Shown piece by piece: positions 1 through 32,000 of a stretch of DNA of 32,000 bases. Position 1 is the stretch's first letter. Each line of letters begins with the position of its first letter. The translations under genes and the position numbers were made by a program. Origin of the DNA: Acaryochloris thomasi RCC1774 (lineage in GTDB: Bacteria; Cyanobacteriota; Cyanobacteriia; Thermosynechococcales; Thermosynechococcaceae); contig NZ_PQWO01000005.1 of NCBI RefSeq assembly GCF_003231495.1, positions 180,001 to 212,000 of the forward strand. Direction: 5' to 3'. The notes below the pieces were generated by a model that did not search any database, was not told where the DNA came from, and worked only from the letters and a program-made list of their open reading frames with translations.

Positions 1-1558
1 TCGCTTGCTGCTGCTTGAGGGCTGATTCTGCCTGTACATATTCAGCAAGCTGCTCTTCAATCTGGGATCGCACCAACTGCCGATACTCTAAGAAGTGCTC
101 ACCCAGGGCGCAGATTGTCAGATAGAGCTGCCAATTTTTGGGCTTCAGCCGCATCATGTTGAATAGATAGGGCCAGAACTTCCAGCGGGTTTTACGCAGG
201 ACGCCCTGTCGCCAGCAGATGGTAGCAATGGCTTTGATTGTCACTAGGTCGGGCTTGCGTGAGGCCGTCTTATGTCCTGGCTCGCCCAAGATTTTGAACT
301 GACGGTAGACGCGGTCGAGATATTTTTCTGGATCGTAAAGTTCCCAGAAGGCGCGCACGTACTCATCGGCAATCGTTTCAACCGGGCGAGTGGGAATGAA
401 GTTCATCAGCTTCGTCTGGTTGCCGGTGCCCTCGTCATCGATCAGCCGGTTCTCTTTGGCGAGCCGCAGGGATAGGGCCGTGTTGGGGAGCGCCTGCAGC
501 ATACTGAACATCGCCAGACTAATAGAGGTCTCTTCAACAAACTGAATGATGCGATCGCCTGCTCCGGTTTTCTCGCCATCAAAGCCAATAATGAAGCCTG
601 CCGTCACCCGCAACCCTCGGCTCATGATCGTGTGCACTGATTCTGAGAGCGGATCGCGATTGTTTTGAAACTTCTGCGTCAGAGCCAAGCTGCTGGCGTC
701 AGGGGTCTCAATACCTAAGAAGACAGCATTAAAGTTACATTCCACCATCAGGTCAATGAAGTCAGTATCCTGGGCGAGATCCACTGAGGCTTCTGTGTTG
801 AGGGTGAACGGATAGTTGTATTCAATCATCCATTCTTTGAGGGCGTTGAGCATCAACCGCACGTTGCGCTTGTTGCCAATAAAGTTGTCGTCCACCAGGA
901 AGATACTGCGTCGCCAGCCCAGGTCGTAGAGGCACTGCAGTTCGGCGATTAGCTGCTCCGGCGTTTTCGTGCGCGGCTTGCGGCCGTAGAGCACAATAAT
1001 GTCGCAGAACTCACACTGAAACGGGCATCCGCGTGAGAACTGCACCGACATATTGTCGTAGGCGTCCATCTCCAGCAGGTCGAAGCGGGGGACGGGCGTG
1101 GTGGTCACGTCGGGTTTGACGTCTTCTGAGCGGATAATCCCGCTGGTTTCGCCCCGTTCGAGGGCTTCGACGAACAGCGGCAGCGTGATTTCGCCTTCGT
1201 CTAAGACTAGGAAATCTGCGCCAGTGGCCTCGGCTAATTTAGGGAGAGATGTGGCGTGGGGACCGCCAACGGCCACGATCTTTCCGCGCCGTTTCGCTTC
1301 TTTTATTTGGGCGGCAAAATCTTCTTGCTGCACAATCATGGCCGAGAGGATCACCAGCTCAGACCAATTCCATTCTTCTTCGGTGACCTCACGGACGTTG
1401 CGGTCCACCAGCTTGAATTCCCACTCTTGGGGCAGGATGGCCGCGACGGTGACTAGACCCAAGGGCGGCAGGAGTGCTTTGCGACCCACCAAGTTCAGGG
1501 CCTGGTCAAAGGACCAAAAACTTTGAGGGAATTCGGGGTAAACGAGTAAAACACGCAT
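1..1558 (-). CDS. B12-binding-domain radical SAM protein (DUF4070-like C-terminal region); C-terminus lies beyond the window edge
   Basis: Hand translation of the minus strand from ATG (1558-1556) gives MRVLLVYPEFPQSFWSFDQALNLVGRKALLPPLGLVTVAAILP... with no stop down to position 1. It contains the radical SAM cluster motif SRGCPFQCEFCDI (CxxxCxxC). The N-terminal architecture is typical of B12-binding radical SAM enzymes. The ORF track omits it because it has no stop in the window. The plus-strand ORFs 272..475 and 1098..1526 are antisense shadows of it. Confidence 0.85.
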   Translation of the reverse strand, partial: MRVLLVYPEFPQSFWSFDQALNLVGRKALLPPLGLVTVAAILPQEWEFKLVDRNVREVTEEEWNWSELVILSAMIVQQEDFAAQIKEAKRRGKIVAVGGPHATSLPKLAEATGADFLVLDEGEITLPLFVEALERGETSGIIRSEDVKPDVTTTPVPRFDLLEMDAYDNMSVQFSRGCPFQCEFCDIIVLYGRKPRTKTPEQLIAELQCLYDLGWRRSIFLVDDNFIGNKRNVRLMLNALKEWMIEYNYPFTLNTEASVDLAQDTDFIDLMVECNFNAVFLGIETPDASSLALTQKFQNNRDPLSESVHTIMSRGLRVTAGFIIGFDGEKTGAGDRIIQFVEETSISLAMFSMLQALPNTALSLRLAKENRLIDDEGTGNQTKLMNFIPTRPVETIADEYVRAFWELYDPEKYLDRVYRQFKILGEPGHKTASRKPDLVTIKAIATICWRQGVLRKTRWKFWPYLFNMMRLKPKNWQLYLTICALGEHFLEYRQLVRSQIEEQLAEYVQAESALKQQQA

Positions 1559-1644
1559 GGCACGCCTATCTTAAGAAGTGTTGAGCTTGTCACCCAACAC
1601 TACCCCATATTCGCAAGATTGGTCTATTTTTATAGATCAAATCT

Positions 1645-2835
1645 TCAAGGTGTGCTGTCGTTTTGAATATCAAAGCCAACGTCAAGCGATTGCAGAATCT
1701 CGGTCATGCAGGTGGATGCAGCCGTTTGTTCTGCTGTCGATTGAACGATAAGCTGCATGTTTTGATTCAGTTGTTTTAAGGCTTGGCTGAGCTGTTCTAG
1801 GGCTGCTCTGGTTTGTGTTGCGGGTTGAGTGGTTGCGATCGCAACTTGTACCCCTTCTGCCAGAGCCGTGACCACAAGATTAGTTTTTTTCTGCATCGGC
1901 TGGACAATTTGCTCCACCGCCGTTCCGATTTTGGCCGTATGGTTGGCTAGCTGGCGCAGATCGTTCGCCACCGTCGTAAACTCTGCCCCACGGGTTCCCA
2001 TGCGGGAGACCTCAATACTGGCATTCAGGGCAATAACATTCGTGCGAGAGACCAGTTGATTCACCAGCTTCATGACCTTCGACATTTGCTGAGCGCTTTC
2101 CCCTAAGCGTTTAGCTGTGCGGGCACCCTCAGCAACGGCTGCCTGAATCTGTGTCAAATCAGCCACCGTTTCCTGCACGGATGCTGTGCTTGAAATCGCC
2201 ATCGTTAGCGACTGCTCTGCAAGATGATAGGCCTCTTGGGTTGCCGCTGTTGCATCGTGAATCGATTGAGTGCAGGTTTGGAGCGTGAGTAGAATGACAC
2301 TTAAGGCTTCTGTCTGGTTGCCGTGACTGGGCTGCACAACAGACAGATCTGGGAGGGGCTGAGGGAGCTCAGAGAGGCGGGCGACTAGGCCCTGTTTTAG
2401 ATCGAGAGTCTCATGCCAGTAATGGGGGTCGTGCGCTTGAACCTGCTGTCGAAACTGCAGCAGCCGGTCGATGCTTTCCGCTGTTTCGCCTGCTGCCTGC
2501 GGCTCCTGATCTCCAGCGATCAGGCAAGCAATCACGGGCATCCCCTGGGCAACTGCGTAGTCATACTCAAAATGAACATCGCTTTTGTCCATCTCAGGCT
2601 CAAGGTCACCATAGCGATGACCCAAGATCAAAACGTATACGTCGGACTGATCAATCCACTGCTCAATGATCGGCCGTGGGAAAAGCTGCTCCCCCGGGAT
2701 TTGGAACTGACCGGCACCCGCTGGTTGATGGCCGCAGCTAAGAATTGCTGCAATCGCTGCGCTGTGTTCGGCTTTCAAATCTACGAAGGTAGAAGAGATG
2801 AAGACCTGAAGCCCTTTAGAGAAGGAATTAAGCAT
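1645..2835 (-). CDS. Soluble fusion protein: DUF4062-like N-terminal domain plus methyl-accepting chemotaxis protein (MCP) signalling domain
   Basis: 396-aa ORF. The N-terminus (LQVFISSTFVDLKAEHSAAIAAIL...SDVYVLILGHRYG...FEYDYAVAQGMPVIA) fits the DUF4062 pattern. The C-terminal part (RTNVIALNASIEVSRMGTRGAEFTTVANDLRQLA) aligns to the conserved MCP hairpin consensus (QTNLLALNAAIEAARAGExGRGFAVVAxEVRxLA). I saw no 20-residue hydrophobic stretch and no HAMP-like segment. Confidence 0.7.
   Translation of the reverse strand: MLNSFSKGLQVFISSTFVDLKAEHSAAIAAILSCGHQPAGAGQFQIPGEQLFPRPIIEQWIDQSDVYVLILGHRYGDLEPEMDKSDVHFEYDYAVAQGMPVIACLIAGDQEPQAAGETAESIDRLLQFRQQVQAHDPHYWHETLDLKQGLVARLSELPQPLPDLSVVQPSHGNQTEALSVILLTLQTCTQSIHDATAATQEAYHLAEQSLTMAISSTASVQETVADLTQIQAAVAEGARTAKRLGESAQQMSKVMKLVNQLVSRTNVIALNASIEVSRMGTRGAEFTTVANDLRQLANHTAKIGTAVEQIVQPMQKKTNLVVTALAEGVQVAIATTQPATQTRAALEQLSQALKQLNQNMQLIVQSTAEQTAASTCMTEILQSLDVGFDIQNDSTP
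1832..1845. repeat. Extended HIP1 palindrome GTTGCGATCGCAAC (example of a dispersed repeat)
   Basis: The identical 14-mer also occurs at 8854..8867 and 26944..26957. Core GCGATCGC copies occur at 551..558, 3974..3981 and many other sites. HIP1 over-representation is characteristic of many cyanobacterial genomes. Confidence 0.9.
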
Positions 2836-2996
2836 TGTCGGCAGTACAGCAGTGTCGAACCCCCTAGACCAAAGTGTCTAGAGGCATGATGAGATAGTCA
2901 AGAGCAAAGGAGGCAAAACCCAGCAAACTCACTCTCAATAGTCTGATAGGGCGTTCTTTATAGCCCGGATCTCATAAATACTGTTCCCCGCGCACA

Positions 2997-3028
2997 GATG
3001 CACCCCTCAATCGATGCACCCTTCAATA
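2997..3028. repeat. Tandem 16-bp direct repeat (GATGCACCCCTCAATC / GATGCACCCTTCAATA) in the upstream region of the DUF4062-MCP gene
   Basis: Read directly from the sequence. There are two adjacent units with 14/16 identity, 160-190 bp upstream of the start at 2835. Confidence 0.6.
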
Positions 3029-3141
3029 ATAGTGCGATTGTTTATTAATCGCCGACTTAAAATTGCAGATAGGTCTATCGTTTATTTGCTTAGAGGGGTA
3101 AATGATGCTTGTATTGTGCTGGCAACTTGTGTCTGAAACGC

Positions 3142-3630
3142 TCAGCTTTCGGACTGACCAAAAACCTGGGGCTTGAGTGCGCAGATTAAGTCGTGACGGG
3201 TCAGAATACCGATCAAAGCCTGTGTCTGATCAAGCACGGGCAAACGATTTACCTTTTTATCGCGCATGATCTGAGCGGCGTCAACCAGTGAGGTTTCAGG
3301 GGTTGTAGTGACGGGTTTAGCGGTCATTACGTCCTGAACTAGCATGCCCAATGACTTCTTAATCTGCTCGTGGAAATGTGAGGGTGATTCAAAGTAGATG
3401 ATGCTGCCTAAAAATGTGAAGTGTAGGGGTGGCTGTAGCGGAGATTCACGGATCAGAAGATCGGCCTCAGTCACCACGCCAACGACATAGTTTTGATCGT
3501 CAACGACGGGCAGTCCACTAATCCGATGCTTTTCAAGGAGCTGGATTACTGTTTCGATCAAATCCAATGGTTTGACCGCAATCGGATCTGTCGTCATACA
3601 CTCTTGAACAGTGGGAGAAGAATTGCTCAT
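3142..3630 (-). CDS. CBS-domain pair protein
   Basis: 162 aa with two CBS-like modules (CMTTDPIAVKP...ISGLPVVDDQNYVVGVVTEADLL and VMTAKPVTTTPETSLVDAAQIM...VNRLPVLD...LIGILTRHDLI). Confidence 0.85.
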   Translation of the reverse strand: MSNSSPTVQECMTTDPIAVKPLDLIETVIQLLEKHRISGLPVVDDQNYVVGVVTEADLLIRESPLQPPLHFTFLGSIIYFESPSHFHEQIKKSLGMLVQDVMTAKPVTTTPETSLVDAAQIMRDKKVNRLPVLDQTQALIGILTRHDLICALKPQVFGQSES

Positions 3631-3660
3631 GGGTTCTTAATCGATGGGTAGACGATAGGG

Positions 3661-4029
3661 TTAACCCCAGTCAGGTCTCAACCCTTTTGCTTGATGGAGG
3701 TAGACGTGATGGACTTTGAGGGCAGGGTCGAGGGTGTTGAACTGGATCAGACAGCGAATGCACTTGGGTAAACCTTGCTTGACATACATTTGCTGGACGT
3801 CTAGCAAAGGAATATTTTCCCAGCCAGGACGGTGGCGAGCAGTGGCGGCGGGAAAAATCTGTCTCAGATCGTGCGTGACTGAAAAGATGACGCTCACAAC
3901 ATCTGGCAAATACAAAACATCGTGATTCCTGGCTTCGATGATGTCGAGCAATTCGTAAGTAGCCTCTTGAATTGCGATCGCAGAATCATCGGTTGCTGTG
4001 GTTGCTCCACGTATCGCTCGCACCGTCAC
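3661..4029 (-). CDS. aroH: Monofunctional chorismate mutase, AroH class
   Basis: 122 aa. The N-terminal MTVRAIRGATT motif and the overall length are typical of AroH-type chorismate mutases. Confidence 0.85.
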   Translation of the reverse strand: MTVRAIRGATTATDDSAIAIQEATYELLDIIEARNHDVLYLPDVVSVIFSVTHDLRQIFPAATARHRPGWENIPLLDVQQMYVKQGLPKCIRCLIQFNTLDPALKVHHVYLHQAKGLRPDWG

Positions 4030-4113
4030 TGCACGTCCTCCTTAGCTCAATCATGCCTCACAATACAGGCAAATTGGTTCCGTATTAGCTAATGTTGACA
4101 TCAAGATGCAGGT

Positions 4114-4941
4114 CTAGGGGCGATAAAGCCACAGCGGCAGACCACTGGTTGAGACCTCAAACTCTAGCCAATTGATCGCCTGATCGGTCAAGGGCAGCCG
4201 GAACTGATTGCTCTGGTTACTAGACCGCAGCCGATTCAAGAGTGACTTGGGTGCTTCAATGTTGAATGTCTTGGTCTTCTCTGGGTCAAGACCTGCTAGC
4301 TCAGCGGTCCAGCGTCTGGCATCCTCTTCAGTGCCAAGGCGATCGACGAGACCGAGATCGACGGCCTGTTGACCGGTAAACACGCGACCATCGGCAAAGG
4401 TTCTGACGGCGTCTGGCTCTAGATTGCGGCCTTCAGCAACTGTATGTACAAACTGGCTGTAGCTGCTGTCAATCATGTCCTGCAGAATTTGCTGTTCCTG
4501 CTCTGTGATTTCGCGGTCGAAGGCCAGAATGTCTTTGTAGGGTCCAGACTTCACGACTTTGAAGGAGACCCCCACTTTATCTAATAAGCCCTCTAAATTG
4601 TTACCCCGCAGGATTACGCCAATGCTGCCGGTGATCGTGCCGGGATTCGCCATAATGTGATGGGCACCGACGCCAATGTAGACGCCGCCAGAGGCAGAGA
4701 TATTGCCAAAACTAGCAACAATTTTAGTTTTTTCACCCAGACGCTTGAGGGCGCTGTAGATTTCTTGAGAGTCGCCGACGGTGCCGCCAGGGCTGTCGAT
4801 GCGCAACAACAGGGCCGGAAATTTTTTTTCTTCTACGGTTTTGATCGCTTCCAGGACTTGATCACGGGTTTTACCTGCGATCGCACCTTTGATTTCGATC
4901 CGGGCAATTTGTTTGCGAGCAGGCTTAAAGGGCCAAATCAT
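4114..4941 (-). CDS. sppA: Signal peptide peptidase SppA, 36K type
   Basis: 275 aa with ClpP/crotonase-like SppA motifs (LLRIDSPGGTVG, NISASGGVYIG, GSIGV). Confidence 0.9.
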   Translation of the reverse strand: MIWPFKPARKQIARIEIKGAIAGKTRDQVLEAIKTVEEKKFPALLLRIDSPGGTVGDSQEIYSALKRLGEKTKIVASFGNISASGGVYIGVGAHHIMANPGTITGSIGVILRGNNLEGLLDKVGVSFKVVKSGPYKDILAFDREITEQEQQILQDMIDSSYSQFVHTVAEGRNLEPDAVRTFADGRVFTGQQAVDLGLVDRLGTEEDARRWTAELAGLDPEKTKTFNIEAPKSLLNRLRSSNQSNQFRLPLTDQAINWLEFEVSTSGLPLWLYRP

Positions 4942-5227
4942 GGGCAGTCGATGTTTACTCCGTCAATAACTGTAGCGTTCTATTCTATCTTGAGGCTTTC
5001 TGCCGATAGCGGTAGGCTCTTGGCCCTCAACCTTCTGGCTAGAATAGCGGGCTGATTGTGATCTCAGAGCCGCACCCTCTATAATTTATAACGAATGTTA
5101 CAAAATATTGAGCAATCCGCGTTTAGGATTGAGCTGTTCTTGGCCACCAGTACCTTTGTCAGGGCTAAGGTCTGAATCCCCTGTAGCTGGGGCCTTTAAA
5201 TTAAAAATCCTTCAAAATTTCTCTTCA

Positions 5228-6250
5228 ATGCAGTTAAGTTCTGTCCCACGCCCCTTTGATCGTTTGCTGCTGATTGCACCCTTCTTTTTCTGGGGAACTG
5301 CGATGGTTGCTATGAAGGGGGTGATCCCGCATACGACGCCTCTGTTCTTGGCGGGTCTGCGAATTGGTCCGGCGGGATTTCTAGTACTGGCTGTTTCGCT
5401 GTTGTTGGGGCGTTCTCAGCCGCAGGGGTGGCGAGCATGGCTGTGGATTGTGCTGTTTGCCCTTGTAGACGTGACTCTGTTTCAAGGGTTTCTGGCTTTT
5501 GGTTTGGTGCGCACCAATGCAGGTCTGGGGTCAGTGATGATTGATACTCAGCCCCTAGCGGTGGCGCTGTTGGCCCTGTGGCTCTACGGTGAGCGCATCG
5601 GTTTGTGGGGTTGGCTGGGCTTAGCTGTTGGTATTGCTGGCATTAGCTGCATTGGTCTACCAGATGAATGGATTGTGCAGTTGTTTCAGGGACACTGGTT
5701 TGACGGCTCTATAAGCTTGAGCAGCCTGCAGTGGAGCCAGATTTTTGATAGTGGTCAAGCCTTGATGCTGGTGGCGGCCCTGTCAATGGCTGTGGGCACG
5801 GTGATGATTCGCAAGGTTTGTGAATATTGCGACCCGATTAGCGCAACAGGGTGGCACATGATTCTGGGGGGGCTAACGCTGTTTTTGGGGTCGGGGCTAT
5901 GGGAGTCGAACCAGTGGACCGATCTTGATTCGGCATCTTGGTGGTTGATGGTCTATGCGGCTGTTTTTGGTAGTGCGGTAGCCTACGGTCTATTTTTCTA
6001 TTTTGCGTCTACTGGGAGTTTGACGAGCTTGAGCTCTCTGACTTTTTTGACGCCTGTGTTTGCTTTGATTTTTGGTAATTTGGCGTTGTCAGAGGTCCTA
6101 AGTCCGATTCAGTTTGGTGGAGTGTGTTTAACGCTGGTGAGTATTTATTTTGTGAATCAGCGAGATCGCCTGCCTGATTGGGAGAGGGTGAAGGGAGTTG
6201 CGATCTCACTTCCAGAATCCGTAGCGCGGCTGTGGCTGCGCGATAGTTAG
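5228..6250 (+). CDS. EamA/DMT-family transporter
   Basis: Polytopic membrane protein with about 10 hydrophobic helices in a duplicated EamA-like pattern. I prefer the ATG at 5228 (MQLSSVPRPFDRLLLIAPFFFWG...) to the TTG at 5108 in the track, because the 40-aa extension has no transporter-like character. Confidence 0.8.
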   Translation: MQLSSVPRPFDRLLLIAPFFFWGTAMVAMKGVIPHTTPLFLAGLRIGPAGFLVLAVSLLLGRSQPQGWRAWLWIVLFALVDVTLFQGFLAFGLVRTNAGLGSVMIDTQPLAVALLALWLYGERIGLWGWLGLAVGIAGISCIGLPDEWIVQLFQGHWFDGSISLSSLQWSQIFDSGQALMLVAALSMAVGTVMIRKVCEYCDPISATGWHMILGGLTLFLGSGLWESNQWTDLDSASWWLMVYAAVFGSAVAYGLFFYFASTGSLTSLSSLTFLTPVFALIFGNLALSEVLSPIQFGGVCLTLVSIYFVNQRDRLPDWERVKGVAISLPESVARLWLRDS

Positions 6251-6318
6251 CGATCCTTCCCATATCACGTTGATAGATTGCTGCTCCGCAAGGCGTCAAG
6301 ACTTAGCAAGACATACGA

Positions 6319-6918
6319 TTAGTTCACGTAAAGATCTCCCTGTAAGATTTGGTCTGCACTTAGATCTAAACTTGGAAAAGTTGCCGACTCAATAAGAGCT
6401 GTTCCTGTAAATTCAGCTGCGTCATACCAGCCCTCTTTCAGACTTAAAATGGTGACCTTTGCTTCTGTGGGATCGACGATCCAGTATTCCGCAATATCAA
6501 GGACGCTATATTCTGATCGCTTGGCCCGATAGTCGATAGATTGCGTAGACTGGCTTACCACTTCCACCACCAAAACCGGGGGTGGCTCACTCAACGTAAT
6601 AACGGCTTCACGATTCTGCAGCTTGCGCCATTGAGAGCGCAACATCACCACAACATCAGGTATTCGAACCGTATCCCAGCGACCTGCCCGAGGAGACTGT
6701 ACTCCAACCACCATCTGTTTAGAAACCCAGTCTTGCTTGTTTTCTGAAATATTAGAGCGAAACTGATTGTTTAAGAAATCTGCGATTTCGCCATGCTGAC
6801 CCAACCCCAAACTCATCGGCGTGAGTTCTCCATTAACCAGTTCGTAACGGGTATTAGTGCCATCGTCATAATTGAGATAAGCCTCAAGAGTGAGGTGTTC
6901 AACAGTGGCAAGAGTCAT
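6319..6918 (-). CDS. Uma2-family (DUF820) PD-(D/E)xK endonuclease
   Basis: 199 aa. It has the typical Uma2 N-terminus ([24 protein letters not shown]) and catalytic-like residues IPDVVV ... VVEVVS ... YRAK. Confidence 0.85.
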
Positions 6919-6978
6919 AGCTGAGTCAGCGGTTAGGATTGCTTCAATTTTAATGGGTGCTAGCGGTCTCTTTCTCAG

Positions 6979-7941
6979 CTACCCTCTAACCAGCACTCCA
7001 GAGGAACTCTGCTCAACATCTGGAGAATTCTTAGGCTCTGGGTTAGACAGTATGATTCCCAGCCCAAATCCTAAACTGGCTATGACACTCACGCTGATCA
7101 GTGCGATCACTACCTTAGACTGCATCGAGAGTGAAGCCGTCGGTCCTGTCGTCGGTCGATTGCTTTCTGGAGCTGGTTCAGCGCTATCCCCGACGCTGCG
7201 AGGTTCCTCAGTCTTGTAGACCTCACTCAATTGGGATACGAGCCACAAAATTGGATCGGCGGTTCCCTCCGTCTTAATCGCAATATTTTGTCCTGTGGGA
7301 ACCAGGATGATAAAGGTGCTGAAGCGGCGATAAACTGTGTTAGATGCCATCAAGCGGGTGTTGAGCGATTCCCACTTTTTCTCAATTTCAGCCATTTGAT
7401 TGGTATCAGCATTGATTTGATCACATTTGGTCAAAATCAAAGAGAAGAAATAACTGATATTTTGCTGATCCGCTAGAGTGGAAATGACTTCTATTTGGTT
7501 GATTGTTTCCTCGATTTGCCCCCAGTAATCGGTGTCCCGCACAAGTGCTGCGGCATCCATAAACACACAGCATCCGTGTGAGTTCAGCATGAGAGCTTTG
7601 AAGTCTGGGTTGTCTAAGTGACAAATTTCGCCAGGGATATCGGCCCAGCGAAACTCACATAGCGTTAAGTCTCCCTGCAGCTCCCGCGACTTTACCTTAA
7701 AGGCAAGATCGGTAATCTTCATGGTTGCCGATGGATACCGGCCAGAACGCTGCATGTACTCCAGCATGTCCCGCAGGATTTGTCGAGATTTTGTATCTGC
7801 CGGTTCAAACCACTTTCCTTTGGAATGCATCAGGCGACTTTTATGCAGTTGAGCGTAGCAACCTGCCAGAAAAACGGATTTGCCGACGCCTCGATGACCA
7901 ATGCTGAGTAAGTTGAAGGTAGGTGGAGTTTTCTTAGGCAT
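6979..7941 (-). CDS. Tail-anchored P-loop GTPase-like protein (uncharacterised)
   Basis: 320 aa. Candidate motifs are G1/Walker A GHRGVGKS (aa 15-22), G3 DIPGE (aa 101-105) and G4 TKCD (aa 171-174). A Pro/Ser/Thr-rich linker follows, then a single C-terminal TM helix VVIALISVSVIASLGFGLGIIL (aa 277-298). Confidence 0.55.
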   Translation of the reverse strand: MPKKTPPTFNLLSIGHRGVGKSVFLAGCYAQLHKSRLMHSKGKWFEPADTKSRQILRDMLEYMQRSGRYPSATMKITDLAFKVKSRELQGDLTLCEFRWADIPGEICHLDNPDFKALMLNSHGCCVFMDAAALVRDTDYWGQIEETINQIEVISTLADQQNISYFFSLILTKCDQINADTNQMAEIEKKWESLNTRLMASNTVYRRFSTFIILVPTGQNIAIKTEGTADPILWLVSQLSEVYKTEEPRSVGDSAEPAPESNRPTTGPTASLSMQSKVVIALISVSVIASLGFGLGIILSNPEPKNSPDVEQSSSGVLVRG

Positions 7942-8393
7942 AGAGTAGTATTAACGATATTTCGCGTCTCGCAGAGCAAGCCTGCTTGCAGAAATTACGA
8001 AGTGCAACTGTGCAAAAGTGAAGGGGTGATAGGAAGCCTTGTCGTGAGCAATAAAAAAGAGCAACTCTTTTATGGAGAATTGGTCAATCTGCCACGATTA
8101 TTAGAGTCGGCTCATTGCCTCTATCATAAGCTCTTTTTCCAGGCTTGACTCTAAGCAATTTGGGTGAATGAATAAGGCTCTGTCTTTATCATTCATGCCT
8201 TGGGACTGTTCCTGCTGCAGATCATATTTACTGTCTAGGAAGCAGTGCCGATTTTAGAAGATCTCCAATCCAGAAGCTTCGATGGGGCAGGATCAGCTTT
8301 TATAGCAATACGCGGCTGAGTTAGGACAGCCCTTCTTTGGCGGATATGGTGTTCAGCTATTTTGATGTCCTAATCAATACGCGTACCGCTATA

Positions 8394-8681
8394 TTACTGG
8401 GCAGATTGATAGGGATCATACTCAGCCAGCAATCGCTCTAGTTTTGCTTCATCGATCCGCGACAGCATGCGCTTGGATTCGTCTACGTCTCGGATTGTTT
8501 TGGCAAGACTGACGGTTGAGCCAATGGAGAATAGAAAGCCCATGCCTAAATACCCTTTGACCCATGGGTTGACGGGTAAATAAAGGATGCCGATTCCCGT
8601 GGCGGTGATGGATAAGAAAAAAGAGATCCAGGTTTGGGTAATCCAGGCGTTGGTGTGGGTGGCGTTGACGTTCGTTTTCAT
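8394..8681 (-). CDS. YiaA/YiaB-family small inner-membrane protein
   Basis: 95 aa with two hydrophobic helices (WISFFLSITATGIGILYL, GYLGMGFLFSIGSTVSLA) followed by a charged tail. This matches the YiaAB two-helix pattern. Confidence 0.65.
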   Translation of the reverse strand: MKTNVNATHTNAWITQTWISFFLSITATGIGILYLPVNPWVKGYLGMGFLFSIGSTVSLAKTIRDVDESKRMLSRIDEAKLERLLAEYDPYQSAQ

Positions 8682-8964
8682 GGGTTTAGCTCTATTAGTG
8701 GGTATGAGATGTGGGGCTATGGCTAGATACTCGTCAATCAGGTGGTTGATGCAGCTACGGTGGGAGTGGGTTTTGGAATAGGGATATCATGTTGCTCTCC
8801 TGAACTGAACTGCAGTATGGCAAGGGTGGTGCTGAAGCGGCGATGAAGTTTGGGTTGCGATCGCAACTCTCCCCCACCCACTCCAACCATCAAGAAGTTT
8901 TTAGAAGTGGTCTGAAGTACTCCGAAGTTTCTTAAGATAGATAGGCCGTGATCACACTGCTCAG

Positions 8965-9999
8965 ATGCGCCAGCCCCCTATCGATCCTGCATTCACAGAT
9001 CATTGGTTCTCTGCTCAGCAGCAGCAGGCAGTTGTGGAGAAACTCCGCAAGCGAGTCGGCCTGACGCGCATTCGAGCGCAGTATTTTGTACAGCTATGGG
9101 TTTATCTACTGGTCCAGCAAAAGCGCCAAGAGAATCCAAAGCTTCAGCCACCCCTGTCTCAGCTTGACTGCCCAGTGGGACCCATTTCTTGCACTCATCG
9201 AGAAGCGGCCAACCTGTTTTACAGCAACAAAGAGCAGGGAAGCGATCGCGCTGCCGGACTGATTCTCGACAAGCTAGCGGCTCTGGGATTATTAAAGAAA
9301 ACCTTTGACGGTAACACCACGCAAATTGCCATCCCTGAAATTCCTGAAATGCTGGGTGGCTCTGATAGCAAACCTGTGGTGAAATTGCTGCTTGATGACT
9401 TCGACCCTCGATGCGACGCCATTCCGATTGCCAACCTACTGGCGACTAACTATAGCTGGATGAACCAAAGTCTGCAGTCTACGCCCCACCGAATCGCTCA
9501 ACTTCTGCGCCTATGGGCGGGCCAGTATGGAACGGGAATGCGGGTTTTACGCCGTAGCGACAATCTTAATCCGATGGGGTTTTATCTGCTGTACCCTGTC
9601 GCCAGTGAATCTGAAGTGAACTTTTTTGAGGTAGCCCATCGAGGACTGCACCTGAGTTCCTTGAGTGATGCTGATCCGTTTGTGATGGCGACCCCAGGGG
9701 ATGAAACCTGCGTGGCGGTGTTTATTCGGAGCTGGATGATTGAGCCTGCATACCTTGAGTGCTATCGGGCAGAGTTTGTGGCGGATGCTCAGCAGACCTT
9801 ACTGAAGATGCAGAAAGATTTCCCCAACCTTTGCGATCTTTATACCTTGATGATTCACCCTAGTTTTGAAGCAATGACGGCAGCATTGGGTTTTCAGAAA
9901 CTGCAGCAAGCACCATCGTCTATCTATTGGGTCTATTTAGCCCTCGATCGCTTTTTGTCACTTGATGTATCAATGCAACTTGCTCGCGAAGAAGAATGA
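8965..9999 (+). CDS. Hypothetical protein (no domain I can name confidently)
   Basis: 344-aa ORF with composition like the neighbouring genes. A helix-turn-helix-like stretch (THREAANLFYSNKEQGSDRAAGLILDKLAALGLLKK) is only a guess. The C-terminal half vaguely resembles an acyltransferase fold. Confidence 0.55.
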   Translation: MRQPPIDPAFTDHWFSAQQQQAVVEKLRKRVGLTRIRAQYFVQLWVYLLVQQKRQENPKLQPPLSQLDCPVGPISCTHREAANLFYSNKEQGSDRAAGLILDKLAALGLLKKTFDGNTTQIAIPEIPEMLGGSDSKPVVKLLLDDFDPRCDAIPIANLLATNYSWMNQSLQSTPHRIAQLLRLWAGQYGTGMRVLRRSDNLNPMGFYLLYPVASESEVNFFEVAHRGLHLSSLSDADPFVMATPGDETCVAVFIRSWMIEPAYLECYRAEFVADAQQTLLKMQKDFPNLCDLYTLMIHPSFEAMTAALGFQKLQQAPSSIYWVYLALDRFLSLDVSMQLAREEE

Positions 10000-10052
10000 G
10001 GGCGACAATCACATCTCATACTGAGTTTGAGTTGAGAGCTGCAGTTAGCACA

Positions 10053-11969
10053 TCAAGTTTTATTTTTTGTTTTTCCCCGACGATAAGCTTGTCTCGGATG
10101 AGTAGGGTTGTTTGGCATCCGTGCCTGCAAACGTTCATCTTTGAGCATGGGAGTGATGTAATGATTTCTCAATGTGTCAGGCTTACGCTTAAGTAACTCT
10201 GCTAACTCCCTTAACGTCAGCCATTTCTGCTCACATAATTTGAGAATAGTGGATTCCACCAGAGTCTTACTAATTTTTTTTGTTTCTCTAACAGGTGCTG
10301 CAACTTGAAGCAAATCAGCTTGTAGAGAATGACGCAAATGTTCGGAGCTACCTGACGTATGTTCGGAGCTACCTGATGTATGTTCGGAGCTACCTGATGT
10401 ATGTTCGGAGCTACCTGATGTATGTTCGGAGCTACCTGATGTATGTTCGGAGCTACCTGATGTATGTTCGGAGCTGTATTCTCTCTCTTCAAGAGTCGGC
10501 CATCGATATTGCGTACCGCGACCATGGCCTTCTTTTTGTAGCCAGCCTGATCCCACAAATTGTTTGAGTCTGTCTCCAATATCCCTTGGATGTTGCTGGC
10601 AGTAGGGCTGAATATCGGCGTTGCGGATTTTGTTGAACCCTCGGGCCAAAAGAAGAATGAGTCGTCCAAGCTCATCGAGTGAGCTGTAAGAACAACCAAC
10701 GACAGCCTTCAATTCCTGCTTAACGTCTTCAGAAATCATGCTGACTAATGGTAGGCCTACCATCGTTCCTTCTAAGACCAAATCTTCAGAAACAAGGGGC
10801 ATGAGCCAGGACTGTTCTCGCCATGCTCGCAAGACTTTTGGAAAACCTGAGCCTGCTTTTTCGCTAAGCCCGAGCATCTGAAACATTTTGAGGAGATTAG
10901 GATTTCGAGCATCACTCATGCCCCCGCGATAGAGCTGATCACGAGGAATGCGTAGGCGTCCGGGGTTGACGAAAACAAACTGATCAACGCGTTTAATAAT
11001 AGTAATGGCACGCGTTGTCTGGTGGTCTGCATGAACCAGGGTGTTGACTAAGGCTTCTCTCAAAGCGTCATGAACGTGGGTTTCTTCTTTACGAGTTGCA
11101 GTTTCGTCAAGAGCAAAAGGGACTTCGATATCTTCAACTAGTCGAGGATAGATTCGATAGTAGAAGTTGAACAAATTGGGTGCCCACTTACCATCAAGCG
11201 TAAGTCGATAGGTCCAACGAACATCTGGATCGTTGGATAACTGTTCTTGATAGTCCAAATGGTAGTTTGGAAGGGCATCAAGCAAGCTCCGTTCTTTTCC
11301 AAACATCAGCAGCCCTGCAAGGGTAACACCCTTCAGTTCGCTACTTCGATCTCGACGCCACCCGCCCAAGCTTTCTAAGAATTCACGGTTGTCTTGGGCG
11401 AGGAATGGATGTTCAGGAGAGCGAGATACAAATCGATTGCGATAGGCGGTTAGTGACTCGGAATCTAAGTCGTCGAGTGTAAACCCTTCTAAAATTTGTC
11501 CGTCCAGTGCATTATCGCCAGCATCGCGAAGCATGAGTTTGACTTCGGCTTCTATGCAGCGATAATCGCCTTCATAATTACGCTTGAAGGTGCCCTTTAG
11601 AGGGTTGCCGTTGATATAGACAGGGCGTTGCTGCCGAACAACCCGAGGGATATGGATGCTAACGAGAATTTTGCCTGAAAGCGTGAGTATGGATACATCG
11701 GTTTCTCGGCAGACGGGATGGCTGAGCTTCTGAGGGTTGTTGTGGTTATCCCAAAAGGTTTTGAGGATGGAGTGGGGGTTGCGAACCCCTTCAATCGTGA
11801 AACCAAGACTTTGCTCTACAACACCCAAAAAGATGGTTCCCCCTTCGGTGTTGGCAAATGCTGACACCGTTTCCCAAGATGATTTTGGGAAGCCACCTGT
11901 TGCGGATTTAAATTCAAGCTCTTGATCTTCTCCAAGGTCGAGGATTTCTTGGAGTTCCTCTGGAGTCAT
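10053..11969 (-). CDS. AlbA_2 (Schlafen-like divergent AAA) / HATPase_c_4-type putative DNA-binding regulator with C-terminal winged helix
   Basis: 638 aa. The N-terminus LEFKSATGGFPKSSWETVSAFANTEGGTIFLGV is the AlbA_2/Schlafen-type signature. The middle region (ALREALVNTLVHADH...) resembles the associated ATPase-like domain. The C-terminal part (WLTLRELAELLKRKPDTLRNHYITPMLKD) looks like a wHTH. The protein contains the SSEHTSG heptapeptide repeat. Confidence 0.8.
   Translation of the reverse strand: MTPEELQEILDLGEDQELEFKSATGGFPKSSWETVSAFANTEGGTIFLGVVEQSLGFTIEGVRNPHSILKTFWDNHNNPQKLSHPVCRETDVSILTLSGKILVSIHIPRVVRQQRPVYINGNPLKGTFKRNYEGDYRCIEAEVKLMLRDAGDNALDGQILEGFTLDDLDSESLTAYRNRFVSRSPEHPFLAQDNREFLESLGGWRRDRSSELKGVTLAGLLMFGKERSLLDALPNYHLDYQEQLSNDPDVRWTYRLTLDGKWAPNLFNFYYRIYPRLVEDIEVPFALDETATRKEETHVHDALREALVNTLVHADHQTTRAITIIKRVDQFVFVNPGRLRIPRDQLYRGGMSDARNPNLLKMFQMLGLSEKAGSGFPKVLRAWREQSWLMPLVSEDLVLEGTMVGLPLVSMISEDVKQELKAVVGCSYSSLDELGRLILLLARGFNKIRNADIQPYCQQHPRDIGDRLKQFVGSGWLQKEGHGRGTQYRWPTLEEREYSSEHTSGSSEHTSGSSEHTSGSSEHTSGSSEHTSGSSEHTSGSSEHLRHSLQADLLQVAAPVRETKKISKTLVESTILKLCEQKWLTLRELAELLKRKPDTLRNHYITPMLKDERLQARMPNNPTHPRQAYRRGKTKNKT
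10338..10475. repeat. In-frame 21-bp tandem repeat, 6 full units plus 12 bp (plus-strand unit ATGTTCGGAGCTACCTGATGT)
   Basis: Units start at 10338, 10359, 10380, 10401, 10422 and 10443, with a partial unit at 10464..10475. Units 2-6 are identical. Unit 1 has C instead of T at 10356, which is synonymous. The repeat encodes (SSEHTSG)x6 + SSEH on the minus strand. Confidence 0.95.
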
Positions 11970-12128
11970 AGCAATCGAGTTTTCTAGTGAGTCGTGTCTG
12001 CATTATGCCCTGCCCTAAGCGATTGGAGCATCAATGCAGTAGAGGAGATGCAGCCTTCATCCGCCACACCTTGCGTAAAAGCACCCAGCTACAACGATAA
12101 TTTCGTATCTGCCCCTGGAGATCGATCT

Positions 12129-13292
12129 ATGATGTCACCCACGGCGATTCTGATGACGGCGGTCATTGTTCTTTCTTCCTTTTTGCCTCTTACCGCCCTG
12201 AGTTACAATCTTTTCCGACACGATCGCAGCACTCTAGAGATTAATCGCATTCTTGATTTGCTGCAGGTGGATAGCGACTATCGCAACGTTTTTGTAGTAG
12301 CAGAATCCCACAAATTTGGTGAACATCTGCAACTGTTCTGGGCTGTTGCCTATGCCACAGTGATCTCCTGTATTGGTCTATCGATGCTACTGCTGGCTCC
12401 TCAGCTGGGCTTCACAGAATTTCCGAAAGTAGAAGTACTCCATTTCCCCCAACCCGGTTCTCGATTGATTTTTGGCATGGCCTTTTTAGGAGCCTATGTC
12501 TGGGGACTGCACTATATTTTTCAGCGATATTCCCTCAACGATTTGGTCTCTACTGTCTACTACAGCCTGGGTATTCGGATGCTGCTGGCCTCTCTAACCG
12601 CGCTGGTCATGTACAACGCCACAGATTCTCTATTAGGGAGCGAAAGTGGTGAAATTATGGCAACGCTATGGCCCGCCCTCGCCTTTTTGATTGGCATGTT
12701 TCCACGTTCGGGGCTGCGCTGGCTAATGGAACGAGTGCCCATGCTCTCGTCAGAAGAGCACCCGTCAGTTCGCAGAGCGCCTTTAACGATGATTGAAGGG
12801 ATTGGTAGTTATGACAGCCTGCGCTTAGAAGAGCTAGGTATCGATACCTGTTATGACTTAGCCACCGCTGATTTTGTCCCGCTGATTCTCAAGACCCCCT
12901 ACAGTGCTCGACAGCTCGTAGACTGGATTCTGCAAGCCAAGCTGTGTGCTTGCTTTGGTGAAGGCGTCAAGGATCTGCGGACCAATGGTCTACGCACCAT
13001 TATCGATCTGAAGGCTTTAGAAAACGATGATCTAGAAGAGTTAGCTGCCGAAACATCGTTGACCCGTTCCGCGTTGAGAAATGCCAAAGATGCCGTTAGA
13101 GCCGATCTCGAAATCAAGCGTTTACAGCGCATCGGTACGCTTCTCAGTCAATTTACACGTTATGAAGCAGCGGATCAGGACTCAACTGAAGTGGTTCAAG
13201 CAGAGCAGCAGCGAGCCGTTCGGGCAGAGCGATCGCTCACTCAGCTACACAGCAAGCTGCAGCAACAAGGGATTGAAGTCGATAGTTTGTAA
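12129..13292 (+). CDS. Multi-pass membrane protein with a C-terminal tandem helix-hairpin-helix-like (DUF4332-like) region and coiled coil
   Basis: The track ORF starts at GTG 11994. I prefer ATG 12129 (MMSPTAILMTAVIVLSSFLPL...), just before the first hydrophobic helix. There are about 5 TM segments, then IEGIGSYDSLRLEELGIDTCYDLA and GEGVKDLRTNGLRTIIDLKAL (HhH-like), then a charged helical tail. Confidence 0.6.
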   Translation: MMSPTAILMTAVIVLSSFLPLTALSYNLFRHDRSTLEINRILDLLQVDSDYRNVFVVAESHKFGEHLQLFWAVAYATVISCIGLSMLLLAPQLGFTEFPKVEVLHFPQPGSRLIFGMAFLGAYVWGLHYIFQRYSLNDLVSTVYYSLGIRMLLASLTALVMYNATDSLLGSESGEIMATLWPALAFLIGMFPRSGLRWLMERVPMLSSEEHPSVRRAPLTMIEGIGSYDSLRLEELGIDTCYDLATADFVPLILKTPYSARQLVDWILQAKLCACFGEGVKDLRTNGLRTIIDLKALENDDLEELAAETSLTRSALRNAKDAVRADLEIKRLQRIGTLLSQFTRYEAADQDSTEVVQAEQQRAVRAERSLTQLHSKLQQQGIEVDSL

Positions 13293-13312
13293 GGTGTGGC
13301 TCACCTACACAT

Positions 13313-14164
13313 TCACTTTGTCCTAGCTTCGCGAATCGCCAGCGCAATGCCTCCCAAAATGGCGAAGGAAGCTATAAAAAGACGCACCGTCAGATCCTCT
13401 CCTAGGAAAATGATGCCGCCAATGGCTGCGATCACGGGGACGCTGAGCTGTACGGTGGCGGCAGAGGTGGCTTTCAGGTTCTTTAGAGCGATGTACCAGA
13501 GAGTATAGACAACGCCCGAGGCCAGGGTACCGGAGGCGATCGCCCATAGGCCACCTGTTGCGATCGCAGCTAATGAAGCGCTTGGAACCATCGCTATCCC
13601 CAAGGCCACCGCAAACGGAGCGGCGTGCAAAAAATTACCCGCCGTCACGCGAATGGGGTCGCTGGCACCTCTACCCCGCAAAGAATAAATTCCCCAGGCC
13701 ACACCAGAGCCCAACATCAAGCTAGAACTCAGTATTGGTGGCGCTGAGACACCGGGCAACACAAGCCCCACAAGTCCGCCAAATGCGAGTATAAAACCGC
13801 AGATCTGACGCTTGCTTAAGCGTTCTCCCTTCCAGAGACCGTAGCCGATCATCGTGGCCTGTACTGCCCCAAACAGTAGTAAAGCCCCTGTGCCTGCCGT
13901 TAGCTCGACATATGCAAATGAAAAGGCTGTGGCATAGATGAATAGGGCCACAGCCGATCTCCAACTGCCAGCAGACCTGACTTTCCGGCCACGCCACTGG
14001 CTGATCAGCCATAGCACTAAGGCACCGGACAGAATCCGAATTGCGGTGAATGTTCCTGCATCAATGGCTGTTTCTTTGAGTGCTAACCGGCAGAGAATAG
14101 AGTTGCCAGCAAACGCGAACATTGCTAGCGAAGTGAGAATCCAGCTGCACGTACTGGCCGTCAC
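13313..14164 (-). CDS. EamA/DMT-family transporter
   Basis: 283 aa with 10 predicted hydrophobic helices and duplicated EamA-like halves. Confidence 0.8.
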   Translation of the reverse strand: MTASTCSWILTSLAMFAFAGNSILCRLALKETAIDAGTFTAIRILSGALVLWLISQWRGRKVRSAGSWRSAVALFIYATAFSFAYVELTAGTGALLLFGAVQATMIGYGLWKGERLSKRQICGFILAFGGLVGLVLPGVSAPPILSSSLMLGSGVAWGIYSLRGRGASDPIRVTAGNFLHAAPFAVALGIAMVPSASLAAIATGGLWAIASGTLASGVVYTLWYIALKNLKATSAATVQLSVPVIAAIGGIIFLGEDLTVRLFIASFAILGGIALAIREARTK

Positions 14165-14216
14165 AACAAGCCGTCAAGCATGAGACTCAATGCGTCTTTG
14201 CTGCGGTTGGTAGCGG

Positions 14217-15287
14217 CTAAATCCACGGATCATCATCCTCTAAATCTTTTAGGGGAATATCTCCGAGGCCTGAACTCCAGGTGTGTTCTTCGGGATCGGA
14301 TTGCTCTGTTTTGAGATCTGCTGAGACGAGTTGAGGATCATTGGGGAAAGAGGAGACTTGAGAATCGTCTAAAGATAGATCTTCCCAAGGGTCCGAAGCC
14401 TTCTCTGCTGGAGAAGCATCGTCCTGGCTCAGAGAGTCCCAGACAACGTCGTCGTCTTGCAAACTGGTGTCGGGGGGCGATGGCCGGGAGTCTGTGAAAG
14501 TCAGATCTTCTAAGCTAAATTCTTCGCCAAGATTGCGAGCTTGCTCTTGAACCCGCGAGAAGAGCGATTGACCGCGCTGCTTTGCCGTTTGCGTCAGATT
14601 TTGAGTCTCTTCAGTCAACTGCTGTCCCAAGCTTTGCACCTGCTGAGTGGCTTGCTCAGTTAAGGATTGAACTCTATGGGTGGCTTGGTCGGTCACCTGA
14701 TAGAGTTGATCGCTAGCCTGGTGAGTGAGGTCAGCAAAGCGAGACTGAATGCGATCGCCTGCCTTGGCTAACTTCTCTTCTAGGCCTGGTTGATAAATTT
14801 TAGGTTTGTGGGTAACGGTACCAGAAACAAAGACTCGCTTTTTCCCGAACCGTTGGATGCTGCCGGTGGGGAGTTGATAAACACCGCCTGTTACCCCTCG
14901 CCAGCCGTCTGAGCGAAATAAGTATTGGGTGATCACGCCGGATCTGAGGTCAAAAAGACAGTCAATGATTTTGCCGATTTTGTTGCCTTTATCGCTCCAG
15001 ACCTCTAGGCCAATCAAAGACTCTAACAGTTTGACTTCGCTGGTGTTGGTGCCCACCGCGTTTCCGTTGGCGACAATGCTTTTTGGCCCGAGCTGGTGAA
15101 TTTGCTTAAGATTGAACGCTAACTTCGGTCCCCCAAGTGGTCCTGTTTTGCAGATAAAACCTAGGACACGGTGGGCAGGTGGATGCATCCATACCACTTC
15201 GACGCGGCCCAGCTCATCGGTGGTGGCGCGGTCAATGACCAGAAGATTCAGCAGATCGCGGTGACGGACAAGTTTTGATGCACTCAA
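14217..15287 (-). CDS. PRC-barrel domain protein with 11-residue repeat region and acidic tail
   Basis: 356 aa with a TTG start. The N-terminal half has two PRC-barrel-like segments (LLVIDRATTDELGRVEVVW; GLEVWSDKGNKIGKIIDCLFDLRSGVI). Residues 199-253 form tandem 11-mers. The C-terminus is rich in D/E/S/P. Confidence 0.7.
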   Translation of the reverse strand: MSASKLVRHRDLLNLLVIDRATTDELGRVEVVWMHPPAHRVLGFICKTGPLGGPKLAFNLKQIHQLGPKSIVANGNAVGTNTSEVKLLESLIGLEVWSDKGNKIGKIIDCLFDLRSGVITQYLFRSDGWRGVTGGVYQLPTGSIQRFGKKRVFVSGTVTHKPKIYQPGLEEKLAKAGDRIQSRFADLTHQASDQLYQVTDQATHRVQSLTEQATQQVQSLGQQLTEETQNLTQTAKQRGQSLFSRVQEQARNLGEEFSLEDLTFTDSRPSPPDTSLQDDDVVWDSLSQDDASPAEKASDPWEDLSLDDSQVSSFPNDPQLVSADLKTEQSDPEEHTWSSGLGDIPLKDLEDDDPWI

Positions 15288-15395
15288 GACATTATTCCAG
15301 CTATCGCTATGGCACTCCTCAGTGCTTCTTTTCCAACTATAGTTCTTTTGCTGAGAGCCATTATCGTTTTTTGATGGCCTGCGAGGTGTCTTTTT

Positions 15396-16106
15396 TTAAG
15401 CTGCTGTCAGGACTGTATTGGTCTGCAGCCTGCCGTCTTCCATATGGACGATGCGATCGGCGACATCCAAAATGCGGTTGTCGTGGGTGACCATTAAAAT
15501 CGTGCAGCCCTGCTCTTTCGCAAGTTTCTGCATTAAATTCACAACGTCTCTGCCTGATTTACTATCAAGGGCGGCTGTGGGTTCATCGGCTAAGACAACA
15601 GCCGGATGGCTGACGAGGGCACGTGCGATCGCAACCCGCTGCTTCATTCCCCCCGACAAATTCTCAGGATATTTATGAACATGATCCCCTAGCCCCACAT
15701 GGGTGAGCATTTCCACGGCTCGGGTCTGCATCTCTGCCCAGCTCAGCTTTCCCTGCACCTCTAACCCCATCCGCACATTCTCTAAAGCCGTGAGGCTGCG
15801 ATGGAGGTTGTGGGCCTGAAAGATATAGCCATTGTTGCGCCTAGCCTGCACAAGTTTCTCTGAGGATGCATTACAGAGTTCTTGGCCCAGAAGTTTAAGA
15901 CTGCCTGATTGCGGCGATCGCAACCCCCCCACCATTGTCAGAATTGTCGTCTTACCTGAACCTGATGGCCCCGTCATAATCACGATCTCTCCGGCAAAAA
16001 TCTCTAAACAGATATCGAAGAGCACCTGCTTACGAAGCTGGCCTTCACCAAAGGAATGATCCAGGTGGTTAATGGAGATGACGGGGGCTGAGGAGTGAAT
16101 GGACAT
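15396..16106 (-). CDS. devA: DevA-family ABC exporter ATP-binding subunit
   Basis: 236 aa with Walker A GPSGSGKTT, ABC signature LSGGMKQRVAIARAL and Walker B VVLADEPT. It sits in devB-devC-devA gene order. Confidence 0.85.
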   Translation of the reverse strand: MSIHSSAPVISINHLDHSFGEGQLRKQVLFDICLEIFAGEIVIMTGPSGSGKTTILTMVGGLRSPQSGSLKLLGQELCNASSEKLVQARRNNGYIFQAHNLHRSLTALENVRMGLEVQGKLSWAEMQTRAVEMLTHVGLGDHVHKYPENLSGGMKQRVAIARALVSHPAVVLADEPTAALDSKSGRDVVNLMQKLAKEQGCTILMVTHDNRILDVADRIVHMEDGRLQTNTVLTAA

Positions 16107-16127
16107 GGAGAGAATGGATAATAGATC

Positions 16128-17303
16128 TTAAAAAATATCAGCGGGATCAGCAGACTGCAATCGTCGTGTCGCAACCACACCGGACACGTTACACATCACC
16201 AGCGTTAACGTAAAGACGATTAAAACGCGTCCTAGATCCATTGCTAGCGGCAGAGCTGTGGCTGCGCTGGTCAACTTATAAAGCCCGAGAGAGACGCCGA
16301 CGCCCGGCAAAAAGCCCAGCGCAGCAAGAATAACTGCCTCTTCAAAAATGACGCCCAGCAGATAGCGGTGCCGATAGCCCATTGCCTTGAAAGTGGCATA
16401 CTCTGCCATGTGATCGTTCACATCAGTAGACAGAATCTGGTACACAATCACAACGCCCACAATGAAGCCCATCACAGCCCCTAGGCTAAACACAAAGCTA
16501 ATGGCGGAATTCTTCTTGATGTAGTCGGTTTCAAAGGTGACAAAGCCTTCTTGGGTGAGAGCCTGAACATCTTCAGGTAGCTGAGCATTTAGGGTCGCAA
16601 CAATCTGCTCTAGATCTGCGCCAGGTTCAACTTTCACCAAGCCCAGGTTGACGGTGCTGGCCTCTCGCCTGCCGAAGAGCCGGAGAAAATTTTGGTCGCT
16701 GGTCATCAGCACGCCATCTGTGGTGAAAGAAGCGCCGACTTCAAATAAACCGTCAATGGTGACGGTGCGCTTATCGATTTCAGTGGTGGCGGTTTGCCCC
16801 TGCTCCAGTTGAGCAATCAGATCGGTATAGTCGCCTCGGGTACCGCGATCAAACAGCAACGTATCTGGCAGCTTCATCCTGTCTCGATTTTGGCTGACCT
16901 CCGGCAGCATAAAGGCAGGACGATCGGGATTCATGCCCACCAGTAGCATGGAGGTTTTTTTCTGCGTTGTGGGATGCTTCCAGTCAGTGAACCCAATGTA
17001 AAGGGCATCGGCTGACTGGATCCCTGGAACATCCATTGACTGATACAGCCGCCGTCGAGGAAAGGTCGAGAGGTTGCTGAGGTTACGGGCCTGGGGACTA
17101 AGAAGAACAATATCGGCGTCGATCTGCCGGTGGAGCTTGACGTTGGATTCAAACAGCGCCCCCATAAAGCCGAGTTGCATAAAGATCAGAATGTCGGCGA
17201 AGGTGATCCCGGCAATTGCAACGGCCAATCGTGTTTTGTCATGCCGGAGCTGTAGCCACCCCAGCGGCGTTCGCTGCTTGAGTTTCGTGATAAAGCCGAT
17301 CAC
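16128..17303 (-). CDS. devC: DevC-family ABC exporter permease (FtsX-like)
   Basis: 391 aa. One N-terminal TM, a large extracytoplasmic loop and three C-terminal TMs (FtsX/MacB topology). Its GTG start overlaps the devB stop (GTGA, 17300-17303). Confidence 0.85.
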   Translation of the reverse strand: MIGFITKLKQRTPLGWLQLRHDKTRLAVAIAGITFADILIFMQLGFMGALFESNVKLHRQIDADIVLLSPQARNLSNLSTFPRRRLYQSMDVPGIQSADALYIGFTDWKHPTTQKKTSMLLVGMNPDRPAFMLPEVSQNRDRMKLPDTLLFDRGTRGDYTDLIAQLEQGQTATTEIDKRTVTIDGLFEVGASFTTDGVLMTSDQNFLRLFGRREASTVNLGLVKVEPGADLEQIVATLNAQLPEDVQALTQEGFVTFETDYIKKNSAISFVFSLGAVMGFIVGVVIVYQILSTDVNDHMAEYATFKAMGYRHRYLLGVIFEEAVILAALGFLPGVGVSLGLYKLTSAATALPLAMDLGRVLIVFTLTLVMCNVSGVVATRRLQSADPADIF

Positions 17304-18496
17304 AGATTAATCTCCGCCTGTACTTGCAAGTTTGTGAACTTCTCCGCTTTCTCACTGGAGGCTGGATCAAGTTGCACATGGACTTCAACCACCCGCGCAT
17401 CAATATTGCTGCTGGGGTCTGCATTCACAACGTTTTGGCGCTGCACCTTGGCGTCAATCCAGTCCACGGTGCCCTGCAGCTCGCCTGCCAAAGAATCACT
17501 GGTGACCCTCACCTTTTGACCCGGCTGCACATGCTGGATATCGCTTTGATAGACTTCTGCGACCGCATACATGGTGCGGGTCTGGCCGATCTCAACAATG
17601 CCGTCTTCAGAGACCACTTCTCCAGGGCGCGTATGGATTTCTAAGACTGTGCCACTCTGGGAGGCGCGTACATAGGCTTGGTCAAGCTGCGCCTGTGCCT
17701 GCTTAACGGCGGCAATAGACTGATTCACACTGGCCTGGGCCACCTGGATATCGACGGGTCTGACTTCAGCAATGCGTTCTAGGTTGGCTCTAGCCTGATC
17801 AATTTCGGGCGATCGCGTTGTCTGTAGGCGACTGAGGACGGCTTTAGCTTCTCGAAGCTGCTGCTCGGCGGTCTGCTGGGTGAGTCGCCGACTGTCTCGC
17901 TCTGACGTTGAAATCGCCCCCTGAGCGTATAGATTCTGGTAGCGACTCGCTTCAGCGGTGGCATTCTGTAGCTCCGCCTCTAGACGGGAAACGGTGGCTC
18001 TTTGAGCATCTACGGTTCCCTGCTGTTGGGCAGCCAGTCGATTGATTTCGGCCCGCTGGGCGCTGAGTTCACCCTGTTTGGCACCGGCTTTGACGCGAGC
18101 TAGCTCGGCTTCAGCGACTCTAACGCGTTCTTGTGCCTCCAAAACACTGGCCTGGAGGCGATCGCGGCTGTCCAAAATCGCAATTACCTGACCGGCGGTA
18201 ACCCGGTCTCCCTCTTTGACTAAAAGCTGCTCAACTCGACTGCTAGCGGTAGAGGAGGGGGCCGATAGCTTAACGATTTCTCCCTTGGGTTCTAGACGAC
18301 CTAAGGCGGTCACGGTTTGACGCGCGAACTGTTTGACTTCAGCGATCGGAGCTTCTGGCTCAGAGCGCTGGACCTGCCGGATGGTGTAACTTGCGATCGC
18401 ACCCACAGAGAACGCAGCAACGATCACCAACGGCAAACCATAGCGTCCGGTAGGCTTCGCAGCGGCAGAGCTAGTCTTAACAGAACCTGGAACCAT
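17300..18496 (-). CDS. devB: DevB-family membrane fusion (HlyD-like) protein
   Basis: 398 aa with an N-terminal anchor helix, a long Ala/Gln-rich coiled-coil hairpin and a beta-barrel-like C-terminus. It is the first gene of the devBCA-type operon. Confidence 0.85.
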   Translation of the reverse strand: MVPGSVKTSSAAAKPTGRYGLPLVIVAAFSVGAIASYTIRQVQRSEPEAPIAEVKQFARQTVTALGRLEPKGEIVKLSAPSSTASSRVEQLLVKEGDRVTAGQVIAILDSRDRLQASVLEAQERVRVAEAELARVKAGAKQGELSAQRAEINRLAAQQQGTVDAQRATVSRLEAELQNATAEASRYQNLYAQGAISTSERDSRRLTQQTAEQQLREAKAVLSRLQTTRSPEIDQARANLERIAEVRPVDIQVAQASVNQSIAAVKQAQAQLDQAYVRASQSGTVLEIHTRPGEVVSEDGIVEIGQTRTMYAVAEVYQSDIQHVQPGQKVRVTSDSLAGELQGTVDWIDAKVQRQNVVNADPSSNIDARVVEVHVQLDPASSEKAEKFTNLQVQAEINL

Positions 18497-18530
18497 TACT
18501 GAACTCCTGCAGGGAGATTTCTATACAGGA

Positions 18531-18583
18531 ACTAAACTGATTAGTTTAGTGTCCTATACTTAGACTAAACTAATCAGTTTAGT
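18531..18583. promoter_or_regulatory. Paired 20-bp palindromic operator candidates in the devB / tetR divergent intergenic region
   Basis: ACTAAACTGATTAGTTTAGT (18531..18550) and its exact reverse complement ACTAAACTAATCAGTTTAGT (18564..18583) are separated by 13 bp. Each has 8-bp perfect inverted arms (ACTAAACT/AGTTTAGT). The first site lies 35-54 bp upstream of the devB ATG. Confidence 0.6.
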
Positions 18584-18748
18584 CTTGTCAAATAGCGTTT
18601 GTTGTTCTGATCGTGTTTGAGGCGAGTGCCGACTACAATTTTGCTGAGCATCCAGGAGGCCGCAGCTGTCCTCTATGATCATGAGTGGAGACAAAGGCTC
18701 GCCCAAAGACGCTCCTGACAGTCGTGATTCATTTTTTCTTTGAAGGTA

Positions 18749-19375
18749 ATGGTTGAAGCTAAAGCAAAGCGATCTCTCTCTCCCGAAAAGGCTGATGCCA
18801 TCTTGGGCGGAGCCATGCAGGAATTTTTAATTCACGGCTATGCCGCAACAACGATGGATCGGGTGGCTGCAGCGGCTAGTGTCTCGAAAGCCACGGTTTA
18901 CAGCCATTTTGGAGATAAAGAAAGTCTGTTCGCAGCCCTGGTCAAGAATATGGCTCAGCAGAAGATCTCAACTTTGTTGGGGTCGCATACGCTTCAGGGA
19001 GACCCGCGTGAGGTCCTACCGATCTTTTTCACCAAGGCGCTGGAGCACATGGTTGAAGATGGTCAGCACTTGGCCTTCATTCGGCTGATTATTGGGGAGT
19101 CAGGTCGATTTCCACAGTTGGCCCAGATTTTTGTCCGCAATATGTCAAAACCAGGACTAGAAATTCTCAGCCAGTATCTTGCGTCTCAGCCCTATCTCAA
19201 GTTTGCTGATCCAGAGGCGACGGCCCGCATCGTGGTGGGCACAATGGTTCATTACATCCAGTTACAGGAGATGCTGCACGGCAAGGAAATTATCCCAATG
19301 GAGAAAGAGCGGCTGCTGAAGACACTGACGCATATGATTCTCAGCAGCGCTATTTCCGCTGAAGGTGAGCCCTGA
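18749..19375 (+). CDS. TetR/AcrR-family transcriptional regulator
   Basis: The N-terminal HTH (GYAATTMDRVAAAASVSKATVYSHFGDKESLF) is a typical TetR_N. The gene is divergent from devBCA. I prefer ATG 18749 to TTG 18740. Confidence 0.85.
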   Translation: MVEAKAKRSLSPEKADAILGGAMQEFLIHGYAATTMDRVAAAASVSKATVYSHFGDKESLFAALVKNMAQQKISTLLGSHTLQGDPREVLPIFFTKALEHMVEDGQHLAFIRLIIGESGRFPQLAQIFVRNMSKPGLEILSQYLASQPYLKFADPEATARIVVGTMVHYIQLQEMLHGKEIIPMEKERLLKTLTHMILSSAISAEGEP

Positions 19376-19469
19376 AGCGCATCGTTGTATACGGCATTGT
19401 TGTATGAAAAAGCCCGAGCAAGGCAATACTCAGCCGATGGACGGCAGCAATGCAGGCATCCTAAAAGCC

Positions 19470-20762
19470 TTAAATTACGGTCCCATCATGGATGACGGCG
19501 TTTTTAACCGTAACGACGATGCCGCTGCGGATATAGAATCCTTGCTCCTCACGGTCAGCTTCTTCAATTCGATCTTTGTTGAAAATTTGTACATCGTTGC
19601 CAATGTGGGCATTTTTATCCACAATTGCCTTCATGATCCGGCAGTTTTGGCCAATCCCCAACGGCACCGGGGCAATGGTGTCAAAGGGACTATGCTCCTG
19701 CTCTGAGCCGTAGTGGTCAGCCCCCATCACTAGGGCGTTATCAATCACGCTCCCAGAGCCAATTCGGCTGCGCAACCCCAGAACGGAATGGTTAATCTGG
19801 CAGTCTTTCAAAATACAGCCATCACCAATCATCGATTCTGTGATCTTGCTGTTCAAAATTTTGCTGGGAGGGAGGTAACGCGATCGCGTATAAATCGGTG
19901 CTTGCTCATCATAAAAACTAAAGGCGGGATGGGGTTGCTCCGTGAGCGCCAAGTTTGCATGGTAGAACGACTCAATCGTCCCAATATCTTCCCAGTAGCC
20001 ATTGAACAGATAGGCTTGGACATTGTGATCAGTCGCTGCCATCGGGATAATCTCTTTCCCGAAATCGGTGGTGTCCGCTAGATTTTCTAACAGATCAAAG
20101 AGCACCTGTTTTTTAAAGACATAAATGCCCATTGAGGCGATAAATCGCTTTTTCTGAGCCTCTTCTGCAGACAGACCCAGAGTGGTCGTATCGACCGCCA
20201 TCTGCTCCAGCTCGTCTCCTGTTGGCTTTTCTGCAAAATCAATGACCTGTCCCTGATCGTTGATTTTCATCAACCCAAAGCTAGAGGCTCGGGTTTGATC
20301 AATGGGAATCACCGACAGTGTAATATCAGCACCCGTCTCACGGTGGTGTTGAATAAACTGGCTGTAGTCCATGCGATAGAGATGATCACCCGAAAGAATG
20401 ATCACATCTTCTACACCGTTCCACTGGCGAAATAGAGATAGATACTGACGCACCGCATCAGCCGTTCCCTGAAACCAGTCAGGATAGTCGGGCGTTTGCT
20501 GCGCAGCCAAGACTTCGGTAAAGCCATCAGAGAGGCCTGAGAAGCGGTAGGTGCGGCTGATATGGCGGTTCAGTGAAGCTGAGTTGAACTGCGTTAGCAC
20601 ATAGATCTTTGTGATCTCAGAGTTGATGCAGTTGCTGATCGGAATATCAATTAGACGATATTTGCCCGCCAGAGAGACAGCGGGCTTGGCTCTCGGTTGC
20701 GTCAGTGGATACAGTCTTGTTCCTGCACCGCCGCCCAGAATGATGCCGAGTACGTTTTTCAT
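19470..20762 (-). CDS. glgC: Glucose-1-phosphate adenylyltransferase
   Basis: 430 aa. The N-terminus ([24 protein letters not shown]) and the left-handed beta-helix C-terminus are characteristic of GlgC. Confidence 0.95.
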
Positions 20763-20775
20763 GAGTTAACCCTAA

Positions 20776-21668
20776 TTAGTCAAAACACCAGGTTTCTAAG
20801 GTCTCTGTCTTTGTTCCTGTTCCTTGCCTTGCCGACGGGCGATCGGGCATTACGGGGCGGCTGGGCAAAGAACGATATCGGCTTCTGGCAGCGGGTACAG
20901 CGACAAGGGCCGTTTCAGCTTTCTTCGGCTCAGGTGGCTCAGCCTTAGGCGCAGCAGGCTTCGCTTCCTGATTCGCTATCTGCTTCTGGAGGCGCTGATT
21001 TTCCTTGGCTAGCTTGAGGGCATCTTTCTTGGTCTGATCGAGCTCTTTTTTGAGCTTGTCCATCTGCTGGAGTGCTTTAACAGCAGTTTGATGATCAGAT
21101 AAAGCCACCTCTAGTTTTTTTACCTGCCCTCCCAGGTTGACCTCCTGCTGCTTGGCAATGCTGAGTTCTTGTTTCAGATCAGTTAACTGCCGCTCCAGTG
21201 CGGCTGTTGTCACGGTACTGTCTGTCGCTGCAGATGCCGTAGAGGCTTTGCCAGTGGACGTTTTGCGAGCTGTTGTCTTACGATTGGCTTGCGTGCCTGC
21301 GGTGGCTGAACCCCGCTTCTTGGCTGCAGTTGTTTTTGCCGTAGTTGATGATTTCGTGGTGGAGCCGGTCGTTTTCCGGCCTCGGCTTGCTGTAGGCTTA
21401 GCAGCTGTTTTTGCCTTTGTTGTGCGACGGCTACGCGTCGTCGTTCTACTCTTTTTCGCAGTTGTCGAGGCTTTTGCTGCGGTCGATTTTGTGTCTTGGC
21501 CAGCAGTCTTTTTGGCGGTCGATTTTGGGGTGTCCATAGCGCTGTCCTTTGCTGATGCTGAATCTGCGGCGGGTTTCTTTCCTTTCGCTGCAGTGCTGTC
21601 TCCTTCAAAGTCTGGAGATTTTTTCACTTCTTCTCTCAGCAGATCCGCCAAACCTTTTTTAGTCGCCA

Positions 21669-21669
<1 letters not shown>
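20776..21669 (-). CDS. Basic intrinsically disordered / coiled-coil protein, McdB-like partner of the upstream ParA-type ATPase
   Basis: I prefer ATG 21669 (MATKKGLADLLREEVKK...) to TTG 21681, because this ATG overlaps the ParA stop as TAATG. About 150 aa are K/T/A/S/R-rich low complexity. A heptad-like Q/K/L-rich segment follows (LERQLTDLKQEL...LQKQIANQE). The C-terminus is ...TETLETWCFD, with Trp fourth from the end. Confidence 0.5.
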
Positions 21670-22403
<734 letters not shown>

Positions 22404-22761
22404 TCAGCGCATTAGATTTGAAATCTGTTGGACAAACCATAGGGCTGTGCTGCCATTACTTAGTATTCTGAGCTTTCCTCGCGCTTGCTTGGAAACAAGA
22501 ATAGATAAATTTGTTGATGCGATCGCAACTCCATCGCAGTTGTGCTTCTATAATCTGTCGGACAACGCTTAGTTCACAGAAGTTATGCGGATTAGTGCAG
22601 CCCAAACTCTTGCAAGCTTTTGAGAAAAAATGCCTAAAAGTCTTTCAGAACAGAAGCTGTAGCTAATCTTACCCTGGTTTCTATCGGGAAGTTTTGCCGG
22701 ATCTGCACTTATGTTGCTGTTTGAGGTGTTACCTTCTTGAAAAGACATGTTAAGTATGGGA

Positions 22762-22791
22762 TCTAACGATTTCCTACTTTCAATCGTTAGA
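22762..22791. other. 10-bp perfect stem / 10-nt loop hairpin (TCTAACGATT ... AATCGTTAGA) upstream of the low-GC ORF
   Basis: Read directly from the sequence. It lies 64 bp upstream of the ATG at 22855, inside an AT-rich non-coding stretch. Confidence 0.6.
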
Positions 22792-22854
22792 CTATTCAGA
22801 CTAAAATTTGAATGCTAAATATAGTCATGCGCCTATTTATGATCAATAAGAAAC

Positions 22855-23526
22855 ATGAAAGAAAAATTACTGACTCCGCTTGGGATAATTGCCCTATTTA
22901 TTTCTTTGTCGGAAGCTGTAGCTGGCGTGGTTGCTATACAAACAGACGGTCATATTCAACTAATCCTTACTCTATTTGTTGTCTTTTTCCCCTTGCATGT
23001 TTCTATCTTGTTTTTTTACATACTTTGGCATAGGCCAATTGTGTTCTACCACCCTAAAGAATTTGAGGGAAATACAACAATAGAAGCTTTTTCTGAAGCA
23101 ATGCAGAGGCGTTTCAGGAAGGTAGATAAATGGGTTGAAAATACTGAGAAAGCTATTAGGAATGTAGAAGATGATGAGCTGAGGGTTGAATCACTCGTGA
23201 ATGAACTCGTGAAAAGTCATTCAGTTACCCTGGATACAACACCTATTTCAGGGAATGGAGGAGAAATCATAAACATACCTTATGATGAATTCGAATCAAT
23301 TGGCTTATTTCTTCGATATGTGTGGCACAGAGTTGATAACCTACCGGTACATAGTTATGGTAGAGAATGGGTCTTGGCAAATGCTGAAAATAGAAAATTG
23401 TATAATCAAATTGGTTCTCGCTTTGCTCGCAAGCATCGTGGCACCAATTGGGATGAACGCACCCTGGAAGAAGTGGGTATTAAGCCAGGTATGACTCTTC
23501 AAGTACGACGACCAAATGTTGTATGA
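22855..23526 (+). CDS. Orphan hypothetical protein with two N-terminal TM helices and a soluble C-terminal domain, in a low-GC islet
   Basis: 223-aa ORF. TM1 is LGIIALFISLSEAVAGVVAI and TM2 is LILTLFVVFFPLHVSILFFYILW. The C-terminus ...DERTLEEVGIKPGMTLQVRRP is reminiscent of a beta-grasp tail, which is inference only. Hand counts of three 60-nt lines inside the ORF give 22-24 G+C, against 33-35 in lines from flanking genes. Confidence 0.55.
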   Translation: MKEKLLTPLGIIALFISLSEAVAGVVAIQTDGHIQLILTLFVVFFPLHVSILFFYILWHRPIVFYHPKEFEGNTTIEAFSEAMQRRFRKVDKWVENTEKAIRNVEDDELRVESLVNELVKSHSVTLDTTPISGNGGEIINIPYDEFESIGLFLRYVWHRVDNLPVHSYGREWVLANAENRKLYNQIGSRFARKHRGTNWDERTLEEVGIKPGMTLQVRRPNVV

Positions 23527-23696
23527 CAAATCCATGCAGCGGGACGCTCGAAACACGTTTTTAAGCAGCGCTTTAAATTAGTAGTCGTGCCCCTGATGGG
23601 GTGGCCGTTGTATAGCACTGTGAGAGATCGCGTCTGGCAAAATCTAGATTTGCGAGCAAGCAAATGGTGCTCGCTAAACTTTCTTAGGAACGAGCG

Positions 23697-23993
23697 GTGA
23701 CAATACAACTACTGGCGATGACAAGTGTGAATGTTGGTGCTGAAAGCGCGTTGAATAAGTATCTGAGTGTCGTTGGTCCTTTAATGCAGTCAGCTGGGGC
23801 CAAGATAATCGATCGATTCGAGCTTGCCAATAGCATTGTTGGCTCCAATGAATTCCAATACGTGACTCTGATCGAGTACCCGGATGAAGCATCAGTCAGT
23901 AAGGTTTTTGATAGCGAGGAATATGGATCTCTGGATGAGGTAAAGAGAATTGCATTTTCCAAGTATCAAGTTAGTGTGATCGTATCAATGTAG
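23697..23993 (+). CDS. DUF1330-like small protein
   Basis: 98 aa. The pattern ...YLSVVGPLMQSAGAKIIDRF...EFQYVTLIEYPDEASVSKVFDSEEYGSLDEVKRIAFS resembles DUF1330 (dimeric alpha/beta-barrel-like) proteins. The start (GTG 23697 or ATG 23718) is uncertain. Confidence 0.6.
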   Translation: MTIQLLAMTSVNVGAESALNKYLSVVGPLMQSAGAKIIDRFELANSIVGSNEFQYVTLIEYPDEASVSKVFDSEEYGSLDEVKRIAFSKYQVSVIVSM

Positions 23994-24120
23994 TTGCAGT
24001 TTTGACTCACTCAGCCTACTCAGGATCGTAAGTTGTCACTCAATCTATATGCCTTGCTGTACAACATCTTGTAAAGCGCCGGTTAACTGGACGTTAGTCC
24101 CCCGTTCTTGTCTTAAGGAT

Positions 24121-24711
24121 ATGGTTTCAGATTCAGCAAGTGCATACGAGAATCATGCCCAAAAATTCTTAAATATCCGGGATTGTTCGACGATAGGGAT
24201 TGATGTTCTTGAACAATGGATACACTCACTTCCTGTCGGTAGCGATGTCCTTGAGATTGCTTGCGGCGGCGGCATTCCAGTGACCCTTACACTCGCCAAC
24301 GCGGGATTAAAGCTTTGGGCAGTCGATTCTTCGCCTACGCTTATATCCAAGTTTAAGGTTCGGTTTCCAGATATTCCCGTTCAATGCACATGCGCCCTGG
24401 ACAGTGACTATTTTGGGCGGAAGTTCAGTGCAGTCATATCTATTGGACTGCTCTTCCTCTTGAGCGCAGACGACCAGGTTGTCCTAATCAGCCGAGTGTC
24501 CGAACTTCTATCGCCTGGAGGTCGTTTCTTGTTCACAGCACCGATTGAAATTGGGACCTGGGCTGATATGCAAACCGGTCATGAGTGCCGCTCTCTCGGG
24601 CGGGAACAATACGAAAGTATCCTGCGAAAGGCCCAGTTTCGCATATTGGGCACCTACGAGGATGAAGGGCGAAATAATTACTATGATGTTGAGCGAGTCT
24701 CATGGGCCTAA
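24121..24711 (+). CDS. Class I SAM-dependent methyltransferase
   Basis: Motif I VLEIACGGGIPV is followed by the post-I acidic residue (WAVDSS), then GGRFLFTAP (motif III/IV-like). I prefer ATG 24121 to the upstream ATG 24049. Confidence 0.8.
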   Translation: MVSDSASAYENHAQKFLNIRDCSTIGIDVLEQWIHSLPVGSDVLEIACGGGIPVTLTLANAGLKLWAVDSSPTLISKFKVRFPDIPVQCTCALDSDYFGRKFSAVISIGLLFLLSADDQVVLISRVSELLSPGGRFLFTAPIEIGTWADMQTGHECRSLGREQYESILRKAQFRILGTYEDEGRNNYYDVERVSWA

Positions 24712-24786
24712 CCAGGGTCTGCAGGGACTTTATTGGTTACATTTAAAATCATTCTCGCGCCCCTGAGACCAACCTGCTAGCAGCTC

Positions 24787-25320
24787 ATGTCTTCAATCCG
24801 CACAGCAACAAAACTGGATCGTGACAAGATTCGTGAGGTGCACTTACACGCCTTCTCTGAGGACGAAGCGCAGGTCGTTGCGACGCTCGCATCTAATCTG
24901 CTCAGCGATGAAACGAGTCCCGAAACCTTTGCCTTAGTTGCCGAGATAGATGGCACGGTGGTCGGTCACATCGCCTTTAGCCCCGTAACGTTTGATACCA
25001 GCCAGAAATTGAAAGGCTACATCTTGGCTCCACTTGCCGTGACGCCCAACTATCAGAAGCGTCGAATTGGGGCGCAACTCATTCAAATCGGCATAGAGCA
25101 GCTCTCAAAGAAGGGCGTTAATGTTCTTTTCGTGTATGGCGATCCGAAGTATTACGGTAAGTTCGGGTTCAAAGCCGAAACGGCTACCCATTATTTGCCA
25201 CCTTACGAGTTGCAGTATCCTTTCGGGTGGCTAGCAATTGTCATGAATGAGGCGGGGGCTGCTGAACAGCCTCTCAAGGTATCATGCGTAGCATCGTTGA
25301 GCGATCCAGAATTATGGTAG
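24787..25320 (+). CDS. GNAT-family N-acetyltransferase (YhbS-like)
   Basis: 177 aa with the acetyl-CoA binding motif-A-like segment LAVTPNYQKRRIGAQLIQIGIEQL and the tail YYGKFGF. Confidence 0.85.
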   Translation: MSSIRTATKLDRDKIREVHLHAFSEDEAQVVATLASNLLSDETSPETFALVAEIDGTVVGHIAFSPVTFDTSQKLKGYILAPLAVTPNYQKRRIGAQLIQIGIEQLSKKGVNVLFVYGDPKYYGKFGFKAETATHYLPPYELQYPFGWLAIVMNEAGAAEQPLKVSCVASLSDPELW

Positions 25321-25335
25321 CAACGCTGTTAACCA

Positions 25336-25407
25336 GCGCATGCACATGGACTGGGAGTCATAGACTACCAGCCGCAATACGTACATTGTTGCGGTCCAGT
25401 GATGCGC
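25336..25407. other. Imperfect long inverted repeat enclosing smaller hairpins, in the convergent intergenic region (possible bidirectional terminator or structured RNA)
   Basis: GCGCATGCAC (25336..25345) pairs with GTGATGCGC (25399..25407), giving 9 bp with a 1-nt bulge. Inner hairpins are GACTgggAGTC and CCGCAA-11 nt-TTGCGG. Confidence 0.35.
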
Positions 25408-25450
25408 AGTTCGTTAGACCGCTACTCCTCTACTCAAGTCTTAGCAACTC

Positions 25451-26059
25451 TCATCTCTGCTGAGCATGAAGCAGTTCAAGGAGTCTAGTCGCTTCTTGCT
25501 GCTTAAAATGTCCGGCAGATTTGCAGGGAATTGAGAGCAAAATGCGATCAAAAAATCGTACTGAGTCGCAGGGGACTGACAGCATGACCTCCGGAGGATC
25601 TGCACAGGCCCTCAAGACAAAAGGACCACCCTGATAACACTGCTGCTGCGGATTGCTATTGAGATCGCCTGTAAAACAGTAATTCTGCAAAATATATTCA
25701 GCTGTCGCGAAGCTGATCAGGCTATCGCTGCTCATCGGCGTTTTTCGATACGATTTCGTTCTAGTTTCGGTACGTGAGCGGTTGCGACGACGGGGTGCAG
25801 ATTGTGGTTGCTGTGCTGGCGGAGCCGCTGCTCTCCGGGAAGACTTGGAAGGCGACTGCCCCTGCCAAGATCGCAATGCTTCATAAGCCTGATTAAACTG
25901 TTTCAGCTTTCCCTCTGCTTTTTCGCGCAGCCGTGGATTATGACCAAACCGATCAGGATGCCAAACGGTCACTAAATCTTTGTATGCCTGCTTAATCTCA
26001 CCCAGCGAGGCATTAGATTCTAGCTCTAAGATTTGTAGATGTGCCGTTACCTCTAGCAT
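25451..26059 (-). CDS. J-domain (DnaJ-like) protein with an uncharacterised Cys-rich C-terminal domain
   Basis: The N-terminal J-domain carries an HPD motif (IKQAYKDLVTVWHPDRF...FNQAYEAL). A basic disordered linker follows, then a C-terminal domain with no motif I recognise. Confidence 0.8.
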   Translation of the reverse strand: MLEVTAHLQILELESNASLGEIKQAYKDLVTVWHPDRFGHNPRLREKAEGKLKQFNQAYEALRSWQGQSPSKSSRRAAAPPAQQPQSAPRRRNRSRTETRTKSYRKTPMSSDSLISFATAEYILQNYCFTGDLNSNPQQQCYQGGPFVLRACADPPEVMLSVPCDSVRFFDRILLSIPCKSAGHFKQQEATRLLELLHAQQR

Positions 26060-26183
26060 GGATCACGCTCACGGTTGCAGCTTAGATCATCATCCTAGGC
26101 ACCGGGAAATCCAAAGATCAAGAGGCAGTGCGTAAAGTCCTGCGACACGATGGTAAGAAGTGATAAGTAACCTATCGTTTAGT

Positions 26184-27332
26184 CTATTTTTGCGGCAATT
26201 GCATCCCCTGCACATTGCTCAAGCGCGACTTGATAAACCGATCCATCCAGCCCTTTAAATAGGCGGTGTTGGCCTCCTTCTCAGCCGGATCTTGAGAGGT
26301 AATGGGGTGGGGAGCCAGCCCCAAAATAGCGGCGGTGGTGACGCAGTACATCGACTTCTGAAAGGACTGGCAGAGGTTTACTCTCAGACCTGTTTGATCG
26401 CGGCCCTGTCGCCTATAGAGGTCGGTAAAATAGTCTGGTATGTAATGACGCATATCCTGCATCAACAGCGTTGGTGGGATGCCGGAGCCGCCAATGGGGA
26501 CAGGGTCAGCGTAGAGCGCACCGTAGCAAAAAGCGCTCTGGTCAATGGGAATCTGATCTTCTTGGGCGTTGTAGGTAACGGTGCCTTGAAAGGGGGTGCC
26601 TCTGAAGAAAATGGCCTCGACGTAGGGAACGCCGGTATCTATTAAGAAGGTGATGCCTGCTGATTCAGGAATAATCTCGTAGCGCTTGCCGTTGATGAGA
26701 GGGGCATAGGTGATGGGGAGGGCTGCATCTGCCACAAGGCCGTCGAGAATATGCTGCACCACATCGGGGATCGTTTTAATCTCACCTGCGTCGAAGCGAT
26801 CGCTTAGTTCTAAGAAAATCTTGCTCATTACGGTCCAAAACTGACCGAGGGCGGTGGTGTAGCAGAGCTGCCGGACCTGCTCAGGCCAGAAGTCTTTGAA
26901 GATGCTTCCCATGCCTTTGAAAAGAGGGTTGCGCTTGAATCGGGTTGCGATCGCAACCTCAGCCATCTGCTTAAACTCATCTGAGTCGAGATAGGGTTCT
27001 AGCCCACCGCCCCCGTGCCACATCATGCCGCGCATACAGTACTCGGCATATTCATAATTGATGCGGTCGTGCCACCAGTGCTTAAAGAGCTTGGCAGGAT
27101 TCACCTCACCGTTGAAGTACTTAAAGAACGGAAAGATAACTAAAAACTGGTGGTCACCAATGTACTTTAGATTGACCGCATAGGCATCTAAAACAATGCC
27201 ATAGCTCTTGAGAATGCCCACCACCTCCGCAACGTTATCAGGACTATCGGGCAGTAGTGCGCCGCCTGCCTGCAGGCGCTCAATGTAGGTGTTGAGGGGA
27301 TGAGGTCTGGCGGGGCGGGTCTTAGCAGTCAT
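26184..27332 (-). CDS. cupB: CO2 hydration protein ChpX/CupB of the NDH-1 CO2-uptake complex
   Basis: 382 aa with the conserved ChpXY-family N-terminus (HPLNTYIERLQAGGALLPDSPDNVAEVVGILKSYGIVLDAYAVNL...FPFFKYF). The short length favours the ChpX/CupB type over ChpY/CupA. It is syntenic with the ndhF/ndhD paralogs. Confidence 0.8.
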   Translation of the reverse strand: MTAKTRPARPHPLNTYIERLQAGGALLPDSPDNVAEVVGILKSYGIVLDAYAVNLKYIGDHQFLVIFPFFKYFNGEVNPAKLFKHWWHDRINYEYAEYCMRGMMWHGGGGLEPYLDSDEFKQMAEVAIATRFKRNPLFKGMGSIFKDFWPEQVRQLCYTTALGQFWTVMSKIFLELSDRFDAGEIKTIPDVVQHILDGLVADAALPITYAPLINGKRYEIIPESAGITFLIDTGVPYVEAIFFRGTPFQGTVTYNAQEDQIPIDQSAFCYGALYADPVPIGGSGIPPTLLMQDMRHYIPDYFTDLYRRQGRDQTGLRVNLCQSFQKSMYCVTTAAILGLAPHPITSQDPAEKEANTAYLKGWMDRFIKSRLSNVQGMQLPQK

Positions 27333-27478
27333 TGCAGAGGGTCCTTGGCATTCGGGATCAATGATACCTATATTTCCGGCTCGACCCCAAACGGATCATC
27401 ACCTGCAATCAAAGACCAGTAGTGAAAGCAACCCTTTCATACAAGCTATCCTACAGATATGTAGACCTAGAGCATCCC

Positions 27479-28054
27479 ATGACGGCCCTCACCCTCACTT
27501 TGGACCCTATCCTTGATCTGAGTGACGAACAGTTCTATCAGCTCTGTCAAGTCAATCAAGACATTCGGTTTGAGCGCACAGCTCAAGGAGCACTAATTAT
27601 CATGCCACCCACCGGATGGGGTACAGGTAAACGAAACTTCAGCCTCTCAGGGCAGTTATGGAAGTGGGCAGAAAAAAACGGGCTAGGGATCGGCTTTGAT
27701 TCCTCCACAGGGTTCAAGCTCCCTAATGGTGCAGATCGCTCTCCTGATGCGGCTTGGGTCAAGCAAGAGAGAGTCGAGGCTCTAGATGCAAACCCCAATC
27801 AATTTTTGCCCTTGGCCCCTGATTTTGTGGTGGAACTCCGTTCCGCCAATGACAGCCTCATCACACTCCAGAACAAGATGCAGGAATATCGCGAGAATGG
27901 CGTTCGTTTAGGTTGGCTGATCAATCCTCAAGACCAACAGGCCGAAATCTATCGACTCGGGCAAGACGTTGAGGTGCTGCAGTCTCCTACCGATTTATCA
28001 GGAGAAGATGTTTTGCCTGGATTCACGTTGGAATTGAGTTCTATCTTGGCTTGA
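27479..28054 (+). CDS. Uma2-family (DUF820) PD-(D/E)xK endonuclease
   Basis: I prefer ATG 27479 (MTALTLTLDPILDLSDEQFYQL...) to GTG 27422. Catalytic-like residues are SPDAAWV ... VVELRS ... QNK. Confidence 0.85.
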   Translation: MTALTLTLDPILDLSDEQFYQLCQVNQDIRFERTAQGALIIMPPTGWGTGKRNFSLSGQLWKWAEKNGLGIGFDSSTGFKLPNGADRSPDAAWVKQERVEALDANPNQFLPLAPDFVVELRSANDSLITLQNKMQEYRENGVRLGWLINPQDQQAEIYRLGQDVEVLQSPTDLSGEDVLPGFTLELSSILA

Positions 28055-28105
28055 GGGGGCGTTAATCTCGCAGTAGATCTACACGGCGTTTGTGGATGCC
28101 GAGCG

Positions 28106-29665
28106 TCATTGATTTGTCGTAGACGGCGGTAACTGGTCACGCATTGAAACAAATTGGATCACCGGAGGGGTTGAAGGCACGAGCGAAATCGTTGTTGTCT
28201 CTGTCCAGCCTAAGAGCCAACCGGGCTGCAGACCCAAAACGATAATCAAGGCAGCTAAGACAAATGCGGGCGCTTGCTCAAGGCTTGTGGGCTGCGGAAT
28301 CCAGACATCTTTTTGGTCATCAACTTTAGCCTTTGCACCTGTGGCTAAGCGACCAAAAAAGGCGCGGTTGACCAGCAGCAAAAAGTACACCGCCGTCAGT
28401 CCTGTCCCCACGATGCAGAGATAGGTCTGAATCGGGAACGCCGCTAGACTACCGCGAAACACTAAAAATTCAGCAATGAAGCCCACCATGCCAGGTTGTC
28501 CTGCGCTTGCCATGACGCCTAAAATCATTAGGGTGCCGACGACGGGTAGACCGCGTTCTGGGTTTAGCAGACCCCGGAGAACTCGCAGATCGCGGGTGCC
28601 GGTCTTTTTATACACAATACCCACCAGCACAAACAGCAGGCCCGAAATTAATCCGTGGCTGACCATCTGTAGGACTGTTGCGACCAGGCTCAGAGGCGTT
28701 GCTGCAGCGGTGGCTAAGAGGATGTAGCCCATGTGGCTGACCGAACTGTAGGCGACCATTTTCTTCATGTCAGTTTGTGCGATCGCAAGTACTGCCCCAT
28801 ACAAAACACTCACCGCTGCCCAGGTCGCCAAATAAGGTGCAATCACCCGCCAAGCATCCGGGAACAGACCGACACCGAAGCGCAGTAAGCCGTAGGTACC
28901 GAGCTTTAGCAGTACGCCAGCCAGCAGCACCGAGACAGGTGTAGGAGCCTCAACGTGAGCATCGGGGAGCCACGTGTGGAAGGGAACGAAGGGAACTTTA
29001 ATGCCAAACCCAACCAGAATTGCGCCTAGTAAAATAAACTGCTGCGTCATCGACAGCGTTTCAATCAGGGCCGGATCGTAATCAAAGCTAGTGGCCCCTG
29101 TGAGCCAAGTGATGCCAAGGAATCCGCCCAGAATTAAGATGCCGGAAACGGCGGTATAGATTAAAAACTTGGTGGCCGCATAGCTACGCCGCTTGCCACC
29201 CCAGATGGCGATCAGCAGATAGAGCGGAATGAGTTCTAGCTCGTAAAAGATGAAGAATAGGAGCAGATTTTGGGCCAAAAAGGCACCGGCTACAGCGCCA
29301 TAAATCACCAAGATGAGGCTATAGAAAAGGCGGGGGCGATTGGTGTTGCGATCGCTACACAAAATAGCAATACCGGTCAAAATCGCGTTCAGCACAATCA
29401 GCGGGAACGCAAGGCCATCCATGCCCAGTTTGTAGTTCAGGCCCAGAGCATCCAGCCAGGGCAGATTTTCAGTGAACTGCGCTCCAACGAGCGTGGTGTC
29501 AAACTGAAGCCCAAGATAGGCAATCAATCCCAGCGTCGCTGCGATAATCGCCAAGGCTGAAAGGCGGGCACGGTTTTCAGTCTGAAATCCCGGTACCAAC
29601 GCAATGACTGCTGCACCGAGTAGTGGAATCCAAATAAGAGCACTTAGCATACGTTCTGCGAGCAA
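28106..29665 (-). CDS. ndhD4: NDH-1 subunit D paralog (NdhD4-type, CO2-uptake complex)
   Basis: 519-aa polytopic NuoM/NdhD-family antiporter-like subunit. It starts 6 nt downstream of the ndhF paralog. The paralog assignment is inferred from linkage to the ChpX-length protein. Confidence 0.75.
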   Translation of the reverse strand: MLAERMLSALIWIPLLGAAVIALVPGFQTENRARLSALAIIAATLGLIAYLGLQFDTTLVGAQFTENLPWLDALGLNYKLGMDGLAFPLIVLNAILTGIAILCSDRNTNRPRLFYSLILVIYGAVAGAFLAQNLLLFFIFYELELIPLYLLIAIWGGKRRSYAATKFLIYTAVSGILILGGFLGITWLTGATSFDYDPALIETLSMTQQFILLGAILVGFGIKVPFVPFHTWLPDAHVEAPTPVSVLLAGVLLKLGTYGLLRFGVGLFPDAWRVIAPYLATWAAVSVLYGAVLAIAQTDMKKMVAYSSVSHMGYILLATAAATPLSLVATVLQMVSHGLISGLLFVLVGIVYKKTGTRDLRVLRGLLNPERGLPVVGTLMILGVMASAGQPGMVGFIAEFLVFRGSLAAFPIQTYLCIVGTGLTAVYFLLLVNRAFFGRLATGAKAKVDDQKDVWIPQPTSLEQAPAFVLAALIIVLGLQPGWLLGWTETTTISLVPSTPPVIQFVSMRDQLPPSTTNQ

Positions 29666-29671
29666 TTCCCC

Positions 29672-31510
29672 TTACCAAATAAACCAATAAATAATGCATC
29701 CAGAGATGAGGCCCACACCCATCAAAATTGTGAGGGCGTAGGTCTGGGACTGTCCAGTGGCGCTGTACTTAAGGCTCTCGCCGCTGAATAGAGAGGCAAC
29801 TCCTACAAAGTTAACGAGGCCATCGACAATATATCGATCAACCCAAACGCCAATGCGAGAGAGCGTTGAGACCGCTGCAACCACCGTAATTTCGTACAGC
29901 TTTTCGGTGTAAAAATCGTAGGCCAAAAAGTCCTGAAGAAACCGGCGATATCGCTGAATCGGACGCGACCAAGATCGGCTCAGCGGCATCAGCGCCCCGA
30001 TCAAGCAGCCCACAACTCCAGAAGCAACCAGCTCAATTCCGGCTAGCCGCAGATTTGCTATGGGGGGCAGCAGCGCCAAGCTGGTCATCAAGAAAGGCGT
30101 CAGTAGCGTCACCACCATCAAGATCACCATCGGCACAGCCATCGCCCAGGCTACCTCTGGGGTCCGTTTTGTCTTGGGCTGAATATCCCCTAAAAAGACG
30201 AGGCGAAAGACGCGAATCAGGTTGATGGCAGACAGAACATTTACAAACAGCACGACCACCACGTACCAAGGTTCATAGGCTTCAAAAATGGCGATGCCCT
30301 CTTCTAAAGCCCAGAAGCCGCCCAACGGGAATAAACCGATCAGACCCAGTGAGCCGATGATGTAAGACATTGTGGTGACCGGCATCCGTGACCATAGACC
30401 GCCTAAACCTCGCAGGTCCTGACTATTGGTATTGAGAATAATGGCCCCGACGCACATGAATAGCAGACCCTTTGCGATCGCATGGGTCAGCAATATCAAC
30501 AGCGCCACATTGGTCCACTTCAGCCCCACCGCCATAAACACAAGACCCAGGTAAGCGCTACTGGAGTGGGACAGGGTGCGCTTGAGGTCGATTTGTGCGA
30601 TCGCCATCATCGACGTACCGATAGCCGTCACCGCCCCGACAATGATCAGCGCATCTTGCGCGATGGGAGACAGCGCAACCAAAGGCTGCAGCTTAATTAA
30701 GATATAGGCACCACAGGACAGCACCACCGTATTTCGCATGATCGATGCTGGGTTTGCCCCCTCCATCGCCTCGTCAAGCCACAGATTGAGCGGGAACTGC
30801 GCGCACTTGCCGATTGGACCTGCAATTAAGCAGAAACCCAAAAACGTTGCCACGATGGGCGATAAATTTGCAGTCTCCTTCCATTCATACAGCTCAGGAA
30901 AGTTGAGAGTGCCGGAGAAAGTCGCCAGCGACACCATCCCCGACAGCAGCAAAATATCACCGACCCGCTTGGTTAAAAACGCATCTCGGGCCGCCGTAAC
31001 CACCAGCGGCTGAGCATACCAGAAACCCACAATCAAAAATGTCGAGAGCGTCAGCATCTCTAATAGGGCATAGCTCAACAGCAGCGAATCGCTAATGGCT
31101 AAACCGCTTAACGCCCCCTCAAAGAACCCCATCAAAGTGAAAAATCGAGCGACGGACCAGTCTTTTTCCATGTAGCCCAGCGCGTAGAGCTGAGCCAGCA
31201 AACTCATGCCCGTCACCAACTCCATCACCCCCAGCGTCGTGGATGAAAGATGAATCCAAAACGTGAAGTCAATATCTGCAACCTGCAGCCAAGGAAATTT
31301 GAGCGTAACGTCAGCAAAATGCAGCGATGCCTGAAACGCCAAAGTTCCATGCGCGAACGCCAGCAGCGTCATCAATAGATTGACGTAGGCTGCGGGTCTT
31401 GGTCCCGTTCGCTTCACCAATCCCGACGCCCACGGAATCGAAAGGGCCGAACCAATAAAGCAATAAATCGGAATTAACCAGCTTGTTTGTAGGAGCAGTT
31501 GACTCATCAA
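29672..31510 (-). CDS. ndhF4: NDH-1 subunit F paralog (NdhF4-type, CO2-uptake complex)
   Basis: 612-aa NuoL/NdhF-family subunit and the first gene of the cluster. The paralog assignment is inferred from synteny. Confidence 0.75.
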   Translation of the reverse strand: MMSQLLLQTSWLIPIYCFIGSALSIPWASGLVKRTGPRPAAYVNLLMTLLAFAHGTLAFQASLHFADVTLKFPWLQVADIDFTFWIHLSSTTLGVMELVTGMSLLAQLYALGYMEKDWSVARFFTLMGFFEGALSGLAISDSLLLSYALLEMLTLSTFLIVGFWYAQPLVVTAARDAFLTKRVGDILLLSGMVSLATFSGTLNFPELYEWKETANLSPIVATFLGFCLIAGPIGKCAQFPLNLWLDEAMEGANPASIMRNTVVLSCGAYILIKLQPLVALSPIAQDALIIVGAVTAIGTSMMAIAQIDLKRTLSHSSSAYLGLVFMAVGLKWTNVALLILLTHAIAKGLLFMCVGAIILNTNSQDLRGLGGLWSRMPVTTMSYIIGSLGLIGLFPLGGFWALEEGIAIFEAYEPWYVVVVLFVNVLSAINLIRVFRLVFLGDIQPKTKRTPEVAWAMAVPMVILMVVTLLTPFLMTSLALLPPIANLRLAGIELVASGVVGCLIGALMPLSRSWSRPIQRYRRFLQDFLAYDFYTEKLYEITVVAAVSTLSRIGVWVDRYIVDGLVNFVGVASLFSGESLKYSATGQSQTYALTILMGVGLISGCIIYWFIW

Positions 31511-32000
31511 AATGTCCAGAGAGATGGCAGTTTGTAACCCTTCACCCGCACCTATTCTCTCTAGGCAGTACAGTCAAAGGCGGTCTCCAATCCATGACGC
31601 GACTGGGAGACGACCAGCTTCCAATTTCATTCCTTATCAAGGCCCGACGCCCTGCCTGAAAACGGAGGCTAGCGTTAACCATTATTTCACGTAACTTTAC
31701 GTTTCTCTAAGCTTTGCCTAAGAGGCGCGACCAATTTTCACAGATAACCCACCGCCCCGCAGGCACCCTGAGTATATTTGCTCACCGCCCGTCATCCCTA
31801 AACTACGGCGCTTCGGGGGGTTGAAGTGTCTAAATTTACTTTATTAGCTTTGCTGATGTATGAAATTTGAAAATATAATCCACTCTTATATTGCCAAAGG
31901 AACATCTCTAATCATATTCTTAAGTTGGTGTTAAGACTTGCAACTACGGCGCTGAGCGCCAACCCAGTATTGCCAAGAACTATCACAGCCCTGATGTCCA

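Follow-up and report, generated by a model that had tools for sequence, protein, structure and literature searches.

A DUF4062/NIR head joined to a chemoreceptor-derived hairpin in a small group of marine cyanobacteria

Introduction

What does a soluble protein do that carries a DUF4062 domain where a chemoreceptor has its sensor? The question is raised by a gene of Acaryochloris thomasi RCC1774, which we analyzed together with its surroundings in a 32 kb stretch of DNA (the window; all nucleotide coordinates below are positions in it). The initial annotation of this stretch described a DUF4062 domain fused to an MCP signaling domain with no sensor, transmembrane (TM) or HAMP segment. As its headline it proposed a nucleotide input to a taxis or type IV pilus pathway, and as its alternative an MCP bundle repurposed as an oligomerization scaffold.

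DUF4062 was shown in 2026 preprints to be a TIR-like NADase (NIR) that is found in bacterial immune systems and in human TEP1 (bioRxiv 10.64898/2026.05.01.722283, 10.64898/2026.06.25.731849, 10.64898/2026.09.04.749371). Swarozyc (KpSwz; PDB 10wc/11cq/11cv) is a single-gene DUF4062 NADase defense protein; it dimerizes on helical stalks, which reposition the heads, and builds hexameric 'bouquets' (bioRxiv 10.64898/2026.05.01.722283). NIR converts NAD+ to ADPR and nicotinamide in Swarozyc, Avs2, Vulcan, Vesta and human TEP1, and activation of Evangelion is associated with NAD+ depletion. The catalytic glutamates are E97 in KpSwz, E87 in Eva01 and E1008 in TEP1. The NADase activity of TEP1 increases with concentration, and its R976 alanine mutant loses activity. 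The DUF4062 domains of human NWD1, NWD2 and NPHP3 are inactive in vitro.

The chemoreceptor four-helix bundle is the best-understood bacterial signaling scaffold, and its conformational signaling and trimer-of-dimer clustering are well characterized. Soluble chemoreceptors with non-canonical N-terminal inputs include Aer2/McpB (PAS-HAMP) and T. maritima TM14. Like the fusion protein described here, they have a cytoplasmic MCP hairpin, no TM segment and a small N-terminal globular domain. The known soluble chemoreceptors keep the canonical tip consensus and are tied to CheA/CheW. To our knowledge, none has been reported with a TIR-like or NADase domain, and our literature searches for a combination of a TIR or NADase domain with an MCP domain found no report.

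Results

Architecture of the fusion protein

The product of the gene is identical to an A. thomasi RCC1774 protein annotated 'McpH' (P0001). The gene and the parts of its protein are located as follows.

1645..2835, reverse strand: DUF4062-MCPsignal fusion gene, 396 aa, ATG start (open reading frame list, Pfam, exact match to P0001)
2368..2808, reverse strand: DUF4062/NIR TIR-like head, aa 10-156 (Pfam; AF2, five β-strands and five helices, pLDDT ~90; KpSwz alignment)
2566..2568, reverse strand: codon of E90, the putative catalytic glutamate (aligned with E97A in the KpSwz chain deposited in the PDB)
2323..2367, reverse strand: disordered linker, aa 157-171 (AF2 pLDDT ~50; length varies across the family)
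1687..2322, reverse strand: chemoreceptor-derived antiparallel helical hairpin, aa 172-383 (Pfam MCPsignal, AF2 helices, PilJ-type alignment, MCPs in the PDB)
1945..2049, reverse strand: hairpin tip, aa 263-297 (SRTNVIALNASIEVSRMGTRGAEFTTVANDLRQLA), where conservation within the clade peaks (windowed and positional comparison with 77 PilJ-type MCPs)

Both domains score well above their Pfam cut-offs. DUF4062 (PF13271) matches residues 10-94 (E 6.3e-20; 71.6 bits, cut-off 24.7), and MCPsignal (PF00015) matches residues 205-377 (E 5.5e-19; 69.1 bits, cut-off 34.6). The motifs quoted in the initial annotation are all found in the protein. Its reading of the remaining architecture also agrees with our analysis: Pfam identifies no HAMP or sensor domain in the fusion protein, where the DUF4062 head occupies that position, and the Kyte-Doolittle profile, with a 19-residue maximum of 1.18, contains no TM segment. 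A motif search of the protein found no methylation-consensus motif. In the single-chain AF2 model, an α/β domain (residues 10-156) is followed by a disordered linker (157-171) and a hairpin of two long helices (172-278 and 284-383). The order of the domains, with the head at the N-terminus and its partner at the C-terminus, is that of known DUF4062 effectors.

Both domains are under purifying selection

Twelve homologues (P0001-P0011 and P0121) were found in different assemblies from NCBI, JGI, ENA and Logan. They are 45-100% identical and all have the same two-domain architecture. Metagenome-assembled genomes with the gene include GCA_020357715.1, GCA_050330855.1, GCA_964435315.1 and GCA_039814705.1. 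The reading frame is unbroken in ten independent loci, which represent five to six distinct sequences. In pairwise comparisons, dN/dS is 0.14-0.19 for the head, 0-0.16 for the hairpin and 0.02-0.07 for the hairpin tip. The hairpins of the window and of its nearest relative differ by 17 synonymous changes and no non-synonymous one. The dN/dS of the linker is ~1 or higher in the comparisons with L100 and L006, 0.26 against L099 and saturated against L007. Both domains are under purifying selection, whereas against L100 and L006 the linker evolves without constraint. The gene as a whole evolves with a dN/dS 3-7 times that of its neighbors; its overall value of 0.14-0.19 shows no signature of positive selection.

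An assembly or frameshift artefact joining two adjacent genes, which the initial annotation had named as an outcome that would undo its description, is ruled out with near certainty, because the same architecture recurs in 12 homologues, the frame is continuous and selection acts on both halves. The DUF4062/NIR head with a chemoreceptor hairpin is a real, previously undescribed combination, present in a small group of marine cyanobacteria.

The head keeps the catalytic glutamate position in a remodeled pocket

The head aligns to KpSwz (PDB 10wc) with E 4.7e-12, and the alignment stops at residue 114. Its nearest non-fusion relatives, such as P0133 (47% identity), share both the head and the stalk of Swarozyc, aligning to KpSwz over the two with E 8.6e-31. 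When the whole model, with its two domains and long hairpin, was compared with the PDB by Foldseek, only weak matches to TIR (SPARTA, SpbK, BtpA) and NDT folds were returned. The initial annotation had tentatively described DUF4062 as a TIR- or NDT-like module; the 2026 experiments on other DUF4062 proteins establish a TIR-like NADase.

E90 aligns with the catalytic E97 of KpSwz. The residue is Glu in 97 of 103 other aligned DUF4062 sequences and is invariant across the fusion clade (alignment A1). The S-S-T loop is likewise invariant in the clade, and F12 is F in 10 of its 11 members and Y in one. Overall, F12, S14-S15-T16, D65, Y75-G76 and E90-Y91-D92-Y93-A94 match residues at least 90% conserved in ~100 other DUF4062 proteins. 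F11 and E87-Y88 of Eva01 are present as F12 and E90-Y91. The head is a TIR-like DUF4062 fold retaining the catalytic glutamate position, and NAD cleavage by it is predicted.

Other residues with at least 90% conservation in DUF4062 proteins are replaced in the clade: R24H, E42G, L43Q, S77D, T87V/I and E88H. E42 is part of the 'MELF' BB-loop. R74, which from its residue spacing appears to be equivalent to TEP1 R976, is R in only half of the clade. Since near-invariant residues have been replaced, the NADase activity of the head may be altered or lost.

These losses favor a reading in which the head is without NADase chemistry and the protein has a structural role. It could be a coiled-coil adaptor, for instance, and might work with a neighboring CBS-pair or B12-binding radical SAM (B12-rSAM) protein. 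The inactive domains of NWD1, NWD2 and NPHP3 provide precedents. We consider this reading rather unlikely, however. E90 and the S-S-T loop are invariant, F12 is nearly so, and the head is under clear constraint. Furthermore, the new residues do not vary within the clade (G42, Q43, H88 and, for the most part, H24), which argues for a pocket that is re-tuned rather than decayed. Given this remodeling, the substrate or the regulation of the head probably differs from that of Swarozyc.

The hairpin derives from PilJ-type receptors and has an altered tip

The arms of the hairpin are ~14-15 heptads long each, and MCPs in the PDB match it with E 2e-9. The nearest MCPs are PilJ-type receptors (TPR + HAMP + MCPsignal, 800-1300 aa) from other cyanobacteria, one cluster of which JGI calls 'twitching motility protein PilJ'. 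Residues 173-386 (214 aa) align to them without gaps, at 37-40% identity and in the same register, and include the 'ASRTN..ALNASIE' signature of the N-helix. Unlike these receptors, the fusion protein has no TPR, TM or HAMP segment. Both of its arms are shorter (131 residues separate the tip motif from the C-terminus, compared to a PilJ-type median of 162), and its MCPsignal score is 69 bits compared to 143 for a real PilJ. Judged by these alignments, the hairpin is a truncated derivative of cyanobacterial PilJ-type receptors. The single-chain AF2 model and the ungapped PilJ alignment both describe a long antiparallel hairpin fit for a four-helix bundle, and a dimer is predicted.

Within the clade, the face of the N-helix at the tip (S373-R388 in Tsr numbering) shows 93% conservation, and most of it is identical to PilJ. 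Residues kept at the tip include N381, E385, R388, G390, G393, F396, R404, L406-A407 and the PilJ-specific S373-R374 (all in Tsr numbering). The turn and the C-helix are altered within this otherwise constrained region. E391, G395, A397, I398, D401, E402 and V403, which are 88-100% invariant in the 77 PilJ-type MCPs, are replaced or variable in the clade. R409, E416 and Q423 are invariant to the same degree in these MCPs and are replaced here, and several of the altered positions vary within the clade. The initial annotation had pointed to several substitutions at normally invariant MCP positions; in the comparison with the 77 PilJ-type MCPs, the fusion protein indeed departs from the canonical hairpin-tip consensus at kinase-control and coupling positions.

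These features bear on whether the protein is a soluble chemoreceptor. In that case, the head would bind or turn over NAD+, ADPR or another nucleotide, and the tip would dock into a PilI(CheW)/PilL(CheA) array and modulate the kinase. Consistent with this, MCPsignal is recognized above its Pfam cut-off, the PilJ register is maintained over the entire alignment, and nothing in the protein is more conserved than the tip, with its retained residues and very low dN/dS. A pocket lacking residues that NADases need would also suit a sensor that only binds its ligand. On the other hand, the ten PilJ-invariant positions listed above are replaced, several of them variably, the Pfam score is half that of PilJ, both arms are truncated, and no characterized DUF4062 acts as a sensor. 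We therefore regard a soluble chemoreceptor as unlikely.

The tip is also compatible with the opposite direction of signaling. A PilJ-derived tip might bring the protein into or beside the chemosensory array of the host or its components, and the state of the array, or its disruption (for example when phage target the type IV pilus machinery), would switch on the NIR head. Signals would enter through the array and leave as NAD+ cleavage, in line with the PilJ-like N-helix face and with DUF4062 acting as an effector wherever its role is known. A turn and C-helix with variable residues within a constrained tip, and a dN/dS several times that of the neighboring genes, are what such a guard might display. 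This proposal is decidedly improbable: it is purely inferential, the gene has no defense-island context, and its overall dN/dS gives no sign of positive selection.

The gene has a fixed chromosomal position

The surroundings of the fusion gene contain the following features.

1..1558, reverse strand: B12-binding + Radical_SAM + DUF4070 gene, downstream neighbor (Pfam), runs off the window
2836..3033, reverse strand: conserved non-coding leader/promoter region upstream of the fusion gene (alignment A4)
2861-2884: 9-bp stem-loop in the leader, with one compensatory change
3034-3052: terminator-like hairpin after the CBS-pair gene (terminator scan)
3142..3630, reverse strand: gene for a CBS-pair protein, upstream neighbor (Pfam, locus contexts)

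The gene is part of a housekeeping synteny block (SppA, chorismate mutase, CBS, fusion gene, B12-rSAM) that is conserved in all 9 distinct loci. The leader has a mean column identity of 72% in alignment A4, with long near-identical blocks among the window, L099, L100 and L006. It is conserved although flanking synonymous sites have reached a dS of 0.8-1.0 in the L100 and L006 comparisons. Rfam contains no known RNA family that matches the window.

The B12-rSAM gene starts at 1558, exactly 86 nt past the fusion stop codon and on the same strand, as initially described. It is directly downstream in every locus that reaches that far, and the terminator scan of the window found no terminator-like site between the two genes. 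Directly upstream, 6 of the 9 loci have the CBS-pair gene, among them the most divergent locus, L005, where the gap is 45 nt; the other 3 lack it. These arrangements would favor a structural protein working with either neighbor, but the missing CBS genes and the presence of the rSAM family throughout cyanobacteria without the fusion gene speak against it. The initial annotation had suggested checking whether the rSAM neighbor is conserved. The adjacency is kept, but inside one closely related clade only, in which the neighboring proteins are mostly 84-97% identical. Among the matches listed, 82 other cyanobacterial loci encode rSAM homologues of at most 76% identity, with no fusion gene and no CM_1 or CBS gene nearby. 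Since synteny cannot be separated from shared ancestry here, the adjacency is no evidence of functional coupling, which we do not claim.

One other locus, L073, has a pilG-H-I-J cluster together with an rSAM gene, which raises the question of whether the fusion gene was born in situ from a pilJ beside the rSAM gene. This is one of the 80 loci listed, and its rSAM is probably paralogous. The fusion gene itself is in no such cluster.

The context also bears on the two array-based readings. As reported in the initial annotation, there are no che genes in the 32 kb window, where we scanned the other 27 open reading frames of at least 100 aa with Pfam, and no che/pil chemosensory genes were found in any related locus examined. 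A. thomasi is described as non-motile. Both points speak against a soluble chemoreceptor; the chromosomal, vertically inherited context would fit a signaling gene. PADLOC gave no match for the fusion gene, and only a Uma2 candidate and weak matches 4-8 kb away. A scan of viral contigs found DUF4062-only relatives and no fusion gene. The fusion gene shows neither a defense-island or mobile-element context nor a patchy horizontal distribution.

Discussion

The closest comparison for the fusion protein is Swarozyc. In KpSwz, the N-terminal DUF4062 head is followed by helical elements that dimerize, transmit activation and assemble as hexamers. In the fusion protein, the 'GWVR' strand, the two-helix stalk and the phage-portal-binding HTH/winged AUX domain of Swarozyc are replaced by the MCP hairpin. 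Within the fusion clade, 'GWVR' is kept by the divergent P0121 only. The fusion head also differs from Swarozyc in lacking E42, E88 and R24, and its gene lies outside defense islands. Evangelion (DUF4062 + short AUX), Vulcan (NIR + HEAT repeats), Vesta and NIR-Avs2 similarly combine an N-terminal NIR effector with a C-terminal sensing or oligomerizing partner (bioRxiv 10.64898/2026.06.25.731849, 10.64898/2026.09.04.749371). These systems are mobile or linked to defense islands, whereas the fusion gene has a syntenic place in the chromosome and occurs in one clade only. A chemoreceptor hairpin is not mentioned as a NIR partner in the preprints on Swarozyc, Evangelion, Vulcan, Vesta and NIR-Avs2.

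We tentatively favor a model, to which we give slightly less than an even chance, in which the receptor bundle is a dimerizing and clustering stalk that controls the NIR head and does not feed a taxis pathway. The protein would be a cytoplasmic effector of the Swarozyc type in which a chemoreceptor-derived hairpin stands in for the helical stalk and the auxiliary domain. Like all MCP signaling domains, the hairpin would homodimerize into a four-helix bundle. The conserved N-helix face of the tip may mediate further assembly, for example into trimers of dimers, and bring the heads into defined proximity. The conformation or assembly state of the bundle would gate the head, so information would run from the bundle to the head. 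This direction is modeled on the KpSwz stalks, which reposition their heads, and on other TIR NADases that need oligomerization. Once activated, the head would hydrolyze NAD(P)+ or a related ribosyl-nucleotide. Phage infection is one candidate for the physiological trigger; a stress or metabolic signal from within the cell is another. Besides the replaced head residues, two observations weigh against the stalk model. The housekeeping synteny, outside any defense island, is atypical for NIR defense proteins, and the strongly conserved tip could equally reflect binding of a CheW/CheA-type partner.

Of the two options offered in the initial annotation, the oligomerization scaffold agrees better with the tip, the truncation and the context. 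The taxis input is less supported because every characterized DUF4062 is an output controlled by a C-terminal partner, because tip positions nearly invariant in PilJ-type receptors are changed in the clade, because the shortened bundle reaches half the Pfam score of PilJ, and because no che genes are nearby in a host described as non-motile. A bolder possibility, which we find quite improbable, is that the PilJ-derived tip plugs a NIR enzyme into the type IV pilus array, or self-clusters as trimers of dimers, and that the state of the array or damage to it, for example by cyanophage, would lead to NAD(P)+ cleavage.

The fixed syntenic chromosomal position and the remodeled pocket point to a possible housekeeping role for a bacterial NIR, in NAD-linked signaling, rather than classic abortive infection. 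Were the fusion protein to feed a CheA array, a TIR-like input domain would be documented in a chemoreceptor for the first time. If instead a NIR enzyme is plugged into the array, it would define a previously unknown output branch of chemoreceptor arrays. It would also be the first bacterial NIR protein that is fixed in the chromosome, is inherited vertically and may have a non-defense or guard role. If the bundle controls the head, as in the stalk model that we favor, the fusion protein would be a natural and minimal model for the control of a TIR-like enzyme by a coiled coil and oligomerization, and chemotaxis hardware would have been recruited to a non-taxis output.

Architecture of the fusion protein

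Pfam searches placed DUF4062 at residues 10-94 (71.6 bits, cut-off 24.7) and MCPsignal at residues 205-377 (69.1 bits, cut-off 34.6) of the fusion protein, with no other significant domain. NCBIfam gave only partial matches, to the signaling region of various chemoreceptors. A transmembrane segment is absent (19-residue hydropathy maximum 1.18). The initial annotation described this domain fusion accurately. No methylation-consensus motif was found in the protein, the sequence of which is identical to an Acaryochloris thomasi RCC1774 protein annotated ‘McpH’. An alignment-based AF2 model (mean pLDDT 78) predicts a compact α/β domain at residues 10-156 (pLDDT about 90), followed by a disordered linker (157-171) and by one long hairpin of antiparallel helices (H172-278 and H284-383).

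The gene and its downstream neighbor are located as follows:

1645-2835, minus strand: fusion-protein ORF, 396 aa, ATG start
1-1558, minus strand: B12-binding radical-SAM (rSAM) and DUF4070 gene, starting 86 nt past the fusion-gene stop codon

The two domains occur together in eleven 90%-identity clusters (49-100% identity). When 1.84 billion representatives were searched exhaustively with HMMER, both domains were found in only two 50%-identity clusters, P0008 and, at a greater distance (45% identity), P0121; the remaining matches have one domain each. The fusion family is tiny and restricted to one small cyanobacterial clade. In four related loci, dN/dS is 0.14-0.19 for the whole gene and also for the head, 0-0.16 for the hairpin, 0.02-0.07 for the hairpin tip, and, for the linker in two comparisons, about 1 or more. 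All 17 hairpin differences that separate the window from its closest relative are synonymous (0 non-synonymous). The purifying values in head and hairpin, and the same fusion in homologues, therefore indicate that both domains are functional and the fusion is no artefact; a frameshift origin was ruled out by the clusters with both domains and the dN/dS of each domain. Compared to neighboring genes (0.02-0.08), the fusion gene is therefore evolving several times faster than its housekeeping neighbors, without overall positive selection.

The hairpin retains the assembly face of PilJ-type receptors

The top MCP matches of the hairpin are long cyanobacterial receptors of 800-1300 aa with TPR, HAMP and MCPsignal, one cluster of which is named PilJ by JGI. 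Identity to these PilJ-type receptors is 37-40%, ungapped over residues 173-386. We compared the clade carrying both domains with 77 PilJ-type representatives position by position. The tip N-helix (Tsr 373-388) shows 93% conservation within the clade and is mostly as in PilJ, with conservative changes L377V, L378I, A386V and A387S. Unlike PilJ, the clade diverges in the turn and first C-helix turns, where E391, R394, G395, A397 and I398 are replaced and variable within the clade, and is also altered at D401N, E402D, V403L, R409H, E416A and Q423P. The altered turn and C-helix positions are 84-100% invariant in the 77 receptors. The bundle is shorter than in PilJ (131 residues from tip motif to C-terminus, versus a median of 162), its N-arm starts about 94 residues ahead of the tip motif, and it scores half as many MCPsignal bits as a genuine PilJ (69 versus 143).

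In Tsr and Tar, the trimer-of-dimers contacts lie on the N-helix tip face, which also overlaps the site where CheW/P5 binds. Retention of this face is support for assembly into higher-order structures; it is no proof of kinase coupling. As the initial annotation had stated, no che genes are present among the other ORFs scanned across the 32 kb window. A. thomasi is described as non-motile. A genuine soluble chemoreceptor whose head binds nucleotides appears unlikely, and an effector or guard docked to an array still less likely.

The head resembles Swarozyc NADases

DUF4062 (‘NIR’) is a TIR-like NADase effector according to 2026 preprints (bioRxiv 10.64898/2026.05.01.722283, 10.64898/2026.06.25.731849, 10.64898/2026.09.04.749371). 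The first describes the Swarozyc defense protein KpSwz, in which dimeric heads on helical stalks form tetramer and hexamer assemblies, and activation is proposed to pass through the stalks. The other two report NIR as the effector of Avs2, Vulcan (NIR with HEAT repeats) and Vesta, an active NIR in human TEP1, and Evangelion, composed of DUF4062 and a short AUX region, with F11, E87 and W162 essential. TEP1 R976A has reduced activity, and the DUF4062 domains of NWD1, NWD2 and NPHP3 are inactive in vitro. The 2026 preprints mention no MCP or chemotaxis partner for DUF4062, and TIR, NADase and methyl-accepting chemotaxis were not found as one combination in the literature searched. The DUF4062-MCP hairpin combination is undescribed there, each domain separately coming from a known family; modular proteins of NIR and a partner, and likewise soluble MCPs, are already known kinds.

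The head aligns to the KpSwz chain of PDB 10wc (E 4.7e-12). E90 coincides with the alanine of the E97A construct, identifying it as the catalytic-equivalent glutamate. Compared to about 100 other DUF4062 proteins, the clade retains Q10-V11-F12-I13-S14-S15-T16, D19-L20, P38-A39-G40, F44, D65, Y67, Y75-G76, S85 and E90-Y91-D92-Y93-A94. Among positions at least 90% conserved elsewhere, the replacements are R24 to H, M41-E42-L43 of the BB-loop ‘PAGMELF’ motif to x-G-Q, S77 to D, T87-E88 to V/I-H and K131 to Q, most of them invariant inside the clade. The head is thus a re-tuned rather than decayed DUF4062. R74 of ‘RYG’ is kept as R by only half of the clade members; the spacing of residues along the TEP1 chain (construct 895-1113; R15, R61 and R83 are R908, R954 and R976) indicates that it may be the equivalent of R976. 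Judged from these residues, catalysis is plausible, and substrate or regulation probably differs. A catalytically inert scaffold, possibly tied to the CBS (CBS-pair) or rSAM neighbors, seems unlikely.

Outside the fusion family, the head is closest to proteins such as P0133 (47% identity), which match the KpSwz head, ‘GWV(R/K)’ strand and coiled-coil stalk (E 8.6e-31), and P0121 still has ‘GWVRP’ ahead of the linker. The head is therefore derived from a Swarozyc-like protein, and the fusion junction lies at the start of the Swz stalk.

DUF4062-only relatives, 27-49% identical to the head (residues about 7-157), are found on eight viral or prophage contigs (L091-L098, IMG/VR), all lacking an MCP domain. 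The pattern fits a mobile, defense-type lifestyle of ordinary NIR proteins and contrasts with the chromosomally fixed fusion gene.

Genomic context

The block EamA, SppA (S49), chorismate mutase (CM_1), (CBS pair), fusion gene and B12-rSAM is common to 9/9 distinct related loci, contig reach permitting. Neighbor proteins are mostly 84-97% identical, with CM_1 and CBS down to 70-79% in more distant loci; in these loci identity of the fusion protein is 50-72% (range across all related loci, 43-96%). Six of the nine loci, among them the divergent L005 (45-nt gap), have the CBS gene directly upstream of the fusion gene, and the other three lack it. The window has a terminator-like hairpin after the CBS gene and no such site between fusion gene and rSAM. 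No recognizable defense island surrounds the fusion gene, and it does not occur on viral contigs. Its vertically inherited context is atypical.

The rSAM neighbor noted in the initial annotation is kept within the closely related clade, and this conservation did not extend further: among the matches listed (80 loci from genomes plus 2 more contigs), rSAM homologues of ≤76% identity have no fusion gene, CM_1 or CBS nearby. The adjacency is therefore limited to one closely related clade, and hence is not readable as functional coupling.

Other features of the window are:

2836-3033, minus strand: non-coding region upstream of the fusion gene, ~200 nt, with near-identical long blocks in the window, L099, L100 and L006
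2861-2884, minus strand: 9-bp stem-loop CCTCTAGAC-N6-GTCTAGGGG, about 25 nt ahead of the ATG
6319-6918, minus strand: Uma2-family putative endonuclease (PADLOC candidate PDC-S03, E 2e-78)
6979-7941, minus strand: P-loop protein, 320 aa, sub-threshold DO-GTPase2 (21 bits, cut-off 27)
10053-11969, minus strand: SLFN AlbA_2, HATPase_c_4 and Fic-like_C protein, 638 aa, weak PADLOC pAgo and SIR2-PNTD matches
26184-31510, minus strand: CO2-uptake NDH-1 gene set (ndhF3/ndhD3/chpY-type), two Proton_antipo_M proteins and ChpXY (600 bits)
27422-28054, plus strand: second Uma2-family putative endonuclease

The leader is conserved despite near-saturated synonymous sites of flanking genes (dS 0.8-1.0, L100 and L006 comparisons). 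Its stem-loop carries a single compensatory change in L006 (A-U to G-C) and may represent either an operator palindrome or a 5’-UTR hairpin; the region matches no Rfam family. The ORFs at 6979-7941 and 10053-11969, found only in the window's version of the locus, may belong to a conflict system and lie 4-9 kb away from the fusion gene. With the NDH-1 set present, the window is confirmed as core chromosome.

The rSAM protein is labeled ‘Hopanoid C-2 methylase’ in the source genome annotation, which looks like an over-call; its family is very highly conserved (65-96% identity), often multi-copy in cyanobacteria and has no assigned function. Tandem paralogues occur in four loci (L013, L030, L055, L064). 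Between the window and L099, the closest relative, dS is 0.615 for rSAM (1-1558 versus L099 3295-4881), 0.155 for the fusion gene, 0.18 for CM_1 and 0.25 for CBS, suggesting a recombination breakpoint near the fusion/rSAM boundary. In Elainella sp. Prado103 (L073, 152-7611), a cluster of pilG (PatA-type RR), pilH (CheY), pilI (CheW) and pilJ (TPR+HAMP+MCP, 978 aa) lies 214 nt directly upstream of a B12-rSAM/DUF4070 homologue (66% identity), probably a paralogue. This MCP-then-rSAM order, shared with the window, is found in 1/80 loci among the matches listed. The shared order may be coincidental, or may be a hint of an in situ origin of the fusion from a pilJ beside rSAM.

Proposed role of the hairpin

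We tentatively favor, at somewhat less than even confidence, a role of the MCP hairpin as a dimerizing, clustering stalk. The bundle would gate the re-tuned NIR head. Control of the head by the bundle is suggested because the effector head is N-terminal and its helical partner C-terminal, because the head is of Swarozyc-like origin, and because NIR/TIR NADases depend on stalk-transmitted rearrangement and oligomerization. It is also suggested because the shortened receptor bundle retains its assembly face with the kinase-control consensus lost.
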